A stretch of 64,000 bases of DNA from Myxococcota bacterium. Its GTDB lineage: Bacteria > Myxococcota_A > UBA9160 > UBA6930. The notes below the pieces were generated by a model that made no database searches, was not told the DNA's origin, and worked only from the letters and a program-made list of their open reading frames with translations. The stretch covers positions 1,888,001 to 1,952,000 of the forward strand of contig OZ245002.1 in NCBI GenBank assembly GCA_965223415.1. Direction: 5' to 3'. A program made the translations under genes and the position numbers. Below are positions 1 to 64,000 of the stretch, piece by piece (the stretch's first letter is position 1; each line of letters starts with the position of its first letter).

Positions 1-877
1 TCACCTGGGTGGGCGGATCGAAGCGCAGGAACTCCTCGACGGCCGTGGGAAGGAGCTCGGGTCGGGCGCGCAGCCGCTGCTGCTCTCCCGGGTGCTCGAG
101 CAGCGCAAGCATCGCGTTGCCGAGCAGGTTCGTCGTGGTGAGGTGCCCGGCGCCTAGCAACAGGGCCGCGATCGCGAAGAGCTCGCTCGGGCTGAGCACA
201 CGGCCTTCCCGCTCGGCTGCCACCAGCGCGCTCATCAGGTCGTCTCGCGGCCGGGCGCGTCGCTCGCGAAAGGCGTCGCCCAGATAGGCGTGCATCTCGA
301 GCGCGCTGGCCTGGGCCTTGTCGAGCTTTGCCTGGGGCACCAACGGGTCGAGCAGCGCGCCCAGATCCTGGGACCAGCGCTTGAAGACGTCGCGCTCCTC
401 CGAGGGCACGCCCAGGATGCCGGCGATGGTGATGCAGGGCAGGGGGAAGGCGAGGTCGCGGATCCAGTCGAAGCCGCCGTCCCGCCCGGCCCGGCCGAGC
501 AGCTCGTCGATGGTGGCCTGGATGCGCGGGCGCTGGCGGGCCACCACCACCGGGAGGAAGGCCTGGTCGACGAGTCCGCGGATCCGGGTGTGGTCGGGCG
601 GATCGAGGAACATCAGCACCTTGCGGAACGCATCGGCCAGCTCCCGGAGCTCGGGCCGCAGCTCCGGGAAGGCCGAGTGGCTGATCTCGTCCGGGTCGCC
701 CCGGGCGACGCTCATGGTCGGATCCCGCAGGACCGCCAGCACGTCGGCGTGGCGGGTCAGGAGCCAGGCGTCGAAGGGCGCGTAGTGGAAGACAGGGGCT
801 TCCTCGCGCAGGCGACGGTATCCCGGGTAGGGATCGGCCAGATGGGCGGGGTCGAGGGGATCGAAGTCGAGTGCCAC
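1..877 (-). CDS. Cytochrome P450 (3' end runs off the window)
   Basis: Manual translation: DPYPGYRRLREEAPV, MFLDPPDHTRIRGLV, I-helix AGHLTTTNLLGN, K-helix EEFLRFDPP; absent from the ORF track because it is truncated. Confidence 0.9.
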   Translation of the reverse strand, partial: MALDFDPLDPAHLADPYPGYRRLREEAPVFHYAPFDAWLLTRHADVLAVLRDPTMSVARGDPDEISHSAFPELRPELRELADAFRKVLMFLDPPDHTRIRGLVDQAFLPVVVARQRPRIQATIDELLGRAGRDGGFDWIRDLAFPLPCITIAGILGVPSEERDVFKRWSQDLGALLDPLVPQAKLDKAQASALEMHAYLGDAFRERRARPRDDLMSALVAAEREGRVLSPSELFAIAALLLGAGHLTTTNLLGNAMLALLEHPGEQQRLRARPELLPTAVEEFLRFDPPTQV

Positions 878-980
878 GGTGGGATCGGGTCGCGCGTTGC
901 TGAACGGGCGGACATCAGGGTACCACCCCCTCGAGCGTCCACGGTGGCCTGCAGGACCGGCCCCCCGAATAGGGGGTGCG

Positions 981-3900
981 TCACCCGTCGAGCAGCTCCC
1001 AGGCCGCTCTTCCGTCCGGCGTGCTCTCGCCGTCGCGAAGCTCACCGACGGCGCTCCGGAGGAGCCCGCGCCCTTCATCGCCGCGGCCGTGGCGCCCGAG
1101 CCAGCGGGCCAGGCTGGTGGCCGCCCGAAGCGCGAGCCACACGGAGCCGCGGCGCTCGGCCGCGTCGAGGGCCGCGCGCAGGTGGGCTTCGGCTTCGGCG
1201 TCGTCGCCGCGACGGATCAGCAGCTCCCCCTTCCGGCGCTCGAGCTCCGCATCCCAGAAGTGGGCATCGAGCCCGTCGGCGAACTGAAGCCCGGCGTCGA
1301 GGCTGCGCAGGGCATCTTCCGGATCGCCGACGAAGGCCTGCGCCTCGGCCAGCATGTGCACGAACATGGGCGCCCCCACGATGGCACCCATGGCGGAGAG
1401 CGCGGCGATCGCGCCCTGGGCCAGCTCCAGACCCTCCGGATCTCCCTGGGTACTGCGTGCCCAGCCACGCAGCAGCTCGCCCAGACGATGCTCGAGCACG
1501 AACCCGTACTGCTCGCCGATGGCGATGGCCTCTTCCGTGCGTGTCACCACCGCCTCGGGCTCCTGGCGAAGGAAGTGGAGGATCGCGAGGAAGTCGAGGG
1601 CGAAGGCCACGACCAGCGGATGCGCGCCGGCCGCTCTCGCGTCGGCGAGGACGCGATCCGCCTCCAGCAGGCCGCGCTCCGGCTCGCCGCAGTGGCAGCG
1701 GGCGATGCCCGCGAAGACACCGGCGATGACGCCGGGATCCTGCCCGTAGCCCGGCGCGAGCCCCTGATGCTCCTTCGGGTCCCAGAGGGCGAGTGCGCGA
1801 TCGAGGTGGGAGATCGCGAGCGCCCACTCGCCCTGGTAGTAGGCGGTGGCGCCGGCGGTCACGTTGGCGAGCAGCTCGAGGACCGGGTCGCCGGCTGCGC
1901 TCGCCATGTCCAGCAGCTCCAACGCCAGCGCGCGGGAGGTCCCGAGATCACCGCGGGCCTGGTAGAACGCCGCCAGGCCCCAGGTGGAACGGAAGAGCAG
2001 GTCGTCCTCTCCCAGCTTCTGACTGAGCTCGCGGGCGCGGGCGAAGGCTCGCTGCACCTCCTCGCTGGCGTAGCCCTCGACGGCCATGAGCGGCTTGCCG
2101 AGGCCCACCTGCAGGCGCAGCTCCCGGACCTCCCGCATGGCAGCCTCCGTCGATCCCGTCAGCAGCTCGAGGCCGTGGCGCAGGTGGGCCACGGCTTCGG
2201 GATGGGCGGAACGCTCGCCGGCGAGATCCCCGGCGCGCTGGTACCAGTCGATCGCCGCTTCCCGCTCTTGCGCCTCCTCGTAGTGACGCGCCACGGCCTC
2301 CGGCGCCTCGCTCGCGCGTTGGGGAAAGCGGCTCTCGAGGATCTCGCCCACCCGCCGGTGCACCTGCTGGCGCTGGCTCTTCAGCAGCGATTGATAGGCG
2401 ATGTCCTGGATCAACGCGTGCTTGAAGGAGTACTCGGCCAGCGGGCCGAGGCCGCGCTTGTAGAGGAGCTCCGCCTCCACCAGCTCGCCGAGGGCCCGGG
2501 CCACGATGTCGGCCTCCCCGTCGAACACGGCCTCGAGCAGCTCCACCGGGAAGGAGCGCCCGAGCACCGAGGCGAGCTGCGCCACGTCCTTCGCCTGACC
2601 GAGGCGATCGAGCCTGGCCATCAACGAGTCGTAGAGGGTCGACGGAATGGCCAGGTCGAGCACCGCGCTAGCCAGCTCGTAGCGCTCTCCCTGCTCCACC
2701 AGGAGGCCGGACTCGATGACCATCTTCGTCAGCTCCTCGACGAAGAGCGGCACGCCGTCGGTCTTCTTGACGATCTGCCCCACCACCTCCGCCGGCAGCG
2801 ATCGGCCACCGGTCACCGCCTCCGCCAGCTCCGAGACCTGCCGGCGGGTGAGGCGGTTCAGCGAGAGGTGCAGGATCTCGCTGCGATCCGCCCAATGGGA
2901 TTCCCAGCCGGGCCGCGAGGTCATCAGCACGAGAATGCGCGCAGTCGGCACCTGGTCGAGGAAGAGACCCAGGAGCTCGTTGGTCGAGGGGTCGACCCAG
3001 TGCATGTCCTCGACGACCAGGCACACCGACTGCTCCTCCGCGAGCTGCAGCAGCCAGCCGTCGAGGGACTCGAGGATGCGGTGGCGCTGGGCCTCCGGGC
3101 TGAGCGTGCTGGGCCGATAGGGCGGCGGCACGCGGAGACCGAGCAGGCGGCCGAAGATCGGCACCATCTCCCCGGTGTCGAGCCCCACCTCGGCGAGCGC
3201 CGCCTCCAGTTTCGTGACCTTCTCGGCCTCGTCGTCGGTGGGCGCGAACAGCACCTGGTTCAGGAACTCCACCACCGGGTGGAGCGGACTGTTCTCGTGG
3301 TAGGTCGAGCAGCGGCCTTCGAGCCAGGTGTGCGTCTCGCCGGAGATCTCGCGCCGCAGGACATCGACCAGCCGGCTCTTGCCGATGCCGGCCTCGCCCT
3401 TCAGCAGGATCACCTGGCCGTGGCCGTCCTTCGCTTGCTCCCAGCGGTCGAGCAGCAGCGCCACCTCCTGCTCCCGACCCACGAGCTGGGTGCGGGGCAC
3501 GAGATCCGTCGCGTCGAAGGCGTCGCCTTCGCGCAGCGCGAGCACACGGTGCACGAGCACCGGGCGCGCGACGCCCTTCAGCTCCTGCTCGCCGAGGGAC
3601 GCAAGCTCGAACTCGTCCCCCAGCAGGCGGCGGGTGGCTTCGCTCGCCACCACGCAGTCCGCCGGCGCCACCTCCTGGAGGCGGGCGGCCACGTTCACCG
3701 TCTGTCCCAGGGCCAGGGCCTGGGTCTGCCCCTGGCTGCCCATCTCCCCCACCACGACCGGGCCCGTGTGGACGCCGATGCGCAGCTGGAGCCTGCGCTC
3801 GTTGCCGCCGGGCAGCTCCTCGGCCAGCTTGCGATTGACGTGGGGCATGGCGTCGAGGATGCCCAGGGCGGCACGCAGCGCCCGATAGGCCGTGTCCTCG

Positions 3901-4289
3901 TGGGTCCGCGGATAGCCGAAGTAGACCAGGATGCCGTCGCCCAGGTACTGGGCGACGTGGCCCCCCAGGGTGCGCACCACGTCCTCGCACATGCGCTGGT
4001 ATTCGCGCACGGCGGTGCGCAGGTCCTCGGGGTCGAGGCTGCCGGCCAGGGAGGTCGAGTCCACCAGGTCGCAGAACAGCACGGTGAGCTGGCGGCGCTC
4101 GCCCTGGGCCGCGCGGGCCGGCGCCGGCGGCGGGGTCGCGGCGAGCTCGACGCCACATTGGGAGCAGAAGCGGGCGGTGGAGGGGACGAGCGTGCTGCAG
4201 CCAGGACACGGCCTGGGCTGCGCCGTACCGCAGCCCATGCAGAACCGCGCGTCCCCGGGATTCGCTTCGCCGCACTCCGGGCAGTCCAT
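981..4289 (-). CDS. Double zinc ribbon + class III nucleotidyl cyclase + AAA/STAND ATPase + TPR-like protein
   Basis: MDCPECG..FCMGCG..CPGC..FCSQCG; TVLFCDLVDST, YLGDG, VNVAARLQ; Walker A GEAGIGKS; helical C-terminus. Confidence 0.88.
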   Translation of the reverse strand: MDCPECGEANPGDARFCMGCGTAQPRPCPGCSTLVPSTARFCSQCGVELAATPPPAPARAAQGERRQLTVLFCDLVDSTSLAGSLDPEDLRTAVREYQRMCEDVVRTLGGHVAQYLGDGILVYFGYPRTHEDTAYRALRAALGILDAMPHVNRKLAEELPGGNERRLQLRIGVHTGPVVVGEMGSQGQTQALALGQTVNVAARLQEVAPADCVVASEATRRLLGDEFELASLGEQELKGVARPVLVHRVLALREGDAFDATDLVPRTQLVGREQEVALLLDRWEQAKDGHGQVILLKGEAGIGKSRLVDVLRREISGETHTWLEGRCSTYHENSPLHPVVEFLNQVLFAPTDDEAEKVTKLEAALAEVGLDTGEMVPIFGRLLGLRVPPPYRPSTLSPEAQRHRILESLDGWLLQLAEEQSVCLVVEDMHWVDPSTNELLGLFLDQVPTARILVLMTSRPGWESHWADRSEILHLSLNRLTRRQVSELAEAVTGGRSLPAEVVGQIVKKTDGVPLFVEELTKMVIESGLLVEQGERYELASAVLDLAIPSTLYDSLMARLDRLGQAKDVAQLASVLGRSFPVELLEAVFDGEADIVARALGELVEAELLYKRGLGPLAEYSFKHALIQDIAYQSLLKSQRQQVHRRVGEILESRFPQRASEAPEAVARHYEEAQEREAAIDWYQRAGDLAGERSAHPEAVAHLRHGLELLTGSTEAAMREVRELRLQVGLGKPLMAVEGYASEEVQRAFARARELSQKLGEDDLLFRSTWGLAAFYQARGDLGTSRALALELLDMASAAGDPVLELLANVTAGATAYYQGEWALAISHLDRALALWDPKEHQGLAPGYGQDPGVIAGVFAGIARCHCGEPERGLLEADRVLADARAAGAHPLVVAFALDFLAILHFLRQEPEAVVTRTEEAIAIGEQYGFVLEHRLGELLRGWARSTQGDPEGLELAQGAIAALSAMGAIVGAPMFVHMLAEAQAFVGDPEDALRSLDAGLQFADGLDAHFWDAELERRKGELLIRRGDDAEAEAHLRAALDAAERRGSVWLALRAATSLARWLGRHGRGDEGRGLLRSAVGELRDGESTPDGRAAWELLDG

Positions 4290-4395
4290 CGCCCGCGAGT
4301 ATAGGCATAGTGAGGTGAAGGCCCGCGCCGAACACGGGTGGAACCCCGACGCCGCCTGGCCCAGGCTACGGGTGCGGCTCTTCCGGAGGAGACTC

Positions 4396-6144
4396 ATGGG
4401 ATCCACGTCTCGCGTTCTTGCGCTCTTCCTGCTCTTCGCCTCGCTCGCTTGCGCGAGCCGGCCCGACCCGGTTCCGCTGCCGGGCCAGCCGATCCTGCAG
4501 GGCTTCACGCTCTTCGCCCGGGAGGCCTCGGAGGGGCTGCTCGCGCTCGTCGAGGAGCCGGGCGCCCGGGTGCTCGGCCGCGAGCCGTGGGTCGTCTTCC
4601 TGCCTGCGTCGCCCTCGGCGAAGGGCCTCACCCATCCCCACCAGCGCAGCTACGAGCTGGCGGAGCGCCTCGGCGCCGACCTGGTGGAGCCGGTGCTCGA
4701 GATCCTGCTGCCCTGGCACGCACAGGGCCTCTTCACGCCGGCGCCGCCGGATTGCGGCGCCTACGCCGACGAGGATGCGGAGGACGATCGCTGGGCGGTC
4801 CATCAGATCGCCTCGCCGGCGGCCTGGACGGCGGCCCAGACCGCCGGCAAGCTCGCCCAGCTCGAGGCGAAGGACGTCGTCGTGGGCCACCTCGACACCG
4901 GCTACACGGAGCATCCGGAGCTGTGGCAGGTCGCGAACGGCGTGCTTCCGGTGAACGTGGGGCGCGGCAAGAACTACCTCGGGCCCGGCGCACCGGAGGA
5001 CCCGCTGCTGGGCCTCCCGGCCGTCGACAGCCCCGGCCACGGTACGGCCAGCGCCAGCGTGATCGTGAGCCCGGACGGCTGTCAGCTCCAGGACCAGTGC
5101 GGCTGCGTGCACGGCGTGGCCCGGGGCGGCCAGATCGCGCCGCTGCGGGTGACGCGGCGCGTGGCCTTCTTCAACCAGCTGGCGTTCGAGGAGGCGCTCC
5201 AGGACGTCGCGGCCGGAACGCTGGACGTGGACCTGCTCTCGATCGCCCTCGGCAGCTACCCGACCTGGTCGATGTACCTGGCGCTGCTCGGGGTCGAGAG
5301 CCGCGGAACGCCGGCCGTCGCCGCGGCGGGCAATCGTACCGGGGTCGTCGTCTGGCCGGCGCGCTTTCCCATGACGATCGCGGCGGCGGGCGTGAACGTC
5401 GGCTGCACGCCGTGGACGGAATCGGCCCGGGGACCGGCGGTCGACGTCAGCGCGCCGGCGCATCAGGTGTGGAGGGCCCGGGTCGAACGGGGGCGCTGCT
5501 GGGGAGAGCGCTACAGCAACGACTGGAGCTCGGGCACCACCTATGCGACGGGGCATACGGCGGGAGCCACCGCCCTGTGGGTGGCCCATCATGGCGGCGC
5601 GCTCGCGTCGCTGCGGGCGGCGGGCCTCACCACCGAGGCGCTGCGCCAGCTCCTGGACGACACGGCCTGGCAGCCGAAGCGGGATCCGGACCCGCCGGGC
5701 ACCTACTGTGGAAACGATCCTCCGGCCTGGGACGAGCAGCAGATGGGCCCGGGCATCCTCCACGCCGGGAACCTGCTCGGCGCCGCCCTGCCGACGGTGG
5801 CCAGCATCCCGTCGCCCGTGCGGCTGGGCCTCTTCCAGCTGCCGCTCTTCGCGAGCCTGCTCCCGCCGGACACCCCGGACCCGGCCGCCCGCACCGAGGC
5901 GGCCTACCGGAGGCTGCTGCGCGCCGAGCCCGACGTCCCGCTCGGCGAGATCGCGCGCTACGAGCAGGAGATCCTCTTCCTCTACACCCTCGACGAGGCC
6001 TTCCGCAACGCCCTCGAGCAGTTCGTGAAGACCGCGGCGGAGGCCCCGGGGCGCGCCGATCCCGACGCGGTGTGGCAGGCTCTGCCCCGGGGGCGGGCAT
6101 CGAGCTCCCTGCTCGAGATCAGCGAGGGAAGACGCGCGCCGTGA
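4396..6144 (+). CDS. Secreted/lipoprotein S8 subtilase-family peptidase (catalytic Ser position is Thr)
   Basis: Signal peptide with LAC; GHLDTG, HGT and AAAGN motifs; SGTTYATGHTAG; SD GGAGGAG. Confidence 0.82.
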   Translation: MGSTSRVLALFLLFASLACASRPDPVPLPGQPILQGFTLFAREASEGLLALVEEPGARVLGREPWVVFLPASPSAKGLTHPHQRSYELAERLGADLVEPVLEILLPWHAQGLFTPAPPDCGAYADEDAEDDRWAVHQIASPAAWTAAQTAGKLAQLEAKDVVVGHLDTGYTEHPELWQVANGVLPVNVGRGKNYLGPGAPEDPLLGLPAVDSPGHGTASASVIVSPDGCQLQDQCGCVHGVARGGQIAPLRVTRRVAFFNQLAFEEALQDVAAGTLDVDLLSIALGSYPTWSMYLALLGVESRGTPAVAAAGNRTGVVVWPARFPMTIAAAGVNVGCTPWTESARGPAVDVSAPAHQVWRARVERGRCWGERYSNDWSSGTTYATGHTAGATALWVAHHGGALASLRAAGLTTEALRQLLDDTAWQPKRDPDPPGTYCGNDPPAWDEQQMGPGILHAGNLLGAALPTVASIPSPVRLGLFQLPLFASLLPPDTPDPAARTEAAYRRLLRAEPDVPLGEIARYEQEILFLYTLDEAFRNALEQFVKTAAEAPGRADPDAVWQALPRGRASSSLLEISEGRRAP

Positions 6145-6533
6145 GCCGAACGAAGACGATCCTGCTCTGGGTGATGGCGGCGGCCTACGTGTTCGCCGGC
6201 TTCAACCACCTGATGAACCCATCCTTCTACGTGGCGATCATGCCCCCGGAGCTCCCCAACCCCGAGTGGCTGAACGTGCTCTCGGGCCTGGCCGAGATCG
6301 TCCTCGGCGTCTACCTGCTCGAGCCCCGGGTTCGCGTGCTGGCCGCGTGGGGGATCATCGCGCTGCTGGTCGCGGTCTTCCCCGCCAACGTCTACGTGGC
6401 GATGGAGAACCTGGGGACCGAGGGCCCGGGCAGCGGCAACGCCATGGCCAACTGGATCCGCCTGCCCTTCCAGGCCCTCTTCGTGGTATGGGCGTGGTGG
6501 TACACGTGGCCGGACGCCGAGGAGGGCGCATGA
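6141..6533 (+). CDS. DoxX-like small membrane protein
   Basis: AGFNHL..P.FY..IMPP, SGLAEIVLG, AVFPAN, RLPFQ pattern; GTG overlaps the upstream stop. Confidence 0.75.
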   Translation: MSRTKTILLWVMAAAYVFAGFNHLMNPSFYVAIMPPELPNPEWLNVLSGLAEIVLGVYLLEPRVRVLAAWGIIALLVAVFPANVYVAMENLGTEGPGSGNAMANWIRLPFQALFVVWAWWYTWPDAEEGA

Positions 6534-7000
6534 CCATCCTGAAACGCATCGGCCAGGTCCTGCTCGCGATCGTCGTGCTCGCCGCGATCGCCTACCCCTT
6601 CCGTCGCGATCCGATCGGCCCGCTCGCCGGCAAGCAGCTCACCGGGACCGAGGCGGCAGCCCCGGACGATTGGAGCTTCACCGACGAGCACATGCTCGTC
6701 GCGTTGGAGGTGCGCCCGGGCGATCCGCACTCGATCACGACCCTCTGCTTCGTCCACGACGGTGCGCTCCATGTGCCGGCCCAGGCTGGAAGCGAGAAGC
6801 AGTGGACGCAGATGGTCCTGGATGACCCGCGCGTGCGCGTCAAGGTGGGCGACGCGATCTATCCCGGGCGCGCGACGCGCATCGTCGACGAGACGGAGCG
6901 GCCCGCGTTGATCGCTTCGGCGGCGAGGAAGTACGAGCGGCTCGCGGGGGGCGAGCCGCCGCCCGATGTGTGGGTGTTCCGGATCGACGCCGCGCCCTAG
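6530..7000 (+). CDS. Hypothetical membrane-anchored protein, probable split-barrel (DUF2255/nitroreductase-like) fold
   Basis: N-terminal TM helix; W..MVLDDPRVRVKVG..Y.GRA, KY, VWVFRID; ATGA overlap. Confidence 0.55.
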   Translation: MTILKRIGQVLLAIVVLAAIAYPFRRDPIGPLAGKQLTGTEAAAPDDWSFTDEHMLVALEVRPGDPHSITTLCFVHDGALHVPAQAGSEKQWTQMVLDDPRVRVKVGDAIYPGRATRIVDETERPALIASAARKYERLAGGEPPPDVWVFRIDAAP

Positions 7001-7081
7001 GGTGAGCTGTGTCTCAAAGGTTCTCTTGTCGGACTTAGCCGGAAAATGGGGCTTGGTTCATCGTTCAGAGGCGGTTCGGTC

Positions 7082-7801
7082 ATGTTTCAGATCGTTACCG
7101 AGGCCACACGCGAGTCTCTCACCTGGGGTGAGGTAGCGGCCGTTGTGATCCCAGTCCTCACGTTCGGCTGGGCTGTACTCGCGTTTGTTCTGCAGTCTCG
7201 GCAGAAACGATCAGAGGCTGCTCTTCGACGCGAACACGATGAAGCGGATGCGATCATGCTTCGGAAACAGGAGTTGGCCGAAGCGGAGCTTGAAAGGCTG
7301 CGCCAGGTCCTCCATGAACGCGCAGTATTGGACATGAGTCTCGAGGTCGTTCAGGAAGAGGGCACTCCTCAATCGCGCTACGTAGTGAACGTCGAGTGCG
7401 TTCTGACGAACCGTGGAAGCAGGCCAGCGCATCTCCTGTTTCCAGAGAGGATGGGTCTACGGACGTTCGAGATCCGCTTCGACGAAGAAGGAAGGGCTAG
7501 GCGCGTTCGGGAGTACTTCTCGGTGTCGGAGGATGTGGAAGGCCGGGAATTCGGCGGTACGGCCGTCGTTCCTGGCGAGACGCAGCGACTGCCGTTCTTG
7601 GTCTCAGTCGAGAAGCCAGGGTTCTACCTGCTTGTCTTCGCGACGGAACTCAAACAGGTTGACAGGCACGAGCTCATCGAGACCGCGGATGTCGACAGCA
7701 CCAAGCCGATGTCCTGGATCGTCAGCCGATACGTCCAGATTCGGGCATCGGTTAGTCGCGCGTCGCGCGTCCTGCGAGTGTCCGACTTGTCGGGTGAGTG
7801 A
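7082..7801 (+). CDS. Hypothetical protein with N-terminal TM and coiled coil; atypical codon usage
   Basis: Open frame with many A/T-ending codons, unlike neighbours. Confidence 0.6.
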   Translation: MFQIVTEATRESLTWGEVAAVVIPVLTFGWAVLAFVLQSRQKRSEAALRREHDEADAIMLRKQELAEAELERLRQVLHERAVLDMSLEVVQEEGTPQSRYVVNVECVLTNRGSRPAHLLFPERMGLRTFEIRFDEEGRARRVREYFSVSEDVEGREFGGTAVVPGETQRLPFLVSVEKPGFYLLVFATELKQVDRHELIETADVDSTKPMSWIVSRYVQIRASVSRASRVLRVSDLSGE

Positions 7802-8088
7802 CTCCGAAGCAGACTCCGCGACGGACAGAGATGCCGTGGGGCGAGCGACGATTCAGGTCTCTTGTTGGTTTCAGGACAGGGTCTCTTCTCGCTGTGCGGC
7901 GAGGCCACGAGCTGCCGCAGCCGCCCGAGGATTGGACGCCGACCAGTCGGCCAGGGCTCCCCAAAGATCTGAGCGAGGGCCCTTCCCCCAAGGGAGACCC
8001 GGGTCGAATAAGTCCGGACGCGTCTCGTCCTACTCCGTGAGCGCAGCCGAACCCGCAGGGGAAGGCGGCGCCGCACAAGGAGTCGACG

Positions 8089-8613
8089 ATGAAACGCTTC
8101 GCCCTGATCCCCCTCGCTTCCCTTCTTCTCCTGGCCCCCGCGCTTCCGGCCGCTGCGAAGCACGCGGATCGGGCGGAGCGCCGCGTCGAGCGGCACGACG
8201 TGCGCATCTGCGGTACGTCCGTGCACGACGCTGCCGCCGTGCTCGAGCGGCGGACCCGGCGGCTCCTGCAGCACGCCCGGGAGCACGTCTGGCATCCGAA
8301 CCGCGCCGAGCGCCGCGCCCTGCGCGAGCTCGCGCAGCTGCGTCGCGAGGCTCGCGAGTTCCGCGACACGACCGAGCACACGCGCCGCGTGCGTCACGTC
8401 GCCCGGGATTTCCGGCACGTCCAGCAGCGCTTCCATGACGCCGCCCGCCGCTTCCGCGCACTCGATCCGGACCGCAAGCTGCGCAAGGACTTCCGCAAGG
8501 TCGCCCTCGCCATGGCCACCCTGGACGAGCAGCTCGACCATCGCGCGGTCTACCACGGCCGGCCGTGGGCGCGTGAGCGCTACGAGGTCGCCTCCCACCG
8601 TCACCGCCACTAG
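8089..8613 (+). CDS. Hypothetical secreted helical protein
   Basis: SD AAGGAG, signal peptide MKRFALIPLASLLLLAPALPAAA. Confidence 0.7.
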   Translation: MKRFALIPLASLLLLAPALPAAAKHADRAERRVERHDVRICGTSVHDAAAVLERRTRRLLQHAREHVWHPNRAERRALRELAQLRREAREFRDTTEHTRRVRHVARDFRHVQQRFHDAARRFRALDPDRKLRKDFRKVALAMATLDEQLDHRAVYHGRPWARERYEVASHRHRH

Positions 8614-8755
8614 CGGCCTCGTCGCGGCCTCCCTCTCTGGCTCTCGAGCCGTTCGTGAGCGGGGGGTGCCGAGCGGGCCCTCGGGATCGCCCCGGGGGCC
8701 CGCTCTTCGTCTGGGGCGATAGCGACGCCGGGATCGAGGTGCGAGACTCCGCCTC

Positions 8756-10117
8756 ATGAGCGCTCCCGCGTCCGCGACCCATGCCGTCGCGGTGATCGGC
8801 GGCGCCACCGCCGGGGCCGAAGTGGCCTCGCGGCTGGCAGACCGCGGATGCACCGTCGTCGTCTTCGAGCAGAACCTGCGTCCCTACGGGAAGATCGAGG
8901 ACGGTCTGCCCCGCTGGCACGTCGGCCTGCGCAACAAGGAGTACACGGCGATCTCGGGAAAGCTCGGGAAGCCGAGCGTCCACTTCGTTCCCGACACCAA
9001 GGTGGGTCGCGACGTCGAGTTCGCGGCGCTGTGCCGGGAGTGGGGCTTCTCGGCGGTGGTGCTGGCGTGCGGGGCCTGGCGGGATCGGCCGCTGCCGGTC
9101 GAGGGCGCCGAGGCCTGGGTGGGCAAGGGGCTCATCTACCAGAACCCCTTCATCATCTGGTTCAACCACAAGCACGAAGAGGGCTACGAGGGCGAGACCT
9201 TCGAGCCCCGCGACGGCGCGCTCGTGGTCGGCGGAGGCCTGGCCTCCATCGACGTGGCCAAGGTGCTGATGCTCGAGACCACCCTCGACAAGCTCCGCGA
9301 GCGCGGCATCGAGGTCGACCTGGTCGAGCTCGAGGTGAAGGGGATCCCGAAGATCCTGGCCCAGCACGATCTCAGCTTCGAGGACCTGGGGCTCGAGGGC
9401 TGCACGATCTTCTACCGCCGCCGCCCCGAGGACATGCCGCTGGCGGAGATCCCCGACGGCGCGGACGAGAAGCGCATCGCGAAGATGCACACGGCCCGTA
9501 AGCGTCTCCTCGAGAAGGCGATGGACAAGTTCCGCTTCAAGCTCGAGCCCCTCTCGGCGCCGGATGCGCTGCTCACCGAGGACGATCGGGTCGTGGGGCT
9601 GCGGCTGCGCCGTACGCGGCTGGAGGGCGGCCGCGTCGTGCCGACCGACGAGACCTACGAGCGCCGCGGTGCCTACGTAATCAGCTCCATCGGCTCGATT
9701 CCCGAGCCGATCGCCGGCATCGAGATGAAGGGCGAGCTCTTCGCGTTCACGAATTGGGACCTGGGGCGCCTCGACGGCTACCCGAACGTGTTCTCGGTGG
9801 GCAACGTGGTGACCGGCAAGGGCAACATCGTCGCCTCGCGCAAGCACGCGGACGAGGTGTACGAGGCGGCTCTCGAGTCCTACCTGGGCCTCGACGAGGA
9901 CGGTCACCGGGCCGAAGCGGATCTCCCGCACGCCGCAGCGACGGCGGCGGAAGCCCAGGCGCACCGCATCGCCGATGCGATTGGCCACACCGCGCCGCCC
10001 TCCGCCGAGGCGCTCGCCGGGATCCTCGAGAAGACCCGCGCCCGCCAGCAGGCAGTCGGCTACGACGGCGATTACGACGCGTGGATCGAGAAGTGCAGCC
10101 CCGGGGATCGGGAGTAG
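8756..10117 (+). CDS. FAD/NAD(P)-dependent oxidoreductase (ferredoxin/adrenodoxin reductase-like)
   Basis: VAVIGGATAG, PYGKIEDGLPRWH, second dinucleotide motif VVGGGLASIDVA. Confidence 0.75.
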   Translation: MSAPASATHAVAVIGGATAGAEVASRLADRGCTVVVFEQNLRPYGKIEDGLPRWHVGLRNKEYTAISGKLGKPSVHFVPDTKVGRDVEFAALCREWGFSAVVLACGAWRDRPLPVEGAEAWVGKGLIYQNPFIIWFNHKHEEGYEGETFEPRDGALVVGGGLASIDVAKVLMLETTLDKLRERGIEVDLVELEVKGIPKILAQHDLSFEDLGLEGCTIFYRRRPEDMPLAEIPDGADEKRIAKMHTARKRLLEKAMDKFRFKLEPLSAPDALLTEDDRVVGLRLRRTRLEGGRVVPTDETYERRGAYVISSIGSIPEPIAGIEMKGELFAFTNWDLGRLDGYPNVFSVGNVVTGKGNIVASRKHADEVYEAALESYLGLDEDGHRAEADLPHAAATAAEAQAHRIADAIGHTAPPSAEALAGILEKTRARQQAVGYDGDYDAWIEKCSPGDRE

Positions 10118-10125
10118 GGAGATCG

Positions 10126-11283
10126 ATGCAGCTCAAGTACGGATGCAACCCCCACCAGAGTTTTGCCTCGGCGGAGCCCCTTGCCGACGGCACCGCGCCG
10201 GTCACGCTACTGAACGGCAATCCCTCCTATATCAACTACCTCGACGCCCTGAACGCCTGGCAGCTCGTCCACGAGGCACGGCAGGCGACGGGCCTCCCGG
10301 CGGCGGCCTCCTTCAAGCACGTCTCGCCGGCGGGTGCGGCGGTGGCGCATCCGCTCTCGGAGCCGCTGGCGCGGGCCTACGAGGTGGCGGGCAAGCAGCT
10401 CACGCCTGCGGCCCTGGCCTACGTGCGGGCCCGGGGCGCCGATCCGAAGTGCTCCTTCGGCGACTTCGCCGCGCTCTCGGATCCCGTCGACCTGGAGACC
10501 GCGCAGTTCCTGAAGGGCGTGGTCTCCGACGGCATCGTGGCGCCGGGCTTCGAGCCCGAGGCGCTCGCGATCCTGAAGGCCAAGAAGAACGGCGGCTTCA
10601 TCGTGCTCCAAGCCGATGCCGCCTTCGTCGCGCCGGCCCGGGAGGAGCGCGAGGTCTTCGGCATGAAGCTCGTGCAGGACCGCAACGCCCACCTCGTCGC
10701 GCCCTCGGATCTGGAAGGCGTGGTGTGCGGCGAGCTCACCGAGGACGCGAAGCGGGATCTGCTGCTCGGCCTGGTGGCGCTCAAGTACACCCAGTCGAAC
10801 TCGGTCGGCTACGCCCTGGACGGCCAGATGATCGGCATCGGTGCCGGCCAGCAGAGCCGGGTCGATTGCACGAAGCTGGCCGGCGGCAAGGCGGATCTCT
10901 GGCACCTCGGAACCCACCCCAAGGTGCTCGGCCTCTCCTTCAAGAAAGGCGTGAAGCGGCAGGAGAGGATCAACTGGCGGGTTCGCTACATCGAAGGCGA
11001 CCTCACCGCCTTCGAGGAGCAGGCGCTAGGCGACGCTCTCGACCACCGGCTCGAGCCCCTCACCGACGACGAGCGCGGCGAGTGGATCGCGGGCCTGGAC
11101 GGCGTCTGCCTCGCTTCCGACGGCTTCATCCCCTTCCGCGACAACATCGACCACGCCCAGAAGCACGGCGTCCGTTTCATCGCCCAGCCCGGCGGCTCCA
11201 CCCGCGACGACGACGTGGAGGCAGCCTGCCGCGAGTACGCCATCACCCTCGTACACACCAAGCTCCGCCTGTTCCACCATTGA
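10126..11283 (+). CDS. purH: AICAR transformylase, stand-alone form lacking the IMP cyclohydrolase domain
   Basis: LKYGCNPHQ, SYINYLD, SFKHVSPAG, KYTQSNSV, GAGQQSR, ASDGFIPFRD, QPGGS, RLFHH. Confidence 0.88.
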   Translation: MQLKYGCNPHQSFASAEPLADGTAPVTLLNGNPSYINYLDALNAWQLVHEARQATGLPAAASFKHVSPAGAAVAHPLSEPLARAYEVAGKQLTPAALAYVRARGADPKCSFGDFAALSDPVDLETAQFLKGVVSDGIVAPGFEPEALAILKAKKNGGFIVLQADAAFVAPAREEREVFGMKLVQDRNAHLVAPSDLEGVVCGELTEDAKRDLLLGLVALKYTQSNSVGYALDGQMIGIGAGQQSRVDCTKLAGGKADLWHLGTHPKVLGLSFKKGVKRQERINWRVRYIEGDLTAFEEQALGDALDHRLEPLTDDERGEWIAGLDGVCLASDGFIPFRDNIDHAQKHGVRFIAQPGGSTRDDDVEAACREYAITLVHTKLRLFHH

Positions 11284-11294
11284 GTCGAGAAACG

Positions 11295-11367
11295 TGAAGA
11301 AACGGGGCCAGAGTTTAGAATTCAGTTTCTCCGAAACTGAATTCTAAACTCTGGCCCCGTTTCTTCA
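11295..11367. repeat. Perfect 35 bp inverted repeat with 3 nt loop (REP-like; may also act as a bidirectional terminator)
   Basis: tgaagaaacggggccagagtttagaattcagtttc-tcc-reverse complement, between convergent purH and rpoD. Confidence 0.9.
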
Positions 11368-11369
11368 GG

Positions 11370-13193
<1,824 letters not shown>

Positions 13194-13208
13194 GGGGGTC
13201 TCCTTCGC

Positions 13209-14936
13209 TCACACAGCAGGCAGGCGCTGTCTCCGGTTCAGCAATTCAGCGTTCTTCTCGGCGAGCAGCTTCGCGTCGGCAGCGAGCCGGCGGTTCAGCT
13301 CCTCGCGCTCGCGCCTCTCGCGAAGCGCACGGACCTTGGCGAGGGCGTCGCCCAGGGCGCGAGCCGCGAGGGCGCTCTCCTCCAGATCGCCCAGGGCCTT
13401 CGCCGCCAGCTCCGAGAGGAGCCGCCGCGGCTCGCCTTCCAGGCGATCGAGCAGGACGTCGGCGGACGCGCCGCCCGCGATCTCCCGGGCCAGGGCCTCG
13501 AGCTCCGGATCCGGCGCCACCGCCACCAGGTCCTCGGCCTGGGCCAGGAGCTCCGGATGGGCCAGCAGCACCTGGAGGGCGAGCTCGTAGTGACGATGCT
13601 CGGGGCCGCGGACCCGGGGGCCGGCCGGAGCGGCCACCTCGGCGGAGGTGTCGCCGGCCAGGGCCTTGCGCAACGCCGCGTCGATGTCGTGGGCCTCCAC
13701 GCCCGTGGCCATCGCCAGCCGGCGCACGGTCTCGGCCCGCTCGACCGGGTCCGGCACCAGGGCGAGCAAGGGCACGACGGCGTTCGCGGCGTCGGCGCGC
13801 TCCCAGGGCGTGGCCACGCCCGCGGCCACGGCCCGGGCGATGGCAACCTCGAGAGCCGGAGCCGCCTCGTCGATGAGCTGGACGAGCGCCTCGGCCCCCT
13901 CGGCCTGCAGCAGGTCGTCCGGATCCTGGCCCGACGGCAGCGCCGCCGCCGCGACGCGCAGGCCCTGGGGAAGCAGGATCTCGAGGGCGCGCAGCATCGC
14001 CCGCTGCCCGGCGTCGTCACCATCGAAGAGCAGCACCACATTGCGGGTGCGACGGCGCAGGTCCCGGGCGTGCTGCTCGGTGAGGGCGGTGCCGCAGGTC
14101 GCGACCGCCTCGCCCACGCCGGCCCGAGCCAGCGCCACCCAATCGAAGTAGCCCTCCACGACGACGACCCGATCCTTCTTGCGAATCGGCTCCAGTGCGA
14201 AGGGGAAGCCGTAGAAGGCGCGTCGCTTGTGGAAGACCGGGCTCTCCGGCGTGTTCAGGTACTTGGGCTCCTGGTCCTTGCCGATGGCCCGACCGCCGAA
14301 GGCGATCACGCGGCCGCGAGCGTCCTGGATCGGGAAGGTGATGCGCCCGCGCAGCATGTCGAAGTGGCCGCCGCGCTCCCGGGCCTTGAGCAGCCCCGCC
14401 TTCTCGCCGATCTCCGCCGGGATCTGCTCGCGGTGCAGCACTGACACGAGCGCGTCCCAGCGATCCGGCGCGAAGCCGATGCCGTAGCGTTCGGCGATCT
14501 CCCGATCGAGGCCGCGCCCGGCGAGATAGCTGCGCGCGGCAGCACCGTCGTCGCCCATGAGCGCCCGACGGTAGAGGGCCTGGGCGGTGAGGTTCGCGCC
14601 GAGCACCGGCTCGGTCACGCTCGGCGCGCTGCCGCCGACCTCCTCCTTGATCTCGATGCCGACCTCGCCCGCCAGGCTGCGCACGGCCTCCGGGAAGGTC
14701 AGGCCCTCGTGCTTCATCAGGAAGGAGAAGACGTTGCCTCCCTCCTGACAGCCGAAGCAGTGATAGCTACCGCGATCCGGGGAGACGTTGAAGGACGGCG
14801 TCTTCTCCTCGTGGAAGGGACACAGGCCCTTCCAGTTCCGCCCCGCCTTCTTGAGGCTGACGACGCGTCCGATCACGTCGACGACGTCGACGCGGTCACG
14901 CACCGCCTGGATCGTGTCCTCGGGGATTCGAGCCAT
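13209..14936 (-). CDS. dnaG: DNA primase
   Basis: CPFHEEKTPSF, CFGC, KYLNTPES, VVEGYFD, FDGDDAG, DPDD. Confidence 0.97.
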   Translation of the reverse strand: MARIPEDTIQAVRDRVDVVDVIGRVVSLKKAGRNWKGLCPFHEEKTPSFNVSPDRGSYHCFGCQEGGNVFSFLMKHEGLTFPEAVRSLAGEVGIEIKEEVGGSAPSVTEPVLGANLTAQALYRRALMGDDGAAARSYLAGRGLDREIAERYGIGFAPDRWDALVSVLHREQIPAEIGEKAGLLKARERGGHFDMLRGRITFPIQDARGRVIAFGGRAIGKDQEPKYLNTPESPVFHKRRAFYGFPFALEPIRKKDRVVVVEGYFDWVALARAGVGEAVATCGTALTEQHARDLRRRTRNVVLLFDGDDAGQRAMLRALEILLPQGLRVAAAALPSGQDPDDLLQAEGAEALVQLIDEAAPALEVAIARAVAAGVATPWERADAANAVVPLLALVPDPVERAETVRRLAMATGVEAHDIDAALRKALAGDTSAEVAAPAGPRVRGPEHRHYELALQVLLAHPELLAQAEDLVAVAPDPELEALAREIAGGASADVLLDRLEGEPRRLLSELAAKALGDLEESALAARALGDALAKVRALRERREREELNRRLAADAKLLAEKNAELLNRRQRLPAV

Positions 14937-14972
14937 CCGCCCCTGGCTACCCCCCGCGGCTTGGCCTGCGCG

Positions 14973-15170
14973 TCAGCGCGCCATCCGCTTGAGCTTCTTG
15001 AGGGCGCGCTTCCGTGCCGCGGCTGCCTTCTTCTTCTTCCGAATGCTCGGCTTGTCGAAGTATTCGCGGCGGCGGAGCTCGGTCAGGATGCCTGCCTTCT
15101 CCACCTGCTTCTTGAAGCGCTTCAGCGCCACCTCGAAGGGCTCGTTGTCCTTGACCTTCACGACCGGCAT
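14973..15170 (-). CDS. rpsU: 30S ribosomal protein S21
   Basis: [33 protein letters not shown]; upstream of dnaG-rpoD. Confidence 0.95.
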
Positions 15171-15433
15171 GCGGTTTCGCTCTCCTGGAACGTAGGTCGC
15201 GGACGTGTCACGGGACCCCCCGAGGCCAGCCCCGATCCCCCCTGGACCGGAGCCACCCTTCCTAAGGGAGTGGCCCGAAACGCGCACGCGTGTCGAGTTG
15301 CAGCTGCGCGAAAGCCCCTCGACGGACGAGGTGGGGGGCGAAAAACCTCAAGAAAATCGGAGGATTGGGGCCTTCCACGCGGACGCGGGAAGCTAGCGCA
15401 CGGCCCTCGGGGCATCAACCAGGCCGGGCCGGC

Positions 15434-16266
<833 letters not shown>

Positions 16267-16276
<10 letters not shown>

Positions 16277-16998
16277 GAAGCCGCCTCCAATGCGTCGGCA
16301 AGCTCGATGGAGCCGTCGTAGAGGGCGCGTCCGACGATCACGCCGGCGAGGCCCAGGCGCGCCGCCGCACGGATGTGCTCCAGGTCGCCGACGCCGCCGG
16401 AGGCGATGACGGGAACCCCGACCTGCTCGGCCAGGGCAGCCGTCGCCTCCAGGTTCGGCCCGGTGCCCATGCCGTCCCGCGCGATGTCCGTGTGGATCAG
16501 TGCCGCGACACCCGCATCCTCGAACCGCCTGGCGAGGCTGACGACGTCCACATCGCTGGTCTCGAGCCAGCCCTCGACGGCGATCCGTCCGTCCTTCGCG
16601 TCCACCCCCACCGCCACCTGGCCGGGGAACTCGCGGGCGGCCCGCTTCACGAGCTCGGGATCCCGCAACGCCGCCGTTCCCAGGATGACGCGCTCCACGC
16701 CCAGCTCGATCCACTCCGCGACGCTGTCCCGCGTTCGGATCCCGCCGCCCAGCTCGACGGGAACACCCTTCATCTCCGCCAGGATCGCCCGTACCGCGTC
16801 CCGATTGCAGGGCCGCCCTTCCTTCGCCCCGTCGAGATCCACCACGTGCAGCCGCCGAAGCCCGGCCCCGTGCGACGCGAACCGCCGCGCCACCGCTCCC
16901 GGATCCGCGTCGTACACCGTCGCCGCGTCGTACCGCCCCTGCGCGAGCCGCACACAGCTCCCCCCCAACAAATCGATCGCCGGAATCATCTCGAACAT
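16267..16998 (-). CDS. hisA: ProFAR isomerase
   Basis: [38 protein letters not shown]. Confidence 0.95.
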
Positions 16999-17048
16999 GT
17001 TGCGTTGGGGGCCGGTTCCGTTTGTTGCGTTGTCGCGTTGGCAAGGGG

Positions 17049-17687
17049 CTAGTAGAGGGGGAGGGCGATCGCGACCTGCTCGGCACCCCAGGTGAGGAGC
17101 TCCTCGGCGGTGAGCCAGCGGGAGCCGCCGCCGGGGTAGCGGGAGGCGTCGAGGAGGTTCTCGGTGAGCGGGCGCTGGGTCTCGTCGAAGTTGCCGGTCC
17201 ACAGGCGCGCGGCGCCGGGGGCGGCATGGAGATCGACCTCGAAGCCCACCGTGGCGGCGCGGGTGGCGCCGGCGGCGCTGCCCTCGCGAGCGACCAGGCG
17301 GTTCAGGGAGCCGAGCAGCACCGCGTCGGCACCGAATTCCCGGGCGGCGAGGGTGGCCACCTGTCTCGGCAGGAGGCGCTTCTCCGTGATGCCCGCCGCC
17401 TCGAGCGCGACCGCCACGTCCGACGGCGGGATCACCTCGACGCCCCGCGCGAGGAGCGCCTCGGCGAAGCGGTTGCCCAGGAGCTCCGCCGCCACGGCGG
17501 CCTCCAGCTCGCCCGCCTTCGTGCCGATCAGTCGCTCCGCGAGCGCGAAGGGCGCGATCGCGACCTTGGTGATCTGCCCCTGGTCGCGCAGGGCCGGGTG
17601 GGCGCGGCCCTTCACGGTCTGCACGCAGCCGGTGATCGACACCAGCAGCGCGAAGAGGACGAGGGGAAGTCGGGTCGCGTTCAGCAT
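17049..17687 (-). CDS. Hypothetical lipoprotein inside the his operon
   Basis: Signal peptide with lipobox ITGC; KVAIAPF...ADAVLLG (CsgG/TolB-N-like pattern). Confidence 0.7.
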
Positions 17688-18331
17688 GCGTCGATCCACC
17701 GTGCGAAGGCGTCGAGCAGACGCCGTCCCGCGTTCTGGCTCTTCTCGGGATGGAATTGAACGGCGAAGGCCGAGCCCCGTGCCACCGCGGCGGCGAAGGA
17801 CAGGCCACCGTACTCACAGGTGCCCACCTCGTCTTCGCTCCGGGCCGGCTCCGCGCGATAGCTGTGGACGAAGTAGTAGACGTCCCGCGCGGGCAGGGCC
17901 TCGAGCATCGGGTGATCGCCGGCGAAGCGCACCTCGTTCCAGCCGATGTGGGGCACGCGGAGCGAGCCGCCCGCCGCGTTCCGCGCCGGGAAGCGCTCGA
18001 CCCGTCCCGCTAGGAGGTCGAGCCCCGGATTCTCCCCGTGCTCGCTGCTCGCCTCGAACAGCAGCTGCAGGCCGAGGCAGAGCCCCAGGTAGGGGCGGCC
18101 GGCGCCGATCCCCTCCCGCACCGCGGCGTCGAGGCCCTTGCCGCGCAGGCTCGTCACCGCGTCGGCGAAGGCACCGACACCCGGCAGCACCACCGCGTCC
18201 GCTGCGCGCACGCCCACCGCATCGCCGCACACTTCCGCGCGCAGCCCGGAGCGCTCCAGCGCCTTGGCGACACTGCGCAGGTTGCCGGCGCCGTAGTCGA
18301 CGACGGCCACGCGGGGGGAGCTGGCGGGCAT
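17681..18331 (-). CDS. hisH: Imidazole glycerol phosphate synthase glutaminase subunit
   Basis: DYGAGNL, LPGVGAF, GLCLGLQ, PHIGWN, YFVHSY, QFHPEKS. Confidence 0.96.
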   Translation of the reverse strand: MPASSPRVAVVDYGAGNLRSVAKALERSGLRAEVCGDAVGVRAADAVVLPGVGAFADAVTSLRGKGLDAAVREGIGAGRPYLGLCLGLQLLFEASSEHGENPGLDLLAGRVERFPARNAAGGSLRVPHIGWNEVRFAGDHPMLEALPARDVYYFVHSYRAEPARSEDEVGTCEYGGLSFAAAVARGSAFAVQFHPEKSQNAGRRLLDAFARWIDAC

Positions 18332-18333
18332 CG

Positions 18334-18924
18334 CTACAGGGCGCCCTTCACCGAGGGCACGTCGTCGTGGCGCGGGTCGAGCTCGAGGGCCTGGCGCAAC
18401 GCGCGGGCCAGCCCCTTGAACACCGCCTCCACGATGTGGTGGGGGCTCTTGCCGTAACGGAGCTCCACGTGCAGATCGAGTCCGGCGTTCTGGGCGAGAG
18501 CGTAGAGGAAGTCCTCGGCCAGGGAGGCGTCGAAGCGGCCGACGCGATCGTTCTCGAGCGGCACGCGGTACACCAGGTACGCGCGGTTCGAGACGTCGAG
18601 GGACACCTCGACCTTGCTCTCCGCCATCGGCAGCACCTGGCTGCCGTAGCGGCGGATGCCCCGCGCCTCACCGAGGGCCTGGCGGATCGCCTGGCCGAGC
18701 ACGATGCCCACATCCTCGACCGTGTGGTGCAGGTCCACCTCGAGATCGCCCTTCGCCCGCAGATGCAGATCGAAGAGCCCGTGCTTGGCGAAGCTCTCCA
18801 GCATGTGGTCGAAGAACGGGATGCCGGTGGATACGTCGTACTGCCCCGTCCCGTCGATCTCGAAGGCGAGACGGATCTCCGTCTCGCGGGTCTTGCGCTC
18901 GATCGTCGCTGCCCGACCGCTCAT
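18334..18924 (-). CDS. hisB: Imidazoleglycerol-phosphate dehydratase
   Basis: RKTRET, FFDHML, DLHHTVED, HHIVEAVFK, PSVKGAL. Confidence 0.96.
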   Translation of the reverse strand: MSGRAATIERKTRETEIRLAFEIDGTGQYDVSTGIPFFDHMLESFAKHGLFDLHLRAKGDLEVDLHHTVEDVGIVLGQAIRQALGEARGIRRYGSQVLPMAESKVEVSLDVSNRAYLVYRVPLENDRVGRFDASLAEDFLYALAQNAGLDLHVELRYGKSPHHIVEAVFKGLARALRQALELDPRHDDVPSVKGAL

Positions 18925-18926
18925 GA

Positions 18927-20297
18927 CTAGATCTCCAGCTCCGCCTCGCGGGCGGCCTCGCGCTCCCGTCGCGCCCGGCGGATCTTCTGCAGTCGCAGCT
19001 CCACCGACGCACCGTGGCCCGTGAAGCCCTCCATCTCGGCGAGCCGCATCACGTCGGCGCCGAGCTCCCGCAGCTTCGGCGGCTCGAAGCGCACGAAGGC
19101 CGTGCGCTTCAGGAAGTCGTCGATGCCGAGCGGAGAGAAGAAGCGCGCGGTGCCGCCGGTCGGCAGCACGTGGTTCGGCCCCGCCAGGTAGTCGCCCACG
19201 GCCACCGGCGTGTAGTGCCCGAGGAAGACCGTGCCTGCGTTCTCCACCTTCTTGAGCGCCACGTCGGGTGCGTCGATGGCCAGCACCAGGTGCTCCGGCG
19301 CGTAGCGGTTCGCCACCTCGATCGACTGGTCGAGATCCTTCGTCACGATCGCCGCGCCCCCGGCCTTGAGCGCCGCCCGGGCGATCTTCTCGCGCCCCTG
19401 GCCCTTCAGCTGCTTGGCGATCTGGTCCTGCACCCGCGTCGCGATCGACTTCACGTGGGTGACGAGCACGGCGCTGGCGCCTTCCTCGTGCTCGGCCTGG
19501 GAGATCAGGTCCGCGGCCACCCACGCCGGCGTGGCGGTCTTGTCGGCCACCACCACCACCTCGGTGGCACCGGCCTCGCTGTCGATGTCGACCTCGCCGA
19601 ACACCTGGCGCTTGGCCTCCTGCACCCACGCGTTGCCGGGTCCGACGATCTTGTCGACCCGCGGCACGCTCTCGGTGCCGAAGGAGAGCGCGGCCACCGC
19701 CTGGGCGCCGCCCATCTTGAAGACGCGGTGCACGCCGGCCACCTTGGCCGCCATCAGCACCTCCTTGCGGATGCTGCCGTCGGCCTGGGGAGGCGTGGCC
19801 ATGATGATCTCCGGCACCTCCACCACCGAGGCGGGCACCGCGTTCATGATCACCGTCGAGGGATAGCTGGCCTTGCCCCCGGGCACGTAGATGCCGACGC
19901 GCTGCAGCGCGCGCACGCGCTGGCCCATGAAGCCGCCGCCCTCTTCGCGCATCTCCCAGCTCGAGGGGATGCGTTTCTTGTGGAACTCCCGCACGCGCAT
20001 GGCGGCCTTGCCGAGGGCCGCCCGATCCGCGGGATCGACGGCCTCGCAGGCCTCCTCCCACTCGTCGCGCTGCACCTCGAGCTCGTCCAGCGCGGCGCCG
20101 TCGAACTTCTTGGTGAGGGCCAGGACACCGTCGTCCCCCTCTTCACGCACCTGCTCGACGATCTTCTGGACCTGCTTGCCCAGGCTCTCGTCGCGCTCCT
20201 CCCGCCGCCGGCACAGCTTCTCGAACGCGCGCTCGAAGCCCGCGTCGCCCGCCTGCAGCTGCTTGAGGATCCCCGCCTTCGTCGCACGGCTCGCCAT
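18927..20297 (-). CDS. hisD: Histidinol dehydrogenase
   Basis: [49 protein letters not shown]. Confidence 0.95.
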
Positions 20298-21193
20298 CGT
20301 TCACCCCCCCCCGCCGCGGGTCTTCGACCCGCGACCACCCGCGCCCGGTCCGCGAGGTCCCGGTGCGCCGTCACCTGTTCGAAGCCGGCCTCCTGCAGCC
20401 AGCTCGCCATCTCCTCGGCCTGATGCGGCGCCAGCTCGACGCCGAGCCAGCCGCCCGGGCGAAGCCGCTCCCCGGCCTCGCTCGCGACGCGCTGCAGCAG
20501 CTCGGTGCCGAGGGGCCCCGCGAAGAGCGCCCGCTTCGGCTCGTGGGCGAGCTCCGGCGCCAGCTCCGCGGCGTCGCCTTCCGCCAGGTAGGGCGGGTTC
20601 GACACGATCATGTCAAAGCGTCGATCCGCCACCGGCGCGAAGCCGTCGCCGCACAGCAGCTCCACGCGCTCCGCCAGCTCGAGCCGCTCCGCGTTGCCCC
20701 GAGCCACCTCGAGGGCCGCCGCCGAGAGATCGGTGGCGGTGACCTGCGCCTCGGGTCGCTCCTTCGCCAGCGCCAGCGCGATCGCTCCGGAGCCGGTGCC
20801 GAGATCGAGGATCCGCAGCGCGGTCTCCCCGTCCTCGGTGGCCCGAAGGGCGGCCTCGACCAGCGTCTCGGTCTCCGGCCGGGGAACCAGCACGTCCGGC
20901 GTCACCTCGAGCGGAAGCGACCAGAACTCCTTCGTCCCGAGCAGCAGGGCCACGGGCACGCGCTCCTCGGCCCGGCGGCGCACCAGCTCGCGGAAGCGCG
21001 CCCGCTCCTCCGGCGTCACCGGCTTCTCGAAATCGAGGTAGAGGCGCAGGCGCTCGACCTTTAGCGCGGCGGCGAGCAGGCACTCGGCGTCGAGACGCGG
21101 CGAGTCGATGCCCTTCTCCACGAAGAAGCCCGTGGTCCACTGGAGGAGCTCCAGCACCGTCCAGCGCCGGGCGTCGGCGGCGGGCCGGCTCAC
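19850..21193 (-). CDS. prmC: Release factor glutamine methyltransferase; recognisable part ends near 20330 and the frame runs on into hisD
   Basis: [21 protein letters not shown]; directly downstream of prfA. Confidence 0.9.
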
Positions 21194-22260
21194 AGGTCCT
21201 TCTCCGCCTGCTCGGCGAGGGCGCCGTGCACGCCGTCGAGCAGCTCGTCGAGATCGCCTTCCATGCAGCTCTCGAGCTTGTGCATGGTGAAGCTGGCCCG
21301 GTGATCGGTCACGCGGTTCTGGGGGAAGTTGTAGGTGCGGATCTTCTCGCTGCGCTCGCCACTCCCGACCTGGGCGCGGCGCTCACTGGCGCGCTCGGCG
21401 TGCTGGCGCTCGAGCTCGGCCTCGAGCAGCCGCGAGCGCAGCACCTTCATCGCCTTGGCCTTGTTCTTGTGCTGGCTCTTTTCGTCCTGGCAGGTCACGA
21501 CGACGCCGGTGGGCTCGTGGGTGATGCGCACGGCCGAGTCGGTGGTGTTCACGCTCTGGCCGCCGGGGCCCGAGGAGCGGAACACGTCGATGCGCAGATC
21601 GTTCGCGTCGATCTCGACGTCGACCTCCTCGGCTTCGGGCATCACCGCCACCGTCACCGTCGAGGTGTGGATGCGGCCCTGGCTCTCGGTGCTGGGCACA
21701 CGCTGCACCCGGTGCACGCCCTTCTCGAGCTTGAGCCGCCCGAACACGCTGCGCCCGCCGACGGAGACGATCGCCTCCTTGAGGCCGCCGCCGTCGGTCT
21801 CGGAGACCGAGATCGGCTCGATCTTCCAGCCGCGGCTCTCGGCGTAGCGCGAGTACATGCGGAAGAGATCGCCGGCGAACAGCGCCGCCTCGTCGCCGCC
21901 GGTTCCGGCGCGCAGCTCGAGGATCGCGTCCTTCTCGTCGTTGGGATCCTTGGGGATGAGGAGCAGGCGGATCTCCGCCTCGAGCTCGTCCCGGCGGGCC
22001 TCGAGATCGGCGAGCTCGCTCTCGGCCAGCTCCCGCATCTCGGGATCGTCCTCGCCGAGCATCTCCTTGGCGTCGGCGATGCCCTGCACCGCCTCCCGCC
22101 AGGCGCGACCCGCCTCGAGCAGGGGACGCAGCTCGGCCAGCTGCTTGCCGACGCTGGCCAGCTCGGAGGGCTGCTTCGTCAGGGCCGGATCGGCGAGGCG
22201 CTGCTCCAGCTCCTCGCCCGTCGCCTCGGCCTGGCGAATCTGCTCGGTCCAGTCGGCCAT
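21190..22260 (-). CDS. prfA: Peptide chain release factor 1
   Basis: GGQ motif (GPGGQSVN), PxT motif (RVPST), [10 protein letters not shown]. Confidence 0.96.
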
Positions 22261-22496
22261 CAGCTCTCTCGGAACCCGGCCCCGGCGAGCGTCCCTCCCC
22301 GCCCGGGCTCCACGAAGAAGATCAAACGCTTCGGGGGGTTACAGGAGGCCGGCGCGCTCGTGAAGGCGGCCCGGGCCACCGGACGGGCGGCTCGGGCGGT
22401 CTCCCCTGGGCATGCGAGTGCAGCGCGCGCGCGACATGACCGGAGGCTCGCCGATCGGGAGGCGCGGCGCAAGTTCTCGACGAAAAAGGGAAATCT

Positions 22497-24770
22497 CTAG
22501 CGGCGGGAGGCTCGGCGGCGTCCGCCGAAGAGCTCCTCCAGCCAGTCCCGGGGCGTGCGGCGGGGTCGCGGGCACACGCTGCGGGGCGCCGTGCCGGCAA
22601 CGAACCACTCCTCCCGGCCCGGGCAGTGCGGCGCCGCGAGGAGTCCCGTCGCCGGGTCGATTTCGACGCGCTCCATTCCGTCCGGCGGCTCGAACCCGGG
22701 CCCGGCCTCCTCGCCGAGCACGCCGCGCAGGAATCGGGCCGCGATCGGCAGGGCGGCCTTGGCGCCGGTGAGGCCGACCCGGGCGCCGTCATCGAAGCCC
22801 ACCCACACGCCCACCACCAGCTCCGGCGTGTAGGCGACGAACCAGGCGTCCCGGAAGTCGTTGCTCGTGCCGGTCTTGCCGGCCACCGGACCGCGCACGC
22901 CGAGCTTGCCCAGGGTCTTCCCGGTGCCGCGCCGCGCCGCCCCGAGGAGCGCCTCAGTCACCAGGTGGACGGGCTGCGGATCGAACACGTCCCGGGCCCC
23001 CGGGCGCAGGGCGCCCCGGGCGCCGCCGGGCTCGGCCACTGCGAGCAGGGTTCGCGGCTCGTTCGCGAGGCCGCCGGCCGCGAGCACTCCGTAGGCCGCC
23101 GTGATCTCGAGGGGCGTCACCTCGAAGGCACCGAGGGAGAGACTCGGGATCGGGCGCAGCGGGCTCTCCACGCCGAGGCGACGGGCGGTCTCGGCCACGT
23201 GCACGAGCCCCACCTCCATGCCGAGGCGGGCGAAGGGCACGTTCAGGGAATCTTCCAGCGCCGTGCGCAAGGCGACCGGCCCGCGGTACCTGCCACTGTG
23301 GTTCGTGGGCTCCCACCTCGCGCCCTGCACGACCAGCTGCAGGGGCTCGTCCTCCAGGACGGTGCCGAGGGTAAAGCGCGACCCGCCCCGTTCGCTCAGG
23401 GTGAAGGCCGCCAGGGCGACGATGGGCTTGAACACGCTGCCGGGCTGACGGCTGGCGCCGGTGACGCGATCGAAGCCGCCGGCCTGTGCCCGCCGGCCGC
23501 CTACCCAGGCGAGCACGTCGCCGGTATGGGGATCGAGGGCAACGAGCGCCGCCTGGAGCGGGCTCTTCTTGCGGCGCAGGAGCGGATAGCCCTTCTCGAG
23601 CCGGGCGAGGCCCGCACCGACGGCTCCCTTCGCCTCGCGCTGCATGTGGGGATCGAGGCTCGAGAAAATGCGCAGGCCCGCCTCGGCGAGCTCGTCCTCG
23701 TCCACCTCGGCCAAGAGCTCCTTCTCGAGATGGGCGGTGAAGCCCGGCGCCCGAGCCCGCGGCGCGCTGCGCCGACGCACCTGGACGGGCGTGCCCTTCG
23801 CGCGGGTCCACGCGGCCGCGTCGATGCGGCCGTGGGCGTGGAGCGCGTCGAGCACCTGGTCGCGTCGGGCGCGGGCGCGCTCCGGGTGGCGATCCGGGGC
23901 CAGCGCGCTCGGGGCCCGCACCATTCCCGCGAGCAGCGCACCCTCGGCCAGGCTGAGCTGGGCCGCGTCCTTGCCGAACCAGAAGTGCGCGGCGGGACCC
24001 ACGCCGTGGACCGCGCGGGAGCCGTCCTGCCCGAGGTAGATCTCGTTCAGGTAGGCCTCGAGGATCTCGCGCTTCGAGTAACGGAGCTCGAACCAGAAGG
24101 CGAGCGCGACCTCGCGCAGCTTCCGGGTCCACGAGCGCTCCGGTGTCAGGTAGAGGTTCTTCACCAGCTGCTGGGTGAGGGTGCTGCCGCCTTCGACGAT
24201 GCGCCGTTCCTTGGCGTTCTCGAGTGCGGCGCCCGCCACGCGCACCGGGTCGACACCCGGGTGCACGAAGAAGCGGCGGTCCTCCGCGACGAGCACGGCG
24301 TTCACCAGGTCGCGCGGCAGCAGGTCGAGGGCCAGCACGTCGCGGGGCGCGGCGTGCTCCCCGCCCAGCACCGCCAGGCGGAGCGGCTCGAGGAAGAGCG
24401 CGTCCCGCGGCTCGCCGTCGGGCCCGGTGACGGACTCGATGCGCGTGCCCTTCACCTTCACCACGTGCAGCCCGCCGGCCTCGCGACCGTCCGGGTAGTC
24501 GAAGGGCCGCAGGCCGATCTCCCAGCGCGAGGCGCCGAGCCGATAGGCGCCGACGCCGGGCTCGCCGCTCGAGGCGCGGTAGTGGGCCCGCTCCAGGTGC
24601 GCCTCGACGTCCTTCCGCTCCGCCCGCGCGCCGGGGACGAGAACCCAGGGACGGCTGTAGACGGCCGATGCGCGCGGAAGCTTCTGGGCGAGCCGGGGAC
24701 CGGGCAGCCAGGGGAGGACGGCGGCTGCGGCCGCGAGCACCACCACGCCGAGGAGGAGCTTCCGGAGCAC
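22497..24770 (-). CDS. mrcB: Class A penicillin-binding protein (PBP1B-like)
   Basis: UB2H-like N-terminus, EDRRF, GGSTLTQQLVKN, SVFK, SLN, KTGT. Confidence 0.88.
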   Translation of the reverse strand: MLRKLLLGVVVLAAAAAVLPWLPGPRLAQKLPRASAVYSRPWVLVPGARAERKDVEAHLERAHYRASSGEPGVGAYRLGASRWEIGLRPFDYPDGREAGGLHVVKVKGTRIESVTGPDGEPRDALFLEPLRLAVLGGEHAAPRDVLALDLLPRDLVNAVLVAEDRRFFVHPGVDPVRVAGAALENAKERRIVEGGSTLTQQLVKNLYLTPERSWTRKLREVALAFWFELRYSKREILEAYLNEIYLGQDGSRAVHGVGPAAHFWFGKDAAQLSLAEGALLAGMVRAPSALAPDRHPERARARRDQVLDALHAHGRIDAAAWTRAKGTPVQVRRRSAPRARAPGFTAHLEKELLAEVDEDELAEAGLRIFSSLDPHMQREAKGAVGAGLARLEKGYPLLRRKKSPLQAALVALDPHTGDVLAWVGGRRAQAGGFDRVTGASRQPGSVFKPIVALAAFTLSERGGSRFTLGTVLEDEPLQLVVQGARWEPTNHSGRYRGPVALRTALEDSLNVPFARLGMEVGLVHVAETARRLGVESPLRPIPSLSLGAFEVTPLEITAAYGVLAAGGLANEPRTLLAVAEPGGARGALRPGARDVFDPQPVHLVTEALLGAARRGTGKTLGKLGVRGPVAGKTGTSNDFRDAWFVAYTPELVVGVWVGFDDGARVGLTGAKAALPIAARFLRGVLGEEAGPGFEPPDGMERVEIDPATGLLAAPHCPGREEWFVAGTAPRSVCPRPRRTPRDWLEELFGGRRRASRR

Positions 24771-24772
24771 GC

Positions 24773-25159
24773 CTAACGACTGCCGCCCGGCTCGAGGGCG
24801 TCGTCGATGGCGTCGCGGATCGCGCCGGCGAGCTCGCCGCCCAGCTCCTCGGACCAGCGCCGGGCGCGCTCCTGCCAGGCCTCCACCTCGCGGTCCCAGG
24901 CGCCCCGGCGAGCCGGCCGCCTTCGCGCCGCCTCCCGGCGGGCCGGACGCTCCGGCCGCGGGGAAACGCGGGTCTGGGCCGTGCCGGCCGCCACGTCCCC
25001 GCGCTCGACCCGGGCCCGGTAGCGCTTCGCCCGCTCCCGCTCGAGCTCCCGGTAGTGCTCGGCGGCGGCCTCGTCACGAGAGTCCCAGGCGATGGCCGGC
25101 GCAGCCACGACCAGGCCGAGGACGAGGACCAGAGGCAGGCTGCGGGCGAGGGAGGTCAT
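24773..25159 (-). CDS. Hypothetical secreted protein
   Basis: Signal peptide ending AIA; charged helical body. Confidence 0.6.
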   Translation of the reverse strand: MTSLARSLPLVLVLGLVVAAPAIAWDSRDEAAAEHYRELERERAKRYRARVERGDVAAGTAQTRVSPRPERPARREAARRRPARRGAWDREVEAWQERARRWSEELGGELAGAIRDAIDDALEPGGSR

Positions 25160-25300
25160 GGTGGGCTCGGGGCGCGAGGATACGACGGCCGACGGGATCG
25201 GGGCATTCACGAGGGATACGGCCCGGCCGGGAGCCCGGTTCGCGGCACGCGGCCGCGCCTTCCGGATCGCCCCGTGGGGAGGCCCGGCGGGGAGCGTGGA

Positions 25301-25939
25301 TCAGCCGGGCTGGATCCAGTGCACGAGACGGCCCGTGTCCGGACCGTCACGGCGGACACTGAAGAAGGGCGCACCGGGGCAGGCGGTGCAGCTCCCGGTG
25401 ACGTGCTCGACCCGCCCGATCCCCGCCTCCCGCAGCGCCGCGCCCGCGATCACACCGAGGTCGAGCCACACGTGACCCGGCCGCGACGGGCGGGTCGCGC
25501 CGTCGAGCTCCGCCGCGAAGGGCTCGCGGAGGGCGGCGAGCACGGGCTCGTCCACCTCGTAGCAGCACGGCCCGACGTGGGGACCGACCGCGGCGACCAG
25601 CGCACCCCCCCGGAGCTGGCGGAGCGCCGCGACGCCCGCTCCCACGACCCCGGCGGCCAGGCCGCGCCAGCCGCCGTGGATGGCGGCCACGGCGCGACCG
25701 TGCTCGGCAGCGACGAGGATCGGCACGCAGTCGGCGGTGACGATGCCGACGGGGACGTCCGGGTGGTCGCAGACCACGGCGTCCCCCCAGCCGAGAGGCT
25801 CTTCGCTGGGACCGTGCACCCGCACCACGTCGACTCCGTGCACCTGCTGCGGCCGGCGCAGCCGGTCCGGAGCCGTCGCGCCGCGTGTGCCGAAGCCGTG
25901 GCGCACCGGAAGGGACGACGCGCGAAGGCAGGCGCTCAC
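25301..25939 (-). CDS. pgeF: PgeF/YfiH family protein
   Basis: QVHG, TADCVP, HGGWRG, GPCCYEV; adjacent to rluD. Confidence 0.88.
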   Translation of the reverse strand: MSACLRASSLPVRHGFGTRGATAPDRLRRPQQVHGVDVVRVHGPSEEPLGWGDAVVCDHPDVPVGIVTADCVPILVAAEHGRAVAAIHGGWRGLAAGVVGAGVAALRQLRGGALVAAVGPHVGPCCYEVDEPVLAALREPFAAELDGATRPSRPGHVWLDLGVIAGAALREAGIGRVEHVTGSCTACPGAPFFSVRRDGPDTGRLVHWIQPG

Positions 25940-26865
25940 CCTTCCCGCTCTCCGAGCTGCCGCTCGAGCTCCTGGAGATCCGCCGGCAGGAGAGCTTCGA
26001 AGTGCAGGCGCTCGCCGATGGTGGGATGGGTGAAGCCGAGCGCCGCCGCGTGAAGGGCGGGGCGGCGGAAGCGCACCGGGCCCTTCGCCCGACGGCCGCG
26101 CCCGTAGACCCCGTCGCCGAGCAGCGGCAGGCCGCGGCTGGAGAGATGGACGCGGATCTGGTGCGTCCGCCCCGTCTCCGGCCGGATTGCCAGACGAGCG
26201 ATACCGCTCGCCGGATAGCGCCGCTCCACCTCCCAGTTCGTGCGGGCCGCTCGTGCGTGGCGCGCCGCGACGGACATGCGCTTGCGATCGCGCGGATGGC
26301 GGCCGATCGGCTGGTCGATCCGCCCGCCGTCCTCCTTCGGCACGCCACGCACCCAGGCGCGGTAGAGCCGATCGATTTCGTGGGTGCGGAACTGCTCCGC
26401 CAGCGAGAGGTGCGCCGCGTCGTGCTTGGCCACGACCATCACCCCAGACGTGCCGCGATCGAGGCGGTGCACGATGCCCGGCCGCAGCACGCCGCCGATG
26501 CCCGCGAGATCGCCGCAGTGGTGCAGCAGCGCATTCACGAGCGTGCCCCGGGGATGCCCCGGCGCCGGATGCACGACCAGGCCCGGCGGCTTGTCGAGGA
26601 CGACGACGGCTTCGTCCTCGAAGAGGATCTCGAGGGGAATCGCCTCGGGGACCACCGCCGCGTCCACCGGTTCCGGCGGATCCGCCTCGATGCGATCGCC
26701 CTCGCGCACGTGGGCGCTCGGCTTGGCCGCCTCGCCGTTCAGGTGCAGGCGCCCCGCCTGGGCCCAGCGCTGGACCTGGGCCCGCGGCACGCCGAGCAGG
26801 ACTGCGGCGACCCGATCCAGCCGCTGGCCGGCCTCGCCCTCCCCGACCAGCAACTCGAGGCTCAC
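25936..26865 (-). CDS. rluD: RluA/RluD family pseudouridine synthase
   Basis: S4 domain GQRLDR, KPPGLVVHP, IVHRLDRGTSG, TGRTHQIRVH. Confidence 0.92.
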   Translation of the reverse strand: MSLELLVGEGEAGQRLDRVAAVLLGVPRAQVQRWAQAGRLHLNGEAAKPSAHVREGDRIEADPPEPVDAAVVPEAIPLEILFEDEAVVVLDKPPGLVVHPAPGHPRGTLVNALLHHCGDLAGIGGVLRPGIVHRLDRGTSGVMVVAKHDAAHLSLAEQFRTHEIDRLYRAWVRGVPKEDGGRIDQPIGRHPRDRKRMSVAARHARAARTNWEVERRYPASGIARLAIRPETGRTHQIRVHLSSRGLPLLGDGVYGRGRRAKGPVRFRRPALHAAALGFTHPTIGERLHFEALLPADLQELERQLGEREG

Positions 26866-27128
26866 CAGATGCGGGACGGAACGCCCGAGCTGCGGAAGAC
26901 CAGCACGTCGACCAGCGCGCGCTCGAAGGCGTTGGTCTTGGCCGCCACGTCCGGATCGACCCGCGACTCGAAGTAGGTTCGCGCCTCGCGGATCTCGGGT
27001 TCGAGGCGGGCGAAGAGGTCGTCGTGCTCGATGCCGAGCCGCACCTTCTCCGGGTGATAGCTCATCACGTCCGAGAGGATCGCGCGCGCCAGCCGGGCCG
27101 CCCGCTCCGGATCGACGATCGGCTGCAC
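26862..27128 (-). CDS. Small hypothetical protein
   Basis: Typical codon usage, coupled to rluD; RAARLARAILSD. Confidence 0.7.
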   Translation of the reverse strand: MQPIVDPERAARLARAILSDVMSYHPEKVRLGIEHDDLFARLEPEIREARTYFESRVDPDVAAKTNAFERALVDVLVFRSSGVPSRIW

Positions 27129-27134
27129 GGCGAC

Positions 27135-27791
27135 CTAACGCCGAGCCCGCCGCCCGAGGCTGGGTTCCTCGGGGACGTGCTCGCGGAAACGAGCCATGTA
27201 GCTGGTCGCCACGCGGTCGGCATCGAGCCCGATGCACCGGCAGAGCGAGACGACGAAGCCGCGCGCGTAAACCGCCGCCGGCAGGTCTTCGAACTGGTCC
27301 TGCTCGATGAACTGGAGGTAGGTCGGGTTGATCTTGGTGACCTCGGCGATCTTCTCGAGGTCGATGCCGCGCCGCAGGCGCGCCCGGCGCAGGCGTGCGC
27401 CGGTCCACGCCGCGTCGGCGTCCTCGTCGCCGGCGTCGTCGAAGGTCTCGATCTCGGCGGGCACCAGGTCGACCGAAGCGGCGGCGTTGGATTCGTCGGC
27501 GAACTGCAGGTCGAGATCGAGCTCGACCTCGTCGAGGAGCGGCGCCTCCTGGGGAGCGAGACGACCGTCGTACTCGGCCTTGGTGTCGACGTCCGAGAGC
27601 ACCCGGTAGGCCAGCTCGATGCGCTCCCGCATGGCCTCGGCCTCGCCGTCCTCGTAGAGGGAGTAGGTGGCGAGCCCGTCCTCCGCCCAGGTGGCCTGGG
27701 CCATGCGGTAGGCGCGCTCCACCTCCTCCAGCGAGGCGTCGGGGAGGATCTCGAGCACTTCGTAGTGGGTCATCTCGGAGAGCGGCTTCAT
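27135..27791 (-). CDS. J-domain-like (no HPD) + RodZ-type HTH protein
   Basis: HYEVLEI..DASLEEVERAY; GARLRRARLRRGIDLEKIAEVTKI..YL..IE...LPAAVYARGF. Confidence 0.75.
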   Translation of the reverse strand: MKPLSEMTHYEVLEILPDASLEEVERAYRMAQATWAEDGLATYSLYEDGEAEAMRERIELAYRVLSDVDTKAEYDGRLAPQEAPLLDEVELDLDLQFADESNAAASVDLVPAEIETFDDAGDEDADAAWTGARLRRARLRRGIDLEKIAEVTKINPTYLQFIEQDQFEDLPAAVYARGFVVSLCRCIGLDADRVATSYMARFREHVPEEPSLGRRARR

Positions 27792-28747
27792 CGGGGCGAT
27801 CCTGAGGGGCGGGCAGCCTCCACGAGCTTTCCCGCGATCCGCTGAAGGTACACCGCCGCGTCGCTCTCGGGGCGGACGTCCAGGAGGGGCTTGCGGTGGA
27901 GCACGGCCTCCCGCACGGCCGGGTCCCGGTTCACGTAGCCGGCGTAGTCGATCTCGATACCGAAGAACTTGCGGCACACGCTGCGCACGGAGAAGCCCAG
28001 CTTGATGTCCTCGGTGCTCGCGACCTCGTTCACGACCACTCGCGGCTGGAAGCCCTGCAGGGTCGTGGCGAAGCGCTGGCCCTCCTCCGGATCCATCTCC
28101 TCCACGGCGCGCATCAGGTCGAGGGGCGTGCGGATGCCGCGCTCGTTGCGCTGGTCCATGGCCTCTCGCACGCACTCGCGCACGTCGTGCTTCTGGAGGG
28201 CGAGCTGCATGCGTCGGTAGAAGGCGGCCCGAATGAAGGTGTAGGTGTTCTCCACCGAAGTGGGCTCCGGATGGAGCACCAGCAGCCCGTCGTCGCCGAC
28301 CAGGAAGTAGTCGATGTTCGCCGGGTGCGCGCCGGCGCCGCAATCGACGAAGACGAAATCACACGGCAGCTCGCGGAGCGCGGCCAGCAGCTCGGCACGA
28401 CGGGCCGCGTCGGGTTGGGCCGCGGCCAGGTTGCCGTGGGTCGCTGCGAGCAGACCGAGCCCGTGGTGGGGCGTCTCCTGGAGCAGGTGCTCGACCCGGC
28501 TCTCCCGGCCGGAGACGAAATCGGCGAGGCTGTTCCGGGGCGTCTTCACCCCGAGCCAGGTGTGCAGGTTCGGCCCCTCGATGTCGGTATCGACCGCCAC
28601 CACCTTGTAGCCCGCGCGCGAGAGGGTGTGCGCCAGGTTGGCCGAGAGGAAGGTCTTCCCGACCCCGCCCTTGCCCCCGCCGACGGCGACCAGGCGGGCG
28701 GCGGGAAGATGCGCGGCGGGCGGTTGAGGGGGCGTGGGTGCGGTCAC
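27788..28747 (-). CDS. MinD/FlhG-family P-loop ATPase
   Basis: Deviant Walker A GGKGGVGKT, VDCGAG, PEPTSVEN. Confidence 0.85.
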   Translation of the reverse strand: MTAPTPPQPPAAHLPAARLVAVGGGKGGVGKTFLSANLAHTLSRAGYKVVAVDTDIEGPNLHTWLGVKTPRNSLADFVSGRESRVEHLLQETPHHGLGLLAATHGNLAAAQPDAARRAELLAALRELPCDFVFVDCGAGAHPANIDYFLVGDDGLLVLHPEPTSVENTYTFIRAAFYRRMQLALQKHDVRECVREAMDQRNERGIRTPLDLMRAVEEMDPEEGQRFATTLQGFQPRVVVNEVASTEDIKLGFSVRSVCRKFFGIEIDYAGYVNRDPAVREAVLHRKPLLDVRPESDAAVYLQRIAGKLVEAARPSGSPR

Positions 28748-28767
28748 GGGGCTCCCGGCCGGCGATG

Positions 28768-29364
28768 CTATTCCGCCAGCTCGACGTTCCAGTACGACGC
28801 GTCCACCACGTTGAGGAACGGCTTCCACTCTTCATAGCGCACACTGGAGAGCATGAGGTTCATGAGCGGCGTCCAACGCGGTCGCTGGGGCTTGCCGCGC
28901 AGCTTCATACCCGCCTGGCGCGGCGTCCGGCCGCCCTTTCGGCGGTTGCAGTCCACGCAGCTCGTCACCACGTTCTCCCAGGTGCTGCGTCCGCCGAGGG
29001 CGCGGGGCACCACGTGGTCCAGGTTCAGCTCCGCCCGGCTCGGCCGGCGCGCGCAGTACTGGCACTCGAAGTTGTCGCGGGCCATCAGGTTGATGCGGCT
29101 GAAGCGCACGTGGCGCTTCGGCAGGCGGTCGAAGGCCACGAGCACGATCACTCTTGGCACGCGCATGGGCCCCTGGGGCGTGCCGATGGCGTCGGCGTCC
29201 CGGGCGACAGCGAGCTGGCTCCAGCCCTCGAAGTCGAAGGTCTGGTACTGCGCATCCACGGCCCGGGCGATGCCCTGATACAGCAGCGAGAACGCCCGAC
29301 GCACCGAGGTGACGTGGATCGGCAGGTACGAGCGGTTGAGTACGAGGACGCTCGAGTTCAGCAT
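28768..29364 (-). CDS. HNH endonuclease (McrA-like)
   Basis: VLVLNRSY, RDNFECQYC, LDHVVPRALGG, WENVVTSCVDCNRRKG. Confidence 0.9.
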   Translation of the reverse strand: MLNSSVLVLNRSYLPIHVTSVRRAFSLLYQGIARAVDAQYQTFDFEGWSQLAVARDADAIGTPQGPMRVPRVIVLVAFDRLPKRHVRFSRINLMARDNFECQYCARRPSRAELNLDHVVPRALGGRSTWENVVTSCVDCNRRKGGRTPRQAGMKLRGKPQRPRWTPLMNLMLSSVRYEEWKPFLNVVDASYWNVELAE

Positions 29365-29385
29365 GCAGGTCGCCCTCGGGGGAGG

Positions 29386-30780
29386 CTACCGGAGGCCAAG
29401 GGCGTGGGCGAGGGCCTGCTCGACGAGCGCGTCCTCCCCCTCCAGCAGCGTGCGGGCGTCCAGCCAGACGCGTTCGTCGCGGGTCCGCGCCAGCACCGGC
29501 ACTGGAGCGGCGCGGAGGGCCGCGGCCAGGGCTTCGGCGCCGAGGTCCCCACCCAGGGCCACGGCCACGCTCGGCAGCTCGAAGCCGGGTAGCGAGCCGC
29601 CTCCCACGGCCCCGGGCACCGTCAGCACCTCGGTCTCCAGACGGTCGCCGGCCCGCTCGCCCAGGCGCTTGGCCAGGGCGCGGGCGCGCTCGCCGACCCG
29701 GTCGACGGGCTCGAGCAGCATGCGCAGCGTCGGGATCTCGTCGCGGCGGTCCTCGAGCAGCAGGCGCAGGGTGGCGTCGAGAGCCGCCATGCCGAGCTTG
29801 TCCAGGCGCAGCGCCCGGGCCAGCGGGCTCGTGCGCAGGGCCGCAACGGCCGTCCGCGTGCCCAGCACGATGCCCGCCTGGGGCCCGCCCAGCAGCTTGT
29901 CGCCGGAGAAGCACACCAGATCGGCGCCCTCGCGCAGCCTCCCCGGCGCAAAGGCGTCTTCGGGCAGGCCCTCGCTGCGCAGGTCCACGAGGGTGGCGCT
30001 GCCGAGATCGTCGATGAGCGGCAGCCCGTTCGCGGACGCGGTGGCGCGCAGCTGCGGGAGGCCCACCTCGGTGACGAAGCCCTGCTGCTCGAAGTTGCTG
30101 CGGTGGACCTTGAGCAGGGCCGCGGTCCGAGGACCGATCGCACGCTCGTAGTCCCGGGGGTGGGTGCGGTTGGTGGTTCCCACCTCGACCAGCCGCACCC
30201 CGGCCTGCTCCAGGATCTCCGGAACCCGGAAGGAGCCGCCGATCTCGACCAGCTCGCCCCGGGAGACGATCACCTCGCGCCCGCGAGCCAGGGCGGCCAG
30301 GGCGAGGAGCACCGCGGCGGCGTTGTTGTTCACCACCAGGGCGTCCTCGGCTCCGGACAGGATGCGCAGCATGCCCGTGAGGGTGGCCTGACGCTTGCCG
30401 CGCCCGCCGCCCGCCAGGTCGAGCTCGACGTCCGAGTAGCCCAGGGAGGCCGCCGCCACAGCCGAGGCGGCGGCCGGCGGCAGTGGGGCGCGGCCCAGGT
30501 TCGTGTGCAGGACGACGCCGGTGGCGTTCACGACCCGACCCGGGCGGGGGCGCGCCAGCTCCTCGGCTCTCCGGCGGGCCTCCCCCTCGACGTCCGGGGC
30601 CGGCTCGCCGCCGTCGAGGGCCGCTCGCGCCCCCTCGACCCCCTCCCGCACCCCGGCCTGGACCGCCCAGGCGGGCAGGTGCGGCTCCGCTCGAGTCAGG
30701 GCCCGGGTCAGCCGATCCACCGAAGGAAGGGAGCGTCGGGGATCCCCTGCGGGGTTCTTGACCTCGGAGTCGCGATCCAT
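29386..30780 (-). CDS. selA: L-seryl-tRNA(Sec) selenium transferase
   Basis: VNATGVVLHTNLGRA, VNNNAAA, SRGELVEIGGSFR, FSGDKLLGGPQAG. Confidence 0.95.
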   Translation of the reverse strand: MDRDSEVKNPAGDPRRSLPSVDRLTRALTRAEPHLPAWAVQAGVREGVEGARAALDGGEPAPDVEGEARRRAEELARPRPGRVVNATGVVLHTNLGRAPLPPAAASAVAAASLGYSDVELDLAGGGRGKRQATLTGMLRILSGAEDALVVNNNAAAVLLALAALARGREVIVSRGELVEIGGSFRVPEILEQAGVRLVEVGTTNRTHPRDYERAIGPRTAALLKVHRSNFEQQGFVTEVGLPQLRATASANGLPLIDDLGSATLVDLRSEGLPEDAFAPGRLREGADLVCFSGDKLLGGPQAGIVLGTRTAVAALRTSPLARALRLDKLGMAALDATLRLLLEDRRDEIPTLRMLLEPVDRVGERARALAKRLGERAGDRLETEVLTVPGAVGGGSLPGFELPSVAVALGGDLGAEALAAALRAAPVPVLARTRDERVWLDARTLLEGEDALVEQALAHALGLR

Positions 30781-31215
30781 GATGCTCCTGGAACAGATTC
30801 AGCGGCCACCGGTTCCCGCGGGGCCCTGCGGAAAGGCAGTGTAGCGGGGCCGGGGTCGAGACCGGAGCGCGGACACCTTGGGGTTCGATTTCGCGTGCGC
30901 TCCTCCTCCCGGCCATCGCCGCTTCCGAGAATCCGAACCACAAACCACCGAGTGAGTCGATTGGCGACACCGCGATCCCAGCTGCCCACCGCCCCCGCGC
31001 TAGCCCGCGGACCCGTGGCCGGGCGGCTGCGCGCGACCGGGTGTCGACGCGAAATCCATACGAGTTCCGGGACGTTGGCTGAGCTGCCCGTCCCGCATCG
31101 CCCGGCGTCGTTGCCTCGGGCGTTGCGCGCCTGAACCCCGCCCCGCCGCCTCTGGCGGCACCCAGCCCAGGTCTCCCGACCGGCCCGATCGGCGCACCCG
31201 AGCCGAAAGGCGGGG

Positions 31216-33090
31216 ATGCAGAACGAGATCCTGATCAATGCCTCACCGGGTGAGACCCGGGTGGCGATCTTCGAGAAGAAGCAGTTCGTCGAGCTCCATA
31301 TCGAGCGGGCGGGAAGCCGCAGCGTGGAGAACAGCGTGGTGAAGGGGCGCGTGACCCGCGTGCTGCCGGGCATGCAGGCCGCCTTCGTGGACATCGGCCT
31401 GGAGAAGGCCGCCTTCCTCTACGCCGGCGACTACGTCGAGAACATCGAGAAGCTCGACAGCAACGAGGGCGATCCGCGCAGCCGCAGGCGGCGGGGCCAG
31501 GGGCGGCGCGTTCCCAACATCGAGACGCTCCTCGAGGAGGGGCAGGAGATCGTGGTGCAGATCGCCAAGGAGCCGATCGGCACCAAGGGCGCCCGCATCA
31601 CCTCCCACGTCTCGATCGCCGGCCGTCACCTGGTGCTGACGCCCTGGGCCCAGCGGGTCGGCGTCTCGCGCAAGATCGATTCCGACCGGGAGCGGCGGCG
31701 CCTCCGCGACATCGTGAACAAGGTGAAGCCCGCCGACCTGGGCTTCATCATCCGCACTGCCGGCGACGGCACCCGCGAGGCCGATCTCGAGGCCGACGTG
31801 AACTACCTGACCACGGTCTGGGACGACGTCCAGATCAAGAAGGATCAGGTGCGGGCCCCGGCCGTGCTCTACTCGGAGCCGCCGCTGGCGCTGCGGGTGG
31901 TGCGGGACTTCGCGAACTCCGACACGAAGCGCATCGTGATCGACTCGCCGGAGGCGCACCGGGAGCTCACCGAGTTCGTCGACAAGTTCGTCGCCGACCC
32001 GAAGCCGAAGATCGATCTCTACGAGGGCGCGGACCCGATCTTCGACCACTTCGGCTGCGAGTCGCAGATCGACGACAACCTCGGCCGCAAGGCGTGGCTC
32101 AAGAGCGGCGGCTACCTGATCATCGACCAGAGCGAGGCGCTCACCGCCATCGACGTGAACACCGGCCGCTACGTCGGCAAGCGCGACCTGGAAGAGACCG
32201 TTCTGCGCACGAACCTCGAGGCGGTGCGTGAGGTGGTGAACCAACTCCGCTTCCGCAACATCGGCGGGCTGATCATCATCGACCTGATCGACATGGACAG
32301 CGCGGAGAACCGGGAAAAAGTGTACCGCGCGCTCCAGGAGGCGATCCGTGGCGACAAGGCCAAGACCAACATCCTGAAGATCTCCGAGCTCGGCCTCGTG
32401 GAGATGACGCGCAAGCGCACCCGCGAGAACCTGGTGCAGATGCTGTGCGAGCCCTGCGCCTACTGCGAGGGCAAGGGCTACGTGCTCTCGGACGAGAGCG
32501 TGGCCCACAAGATCCTGCGCGAGATCCGCAAGGACCTGCCGCGCTTCTGCGGGCGCGAGGTGGCGGTGACCGTCAGCCGGCGGGTCGCCGAGCAGCTGCT
32601 GGGCTCCGAGAAGGGCACGCTGAAGGGCCTGGAGGAGGACCTGGGCCGGGAGATCGAGATCCGCGCGCGCAGCGACTTCCACCAGGAGCAGTTCGAGATC
32701 ACCTCCACCTCCGAGGGCCCGGCCGTGACCCTGGACCTGCCGTGGATGAGCCCGCCGGAGGAGCCGGCGAAGGCGAAGCCCAAGGCCGAGAAGGCGGCGG
32801 AGCCGGCCGCCGAGGCGGAGGCCGAGACGGAATCGGCTGCCGAAGCCGCGCCTGCGGCGGAGGAGCCGGCCGCCGAAGCGCCGCCCGCCGAGGTAGAGCC
32901 GGCTGCGGAGAGCCCGATCGAGATGGTCAGCCTCGACGACCTCGCCGATCCCCTCGGGGAAGAGCCGGGCAACGGCGAAGAGCCGGAGGAGACGCCGCGA
33001 CCGCCGGCGATGGGGGCGCCGCCGGAACCCGTTGACGCCCCTGGGGAATCGCCGATACTCCCGCGCTTCCAGGGTCCGGAGGAGTCGTGA
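31216..33090 (+). CDS. rng: Rne/Rng family ribonuclease with acidic C-terminal tail
   Basis: [52 protein letters not shown]. Confidence 0.93.
33032..33059 (+). promoter_or_regulatory. Putative sigma70 promoter for rplU-rpmA inside the rng 3' end
   Basis: TTGACG-N16-GATACT about 30 nt before the rplU ATG. Confidence 0.45.
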
Positions 33091-33401
33091 TGTACGCGGT
33101 GGTGAAGACGGGCGGCAAGCAGGTGCGGGTGACCCCCGGCCAGGCCGTGCGCGTCGAGAAGCTGGCCGGCGAGGTTGGCGATGCCGTGCAGTTCGACCAG
33201 GTGCTGCTGGTGGGCGGCGAAGGCGAGCCCAAGGTTGGCACGCCGCTGGTCGATGGGGCCAAGGTGGTCGGGAAGATCACCGCCCAGGCCCGGGGACCCA
33301 AGATCACGATCTTCAAGATGAAGCGCCGCAAGGGCTACCGTCGCAAGGCGGGCCACCGGCAGGCCTACACCGAAGTCCAGGTCGAGTCGATCGACGGCTA
33401 G
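33090..33401 (+). CDS. rplU: 50S ribosomal protein L21
   Basis: [25 protein letters not shown]. Confidence 0.96.
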
Positions 33402-33415
33402 ACGGGAGAGCTCTC

Positions 33416-33670
33416 ATGTCGCACAAGAAGGGTCAGGGAAGCTCCAGGAACGGCCGCGATTCCAACGGGCAACGGCGGGGCGTGAAGCGCTTCGGCGGGC
33501 AGGCCGTGCGCGCGGGCAACATCCTGGTTCGCCAGGTGGGGACCAAGATCCACCCCGGCCAGCACGTGGGCTGCGGCAAGGACTTCACGCTCTTCGCGCT
33601 GAAGGACGGCACCGTCCACTACGGTAGGTCCAAGGGCAAGGTCATTGCCCGCGTGGAGCCGTCGAACTAA
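33416..33670 (+). CDS. rpmA: 50S ribosomal protein L27
   Basis: [23 protein letters not shown]. Confidence 0.96.
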
Positions 33671-35876
<2,206 letters not shown>

Positions 35877-35912
35877 CGAGAGACCCACGAGAGACGGGCG
35901 AGAGAGAGTCCC

Positions 35913-37169
35913 ATGGAGCTCGAGCGAGAAGTCGAAGCCATCTGTCAACGGGCCCAGGCGGCAGGTCGCATCGTGGCGGCCCTGCCGACGAGCACGAAGG
36001 ACGCCTGGCTGAAGCGCGCCGCGGAGCGCCTGGAGCCCGCCCGGGAAGCCATCCTCGAGGCGAACCGCCGCGACATCGCCGAGGCGGAGGCCATGGGCCT
36101 CGAGGCGCCGATGGTGCGCCGGCTCTCCCTCGGCGACGGCAAGTGGGAGAGCATGATCGACGGGCTGCGGCAGGTGGCGAGCCTGCCGGATCCCGTCGGC
36201 GAGATCAGTGACATGAAGGTGCGCCCGAACGGCCTGCGGGTGGGACGCATGCGCATCCCCCTGGGCGTGATCGGCATGATCTACGAGTCGCGCCCCAACG
36301 TGACCGTGGACGCGGCGGCCCTGTGCGTGAAGGCGGGGAACGCAGTGATCCTGCGCGGCGGCTCGGAAGCGTTCCACTCCAACCAGGCGCTGGGCGAGCA
36401 GCTACGGCTCGCGGCCGACGACGTGGGGCTCCCCGGCGACGCGATCCAGGTCATGCCCACGACGGATCGCGTGGCGATCGATCACCTGCTGAAGATGGAC
36501 CGCTACGTCGACCTGATGATCCCCCGCGGCGGCTACACGCTCATCCGAAAGGTGATGCGGGAGAGCTCGATCCCCGTCCTCGCCCACGACGAGGGCATCT
36601 GCCACGTCTACCTCGACGCCAGCGCCGACGTGGAGATGTCCGCCGCGATCGTGCGCGATTCCAAGATCCGCCAGATGGCGGTGTGCAACGCGCTGGATAC
36701 GCTGCTCTGCCATCGCGAAGCCGCACGGCGCGTGCTTCCGGAGGTGCTGAAGCGCCTGCACGAGGAAGGCATCCAGATCCGCGGCTGCGAAACCACGTGC
36801 GAGGTTTTCGCCGAGGCCGTGCCCGCGGCGGAGGCCGATTGGGGCGCCGAGTTCCTCGACAAGATCCTCGCTGTGAAGGTCGTGGACGACCTCGATGTCG
36901 CGGTGACGCACGTGCAGCGCTTCGGGTCCGAGCACACCGACGTGATCGTGACCGACGACTACGCCGCCTCCCAGGAGTGGGTGCGGCGCGTCAACTCCTC
37001 GACGGTCGGCGTGAACTGCTCCACCGCCTTCTCCGACGGCTACCGCCTCGGGCTCGGCGCCGAGATCGGCGTCTCCACCTCCAAGCTTCACGCCTTCGGA
37101 CCGATGGGGCTCGAAGGGCTCACGACCCGCAAGTTCGTGCTCTTCGGGGACGGCCAGCTCCGTGAATGA
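35913..37169 (+). CDS. proA: Glutamate-5-semialdehyde dehydrogenase
   Basis: IYESRPNVT, LRGGSEA, VCNALDT, GLGAEIGVSTSKLHAFGP. Confidence 0.95.
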   Translation: MELEREVEAICQRAQAAGRIVAALPTSTKDAWLKRAAERLEPAREAILEANRRDIAEAEAMGLEAPMVRRLSLGDGKWESMIDGLRQVASLPDPVGEISDMKVRPNGLRVGRMRIPLGVIGMIYESRPNVTVDAAALCVKAGNAVILRGGSEAFHSNQALGEQLRLAADDVGLPGDAIQVMPTTDRVAIDHLLKMDRYVDLMIPRGGYTLIRKVMRESSIPVLAHDEGICHVYLDASADVEMSAAIVRDSKIRQMAVCNALDTLLCHREAARRVLPEVLKRLHEEGIQIRGCETTCEVFAEAVPAAEADWGAEFLDKILAVKVVDDLDVAVTHVQRFGSEHTDVIVTDDYAASQEWVRRVNSSTVGVNCSTAFSDGYRLGLGAEIGVSTSKLHAFGPMGLEGLTTRKFVLFGDGQLRE

Positions 37170-37178
37170 GCAGACGCC

Positions 37179-37844
37179 CTGAGCGAGCTCGTCGGGATCT
37201 TCGGGGGCACCTTCAACCCCGTCCACGTGGGGCACCTGCGGGCGGCGGAGGAGGTGGCCGAGGCCCTCGGCCTGGCCCGTGTGCTCTTCGTGCCCGCCGC
37301 GGACCCGCCCCTCAAGCGCGGCGACGGTCAGGCGTTGGCGACGGCCCTGGACCGCTTCCGCTGGGTGGAGGCGTCGATCGCCGACAACTCGCGCTTCGGG
37401 ATCTCGCCGGTCGAGCTGGACCGGGAGGGCCCCTCCTACCTGGTCGACACCCTGCGCCTGCTCCGCGCCGAGCTCGCGCCGGCGCAGCTCGTCTTCATCG
37501 TGGGCCAGGACGCGTTCGCGGAGCTCGACGCCTGGCGTGCGCCGGAGGCGCTGCCTACCCTCGCCCACTTCGCGGTGGTGACCCGGCCGCCCGGAGGTGG
37601 CCGTCTCGCCGATTGGCTCCCGGCCTCCCTGGTCGGGGCCGTGGAGCTCGACCCGAACGGTCAGCACGCCCGGCACGAGTCGGCCGGAACCTGGATCCGC
37701 CGCGTACCGATCTCTGCCTTCGACGTCTCGGCGACGGACGTGCGCCGGCGGCTCCGCGAGGGCCGGTCCATCCGCTACCTCGTTCCCGAGGCCGCCCGGG
37801 AGGCCATCGAGAAGTGCGACACCTACGTGAGCCCGACGACGTGA
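37179..37844 (+). CDS. nadD: Nicotinate-nucleotide adenylyltransferase (start codon anomalous)
   Basis: GIFGGTFNPVHVGH, GPSYLVDTL, GQD, VSATDVR; no in-frame ATG/GTG before the HxGH motif. Confidence 0.88.
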   Translation: MSELVGIFGGTFNPVHVGHLRAAEEVAEALGLARVLFVPAADPPLKRGDGQALATALDRFRWVEASIADNSRFGISPVELDREGPSYLVDTLRLLRAELAPAQLVFIVGQDAFAELDAWRAPEALPTLAHFAVVTRPPGGGRLADWLPASLVGAVELDPNGQHARHESAGTWIRRVPISAFDVSATDVRRRLREGRSIRYLVPEAAREAIEKCDTYVSPTT

Positions 37845-38224
37845 GCGACGCCGCCCCCGACCCGAGCGCCGAGGAGCGCGTGCGCCGGCTCGCCGAGGTC
37901 GCCCTGGAGCGCAAGGCCCAGAACGCGGTGGCCCTCGACGTGCGCGAGCTCACCTCCTTCGCCGATGCCTTCCTGCTGCTCACCGGCACGTCGGACCGAC
38001 ACGTGCGCTCGGTGGCCGATGCGGTGATCCAAGCGGCCAAGGCCGACGGCCGGAAGCCCCTGGGCATCGAGGGACAGGACGAGGGCCGCTGGATCCTGGT
38101 CGACCTGGGGGACGTGGTGGTGCACATCTTCCTGGGTGAGGTTCGCGAGTACTACGACCTGGACCGGCTGTGGGAGGACGCGGAGCCGATCGAGCTCCCC
38201 GGCGGAGGCGACGCGGCGGCCTGA
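37841..38224 (+). CDS. rsfS: Ribosome silencing factor
   Basis: ERKAQ..LDV, SDRHVRSVAD, WILVDLGDVVVHIF, YYDLDRLW. Confidence 0.93.
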   Translation: MSDAAPDPSAEERVRRLAEVALERKAQNAVALDVRELTSFADAFLLLTGTSDRHVRSVADAVIQAAKADGRKPLGIEGQDEGRWILVDLGDVVVHIFLGEVREYYDLDRLWEDAEPIELPGGGDAAA

Positions 38225-38261
38225 TCGGTAGGCTCGGGGGGCCCGGTCCCCGGAGCGCCAC

Positions 38262-38966
38262 GTGACGCCCCTCGCCTGGCTCCGCGCCGGCCTGGCGGTG
38301 CTGCTGCCGGACGCCTGTGCGAGCTGTGGCCGGGCCGTCCCGGCGCCGCCCTTCTGCGGGCGCTGCGCGCCGGCGCCGGCCCCGCCGATCCCGCTGCCGC
38401 CGCCCCGACCCCTGGCCGCCTGGACGGCCGCGGTCGCCTACACCGGAGAGTGGCGGCTCTGGATCCAGCGCTTCAAGTACCCGGAGCCCGGCCTGCGCGG
38501 CCTCGATCCGGCCGCCGACGCGGTCGTCCTCGGGCTGGTCCGCGCGGCCGCCCGCTCCGCCCCCGACGGGCTCGCGCCGGACCTCGTCGTGCCGGTTCCC
38601 CTCCACCGGACCAGACGCCGCCGGCGGGGCTTCGACCAGGCGGCGCTCCTCGCCCGCAGCGTCGCCCGGGAGGTGGACGCTCCGGCCTCCTCCCGCGCCC
38701 TGCTGCGCTGCCGCGACACGCCGCGGCAGGTCGGCCTCTCCCGCCGCGAGCGCCGCCGCAACGTGCAGGGCGCCTTCGCGGCCCGGGGCCCGCTGCCGCC
38801 CTGCGTCTGGCTGGTCGACGACGTCGCCACCACCGGCGCGACCCTGGCGGAAGCCGCGCGCGCCCTGCGCCGGGCCGGCGCCCGCCGGGTCGTCGCCATC
38901 TGCGCCGCCCACACGCCCCCGGGCGCAAGCGACGTCCCGATTGAAAGCCCCCGATCGAGCGGCTAA
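38262..38966 (+). CDS. ComF family protein
   Basis: CASC/CGRC zinc ribbon, VPVPLH, RGFDQA, LVDDVATTGATL. Confidence 0.88.
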   Translation: MTPLAWLRAGLAVLLPDACASCGRAVPAPPFCGRCAPAPAPPIPLPPPRPLAAWTAAVAYTGEWRLWIQRFKYPEPGLRGLDPAADAVVLGLVRAAARSAPDGLAPDLVVPVPLHRTRRRRRGFDQAALLARSVAREVDAPASSRALLRCRDTPRQVGLSRRERRRNVQGAFAARGPLPPCVWLVDDVATTGATLAEAARALRRAGARRVVAICAAHTPPGASDVPIESPRSSG

Positions 38967-38977
38967 ACACCGCCGCC

Positions 38978-39160
38978 ATGGCGACGATCAAGCAGGCCCT
39001 GACCCTGAAGCACCAGGCCAACCTCGGCGAAGAGGTCGAGGACGTGGAGCTCACCGCCGGTGAGGCCGTGACCGTGCTCAAGACCTGGGCGAACAGCTAC
39101 CTGATCAAGAACGACGGGGGCCTGCTGTTCAACGTGCCCAAGGACCAGGTCGAGGAGTAG
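38978..39160 (+). CDS. Small SH3-like hypothetical protein (60 aa)
   Basis: Typical codon usage; LTAGEAVTVLKTW..SYLIK..G; own promoter-like TTGAAA-N17-TAAACA. Confidence 0.65.
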   Translation: MATIKQALTLKHQANLGEEVEDVELTAGEAVTVLKTWANSYLIKNDGGLLFNVPKDQVEE

Positions 39161-39255
39161 TGAGACAAGGGGACGTTCCTGACTGTCTCACTCCCCGAAG
39201 ACCGCTGGAGCGGACCGCTGGGAGTGAGACAGTCAGGAACGTCCCCTTGTCTCAC
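39160..39255. repeat. REP-like doublet: perfect 36 bp inverted arms, 24 nt spacer
   Basis: gtgagacaaggggacgttcctgactgtctcactccc and its reverse complement; second family copy at 58991. Confidence 0.92.
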
Positions 39256-40312
39256 CGACCGCTTCGAGGATGGTCATCCGGAGCTTGTCCGGGTCCACTG
39301 GCTTCTTGAAGAGCACCGCCCCGAGTCCTTCGACGCGGCTGCGCTTGATGATGTGGTCCTTGTCGTAGTGGAAGGCGGTCATCATCAGCACGGGCAGGCC
39401 CGGGTGCTTCTCCTGGATGGCCTTGAACAGCTCGTAGCCGTCCATGTTCGGCATCACCACGTCGGACAACACGACGTCGAAGGAGCCCTCGTCGATGGCC
39501 GCCAGCGCCTGCTCACCGTCGCTGGCGGTGGTCACCTGGCAGCCGTCGTGGGTGAGGATCTCCTTCAGGCTGTGGGTGATGCCGCCGTCGTCGTCGGCCA
39601 CCAGGATGCGCAGGCCTTCGAGGGCGGCCACCGGGGCCGCCTCCCGCTCGGCCCGCTGACGCAGGTCCACCATGCGCGCGGGGCCGATGTAGCCGGTGGT
39701 CTCGTAGGTGTCGTCCTTCACCATCTCGCCGAGGCGTTCGACGATTTCGGAGATGCGTGAGATCTCGCGGCGGATCGCGTCGAGGCGCTCGTTCTCGACG
39801 GAGATGTCGCGCTCGTCCGCCAGCTCCTCCACGTCCCGCTCGAGGAGCGTGGCCTGGTTCAGGATCACGTTCAGCGGGTTGTTGATCTCGTGGGAGAGGC
39901 CGATCGCCACCTCGCCGAGGGTGGCGAGCTGGTCCTTGTGCAGGATCTCCCGCAGGTCCTTCGCGAAGCCGATGGTCCCGTCCTCCTCGCCGGCCTCGTC
40001 GCGGAGGATCGTGCCCGAGATGGCCACCGGGATGCGCTCGCCGCTCTTCGCCAGGAAGGTCGTCTGGAAGGTGTCGACCACGTCCTTGCCGCCCCAGTCG
40101 GCGTCGCGCATGGCGTGCATGACCTTCTTCGCCTCTTCGAGGTCGGAATAGAGGCGGCCGACGAACGTGCCCAGCACCTCCCCGCTCTCGTAGCCCAGCA
40201 CCTTCTCGGCCCCGTCGTTGAAGTAGATGACGTTGCCCTTGCGATCGGTGCCGACGATGCTGTCGGGCGACCGTTCGACCAGCTGCTCGAGACGCTCCCG
40301 GGTGAGGGCCAT
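39233..40312 (-). CDS. PAS-HisKA-receiver protein without an ATPase domain
   Basis: PAS (YFNDGAEKVLGY), H-box SHEINNPL, receiver ILVADD..LSDVVMPNMDG..KP. Confidence 0.85.
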   Translation of the reverse strand: MALTRERLEQLVERSPDSIVGTDRKGNVIYFNDGAEKVLGYESGEVLGTFVGRLYSDLEEAKKVMHAMRDADWGGKDVVDTFQTTFLAKSGERIPVAISGTILRDEAGEEDGTIGFAKDLREILHKDQLATLGEVAIGLSHEINNPLNVILNQATLLERDVEELADERDISVENERLDAIRREISRISEIVERLGEMVKDDTYETTGYIGPARMVDLRQRAEREAAPVAALEGLRILVADDDGGITHSLKEILTHDGCQVTTASDGEQALAAIDEGSFDVVLSDVVMPNMDGYELFKAIQEKHPGLPVLMMTAFHYDKDHIIKRSRVEGLGAVLFKKPVDPDKLRMTILEAVGETRGRS

Positions 40313-40330
40313 GGGGCTCCCTGGCGGACG

Positions 40331-41269
40331 CTAGTCCGCCTCCTGCTCGGCCAACCACCGCTCGGAATCGATCGCGGCCATGCATCCGGTTCCGGCGGCG
40401 GTGACGGCCTGGCGGTAGGTCGGGTCCATCGCGTCGCCGCAGGCGAAGACACCCTCCACGTTCGTCCGGCTGGAGCCGGGCTCCACCTTGATGTAGCCGG
40501 TGTCGTCGAGCTCGAGCTGTCCGCGAAGGCGATCAGTGTTCGGCTTGTGGCCGATGGCGATGAAGAGCGCCTCCACCGGGAGATCGCGCAGCTCGCCGGT
40601 GTGGACGTCCTTGATGCGCACGCCGGTCACGAACTCCTCGCCGAGCACCTCCTCGACGACCGCATTCCAGGCGAACTCGATCTTCTCGTGCTTCGTCGCC
40701 CGATCCGCCATGATCTTCGAGGCCCGCAGCTCGTCCCGCCGGTGGATCACCGTCACCTTCGGCGCGAAGCGGGTGAGGAAGAGCGCCTCCTCCATGGCGG
40801 TGTCGCCACCACCGACCACCGCCATCGCCTTGTCCCGGTAGAGGGCGCCGTCGCAGGTGGCGCAGGCCGAGACGCCGCGGTTCGTGAGCCGCTCCTCCGA
40901 GGGCAGGCCGAGCCAACGGGCCGAGGCGCCGGTGGCGAGGATGAGGGCGTCGGCGGTGAGCTTCCGTTCCTCGGTCTCGACCCGGAACGGCCGCTCGGAA
41001 AGGTCGATCTCAGTGGCGTCCTCGAAGTGGATGCGCGTGCCGAAGCGCTCCGCCTGCTTCTGGAACATGTCCATCATGTCCGGGCCGCTGACGCCTTCGG
41101 GAAAGCCCGGGTAGTTCTCCACGTCGGTGGTGAGCATGAGCTGGCCGCCGAACTGGAGGCCCGCCAGCATCACGGGCTCGAGCTCGGCCCGGGCCGCGTA
41201 GATGGCCGCGGTATAGCCCGCCGGCCCGCTTCCGATGATCAGCACCTTCACGTGCTGCGCGTCGCTCAC
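40331..41269 (-). CDS. trxB: Thioredoxin reductase
   Basis: IIGSGPAG, VENYPGF, CATC, GGGDTA, YRQAVTAAG. Confidence 0.96.
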   Translation of the reverse strand: MSDAQHVKVLIIGSGPAGYTAAIYAARAELEPVMLAGLQFGGQLMLTTDVENYPGFPEGVSGPDMMDMFQKQAERFGTRIHFEDATEIDLSERPFRVETEERKLTADALILATGASARWLGLPSEERLTNRGVSACATCDGALYRDKAMAVVGGGDTAMEEALFLTRFAPKVTVIHRRDELRASKIMADRATKHEKIEFAWNAVVEEVLGEEFVTGVRIKDVHTGELRDLPVEALFIAIGHKPNTDRLRGQLELDDTGYIKVEPGSSRTNVEGVFACGDAMDPTYRQAVTAAGTGCMAAIDSERWLAEQEAD

Positions 41270-41300
41270 GCCGCACCCTCCTCGTCCGGCTGCGAGCCGC

Positions 41301-41567
41301 TCACGCCGCACCCTCCTCGGCGAGCAGGGCGTCCAGCTCTCCGCGGCGCTCCAGCTCGGCCATGTCGTCGTAGCCGCCCACGTGGACCTCGCCAACGAAG
41401 ATCTGGGGGACGGAGGTTCGCTTGGCCCGCTGCAGCATCTCGTCCTCGCGCCGAGGATCGGCCTCGATGTCGTGCTCCACGAAGGTCTGCCCCTTCTGCT
41501 CGAGCAGGGCCTTGGCCCGGTGGCAATAGCCGCACCAGGAGCGCGTGTACATGACGATCTCGGCCAT
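41301..41567 (-). CDS. grxC: Glutaredoxin 3
   Basis: CGYC, SVPQIF, GGYDD. Confidence 0.9.
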   Translation of the reverse strand: MAEIVMYTRSWCGYCHRAKALLEQKGQTFVEHDIEADPRREDEMLQRAKRTSVPQIFVGEVHVGGYDDMAELERRGELDALLAEEGAA

Positions 41568-41639
41568 CGATCCTCCGGGCCTCCCGGCCCCCGACGAATG
41601 AGAGAGGGTACCGATTGAGGTGCGGGAGCCGCTAGACGC

Positions 41640-43349
41640 CTAGAGGGGCTCCGTGAAGGGGGCGTCCTCCCACAGGAGCTGCAGGAAGGTCCCGATGAAG
41701 AAGGCCATGAAGCTCATCAGCAGGACGGCGGTGGGGAAGGCGTAGAGGGGCCCCAGGCCCAGCACCCGAGGCAGCTCGCCGACGAAGGGGGTGAGGGTGT
41801 GGGCGAGGACCTCGATGGGGGTTCCACCCAGGTCCGGGCCCCAGTTGCGGGCCGCCATCAGCGGGCCGAGCAGGCTCGTCACCATCAGGCCGAAGCCGGC
41901 GGATTCGACGATGCCGAGCAGGAAGATCGCCCGAGCCCGCGCGAAGGCCTCCGGCGGGTCCCCCAACCGGCGCTGCACCTCGACGTAGATGTAGAGCAGC
42001 GTCGTCGTGCCGAGCAGAGCGATGGTCGAGAGGATGTAGACGGGAGACTGCTGGGCGAGGTCCCAGACCTCGTCGATCAGGAAGACGGGCAGGTAGCCGA
42101 CGATGATGCCGGCGCCGATGCGGGGCACCGAAGCGTGGAAGAGGGTGAGGTCCTTGCGCCACATGAAGCGGTAGGCGAGGAACCAGAGCGCTGCGAGCAG
42201 CACGATCGCGACCTCAGCCGACACGAGCACGTCGAACACCCGCGGCCAACGGGTGTAGGCGAAGATGCTCGCCACGAACGGCAGCGCCGGCAGCGCCAGC
42301 GCCAGGGCGTAGTTGCGCGGGCGGTGGCGGGAGAGCACCCGCTCGCCGTCCTCGTCGCCGCGCCGCAGGGCGTCGGCGTGGTAGAGCATGGCCGCCGCGT
42401 GATGGATATCGTACTGGCGCAGGAACCAGTGCTCGAGGCGCTTCAGGATGCGCTGGCTGTCCCGCCCCTGCCGTCGCAGGAAGGGCGTGAGGTCGCGGCC
42501 GCGATCGAGCTCGCGGGCGCCGCCCTGGCTGATCGCCAGGAGCACCTCGGTCTCGCGATCCTCGAAGGGAGAGGCGGTGCTCTCGAAGGCCCGGTTGTCC
42601 TCGTCGAGACAGACCTCGTCCAGCCAGCGGGTGAACGCTCGCTCGGCCGCGCCCACCAGCTGCGGATCGATCTCGTCGGCCTGGCCGGAGGCCAGGGCGT
42701 AGAAGAAGGACGTGTCGTAGGGGTCGGCGGAGCGGGTGGGATCCGCCGTTCCGGCGCGGTAGCTCTCCAGGAACCCGGGCCGGACCCGGGCCTCCATCAC
42801 GGTGAGGAGCGAGCGCCAGACGAGCTTGCGCCAGTGGAAGCGGGCGAGGCGCAGCCGCGGGTGATCCACCAGGGCCTTGTCGTGGATGAAGCGCAGCACG
42901 ACCTGCCCGAACACGGCCACGTCCTCGCTCGCTCGAAGGAGCGGCGCCGAGCTCTCGCCCTCCCCGAGTCGCTCGAGGAGTGCCGCCAGGCTGGCGGGCA
43001 GGACGGCGAGGAGCTGCAGCACCAGCTCTTCGGCGTCGCGCTTGCCCGCCCGACTCCCGAGCAGCCCGGGCTGGGACCACAGGTCTTCGAGCCGCAGGTA
43101 GAGCTCGGCCGGATCGTGGCGATCGGCGTGGAACGAGAAGGTCTCGGGAAAGACGTTGCCGAAGCCGTCGCCCGTATCGCGCTCGAAGCGAACCTCCCGC
43201 GCATGGAACGCGTAGGTGCAGCGATACACCGTCCGCAGCCGCTCGATCCGGAACTCGAGGCGCGGGATGGCGGGGCGAGGGGGGCTCGCCGAGCCGCTCG
43301 GCACCTCGTCGGAGGGCGAATTGCTTCGGGTTCGCTCCGGTTCGCTCAA
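41640..43349 (-). CDS. Hypothetical protein: soluble N-terminal domain and about 6 C-terminal TM helices
   Basis: Typical codon usage; TTG start overlaps the upstream stop; hydrophobic C-terminus. Confidence 0.7.
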   Translation of the reverse strand: MSEPERTRSNSPSDEVPSGSASPPRPAIPRLEFRIERLRTVYRCTYAFHAREVRFERDTGDGFGNVFPETFSFHADRHDPAELYLRLEDLWSQPGLLGSRAGKRDAEELVLQLLAVLPASLAALLERLGEGESSAPLLRASEDVAVFGQVVLRFIHDKALVDHPRLRLARFHWRKLVWRSLLTVMEARVRPGFLESYRAGTADPTRSADPYDTSFFYALASGQADEIDPQLVGAAERAFTRWLDEVCLDEDNRAFESTASPFEDRETEVLLAISQGGARELDRGRDLTPFLRRQGRDSQRILKRLEHWFLRQYDIHHAAAMLYHADALRRGDEDGERVLSRHRPRNYALALALPALPFVASIFAYTRWPRVFDVLVSAEVAIVLLAALWFLAYRFMWRKDLTLFHASVPRIGAGIIVGYLPVFLIDEVWDLAQQSPVYILSTIALLGTTTLLYIYVEVQRRLGDPPEAFARARAIFLLGIVESAGFGLMVTSLLGPLMAARNWGPDLGGTPIEVLAHTLTPFVGELPRVLGLGPLYAFPTAVLLMSFMAFFIGTFLQLLWEDAPFTEPL

Positions 43350-44488
43350 AGGACGGGCTGCTTCGGGTTCTCTCCGGTCTCGTAGTAGGCCTCCACGCGC
43401 TGGGCGAGCTCGCGCACGCGGACCGGAAGACGATCGGGGCTCGGCCAGCGAGAGGTAGCGACGCGCATCCGATCCACGAGCGGCTGCGCCTCCGGGAAGT
43501 CCTCCCTGGCGAGGGAATCGTCGACGGCCAGCCAGTACTCGATGGCGGTGAGGGTGCGCGAGGTGCGCTCGACGAGCTCGCTCATGCCGGGGGAGGCCAC
43601 CCCGGTGCCCTTCACCTGCTCCGCCAGCTGGCCGAGATCCTGGCGCGCCTGGGCTAGCGGCGCGCGCAGCTCTCCGTCGGTTCCGGCGAGGCACTCGATG
43701 ATCTCCTCGAAGCGCCGCTTCAGGGGCTCGTGCGAGATCTCGCGGCCGAGGATCACCTGGCCGAGCTCGCGGCCGTCGGGACTGAGCAGCGGATGCATCG
43801 CGACGCGCAGCTTGACGCCGTCGCCGCTCGGCAGGTCCACCTCCTCGTAGCTCACGTCCTCGTCCTGACGGATGCGGATGGCCGCCCCGCCGATCTTCTG
43901 GAGCGCCTCGGCGCCGAGCACGTCGTCCAGGGCCCGCCCGCGCGGATCGCCCGCGATCGCGAGGTACTCCCGGGCCGGCGCGTTCACCGCGCGTACGACG
44001 CCGTGAGCGTCCACCGCGAGGGCGCCGGTATCGAGCTGATCCATCACCGCCTGCAGGAAGGCGTTCGAATCGCGCAGGTCGCTGACCAGCCGCTCGTTCT
44101 CCTCGGCGAGCGCGTGGTGCTCCACCGCGCGCCGCACCACCTGCTTGAGGTCGTCGGGCTCCCAGGGCTTCGTGATGTAGGCGTAGACGTGGCCGTCGTT
44201 GATCGCGCGGATGATCGCGTCCATGTCCGCGAAGCCGGTGAGGATGATCCGCACCGTGGTCGGATGCCGCTCGAAGACCTTGGCCAGGAACTCGACCCCG
44301 GTCATCTCGGGCATGCGCTGGTCGGAGATGACGGCGGCGACGCCGCCCCCCTGCTCGAGCATCTCCAGTGCCTTCACCGCCGACGTGCTGGTGAGGACGT
44401 CGTAGTCCTCCTCGAAGGTGAAGCTCATCGTCTCGAGGATGGCCTCTTCGTCGTCGACGATGAGGATGCGAGCACGGTCGGTTTGCAT
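43346..44488 (-). CDS. Response regulator receiver + PAS-like domain protein
   Basis: ILIVDDE, ISDQRMPEMTG, AINDGHVYAYITKPW; PAS-like GALAVD..G..VN. Confidence 0.85.
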   Translation of the reverse strand: MQTDRARILIVDDEEAILETMSFTFEEDYDVLTSTSAVKALEMLEQGGGVAAVISDQRMPEMTGVEFLAKVFERHPTTVRIILTGFADMDAIIRAINDGHVYAYITKPWEPDDLKQVVRRAVEHHALAEENERLVSDLRDSNAFLQAVMDQLDTGALAVDAHGVVRAVNAPAREYLAIAGDPRGRALDDVLGAEALQKIGGAAIRIRQDEDVSYEEVDLPSGDGVKLRVAMHPLLSPDGRELGQVILGREISHEPLKRRFEEIIECLAGTDGELRAPLAQARQDLGQLAEQVKGTGVASPGMSELVERTSRTLTAIEYWLAVDDSLAREDFPEAQPLVDRMRVATSRWPSPDRLPVRVRELAQRVEAYYETGENPKQPVL

Positions 44489-44517
44489 CGCGGGGGGAGG
44501 GTAGCTGCCCTGATGGG

Positions 44518-45072
44518 AGGCCGCTTCGCTCCTCGGTGCGCGATCGCGGGGCGGCGGGTGGGCCCCGCGCGGAATGGCTCGGCCGGGGCGCCGGGGCCGC
44601 GTTGGGGCTCGCATGGAGGGGTCGCCGCTCTCGGCTTCGCCGGCGGCGACCTGTGTGCACGGCGGATGGTGTGCCTGCCTGCGCTTGATTTCCGCGCGGG
44701 GCCCACCCGCCGCCCCGCGGTCGGCTCGGGGTTTCGCGCCCCGGGGAATCGTCGCCGCCGCTTTCGGTTGGGGGGTGGGGGCAGCTCGAACGTCGGCGCC
44801 GGCTCCACCCCTTCTCTTCTCGAGCTGCGGGACGGATCGGCGTCCGTCCCCCAGGAGCCGCGGTTCGCCGGCTCCGGGCGCAGGTCGGGCGGAAGTACAG
44901 CGCAGGCAGGCACGACGACCGCCGTGCGCTCAGGTTGCCGCCGGCCGAAGGCCGGAAGCGGCGACCCCTCCATGCGAGCCCCAACGCGGCCTCAGCGCCC
45001 CGGCCGAGCCATGGAGCCCGACCTGCGCCCGGAGCCGGCGGCTCGAAGCCCGCAGAAGAAGCGAAGCGGCCT
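44518..45072. repeat. Composite nested inverted-repeat element (MITE/REPIN-like or structured ncRNA pair)
   Basis: 13 bp terminal IR; two ~120 nt inverted homologous cores (44574-44694, 44889-45012), each closed by its own stem of 34 or 25 bp. Confidence 0.8.
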
Positions 45073-45622
45073 AAGCCCCCCGCTTCTTCTTCGCCCGGGC
45101 CTCCCGCTCCTGGATCTTCCCCCGCAGCTCCTTCCGCTTTGCTTCGAGACGGGGGGCCAGGCGTGCCTTGGCGGTGTCGGTCCAGAAGCGCTGCTCGGAG
45201 CCCTCGCGGAAAGCCTTGAACTTGCGGTAGCCCCAGAGCTCGTGCTCGAGATCCTCTTCGACGAACTTGATCATGATCGCGTCGTCGAGGAAGCCGACCA
45301 GCGGGACGTCGTCGGGGATCACGTCGCGCGGGTTGTCGAAGTAGGCGAGGGCGGCGACAGCACGGCTGACGACGCTCTTCGGCGCCTTGTACTGCAGGTC
45401 GTTCACCATCTGCATCAGGTCTTCGAGCGAGGTGATGGCGTCGCTCACGAAGGTCGGGACCTTCTTGGTCTCCCGCACCTCCCGGATCAGCTTCCGCACA
45501 CCCCGGGAGATCTTCGGCCAGTCCTCGGCATCGGCGTTGCGCTTGGCCGCCCGGTAGATGGACTCGAAGTAGGCGGTATCCGACTCGTCCAGGGTGAACG
45601 AGATCCTCATCTTCCGGGCCAT
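45071..45622 (-). CDS. YkvA/DUF1232 family protein
   Basis: AALAYFDNPRDVIPDDVPLVGFLDDA. Confidence 0.82.
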   Translation of the reverse strand: MARKMRISFTLDESDTAYFESIYRAAKRNADAEDWPKISRGVRKLIREVRETKKVPTFVSDAITSLEDLMQMVNDLQYKAPKSVVSRAVAALAYFDNPRDVIPDDVPLVGFLDDAIMIKFVEEDLEHELWGYRKFKAFREGSEQRFWTDTAKARLAPRLEAKRKELRGKIQEREARAKKKRGA

Positions 45623-45665
45623 GACGCCTCCTCGTGAACGGCCCCCCGGCCGGAGGGCGACTCTA

Positions 45666-47009
45666 TCAGTAACGCGCGTACTCGATCAACCGGGGAACGG
45701 ATCGGGCCCAGCTCCCCTCCCATCGCTCCAGGATCTCCTCCCCGGGGCTGCGACCCCGCTCGAGCTGGCTCCAGATCGGGTCCAGGTAGCCCCGCTCGTC
45801 CGCGTCGCGCCGCCCGGCGTGGCCGATCCGGCGCAGGCCTTCCGACGCGATGGCGACCAGCTCCCGGGCCAGGTCGAGGACGGGCTGGCCGTCGAGCTCG
45901 GCCCCCAGTCCGCACCGCGCCACCGCCTCCAGGCCGGCCAACCGCGCCTCGAAGGCGTGGTCCTCCACCAGCCGCCACGCGGCCTCGCGGGCACCGGCGT
46001 CGTACAGCAGGCCCTTCCAGAGCGCCGGAAGGGCGCAGATCAGGCCGGGCGGAACGGCGTCCGTGCCCCGCACCTCCAGCACGCGCTTCAGGCGGACCTC
46101 GGGGAAGAGGGTGGTGAGGTGGAGGCTCCAGTCGTCCAGGGTCGCCCGCTCTCCGTCGAGACCGCGCTCCAGGAACTCGCGGAAGGGGGTACCGCGGGCC
46201 GGCACGTAGCGGCCCTCCCGGACGATGAAGAAGAGCGGCACGTCGAGGGCCCAGTCGGTGTAGGCCTCGTAGCCGAAGTCGGCCTCGAACACGAAGGGCA
46301 GCAGCCCGCAGCGGTCCGGGTCCGTGTGGCGCCAGATGTCCACGCGTCGCGAGGCGTAGCCGGTGGCCTTGCCGGCCGCGACCGAGGAGTTGGCGAAGAT
46401 CGCGGACACGATCGGAGAGACACCGAGCGCGGTACGGAGCTTTCGCGCCATGTCCTCTTCGTTCTGGAAGTCCAGGTTGGCCTGGACCGTCGCGGTGAGG
46501 TGCATCATGTGGAGGGAGAGCTCGCCGCGGGTGGGCAGGTACTCGCGCATGATGCGATAGCGCGCCTTCGGCATGCGCGGGATGTCCGGCACGTCGTGGA
46601 GCGGGTTGATGCCGAGGGAAAGCCAGATCACGCCGCGCGGCCCGGAGACATTGCGCACCAGCTCCAGGTGGTCGTGGAACTCCGAGCAGGTCTCGTGGAT
46701 GGTGCGCAGCGGCGCGCCGGAGAGCTCGAGCTGTCCGCCGGGCTCGAGGGTGATGCTCGCCCCGTCCTTCTGGAGCGCGATCAGGTTGGGGCCTTCGAAG
46801 ATCCGCTCCCAGGCGTCCTCGCTCGCCATCGCCTCGAGGATGGCGCCGATACCCCGCTCGCCCTCGTAGGGCACCGGCTCGTAGCTCTCGGCGAGCAGGC
46901 CGATCTTCTCGTGCTCGGTGCCGACCTTCCACTCTTCGGGCGGCTTCTCCCCGCCTCGAATGAAGTCGACGAGCTGCTCGGTGGACTCGATCCGGGTCGT
47001 GTCGCTCAC
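45666..47009 (-). CDS. gshA: Glutamate-cysteine ligase (plant/alphaproteobacterial type)
   Basis: VGTEHEK, ITLEPGGQLELSG, MPKARY, TATVQANLD, HLTTLFPEVRLK. Confidence 0.92.
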   Translation of the reverse strand: MSDTTRIESTEQLVDFIRGGEKPPEEWKVGTEHEKIGLLAESYEPVPYEGERGIGAILEAMASEDAWERIFEGPNLIALQKDGASITLEPGGQLELSGAPLRTIHETCSEFHDHLELVRNVSGPRGVIWLSLGINPLHDVPDIPRMPKARYRIMREYLPTRGELSLHMMHLTATVQANLDFQNEEDMARKLRTALGVSPIVSAIFANSSVAAGKATGYASRRVDIWRHTDPDRCGLLPFVFEADFGYEAYTDWALDVPLFFIVREGRYVPARGTPFREFLERGLDGERATLDDWSLHLTTLFPEVRLKRVLEVRGTDAVPPGLICALPALWKGLLYDAGAREAAWRLVEDHAFEARLAGLEAVARCGLGAELDGQPVLDLARELVAIASEGLRRIGHAGRRDADERGYLDPIWSQLERGRSPGEEILERWEGSWARSVPRLIEYARY

Positions 47010-47626
47010 GGTACGGCCTCGGGGGCGGCTTCGTAGAGATCCGGGTGGAGCCAGGAGACGAGGGCGCAGAGAACGGCGTGGCGGGTGTACTCGGCACGTG
47101 TGAGCACGCCGGCGCTGAGCTTTCCGACGTTACCCGTGGAGAGGGCCGAGGGCTCCCGGATGGCGGGCTCGCGGTGACGCCGCCAGAAAGCGTCGAAGAC
47201 GCTGCCGATGTCCTCACCGCGCTCCACGGCGGGCGCCACGCAGGCCAGCGGATACGCGAAGCCCGAAGAGAGGCCCACGCTCGTGTGCTCCGCGCCGACC
47301 AGGGCGGCGCAGCCGACGTTGAGCCAGCCCGCGCCCGCAAGCTCGACCAGGCCGTCCTCGTAGCCGATGGCGAGATCGCAGGCGCCGCTCTCGCGAGCCG
47401 CCGCCGCGCGGTTGCGCGCCCCCCGCTGGATCTCGGCGAAGCCCCGGGGCTGCTCCGGAACCCCGCTCTCCACGGCGACGCCGACGGTCTCGACGTTCGG
47501 ACAGTAGGCGGCCAGGGCGAGACGTACGCCCTCGAGCTTCGGCGGGTTGGTCGAGCCGACGCGAACCCGCTGCACCCCGGCGAGGCGACCGGGAAAGGCG
47601 TCGTCGCGCCTGGCGGCGGCGCTCAC
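47006..47626 (-). CDS. Non-canonical purine NTPase (YjjX/DUF84)
   Basis: VGSTNPPK, VESGVPEQP, GARNRA, GYEDG, GVLTR. Confidence 0.8.
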   Translation of the reverse strand: MSAAARRDDAFPGRLAGVQRVRVGSTNPPKLEGVRLALAAYCPNVETVGVAVESGVPEQPRGFAEIQRGARNRAAAARESGACDLAIGYEDGLVELAGAGWLNVGCAALVGAEHTSVGLSSGFAYPLACVAPAVERGEDIGSVFDAFWRRHREPAIREPSALSTGNVGKLSAGVLTRAEYTRHAVLCALVSWLHPDLYEAAPEAVP

Positions 47627-48054
47627 GGCGTGGCGGCCTCCTCGAGGAAGCGCTCGAGGAAGGCGGCCACGGCCTCGTCGATCTCCGCCTCCGCGTCCCA
47701 GGGCAGGGATTGGCAGGGGCCCTCGACCTTGCCCGTGCGGAAGGGGCCGACGAGGGTGACCTGGCCGCGGCTCTTCACGATGAAGAGCGCCCGGTGGCGC
47801 CCGCGGGCGGCCTCGAACTCCACGGCCCGCACGTGCTTCTCGTCGGTTCGGACCGGACCGAGGCTCACGCGGAGGTGCGGCGCACCGGCGGCCTCCACCG
47901 CCTCGTCGAAGCCCGCGAGGCCGGCGGCCACCTTCGCGCGCAGGGCGTCGGCGCGGGTGCGGGCCTGGTCGACGCCCTCCCGATGCTCCTCTTCGCGCCG
48001 GGCCAGGGCCGTGCCCTTGGCGGCCAGGCGCTCGTGCAGGGACGGGGCGGACAT
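47623..48054 (-). CDS. Hypothetical protein
   Basis: Typical codon usage; stop overlaps the next start. Confidence 0.65.
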   Translation of the reverse strand: MSAPSLHERLAAKGTALARREEEHREGVDQARTRADALRAKVAAGLAGFDEAVEAAGAPHLRVSLGPVRTDEKHVRAVEFEAARGRHRALFIVKSRGQVTLVGPFRTGKVEGPCQSLPWDAEAEIDEAVAAFLERFLEEAATP

Positions 48055-48099
48055 GGCCGTATGCTGGCACAGACCGGGCGGAGCGGCCCGGGCGAGGCG

Positions 48100-49398
48100 C
48101 TACATGGCCTCGTTGGTCACCACCATCAGCGGCGCCGGGTCCAGCTCCTGCAGTAGCGCGTCCCGGGTCGCGTGGAAGCGCGGCATGTGCTCGGCCGGGA
48201 TCGGCTTGGCGGGCGGCGTCTGGATGCTCGACGGATTGACGTAGCGGCCGTTCTGCTTGAGCCGGAAGTCGAGATGCGGGCCCGTCGAGAGGCCGGTCGA
48301 GCCAACGTAGCCGATCACCTGCTTCTGCTGGACCTTCGCGCCCACCGGCAGGCTGGCGACGAAGCGCGAGAGGTGGCCGTAGAAGGAAACGTAGCCGTTG
48401 GCATGGCGCACCTTCACGAGCTTGCCGAAGCCGCCCTGGACGCCGCGGAAGATCACGGTGCCGGACGCCACGGACCAAACCGGCGTGCCGATGGGCGCTG
48501 CGTAGTCGATCCCCAGGTGGGGACGCCGGACCTTCAGGATCGGGTGGAGCCGGTTCGGCGAGTAGCGGGAGCTGATGCGGCGATACTTGAGCGGCGCGCG
48601 GAGGAACTGGCGCTCGACCGAGGAGCCGTCGGGGCGGTAGTAGCCCAGGAGCTCCTCTTCGCTGCCGAAGCCGATGGCATGGTAGTCGCCGGCGGCGTTG
48701 GAATAGCGGGCGGCGAGGATGCGGCCCGGGCCGATGTACACCTCGGCGCCCGTGTCGGTCTGCAGGAAGCGCCGCTCGTAGAGGATCGAGAACTCGTCGC
48801 CTCGCTGCACGCCGCGGGAGAAGTCGACGTCCCAGGCGAAGATGTCGGCGAAGTCGCTGGCCAGCTCGGTGGTCTCGCCGAGGGCGCCGACGGACTCGTA
48901 GAGGCTGCCGCTCACCGCGCCGGCGATGCGGCTGCGGCGGGTCTCGATATCGGGCTCGATGCGCTCCGCCACGAGCTCTTCGCCCTCGCTGTGGAGCACG
49001 TAGCGCTCGAGCACCGAGCGGTCGTAGCTGAAGCGGACGAGCTTGCCGTCCTCGTCCTGGACGAGGCGGAAGCGATCGCCCGGGCGGGCGTAGCGGAAGT
49101 TGAAGACGGGCAGCATGCCGGTATCGATGGCGTGGATGACCACCCAGTCGGTCTGGCTACGCCGCAGGGCGGCCGAGAGCGTCTCGCCGCGCTTCAGCTC
49201 GCCCTCGGTCAGGACGAGCCTGTGCGCGGGCGCCGCAGGCGGGTCGGCGCTCGGCGCCGCGGCGAGCGGGGCGACGGCCTCGGCCTTGGCGACCTCGGAC
49301 GCACCGTCCAGGTGCAGAAGGCCGATGATCAGCAGCAGACCGAATGCCGTCAGCAACGCCGCGACGATCTCGGGGCGGCGGTCCTGGCGTTGGCTCAT
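48100..49398 (-). CDS. M23 family peptidoglycan endopeptidase (MepM-like)
   Basis: N-terminal TM, HLGIDYAA, YGHL, STGPHLDF. Confidence 0.9.
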   Translation of the reverse strand: MSQRQDRRPEIVAALLTAFGLLLIIGLLHLDGASEVAKAEAVAPLAAAPSADPPAAPAHRLVLTEGELKRGETLSAALRRSQTDWVVIHAIDTGMLPVFNFRYARPGDRFRLVQDEDGKLVRFSYDRSVLERYVLHSEGEELVAERIEPDIETRRSRIAGAVSGSLYESVGALGETTELASDFADIFAWDVDFSRGVQRGDEFSILYERRFLQTDTGAEVYIGPGRILAARYSNAAGDYHAIGFGSEEELLGYYRPDGSSVERQFLRAPLKYRRISSRYSPNRLHPILKVRRPHLGIDYAAPIGTPVWSVASGTVIFRGVQGGFGKLVKVRHANGYVSFYGHLSRFVASLPVGAKVQQKQVIGYVGSTGLSTGPHLDFRLKQNGRYVNPSSIQTPPAKPIPAEHMPRFHATRDALLQELDPAPLMVVTNEAM

Positions 49399-49535
49399 CG
49401 CGTCTCCTGCTCCTCGTATCGGCGGCAGCGGCGGCGGGGCTTGTGACGCTCGGCCAGCCCCGGGTTCGTTCTTCCCGGGTTTCTCATCGACCGGCAGGCG
49501 CCCATGCTAGATAGTTCGTTTCCTCGGAAGTTCGT

Positions 49536-51035
49536 GTGCCCGCCATCACCTTTCATCACAAGGCCCGGAGGCGCCCCCGGAGCCGCCCCGCGGCCCAGGC
49601 CCGGGCGCTGACCCGGTCGATCTGGGTGGGGGGGATCCTCGTCGCCTGGCTCGGCTGCACGGGCCTCACCGGTCCGAACGGCCCGGAGGATGCCCCTGCC
49701 GAGCCGAAAGCGCGAGGGGGGCCCGTAGGGCTGCTTTCACGTGTTCTTCAGTTCGACACCACGAACCCCCCGGGGAACGAGGCGCCGCTGGCGCGGTTCC
49801 TGGCGGAGTGGGCCAGGGAGCGCGGCCTGGAGGCCGCGGTGATCGATCTATCGGACGCCCGGGCTCCCCTGGGGAGGGCGGCCTTCTGGGCGCGGGTCCC
49901 GGGCTCGGGCGAGGCCGGGGCAGTGGTGCTGCTCTCCCACCTGGACGTCGTGCCGGCGGATCCGGCGGCCTGGGACGAGGACCCGTTCGGTGGCGTGGTC
50001 AGGGACGGCGCGGTGATCGGCCGCGGGGCGCTGGACGCCAAGGGCGCGCTGGTGGTGCACCTGGCCGCCGCCGTGGAGCTGGCATCGCGCAGCGAGCGGC
50101 TCCGGCGCGACGTGATCGTGCTCTCGACCCCGGACGAAGAGGCGGGCGGCCGGGGCGGAGCGGCGCGGCTCCTGCGCGAGCGGCCCGAGCTGCTGGACGG
50201 CGCCGAGTACCTGCTCACCATCGGTGGCGGCATCACCGTGAGCCCGAGCGGAGGGCCGGGGCTCTGGGAGGTCGGTGTGGCGGAGAAGGTGCCGTGCTGG
50301 CTCGAGGTGCAGGCGCGAGGCGCGGCCGGCCACGGCGCGGCGGGATCTCGCGACTCGGCGGTGGATCGCCTGCTGGACGCCCTGGAACGGCTGCGGGCCC
50401 TACCTCGGCCGACCCGGGTGACGCCGGAGGTGGCCGCCATGTTCGCGGCCCTCGCGCCCCGGGCGGCCCCGGAGGATCGGGCCGGCTTCGCCGATCTCGC
50501 CCGCGCCCTCGAGAGCGACGCGGGCTTCCGTGCGCGCTTCCTCGCCGAGCCGGCGCGCGCGGCCCTGGTGCGGGACACCGTGACCGTGACGACGCTCCGG
50601 GGAAGCGACCGGATCAACGTCGTGCCGGGGCAGGCGGTCGCGGGGATCGACGCCCGGCTCCTGCCCGGCGCCAGCTGCCCCGCCTTCGCCGAGGCCGCCC
50701 GCCGTGCGATCGCCGACCCGGACGTACGGATCGACGTGCGCCTCACCCACCCGGGTCGCGCCTCCCCGCCCGCCACGCCGCTGATGGACGCGATCCGGCG
50801 CGTCGCCGCGCGCCTCGATCCGGGCGCCCTCGTCGTCCCCCGCGTCGGCGCGGGAACCAGCGACGCCCACTGGTTCCGCGGGCACGGCCTCACGGCCTAC
50901 GGCTTCGTCCCCCGCCGCCTCCGCCCCGTCGACACCCGCACCATCCACGGCCCCGGCGAGCGCATCACCCAAGCCAACCTCCACTTCGGCACCCGCACCC
51001 TCCTCACCCTCCTCGAAGAGCTCGACCGCCCCTAA
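49536..51035 (+). CDS. M20 family metallopeptidase (start uncertain)
   Basis: DTTNPPGNE, SHLDVVP, GRGALDAKG, DEEAGG, HGPGE. Confidence 0.82.
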   Translation: MPAITFHHKARRRPRSRPAAQARALTRSIWVGGILVAWLGCTGLTGPNGPEDAPAEPKARGGPVGLLSRVLQFDTTNPPGNEAPLARFLAEWARERGLEAAVIDLSDARAPLGRAAFWARVPGSGEAGAVVLLSHLDVVPADPAAWDEDPFGGVVRDGAVIGRGALDAKGALVVHLAAAVELASRSERLRRDVIVLSTPDEEAGGRGGAARLLRERPELLDGAEYLLTIGGGITVSPSGGPGLWEVGVAEKVPCWLEVQARGAAGHGAAGSRDSAVDRLLDALERLRALPRPTRVTPEVAAMFAALAPRAAPEDRAGFADLARALESDAGFRARFLAEPARAALVRDTVTVTTLRGSDRINVVPGQAVAGIDARLLPGASCPAFAEAARRAIADPDVRIDVRLTHPGRASPPATPLMDAIRRVAARLDPGALVVPRVGAGTSDAHWFRGHGLTAYGFVPRRLRPVDTRTIHGPGERITQANLHFGTRTLLTLLEELDRP

Positions 51036-52357
51036 CGCAACTCCTGGATGGCACGGTGGATGGTCTCGAAGAGGGGCTCGATGTCGGAGAGCTCGAGGCA
51101 GCTGAAGGCGATGCGGAGGTCCTTCGGGCCGGTGGCGACGAGGCCGGTGCCGTGGCTGTCGAGGAGGTGGAGGCGGAGGGTCTCGGCGTCGACGCCCTTC
51201 ACCTCGAGGCACATGAAGTAGCCGCTGTTGAAGGGGTAGACCTCCCAGCTCTCGCGGAAGCGCGGGGCGTAGGCGATCTCGTGCACGAGCTCGGCGCGGG
51301 CGCGCAGGATCTCGCACTTCTGCTGGCGCTCTTCGTCGATGGACGAGGAGGCGAGCGCCTGCTCGACCAGGGTCTGGGAGAGCATCGGGCTGTTGGAGAT
51401 GCCGCCGCGGATGGCGCCGCGGGTCTTCGCGTCCAGGGCGCCGCACACGGCCTCGGCCGTGTCGGCGCGCCCGGGCCCGTAGGTGAGGAAGCCGCAGCGC
51501 AGCCCCCATACGAAGAGCTCCTTCGTCGCCCCGTCGAGGCGGATCGCCAGCAGGTTCGGGTGCGCCCCCACCAGGCGCCCGAAGAGCGACTCCTCCATCG
51601 ACGCGCCGCCCAGGTGGTAGAAGAGCCCGAAGTAGGCGTCGTCCAGCACCACCACGAGCTTCGTGCCGCGCTCGGCCTGGGCGACGAGGGCGGCGCGGAT
51701 CGCGGCGCCTTCGGCCTCGGTCGGCATGTAGCCGGTGGGGTTGTTCGGGAAGTTCAGGAGCACGACGAGCTTCTCGCGGCCGTCGGCCTCGCGGGCGAGC
51801 GCCTCCTCGAAGCCGGCGGTGTTGAAGCCCCGGCCCGCGTAGAACGGATAGGTGGCGATCTCGGCGCCCAGCCGCACCTCGTAGCCCAGGCGGTAGTTGC
51901 CCCACAGCTTGTCCGGCAGGAGGATCCGATCGCCCTCGCCGATGAACAGGTCCCCGACCAGCGTGAGGCCGTGGGTGAGCGCGCTCGTCACGATCGGCAG
52001 TCCGAACTGCTTGTCGCGCAGGCTCGGGTTCTCGGCGAGCTGCTTGTCGCGCCAGCGGCGGCGCAGCTCCGGCCGACCGCCGCCGCCCGCGTAGGGGTAG
52101 GCGTCGTCGGGTGCGACGTCGCGCAGATGCCGGTGCACCGACGCCAAGTGCATGGCCTCGCCGTCCTCGGTGGCGATGCCGATCGTCGCGTTGAAGCGAT
52201 GGCCCTTGGCCTTCGCCTCCGCCGACTGGCTCAGGATGCCCTTCGGGAAGTAGAGGCGGCGCCCCAGCGGCGAGAGCATCGCCAGCACCTCGGGCGCGGT
52301 CTCCTCGAGGGCCGCGTTCAGCTCACGGGCGAGCGGATTCAGGGGGGAAGACGGCAT
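51032..52357 (-). CDS. Class I/II PLP-dependent aminotransferase
   Basis: NATIG, NFPNNPTGY, DDAY, DGATKE..WGLR. Confidence 0.88.
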   Translation of the reverse strand: MPSSPLNPLARELNAALEETAPEVLAMLSPLGRRLYFPKGILSQSAEAKAKGHRFNATIGIATEDGEAMHLASVHRHLRDVAPDDAYPYAGGGGRPELRRRWRDKQLAENPSLRDKQFGLPIVTSALTHGLTLVGDLFIGEGDRILLPDKLWGNYRLGYEVRLGAEIATYPFYAGRGFNTAGFEEALAREADGREKLVVLLNFPNNPTGYMPTEAEGAAIRAALVAQAERGTKLVVVLDDAYFGLFYHLGGASMEESLFGRLVGAHPNLLAIRLDGATKELFVWGLRCGFLTYGPGRADTAEAVCGALDAKTRGAIRGGISNSPMLSQTLVEQALASSSIDEERQQKCEILRARAELVHEIAYAPRFRESWEVYPFNSGYFMCLEVKGVDAETLRLHLLDSHGTGLVATGPKDLRIAFSCLELSDIEPLFETIHRAIQELR

Positions 52358-52387
52358 GGCTCTCCTCGGCGCCGGAACGGTACCGAC

Positions 52388-52849
52388 TCAGAGCCGGCGT
52401 TCCAGCACGTCCATGGCCGGCGAGAAGCCGAGGGCCGCCCAGAAGGCCCGGCCCTCCGGATTGTCCCGGGCCACCTCGAGCTCCACCCGGGCGGCGCCCG
52501 CCTCCCGCAGCCAAACGAAGGCCGCATCGACCAGGGCGTGGCCGAGCCCGCCGCGCCGGGCCGCCGGATCGACGTAGAGATGCTCGACGTGCCCGCGCAG
52601 GGTCTCGGCGAAGAAGGCGGAGCGCCGGGCCACGGCGACGCTGACCAGGCCGACGAGACGATCCCCCTCCTCCGCCACGAAGACGCGGCCGTCGGCGTGC
52701 TCGAGATACGGCGCCAGCAGGGCCGCGGGCGAGCCCCCGTCCGCGGCGGCCACGTAGCGGGGGTGGGCGCCGTGGTGCGCCAGCAGGCCCGCCAGCAGCT
52801 CGGCCAGGGCGTCGCGATCCTCCGGCCGGGCCCGGCGGACCCAGCTCAC
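52388..52849 (-). CDS. GNAT family acetyltransferase
   Basis: LYVDPAARRGGLG, N..GRAFWAALGF. Confidence 0.85.
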   Translation of the reverse strand: MSWVRRARPEDRDALAELLAGLLAHHGAHPRYVAAADGGSPAALLAPYLEHADGRVFVAEEGDRLVGLVSVAVARRSAFFAETLRGHVEHLYVDPAARRGGLGHALVDAAFVWLREAGAARVELEVARDNPEGRAFWAALGFSPAMDVLERRL

Positions 52850-53835
52850 GGCTCGAGCGTGCCTTTCCGCAGCATGTCCTGCAGGTCCGAGACCGACTTC
52901 CCGTCCTCGACGAACAGCCGCTCCATCTTCACGGCCAGGTTCGTGAGGATCGTCCGGTAGGCCGTGCGCTCGTCGTTGCTCCCCAGGGCCTCGTAGAGGC
53001 GCTGCTCGAAGGCCGCGCGGAGCTCCAGGCGTTCGTCCCGGGTGATGGAGCCGTCGTCGACCTTGGAGCGATACCACCCCTCGTCGTGATCGCCGGAAAG
53101 CTCGCTCAGGTGCCCCGCCAGGACGCGGGTCAGCGATTGGCCCTCTTCGGCGCGATCCTGCAGCGTCTTGCCCCCGCTGCCGACCGACTTCGCCTCGCCC
53201 GAGCGCATCAGACGGAAGGTCCCGTAGCGGGTCCCGGCGTCGCGCTCGAAGCGGCCGGTGATGACGTCGCCGTCGATCGCCTCGGCCGCGTAGAGCGTGC
53301 GCCCCTCCATCGACTCGGTCGACGCGCTCCCCATCACGTCGTCACGGGTGAAGGTCGGGAGATCGCCGTCGAACTCGATGGTCCAGGTCTCCTCGAAGGT
53401 GATCACGCTGGCGGATTGGTAGCCGCGCCGTCGCTTCGCCGAGGTCCAGCCCTGGGTGGCCGAGCCCTTGAGGCTCTTGGTGCGCGAGCCGCGCTGGTTG
53501 ATGGCCAGGCCCTCGCGGATCTCCCGGCGCTGGCTGCCGTTCGGCTCCCAGTGGTGGAGCACCCGGGCGTTGCGTCCGCCGCTGCTGTCGAAACGGCCGG
53601 ACTTGTCTTCGAACACGACGATCGGGTAGTCGACCCAGACGAGCCGCGAGCCCTCCAGCTTGAACTCCCAGATCCGGTCCTCCCAGCGCTCGGTGTCCGG
53701 GTTGTTCGTACCCTTGTCCTTGTAGTGGACGAGCAGGTGCCACGTACCGACCAGGTCCGGCGGCGCCGCTGCGGCAGGTGCGGCGAGCGCCAGCAGGAAG
53801 ACGGCGACGACTCCGACGCGAAGTGTGACGAGCAC
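52846..53835 (-). CDS. Hypothetical secreted protein
   Basis: Signal peptide ..LAAPAAAA; DLVGTW; typical codon usage. Confidence 0.7.
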   Translation of the reverse strand: MLVTLRVGVVAVFLLALAAPAAAAPPDLVGTWHLLVHYKDKGTNNPDTERWEDRIWEFKLEGSRLVWVDYPIVVFEDKSGRFDSSGGRNARVLHHWEPNGSQRREIREGLAINQRGSRTKSLKGSATQGWTSAKRRRGYQSASVITFEETWTIEFDGDLPTFTRDDVMGSASTESMEGRTLYAAEAIDGDVITGRFERDAGTRYGTFRLMRSGEAKSVGSGGKTLQDRAEEGQSLTRVLAGHLSELSGDHDEGWYRSKVDDGSITRDERLELRAAFEQRLYEALGSNDERTAYRTILTNLAVKMERLFVEDGKSVSDLQDMLRKGTLEP

Positions 53836-53837
53836 GA

Positions 53838-55400
53838 TCAGATCCTCCGCTCGATGTCCGGGAAGCTCCGCCAGACCGGGATCCCGCAGAAGTGGCTGCC
53901 CTCGGTGCAGCGCGGCCGTACGAGCCCGGTGCGCACGGAGCACGGGGGGCCCACGTGGCGCATCAGCTCCGGGTGCACTGCGCGCACCTGCTCGATCTCG
54001 TCCATCGAGGCCTCGAAGATCTCCCGCTGGGCGTTCAGACAGGTGCGCATGGTCCACTTGTGGAGCTGGTGGAGAAGGCTCCCGGACTCCTCGAAGCGGA
54101 GCGCCAGGGCGTTCGGAAGGACGTAGAGGGCCAGCTCGGGATTCACGCCGAGAGCGTGGAGGCGGCGGCGGGCCTCCCAGGAGGCCTCGACGCTCTCGCG
54201 GAAGACGGCGTGGCAGCCGGGATCGTCGGCGATCAGCGCCGGCTCGATCACGTCCGGCGTGTCCGGCACGTTGAACAGCAGCAGCGGCCGCGAGCCGGGC
54301 ACCATGCGGTGGCGCTGGTCCTGGGAATCGGCGGTGTGGGAGAGCTTCTTGCGGAAGGTGTAGTGGGCGTGGTTCAGGGTCCGCATCAGGGGCGAGTGGG
54401 CCGAGACGTTGAGGGTGTCGAGGCGGTAGCGGTTGCGGGCGGGGTCGAGCACCCGGGCGATGGCCGTCTCGTCGTCGAGACCGGGCTCGCCCAGCACCGA
54501 GCGCACCGCGTCCGCCACCACCCGAGACGCACGGGCGCCCCAATCGACGAGCCGGGCGCTACGCCCGTCCAGGGACTTGTCGAAGGCCTCGAGGCCCGCC
54601 GAGTCGGCCGGGCCGCGCGGGCGGCCGGCGAGCTCGACGATCTCCTCCTCGCCGAGCGGGTCCTCGCCGATCGCCCCGAAGAAGTCCGGGTCGAGGCGAC
54701 GCACCTCGGCCACCATCCGGTCGACCACGCGGCGCGCCTCCGTCGGTGCGTCGCAGGCCGCCGCCATGCGGTGCAGCCGGTGCAGCGTGATGCCGGTGAT
54801 CGTGTAGACCATCGCCGTGTGGCACGCGACGGGAATGACGTAGCGCGCCGTCTCGATCGCCTTCTTCTCCGCCTCCTTCGCCACGTTGCGACCGAAGGCC
54901 TTGCCGGCCCGATCGGGAAGGCGCCAGAGATCCGAGAGGATCCCCTTCGTCACGGGAAGGAGGCGGCGGGTGAGCTCCGCATAGGCGCCCCAGGCGTCGC
55001 GCACGGCGCCCTCGTACACGGCGCGCGCCTCACCGGCGAGGGCGTCGGGCACGTGGGCACGCGCCTCCTCGAGCTTCACGTAGCGCTGGCTCTGCTGCTC
55101 CGTGTTGTAGAACGGGAAGGAGTGCAGCAGCGACCAGACGAGCTGCCGGGAGATGCCCGACAGCTCGAACTCGAAGGTCGCATGGGTATACACCGTGTGG
55201 TGTCCGCCCTCGTAGGTCAGCGGCCCGATGCGCTCGCGCTGGCCGGCGGTGATCTCGTCGGCGCGAATGACCCGCGGCGAATAGCAGGTTCGCGCAGCGG
55301 CGATGGCGTCGTCGTAGGGCGCCTCGAACCAGTTGCGCAGGCGGATCTCCGGCCCGCCGTCGACGACGGCGTCCGGCGTGCTGCCAGCGTGCTCTGCCAC
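53838..55400 (-). CDS. thyX: FAD-dependent thymidylate synthase family protein, tandem ThyX domains
   Basis: GHHTV..H..F, ISR, QSQRYV, ARYVIP; second repeat QRHR, YVLPNA, RTCLNAQREI. Confidence 0.78.
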   Translation of the reverse strand: MAEHAGSTPDAVVDGGPEIRLRNWFEAPYDDAIAAARTCYSPRVIRADEITAGQRERIGPLTYEGGHHTVYTHATFEFELSGISRQLVWSLLHSFPFYNTEQQSQRYVKLEEARAHVPDALAGEARAVYEGAVRDAWGAYAELTRRLLPVTKGILSDLWRLPDRAGKAFGRNVAKEAEKKAIETARYVIPVACHTAMVYTITGITLHRLHRMAAACDAPTEARRVVDRMVAEVRRLDPDFFGAIGEDPLGEEEIVELAGRPRGPADSAGLEAFDKSLDGRSARLVDWGARASRVVADAVRSVLGEPGLDDETAIARVLDPARNRYRLDTLNVSAHSPLMRTLNHAHYTFRKKLSHTADSQDQRHRMVPGSRPLLLFNVPDTPDVIEPALIADDPGCHAVFRESVEASWEARRRLHALGVNPELALYVLPNALALRFEESGSLLHQLHKWTMRTCLNAQREIFEASMDEIEQVRAVHPELMRHVGPPCSVRTGLVRPRCTEGSHFCGIPVWRSFPDIERRI

Positions 55401-55661
55401 GTCCTTCCCCCATCCCCGCGGACGCCCGCCACGGCGGGCGCCAGCCCGAAGACTCTAGCCGGAATCGGGGGCCCGGAGCCGCACCGCGGCCCTGTGAACG
55501 CCGGGTCACAGTGGAGAAACCTTTTCCCTCCCTGACACCGGCCGGTCTGCCCCGGCTTCCGGCAGCAGGCCCCCGCGGCCCTTCCGGTCGAACGTTTTTT
55601 TGCGAGCATTTTCCGAGCCTTGCGCCATCCTCCTGCGCGGGGTGGGAAGAGCGATGCCCGT

Positions 55662-55677
55662 TGGCATGTCGCTTGCG
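55662..55677 (+). promoter_or_regulatory. Sigma54 (-24/-12) promoter
   Basis: TGGCATGTCGCTTGCG: GG-N10-GC with TTGC. Confidence 0.7.
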
Positions 55678-55742
55678 CTCGTCAGGGGGACCGGCCGGGG
55701 GCGAGGTGCGCCCCGGGGCCGGCACTGCTCCGAGGCCTGCCC

Positions 55743-57596
55743 TTGATCTGGGTCGTCCATCCCGATCCGCGCATCCAGCGCTTCCTCGCCCGACTCGTCG
55801 GCGAGGGCGAGACCCTGTGCGGCGATGCGGCGGATCCCCGCTTCGAGGAGGCCCCGGCGCCCCGGGCCATCGTGCTCGGGGTGGTCGACCCGGCGCCAGC
55901 CCTGGAGCTCGCCGGGTGGGCGGCCACCCGCCATCCCCAGGCCCACTGGGTCCTGGTGCGCGATCCGGGCCTCGACGACGGCGAGCTGGCGAGGCTGTTC
56001 GCCGGGCTGGATGCGGCGCGGCTCGCCTATCCGCCCGAGCCGGCCGCCCTGCGTGCCGCCCTCCGCCCCGGCGCCGGCGACGAGGCGGGCGAGACCCTCC
56101 CGGAGCGCCGGCAGCGGGAGGCCGTGCGCAGCCGCTTCGCCCGCTACTTCCAGGGCCTCGTGCTCCCGGAGCCGGACCAGGTGCAGCGCGCCGGCCGCGG
56201 CCTGGTCGTGCGGGGCGAGCGCGGCACGGGACGGCTGCTCTTCGCCCGCGCGGCGCATCTGCTGGCCGGCGGCGAGCGCTTCGTCCACCTGCCTTGTGAC
56301 GAGACCACCGACACGGCAGGGCTTGCCGCCCGGCTGGGGACGATCCACGAGGCGCGCAGCCTGACGGTGTGCCTGGAGGCGCTCGACCGAGTGGCCCCCG
56401 CCGTGCAGCGGGAGCTCCTGGGCTGGGTCGAGCTCGGTGCTCCGGCGGCGCCGGTGCCCCCGGAGGACGTGCGCTGGATCGCGCTCGTGTCGGAGACGGG
56501 GGCCCTGCTGCCGGAGCTCGCGGACGGGCTCGCAGCTCTCGACGTGCACCTGCCGCCCCTGCGCGAGCGGCGCGAGGCGATTCCGGGCTTCGTGCACGCC
56601 ACCGCCAACCAGTGGGCGGCCGAGCGGCGGGTGGCGCGACAGGTCTCGGAGGCGGCCGTGCAGGAGCTCCAGAGCCACGTCTGGCCCGGCAACCTCCGCG
56701 AGCTCGAGGGCGCGGTGCTGCGACTGCTCGCGGAGGCGGACGACCCGAACATCGAGGCCCACCACGTGAGCGCCCTGCTCGCCGCGGGCGAGGCGCCGCC
56801 GATCCCCCGGCCCCGCCCGACCGCCGAGCCCGCCCGTCCGCTCGCCGAGGCGCCCACCCCCTTGCTGCCCGAAGCGCCCCCGGCGGCGGACGCCCGGCCC
56901 GCCGAGGCGGAGCCTCTCGCCGCCGTCCCGGCCGCGTCGCCGGCCGACGACCCGACGCTCCGCGAGCTCGCCGACTGCCTCGCCCACGAGCTGCGCAATC
57001 CGCTGGTCTCGATCCGCACCTCCGCCGAGCTGCTGCCCGAGCGCTTCGCCGATCCCAGCTTCCGGGGTGACTACCACGAGGAAGTGCTGCGGGACGTCGA
57101 GCGCGTCCAGGACCGGGTCGCCCGCCTGGCCCGCTTCGCCGAGCTGCGCCCGGCCGAGCCCTGGCCGGTGGACGTGAGCGCGCTCCTCGACCGGATGCTG
57201 GAGGAGCGCCGCGACGCGATCCGCCGCCGGCGCCTGCTCGTGCTGCGGGAGCTCGAGAGCGAGCTGCCCCTGGCGCTCGCCGACGAGGCCACCCTGACCT
57301 TCGCCTTCGAGTGCCTGCTCGACCGCATCGTCCGCGAGAGCTCGGAGCGGGCGGATCTCTACCTCGCCTCCCGCCACCACCAGGCGGCGGACGGCCGCAC
57401 CAGCCTACGCATCCTCTTCCGCTTCCACGACGGAAGCCACGCCGGCGAGCTCGCCGAGGCCCGCCACTCCCTGGATCTGTGGCTGGCGAAGGCGGCTCTC
57501 GCCCGCGGCGTGGGCCAGCTCCACATCGACACGGGGCGCGGCGAGGAGACGGTGGTGCTGATCGACCTGCCGGCACCCGGGAAGACCGACCGCTGA
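55743..57596 (+). CDS. Fusion: pseudo-receiver + degenerate sigma54 AAA+ + HisKA + degenerate HATPase (start uncertain)
   Basis: GERGTGR, LPPLRERRE, WPGNLREL, Pro/Ala linker, LAHELRNPL. Confidence 0.75.
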   Translation: MIWVVHPDPRIQRFLARLVGEGETLCGDAADPRFEEAPAPRAIVLGVVDPAPALELAGWAATRHPQAHWVLVRDPGLDDGELARLFAGLDAARLAYPPEPAALRAALRPGAGDEAGETLPERRQREAVRSRFARYFQGLVLPEPDQVQRAGRGLVVRGERGTGRLLFARAAHLLAGGERFVHLPCDETTDTAGLAARLGTIHEARSLTVCLEALDRVAPAVQRELLGWVELGAPAAPVPPEDVRWIALVSETGALLPELADGLAALDVHLPPLRERREAIPGFVHATANQWAAERRVARQVSEAAVQELQSHVWPGNLRELEGAVLRLLAEADDPNIEAHHVSALLAAGEAPPIPRPRPTAEPARPLAEAPTPLLPEAPPAADARPAEAEPLAAVPAASPADDPTLRELADCLAHELRNPLVSIRTSAELLPERFADPSFRGDYHEEVLRDVERVQDRVARLARFAELRPAEPWPVDVSALLDRMLEERRDAIRRRRLLVLRELESELPLALADEATLTFAFECLLDRIVRESSERADLYLASRHHQAADGRTSLRILFRFHDGSHAGELAEARHSLDLWLAKAALARGVGQLHIDTGRGEETVVLIDLPAPGKTDR

Positions 57597-57619
57597 TCAC
57601 CAGTCGCTAGCCTCCCCCC

Positions 57620-58993
57620 ATGCCCCGGGTGCTGGTCGTCGACGACGAGACGGGCGTCCGCGAATCCCTGCGCATGCTCCTCAAGCAGGAGTGCGAGGTG
57701 GTGACGGCGGACGGCGCGGACGCGGGCCTGCGCGCCATGGCCGAGCTGCCGATGGACCTGGTGCTCCTCGATCTCGTGATGCCGGGCAAGAGCGGGCTCG
57801 CCTTCCTGGAGGAGCTGGCGGAGCAGGCGGACGCGCCGCCGGTCATCGTGCTGACGGCGACGAAGACGGTGACCACCGCGGTCGAGGCCATGAAGCTCGG
57901 CGCCGCCGACTACGTGACCAAGCCCTACGAGATCGACGCCCTGCGCATCAAGGTCCGCCAGCTCATCCAACACCGCGCCCTCGAGCGGGAGGTCGTGCGG
58001 CTCACCGACGAGCTGGACCAGCGGACCCGGGTCGGCGACCTGATCGGCCGCAGCGACGCCATGCGCGAGGTGTTCCGCACCATCGACCGGCTGGCGCTCT
58101 CACCGGCCACGGTGTTGGTGCAGGGCGAGAGCGGAACCGGCAAGGAGCTGGCCGCCCGGGCGCTGCACGATCTCTCGCCCCGGGCCGCCGCGCCCTTCGT
58201 CGCGGTGAACTGCGCCGCCATCCCCGACACGTTGATGGAGAGCGAGCTCTTCGGCCATGAGCGCGGCGCCTTCACCGATGCGCGGGACCGGCGCATCGGC
58301 AAGTTCGAGGCGGCGGCCGGCGGCACTCTCTTCCTCGACGAGATCGGCGAGCTGGCGCCGGGCCCCCAGGCCAAGCTGCTCCGCGCCCTCCAGGAGCGGG
58401 TGATCGAGCGGGTCGGCGGCAACCAGACGATCGAGGTGGACGCGCGCATCATCGCCGCCACCAACCGCAACCTGGAGCACGAGGTGGCCGAGGGACGCTT
58501 CCGCGAAGACCTCTACTACCGCATCCACGTCGTGCCGCTGGTGCTGCCGCCGCTGCGGGAGCGCCGGGAGGACGTGAAGCTCCTGGCCGAGCGCTTCCTC
58601 AAGCTGGCCCGCGAGCGCGACGGGCGCGGCCCGTCGCGCATCGGGCGGGATGCGCTCCTCGCCCTCGAGCGCCATCCCTGGCCCGGCAACGTCCGCGAGC
58701 TCGAGAACGTGATCGAACGCGCCTTCACGCTGTGCGACGGCGACACCCTGGGCATCGGCGACCTGCCGGAATCCCTGGCTCGCGGCGCCCGTGCCGACAC
58801 CCTCCGCGACAGCCTGCAGGCGGGGCGCCTCTCCCTGGAGGACACCGTCTCGAGCTTCGAGCAGGAACTCCTCCGCGAGGCCCTCGAGCGCAACGACTGG
58901 AACCAGACCCGAACCGCCGAAGCCCTCGGCACGACCCGCCGCCTGCTCAAGATCAAGATGGACAAGCACGGCCTGTCCAAGCCGGAGCCGTGA
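57620..58993 (+). CDS. NtrC-family sigma54-dependent response regulator
   Basis: Receiver, GESGTGKE, ESELFGHERGAFTDA, FLDEIGEL, WPGNVREL, Fis-type HTH. Confidence 0.94.
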   Translation: MPRVLVVDDETGVRESLRMLLKQECEVVTADGADAGLRAMAELPMDLVLLDLVMPGKSGLAFLEELAEQADAPPVIVLTATKTVTTAVEAMKLGAADYVTKPYEIDALRIKVRQLIQHRALEREVVRLTDELDQRTRVGDLIGRSDAMREVFRTIDRLALSPATVLVQGESGTGKELAARALHDLSPRAAAPFVAVNCAAIPDTLMESELFGHERGAFTDARDRRIGKFEAAAGGTLFLDEIGELAPGPQAKLLRALQERVIERVGGNQTIEVDARIIAATNRNLEHEVAEGRFREDLYYRIHVVPLVLPPLRERREDVKLLAERFLKLARERDGRGPSRIGRDALLALERHPWPGNVRELENVIERAFTLCDGDTLGIGDLPESLARGARADTLRDSLQAGRLSLEDTVSSFEQELLREALERNDWNQTRTAEALGTTRRLLKIKMDKHGLSKPEP

Positions 58994-59058
58994 GACAAGG
59001 GGACGTTCCTGTCTGTCTCACTCTGGAGTGAGACAGACAGGAACGTCCCCTTGTCTCA
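58991..59058. repeat. REP-like doublet: perfect 33 bp inverted arms, 2 nt spacer
   Basis: tgagacaaggggacgttcctgtctgtctcactc-tg-reverse complement; same family as 39160. Confidence 0.92.
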
Positions 59059-59063
59059 GCTAG

Positions 59064-60333
59064 CAGGCTGCTGAAAAACCCTGCGTTTCCGTGTTCTCGA
59101 TGGTAGAAGATGGGTCGGGGGGAGAGAGGATGCGCGGCAGCGACCGAGAGCAGGGTTCGATGTTCAGCTACGTCTCGCTGGAGACGCGGATTCCGGAGGA
59201 TCATCCGCTTCGCCCCATGCGGGCGATGGTGGACGAGGCGCTGAGGGGCCTGTCTCGGCGGTTCTCGGAGCTCTACGCGTCGACGGGCCGGCCGTCGATC
59301 CCACCGGAGCGGCTGCTGCGGGCTCTGTTGCTGCAGGTGCTCTACTCGATCCGGAGTGAGCGCCAGCTGATGGAGCAGCTCGAGTACAACCTGCTGTTCC
59401 GTTGGTTCGTAGGGCTGGGGATGGAGGATGCGGTCTGGGTCCCGACGGTCTTCACGAAGAACCGGGACCGGCTGCTGGAAGGGGACGTGGCGGAGGCGTT
59501 CTTTGAGGCGGTGCTGGCGCAGGGAAAGGACCACGGCCTTCTGTCGTCGGAGCACTTCACGGTGGATGGCACGCTGATCGAGGCGTGGGCGAGCCAGAAG
59601 AGCTTCCGGGCGAAGGACGGCTCGGGGGACGACGGAGACGACGATCCGGGCAACCCGACGGTGAACTTTCGGGGAGAGCGGCGGAGCAACGCGACGCACG
59701 AATCGACGACGGATCCCGAGGCGCGGCTGGCGCGCAAGAAGGGCCAGACCTCGCAGCTGGCCTACATGGGCCATCTGCTGACGGAGAACCGCAACGGCCT
59801 GATCGTCTCGGCGCTGCTGACGGAGGCCGATGGCTACGCCGAGCGGCTGGCAGCGCTGGAGATGGCGGAGGACGTGGCGGGAAGGCGCCGGATCACGCTG
59901 GGCGGGGACAAGGGCTACGACACCGAGGAGTTCGTGGCGGGCTGCCGGAAGCGCAACATCACGCCGCACGTGGCGCAGCACACGACGAATCGGGCCAGCC
60001 GGATCGACGGTCGCACGGTCCGTCACGAGGGCTACGCGATCAGCCAGCACAAACGCAAGCGGATCGAGGAGTGCTTCGGTTGGATGAAGACGGTCGGGGG
60101 AATGCGAAAGACGCGTCACCGGGGCACGGATCGGGTCGGGTGGATGTTCGTCTTCACGGCGGCGGTCTACAACCTGGTCCGCATACGCAACCTCGTAGAG
60201 GTCACATGACGCACCTGCATCGAGACGAGGTACCCCGGATCACTTCCGGGATCGAAGAGCGAGCCGAGCGGGCCGCGGGGACCCGCGCCCTCTGGCGTTC
60301 TGGCGCCTCTCAGCGCCGAATTTCAGCAGCCTG
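59064..60333 (+). mobile_element. IS5-family insertion sequence, 1270 bp
   Basis: 13 bp terminal IR CAGGCTGCTGAAA/TTTCAGCAGCCTG, flanked by CTAG at 59060-59063 and 60334-60337. Confidence 0.9.
59130..60209 (+). CDS. IS5-family DDE transposase
   Basis: DHPLR, GRPSIPPERLL, SERQL, VDGT, GDKGYD, RKRIEECFGWMK. Confidence 0.92.
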   Translation: MRGSDREQGSMFSYVSLETRIPEDHPLRPMRAMVDEALRGLSRRFSELYASTGRPSIPPERLLRALLLQVLYSIRSERQLMEQLEYNLLFRWFVGLGMEDAVWVPTVFTKNRDRLLEGDVAEAFFEAVLAQGKDHGLLSSEHFTVDGTLIEAWASQKSFRAKDGSGDDGDDDPGNPTVNFRGERRSNATHESTTDPEARLARKKGQTSQLAYMGHLLTENRNGLIVSALLTEADGYAERLAALEMAEDVAGRRRITLGGDKGYDTEEFVAGCRKRNITPHVAQHTTNRASRIDGRTVRHEGYAISQHKRKRIEECFGWMKTVGGMRKTRHRGTDRVGWMFVFTAAVYNLVRIRNLVEVT

Positions 60334-60873
60334 CTAGCGGATCCAGCCGGGCAGGCAGCCGGCGCGGCGGCACTCCTCCTCCAGGCCCTCGGCGAGGTAC
60401 TGGCTGAGCTCTGCGTGGGCCTCCTGGAGGCGGCCGTACTCCTCCTGGACGTCGCTGCACTCGATGGTTCGGCGACGGCCCAGGTCGTCGGTGGTGTAGA
60501 CGCCGTCGCCGCGGTTGCACCAGCCGGCGACCTTCCGCAGGGTGGGGAGCTGCTGGTCGAGCTGGGCGAGCTGCTGCTCTGCGCGCTGCTTCTTGGTGCG
60601 CCAGCGGGCGGCGTCAGCTTCGTCGTTGATCGTCTGGCGGCGGGCGCGGGGCTCCGCGACCGCCGGACGCGGAGCAGGCTCCAGGCGCGCCGCCGGCGCC
60701 ACGCTCTGGATCTTCTTCTTCGGCTCGTGCTTCTTCGCGCCGGGACACTGGCTGGCGTCGCCGGTGAAGCGCACCTGGCCGTCCGGGCCGGTGCATCGGT
60801 AGATCTCCGCCGCGGCGGGCGCGGCCACCGATACGGCGAACAAGGCGATCAGCAACACGACTCGCGTTGTCAT
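60334..60873 (-). CDS. Secreted DUF4124-like protein with coiled coil
   Basis: Signal peptide then EIYRCTGPDGQVRFT; ends RAGCLPGWIR. Confidence 0.72.
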   Translation of the reverse strand: MTTRVVLLIALFAVSVAAPAAAEIYRCTGPDGQVRFTGDASQCPGAKKHEPKKKIQSVAPAARLEPAPRPAVAEPRARRQTINDEADAARWRTKKQRAEQQLAQLDQQLPTLRKVAGWCNRGDGVYTTDDLGRRRTIECSDVQEEYGRLQEAHAELSQYLAEGLEEECRRAGCLPGWIR

Positions 60874-61709
60874 CCATCCCTCCACGCCTGGGGAACCTGC
60901 GCGCGGTCGGCCGCTGCGTCGAGCTCGTCGAGCGCCGTTTCCAGGGCGGCCAGTCGATCCGCGAGCTCCCGGCGACGGCTCTCGCGGAAGAAGTGGTTCT
61001 CGCCGATGTAGGTCTCGAGGGTCGCGATCTTGGCGTTCAGCTCGGCGAAGCGGCGCCGCCACTGACCTTCGCTCATGCCGCTCCGCACCCGGTCGTTGGG
61101 GCGCAGGCTGATCACCTGGGCGCCCGGGTCGATCTGGAAGGTGAAGTTGTTGAAGAACGCGCCGCCGAGCAGCCCGATCTCCATGCTATCGGTGATCGAT
61201 CCGCGCACGCCCTCGACCCGTGCGTCGCCGACCTGTACGGAATCGAGGGTGACGATCGGATGGCTCACCACGCCGTTGGCGGTCTGGTAGAGGGCGGTGG
61301 GCGTGTCGGGACCGACGCGGATGCCGGCCCGTTGAGCGACCGAAGCCGGGATCGAGACGTCGCTCGCGCCGGTGTCGACGACGAAGGGCGCGGTCACCCG
61401 ATCGTTGAGTCGCACCATCACCAGCATGGCGCCCCGTTGCTGCTCGTAGCGGATGTGGATCACGCCGCTCCGACCGCGCCGGCGAGTGGCGGGACGCGAG
61501 GCGCCCGGGGCGGGGCTCGCGTAGATCTGGAGGCGGCTCGGCGGCGCGGCCCTGGCCCCCTCCCGTGCCGCTGGCCGCTGGCTCTCGGGCACCTGGGACA
61601 GATCCTGGGTGAAGTGGACCCGGCCCTGCGCATCGGTCCAGCGGTAGATGTCCGCGTGGGCGGCCGTGCCGAGCAGCAGCACGGCGAGCAGAGCCAGGGT
61701 GGGGCGCAT
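60870..61709 (-). CDS. DUF4124-like + retropepsin-like aspartyl protease
   Basis: DIYRWTDAQGRVHFT, VVDTGAS, TANG, GLLG. Confidence 0.85.
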   Translation of the reverse strand: MRPTLALLAVLLLGTAAHADIYRWTDAQGRVHFTQDLSQVPESQRPAAREGARAAPPSRLQIYASPAPGASRPATRRRGRSGVIHIRYEQQRGAMLVMVRLNDRVTAPFVVDTGASDVSIPASVAQRAGIRVGPDTPTALYQTANGVVSHPIVTLDSVQVGDARVEGVRGSITDSMEIGLLGGAFFNNFTFQIDPGAQVISLRPNDRVRSGMSEGQWRRRFAELNAKIATLETYIGENHFFRESRRRELADRLAALETALDELDAAADRAQVPQAWRDG

Positions 61710-61940
61710 TCCCTGCGAATCGGTCGCCGCCGCCGGCGGCTTGATCGGCCGTCCCAGCGTTCCGGATGGTACACACCGCATTTCTGCTCCAAGGACGGTG
61801 GTTTACGTCTCCTCCCCGGGAATCGGTGAACCAGATGGAACGCCTCACCGGGGCTCCGGCGCATCGACCCCCAGGGGTGAGATCGGGAAAAGTGCTTTGG
61901 CGGCTGGGGGTTGTGCCGGATTTCGCGGATCCGGCCGAGA

Positions 61941-61956
61941 TGGCACGCCCCTTGAT
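61941..61956 (+). promoter_or_regulatory. Putative sigma54 promoter (GA variant at -12)
   Basis: TGGCACGCCCCTTGAT shortly before GTG 61970. Confidence 0.5.
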
Positions 61957-61969
61957 AGGGAACACTGTC

Positions 61970-63154
61970 GTGACCGCCGCCGAGCCCCTCTCCGAGACCG
62001 CCTCCCCCGCGAACCGCGCGACCGTCCTGGTCGTCGACGACGAGCGGGGGCCCCGCGAATCGCTCCGGATGATCCTCCAGCCCACCTACGACGTGCAGGT
62101 GGCCCGGGACGGGTCCGAGGCCCTCCGCGTGCTGCGCAGCCGGCCCGTCGACCTCGTCACCCTCGACCTGAACATGCCCGGCATCCAGGGCGAGGAGCTG
62201 ATGGGGGTGGTGCGCCGGGAGTTCCCGGACGTCGAGGTCGTGATCATCACCGGCCACGGCACCCTCGAGAGCGCCACCGAGGCGATCCGCTACGGCGTCT
62301 CCGACTACCTCCAGAAGCCCTTCGACGTGGTGCAGGTGAGCGCCGCGGTGTTCCGCTGCCTCTCCCGCCGCCGCGGCCGCAACCGGCTCGTCACGTTCCT
62401 CTCGTCCCTCGGCGAGACGATCGGCTACCAGGACCAGATCGAGGCGATCCTCGAGCAGGCGGGTCAGGACCCGCGGGTGGGCCGCCGCATCGGCCGGCTG
62501 CTCGACGAGGAAGAGGCCGAGAGCCCGGGGCCGAACACCCTGGCCCGCTCCCTCGAGTGCCTCGAGGTGCTGGCGGACACGGTCGAGATCCAGAGCGGCT
62601 TCCTGCGCGGCCACGCCCGGCGCACCGGCTTCTACGCGGGCCTGCTGGCCGACCGGCTCCAGCTCGAGAACGCAATGATCGAACACGTTCGCATTGCGGG
62701 ATTCCTTCACGATGTCGGGAAGATCGGCGTCCCCACCGAGCTCCTGCTGCGGCCCGGCGCCCTCGACCCCAAGGAGCGCGCCGCCCTCGAGAAGCACCCG
62801 GAAATCGGGGCGCGGCTGGTCGAGCCCCTGGGCGTCGCCACCGAGATCATCGCGGCCATCCGCCACCACCACGAGTGGTGGGACGGCCGGGGCTACGGCG
62901 ACGGCCTCTACGGCGAGCAGATCCCGCTCTCGGCCCGCATCGTGGCCGTCGCCGACGCCTACGACGCCATGACCTGCGACCGGCCCTACCGCGAGGCGCT
63001 CTCGCCGGAGGTCGTGCGGCTCGAGATCGAGCGCTACGCGGGGGTGCAGTTCGACCCGACCCTCGCCAAGGAGTTCCTGCGGCTCATCGACGCCTCGGAG
63101 GTTCCCCTCCAGGTGCTGGCCGAGGCCACGAACGCGGAGGAGGTCGCGGCATGA
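61970..63154 (+). CDS. Receiver + HD-GYP phosphodiesterase
   Basis: VLVVDDE..DLNMP..KP; LHDVGKIG, HHHEWWDGRGYG, ADAYDAMT, RPYR. Confidence 0.9.
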   Translation: MTAAEPLSETASPANRATVLVVDDERGPRESLRMILQPTYDVQVARDGSEALRVLRSRPVDLVTLDLNMPGIQGEELMGVVRREFPDVEVVIITGHGTLESATEAIRYGVSDYLQKPFDVVQVSAAVFRCLSRRRGRNRLVTFLSSLGETIGYQDQIEAILEQAGQDPRVGRRIGRLLDEEEAESPGPNTLARSLECLEVLADTVEIQSGFLRGHARRTGFYAGLLADRLQLENAMIEHVRIAGFLHDVGKIGVPTELLLRPGALDPKERAALEKHPEIGARLVEPLGVATEIIAAIRHHHEWWDGRGYGDGLYGEQIPLSARIVAVADAYDAMTCDRPYREALSPEVVRLEIERYAGVQFDPTLAKEFLRLIDASEVPLQVLAEATNAEEVAA

Positions 63155-63182
63155 CGGCAGCTCCGGCTGGGGAGGGTTCGGC

Positions 63183-63581
63183 GTGACGCCCACGGAAGTC
63201 CAGATCCCGCTGTTCGAGACGGAGACGCCCCTGCGCCGCCACGAGGCGCGGGAGGATCGCGTGAAGGTGGTGCAGTACTGCCGCTTCCCGCGGGTCTGCG
63301 CCGACCAGCGCATGCGCACGGCGTTCACCCGGGACGTCTCGGCGACCGGGCTGTGTGTACGGGTGGACGCTGCCGAGCCCGTCGGCGCGTTGCTGCGATT
63401 GGTTCCACGGGGGGTGGATGGGGAGCCCGAGCCCGAACGGATCGGGCGGGTCGCCTGGACGCGGCCCACGGCGGACGGTGGACGCTGGCTCGGCATCGCG
63501 TTGCTCGATTGCGAGCAGCGCCAGCCGATCCGGATCCGCTACGTCCGCCGCCCCAGCCCCGCCCGCGCCGCCGGCGAGTAG
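63183..63581 (+). CDS. PilZ domain protein
   Basis: RxxxR (RRHEAR), DxSxxG (DVSATG), GRVAW, LGIA. Confidence 0.72.
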   Translation: MTPTEVQIPLFETETPLRRHEAREDRVKVVQYCRFPRVCADQRMRTAFTRDVSATGLCVRVDAAEPVGALLRLVPRGVDGEPEPERIGRVAWTRPTADGGRWLGIALLDCEQRQPIRIRYVRRPSPARAAGE

Positions 63582-63617
63582 CGGCCCGCCGGGCCCGAGG
63601 AGCTACCCTCCGCCGCC

Positions 63618-63905
63618 ATGTTCGGTATCGGCATGCCGGAGCTGATCGTCATCCTGGTGGTGGCGCTGCTCGTCTTCGGCCCCTCGAAGCTCCCGGAGCT
63701 CGCCCGCAACCTGGGCCGCGGGCTGGCCGAGTTCCGCCGCGCCTCCACCGACATCCGGCGCAGCCTGATGGAGGCCGAGAACGAGGCCCGCCAGTCGATC
63801 CAGCCCCCGCCGGCCCAGGCACCCGAAGCTGAAGCCGAGAAGGCACCGAAGGCCCTGGCCTCGGCCCCGGAGCCCGAGCCGAGCAAGCCGGACGACGCCA
63901 GCTAG
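63618..63905 (+). CDS. Twin-arginine translocase TatA/TatB subunit
   Basis: [33 protein letters not shown]. Confidence 0.9.
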
Positions 63906-63908
63906 CCC

Positions 63909-64000
63909 ATGACCCTGGACGAGGCGTTACCGCTCACGGAGCACCTGGCCGAGCTCCGCACGCGGCTCTTCAAGATCCTGATCGCCTGGGGGATCGGCTT
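63909..64000 (+). CDS. tatC: Twin-arginine translocase TatC (5' part only)
   Basis: LPLTEHLAELRTRL directly after tatA/B. Confidence 0.85.
   Translation, partial: MTLDEALPLTEHLAELRTRLFKILIAWGIG

Follow-up and report, generated by a model that had tools for sequence, protein, structure and literature searches.

Bacterial MITEs (Correia/NEMIS, ERIC, RUP, bcr1, and Nezha) are gene-less intergenic elements of 100 to 600 bp with terminal inverted repeats, strong secondary structure, and deletion derivatives. IS200/IS605 elements are without terminal inverted repeats, and IS1397 inserts in the loops of REP sequences. According to Di Nocera, De Gregorio, and Rocco (2013; PMC3733652), REP elements and their dimers are extragenic, lie between convergent or unidirectional open reading frames (ORFs), form heterodimers with structured spacers situated <20 bp from both stop codons of convergent ORFs, and have at one end a conserved tag, GTAG or CGTC, that stays unpaired. 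Here, we describe a family of composite repeats found through one copy in a 64,000-nt stretch of bacterial DNA (the window; positions below are those of the window). The family is a new, unusually large example of a familiar kind of element rather than a new RNA machine. Its best reading, to which we assign a probability of roughly 0.62, is a genus-restricted, non-autonomous, REP/BIME- or MITE-like selfish composite palindromic repeat, homogenised by gene conversion.

The window element fills positions 44518-45072 (555 nt), the gap between a DUF1232 (YkvA-like) gene (45071-45622, minus strand; Pfam PF06803, E 3.7e-9) and a gene for a response-regulator receiver plus PAS protein (43346-44488, minus strand; Pfam Response_reg 6e-20, PAS_4 4.2e-6), the same two neighbors that a preliminary description of the locus had named. 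The TAG stop codon of the DUF1232 gene (45071-45073) adjoins the element and is overlapped by its right terminal box; 29 nt separate the left box from the ATG of the receiver-PAS gene (44486-44488). An inverted-repeat search recovered every repeat of the preliminary description in place. The outer inverted repeat extends to 16 nt (44518-44533 and 45057-45072; 94% complementary) and includes the 13-nt perfect core seen earlier; the repeat itself stands, but it is no separate clamp around the element, being the 5' terminal box that heads every unit of the family. The left box (AGGCCGCTTCGCTCCT, plus strand) is thus the 5' end of a unit A, and the right box (minus strand) that of a unit B.

Unit A, on the plus strand, has a closing stem whose 5' arm (44541-44574; type 2, starting GATCGCGGGGCGGCGGG) pairs with its 3' arm (44690-44723) over 34 nt at 97%, the sole exception being a T.G wobble. 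Between the arms is a core (44575-44689), of which blastn and nhmmer found further copies, with the junction motifs ATGGCTCGGCC and TGCCTGCGCTTGATTTCC and a central hairpin, P3 (44618-44651), of which variants occur across the family. Unit B, on the minus strand, has a perfect 25-nt closing stem (5' arm 45016-45040, 3' arm 44866-44890; type 1, 100%) around a type 1 core (44891-45015; 87% identity to core A) that contains its own P3 (44933-44966). The two cores match in inverted orientation over 44574-44635 and 44951-45012 (62 nt, 94%) and over 44639-44698 and 44886-44945 (60 nt, 82%). Searched with the covariance model described below, the units gave cmsearch matches at 44560-44707 (89.1 bits, E 1e-14) for A and 44877-45026(-) (72.9 bits, E 1.1e-11) for B. 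The spacer between the units (44724-44865) carries the motif GGACGGATCGGCGTCCGTCC and hairpins at 44772-44785/44798-44811 and 44825-44836/44843-44854 (the latter 12 nt, 92%, and among those noticed earlier); a further pair, gcagctcga/tcgagctgc, was read from the sequence at 44781-44789/44820-44828. Differences between the copies that had been singled out as preserving pairing sit in the two central hairpins and are compensatory family-wide.

Across the family, a unit measures ~210 nt and comprises a 15-nt terminal box (GGCCGCTTCGCTyCT), a variable linker of ~14 nt, a closing stem of 25 to 34 bp, and a core of ~120 nt. The order is box, linker, 5' arm, (GGA/TCC)ATGGCTCGGCC, core, TGCCTGCGCTTnAyTTCC, and 3' arm; ATGGCTCGGCC and TGCCTGCGCTTnAyTTCC are the two sequence-conserved junction motifs carried by the core, together with P3, an extended hairpin that is likewise conserved. 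Units fall into two related types, type 1 with arms starting GAGTCGCCGG and type 2 with arms starting GGATCGCGGGGCGG; type 2 cores are either close to type 1 (2a) or diverged (2b). A composite consists of a type 1 and a type 2 unit joined tail to tail, so that both boxes face outward and serve as its terminal inverted repeats. Spacers between units are either ~20 nt or 140 to 180 nt long, and the long ones hold a GGGTGGAG...CTCCACCC hairpin and a GGACGGAyGCCGATCC motif.

The window's own genome, G000, is a single contig of 5.83 Mb with 71% GC. Two of its composites, at 842k and 476k, align with the window element end to end, and the arm type of unit A recurs in both. Parts of the window spacer are conserved in these two, in the 3316k composite, and at the orthologous loci of two congeners (G003 and G004). 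Unit A combines type 2 arms with the type 2a form of the central hairpin, and its core is 96% identical to that of unit B in the first half and 81% in the second, for which local gene conversion between inverted neighbors is the simplest explanation. The preliminary description had taken the unlike stems of the two units for exchangeable closing arms. The arms are not freely exchangeable, and two paralogous half-elements with gene conversion fit the data better.

The preliminary description had proposed searching the core by blastn against its own genome and relatives. With the 121-nt core as query, this returned 10 copies in G000, each 76 nt or longer (76 to 100% identity, 8 loci), and full-length copies in four of five congeners. 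An HMM search (nhmmer) of G000 found nine full-length units plus partial ones, and 23 true boxes define 13 loci when degraded copies are included. Two inverted boxes, 110 to 550 bp apart, bound 11 of the 13; the other two are a solo unit and a remnant. Internal deletions gave rise to the shorter loci (1737k, 2008k, 715k, and part of 3316k). On gene calls from a GC3-based ORF heuristic, six loci lie between convergent genes, five between tandem genes, and none between divergent genes, with two undetermined. Boxes begin 0 to 36 nt past stop codons, some overlapping the TAG.

In these respects, the family resembles REP dimers as described in PMC3733652: it sits between convergent or tandem genes near stop codons, sometimes overlapping a TAG, and forms inverted heterodimers with partly conserved structured spacers and lineage-specific sequence. 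Unlike the short imperfect palindromes of REP sequences (20 to 40 bp), its unit is ~210 nt with a structured core of 120 nt. The constant GTAG or CGTC tag of REP (PMC3733652) is absent at the box, where the preceding bases are varied and mostly G or A, and TAG occurs only where a stop codon adjoins. Copy number is modest in G000 (13 loci), again unlike REP. Integron attC sites form co-oriented arrays next to intI, with R''/R' sites (GTTRRRY), whereas copies of this family are dispersed singly, as inverted pairs, over the 13 loci.

The family is restricted to one genus of uncultured deltaproteobacteria, with about a dozen to >50 copies per genome. Thirteen of 41 relatives had some match to the core at E <= 0.001, but the 35 searched outside the congeners contained no full-length core, only fragments of 24 to 60 nt. 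Core matches in the congeners numbered 3 (G001), 19 (G002), 22 (G003), 15 (G004), and 0 (G005), and exact box 15-mers 2, 100, 37, 24, and 3, respectively (reversed-box control, 0, 0, 0, 0, and 1), so that copy number by box counts differs ~50-fold between congeners. Most G002 box copies lie <200 nt from contig ends, which indicates that the repeat breaks the G002 assembly. An exact two-motif pattern, scanned in one genome per GTDB species, was found at 47 loci, 43 of them in entries labeled "MAG: Deltaproteobacteria bacterium"; the four in other taxa were rejected as chance occurrences in unrelated sequence without an HMM match. In JGI metagenomes, the pattern occurred at seven loci, of which four were true members, all on DNA of ~70% GC, and three were chance matches. 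The pattern scan gave no match in viral contigs, and blastn none in plasmids.

Presence and absence were compared first at the window locus, where an orthologue of the DUF1232 gene followed by the receiver gene exists in all five congeners. A composite occupies the gap in G000, G003, and G004. G005 has only two degenerate boxes around ~25 nt, and G001 and G002 have a spacer of 55 to 66 nt with a short GGGCCG...CGGCCC hairpin, which may be either a virgin target hairpin or a deletion scar. A leader of ~30 nt directly before the ATG of the receiver gene is conserved in all six genomes. The datasets listed as carrying the stretch included none of RNA; the repeat interrupts the contigs of the four carriers, which showed no alternative allele. 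That three species retain the element at orthologous loci, and that stems and motifs are highly conserved in all copies, would also fit a function for the host.

For 26 of 90 loci taken from congeners, G000 matches the two flanks at neighboring positions (six of the 26 rows are duplicates, and four represent three loci occupied in both genomes). Alignments were examined for 11 element loci of G003 and G004 whose G000 counterpart is a gap of only 30 to 94 nt. Often, such a gap is occupied by another kind of palindromic repeat (TTGCGTTAG- or GGGACGTTCC-type), and in one case by nothing more than two box remnants. Where elements of congeners face larger gaps in G000 (five cases), these contain small genes or other sequence and no diverged elements. 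Neither the junctions of the G000 loci nor the 11 filled/empty pairs showed a target-site duplication and, because the G000 gaps contain other palindromes, none is a clean empty site, which weakens this negative. A given intergenic gap can hold the family in one congener and an unrelated palindrome in another, a clear and well-delimited case of post-gene space in a GC-rich genome being colonised and turned over by palindromic repeats.

At the two loci compared, copies resemble their paralogues more than their orthologues. The core of unit B has a mean identity of 0.858 to the six other type 1 cores of G000, versus 0.693 (G003) and 0.670 (G004) to units at the orthologous locus, which is the general between-genome level (0.68 to 0.69); the 4578k locus likewise scores 0.840 to G000 copies and 0.667 to its G003 orthologue. 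This leaves two possibilities, homogenisation of the copies within each genome or their repeated replacement at unchanged sites.

The preliminary description had suggested a look for linked HUH or reverse transcriptase genes; no linked gene that could mobilise the family was found. Y1_Tnp matched eight proteins in G000 (one true IS200 TnpA and seven RAYT/TIRYT-like proteins of 228 to 395 aa) and 32 in the five congeners, and none of the 35 Y1 loci examined in the six genomes had a unit or box within ~1.5 kb. Unlike in REPtrons and TIRtrons, no RAYT or TIRYT gene at these 35 loci is flanked by family repeats. The IS200 TnpA gene of G000 has its own, unrelated CCCCGGCAAAGCCGGGG hairpins, and a genome-wide blastn search with the element gave no match there. 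G000 had no match to RVT_1 or to the TnpB zinc-ribbon domain, and all of its 16 IS110-family matches lie away from the element loci. As for an autonomous insertion sequence (IS) with the same boxes, the only inverted box pair 0.7 to 5 kb apart in G000 encloses pilT, and none was seen among the matches listed for the congeners, whose assemblies break at the repeat.

The family shares with MITEs its inverted boxes of 15 to 16 nt, the lack of coding capacity, the intergenic location, strong secondary structure, deletion derivatives, and variable copy number and occupancy. It differs from them in that no target-site duplication was seen and the genomes searched yielded no autonomous IS bearing its boxes, and its nesting (box, closing stem, core, and two-type heterodimer) is more elaborate. 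Since the unit size and tag of REP, the flanked RAYT gene of REPtrons, and the target duplication and autonomous partner of MITEs were looked for and not found, and no Rfam family matched, we assign it to none of these.

Folding was evaluated for the window element. Unit B as RNA folded at -139.3 kcal/mol, versus a mean of -116.5 over 200 shuffles (z -4.79; none as good), and the 555 nt as DNA at -257.3 versus -174.8 (z -15.65; 0 of 100 shuffles as good). A single strand can take two folds, in which each unit forms its own hairpin or one long hairpin pairs unit A with unit B, a choice between separate hairpins and one large hairpin that REP dimers also have (PMC3733652). RNAalifold run per subfamily agreed solely on the closing stem (P1) and the extended central hairpin (P3), and no other inner helix is conserved between subfamilies. 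P3 occurs in the compensatory forms GTTGCCC/GGGCAAC, GTCGCC/GGCGAC, GTTCGCT/AGCGAAC, GCGGC/GCCGC, GTGGC/GCCAC, and GCAGC/GCTGC, and the junction motifs are conserved in sequence rather than by pairing. Stems and junction motifs are >90% conserved in 33 G003 and G004 copies, in which linker and loop segments vary.

A covariance model was built from 33 near-identical type 1 cores of G003 and G004, given the helices P1, P2, and P3, and searched against 80 sources (from five genomes and metagenome contigs), which returned 85 matches. Pairs were counted on the resulting alignment (82 distinct rows, 32 pairs) against 500 shuffles and against helices slid by 1 to 3 columns. Paired cells made up 93.1% as observed, 82.1% after shuffling, and 27.9 to 48.6% after sliding; pairs changed on both sides numbered 23 of 32, versus a mean of 13.8 for shuffles and 4 to 16 for slid helices; and the covariation score was 0.253, versus 0.088 and 0.028 to 0.052. 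No shuffle of the 500 attained the observed value on any of the three measures, although this control overstates significance because the rows are related copies that were aligned under the model itself. Double changes affect 11 of 15 pairs in P1 and 10 of 12 in P3, and P2 is nearly invariant. The 82-copy alignment supports the closing stem and the central hairpin, and the structure that the preliminary description had noted is kept by compensatory change, seen at 23 of the 32 pairs. RNAalifold on a mixed MAFFT alignment of 71 sequences recovered just 14 pairs, because the subfamily arms and P3 are misaligned there by 1 to 2 columns.

Three identities had been offered in the preliminary description: a non-autonomous mobile element, a bidirectional pair of noncoding RNAs, or ribozymes of both polarities. 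The first fits best, the family being dispersed through the genus with a copy number that varies ~50-fold. With no target duplication, no partner, and no clean empty site found, we infer mobility from copy number and from presence and absence. The element would spread, or would once have spread, as DNA through an enzyme encoded elsewhere, whose substrate would be recognised by its boxes or as a folded single strand. Structure and motifs would be preserved by selection for propagation together with gene conversion between copies, and copies would persist only where they leave promoters undamaged. The window element would then have been added between DUF1232 and receiver-PAS genes that are 55 to 66 nt apart in two congeners, and it is probably transcribed passively with them. 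The large unit, compensatory structure, concerted evolution, and lack of a transposase found in linkage make the family a useful test case for two questions, namely, how REP-like sequences spread without a cis-encoded enzyme and whether they act as RNA.

An RNA element that serves the host is unlikely but accounts for several of the observations. Transcribed as the putative 3' untranslated region of the upstream gene, the units would fold into long hairpins that stop 3' exonucleases or end transcription where convergent genes meet, as has been proposed for REP/BIME. Repeats would persist because each copy is useful, whatever first spread them. The placement of boxes just past stop codons, the lack of any locus between divergent genes, the copies kept at orthologous loci in G000, G003, and G004, and the contrast between conserved stems and junction motifs and variable linkers and loops all agree with such a role, as does a T run after the spacer hairpin of the G003 orthologue. 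Part of this agreement has a simpler source: composites are symmetric and lie between two gene ends, so that a box oriented with the adjoining gene end follows automatically and is no separate evidence for an RNA role. The window locus dispenses with the element in G001, G002, and G005, and perfect duplexes of 25 to 34 bp are unusual in stable bacterial RNAs.

Tests of strand conflict with each other. In minimum free energy (MFE) folds, the box-to-core strand is the more stable in 52 of 72 units and has more G.U pairs (470 of 5475, versus 211 of 5156 on the opposite strand), which speaks for an RNA role. The consensus helices read on the box-to-core strand contain 20 G.T and 73 A.C cells, which contradicts the strand given by the MFE folds, favors the opposite one, and is unlike an RNA helix. 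Both tests are confounded by shared ancestry, most G.T and A.C cells of the consensus helices being derived from a few inherited changes. Wobble pairs make up only 20 of 2481 cells in these helices, a rarity that fits maintenance of a Watson-Crick palindrome at least as well as an RNA helix.

A more specific version of mobility, which we consider rather improbable, is a protein-less module that moves as a folded single strand, is mobilised by an unlinked recombinase, and integrates into the apexes of GC-rich, terminator-type hairpins (GGCCG|CGGCC) right behind stop codons. The absence of target duplications and the dependence on folded hairpins are shared with IS200/IS605-derived or apex-inserting elements, and at the one locus with near-empty alleles the element splits a GGCCG...CGGCC hairpin in two, an arrangement that could equally be a deletion scar. 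Integration at an apex would explain the absent target duplication, the position at gene ends, and the box, the outer five bases of which could be target derived. Two conserved motifs at the base of the closing stem (ATGGCTCGG and GCGCTTnAyTTCC) would be candidate recognition or cleavage sites, and one of the seven RAYT/TIRYT-like Y1 proteins or an IS110-family enzyme of G000 would be the candidate recombinase. Unlike IS200/IS605 elements, the family has true terminal inverted repeats, and the ends of the resident IS200 TnpA element are unrelated to it.

It is highly improbable that the two units represent independent small-RNA genes or that they form self-cleaving ribozymes of both polarities. 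In favor of this, compensatory changes preserve their structure, and in the type 1 copies of G000 the P3 loop reads cUUCGg on the box-to-core strand; the congener loops, however, are GNRA on the opposite strand, so that loop identity gives no consistent strand. The Rfam scan suggested in the preliminary description matched no family (Rfam 15; best score, 21.2 bits versus a gathering threshold of 53, E 1.3), and the nine matches at E up to 10 were miRNA/lncRNA junk. There were 0 sigma-70-like promoters in 44300-45300. Nothing supports ribozymes of both polarities, and beyond the closing stem and P3 the fold differs between subfamilies. Selfish repeats typically show such decay products and a range in copy number like the 50-fold one seen here. 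An isolated inverted duplication at this locus, the outcome that the preliminary description had tied to a lack of other copies and of covariation, has practically no chance of being correct since covariation and other copies (ten core copies in G000 and 85 covariance-model matches in 80 sources) were both found, even though the window cores are mutually closest over their first 62 nt (94%).

The composite repeat family also has consequences for annotation. The gap had been called noncoding, which agrees with two long ORFs across the element having no Pfam match and with copies differing by 1- to 2-nt indels; the family creates such spurious long ORFs and explains many of the contig breaks in congener assemblies.

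Four gaps in the genome to which the window belongs (G000), lying opposite copies of the element in the congeners G003 and G004, contain different palindromic repeats, of the GTTGCGTTAGGGGCC and GGGACGTTCC types. The gaps are at about 1769984 to 1770064 (opposite locus L096), 3902092 to 3902164 (L060), 4749609 to 4749692 (L057), and 3180999 to 3181093 (L056). One intergenic niche is occupied by different repeat families in different species.

At the DUF1232-receiver locus, the spacer of the composite in the G003 orthologue (L135) carries a hairpin, GGGTGGAGCC...GCCTCCACCCC, followed by AAATTTTTT, in place of which the G004 orthologue has AAAAAA; the window's copy has only a CTTCTCTTCT tract. 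The hairpin and tract of the two congeners resemble a terminator, possibly a bidirectional one. A conserved leader of about 30 nt (GCTACCCT...CCGATG; window positions 44489 to 44517; orthologues L134 to L138) lies directly 5′ of the ATG of the receiver gene and is kept in all six genomes, with the element present or absent. A search of window positions 44300 to 45300 for a sigma-70-like promoter found none.

The terminal box also occurs without a hairpin unit, inside a 33-nt unit (GGTTGTGGGGTGCCGCTTCGCTTCTTGTACGGC) repeated three times in tandem in congener G002 (L182, contig C130, 6900 to 7500; repeats at about 7136 to 7235), and two more contigs of that genome hold similar doublets with 34-nt spacing. 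An 11-mer that resembles the box by chance was seen in G000 (C1) at 242226, 425136, 4963204, and 5487724. The sequence on its flanks is identical at these four places over 100 nt or more, and the places belong to a multi-copy gene, possibly an IS.

Palindromic repeats are a known target of the IS110 family. G000 has 16 IS110-family transposase matches (e.g., at 2539517, 4911804, 1178052, and 2072137), among which groups of five, six, and three have identical scores, which points to several active-looking IS110 elements.

Seven RAYT/TIRYT-like Y1 proteins (228 to 395 amino acids; L141 to L144 and three more places) are encoded in G000, three of them close paralogues (4075689, 5825888, and 13756); no element-family repeats were found beside the seven genes. 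The TnpA at L140 (G000, C1, 5488763 to 5492116; gene at 5490263 to 5490616, minus strand; Y1_Tnp, E value 1.1e-40) is of canonical IS200 type, with CTCCCCGGCAAAGCCGGGGG hairpins on its flanks. A run of about 29 C lies about 400 bp from this gene.
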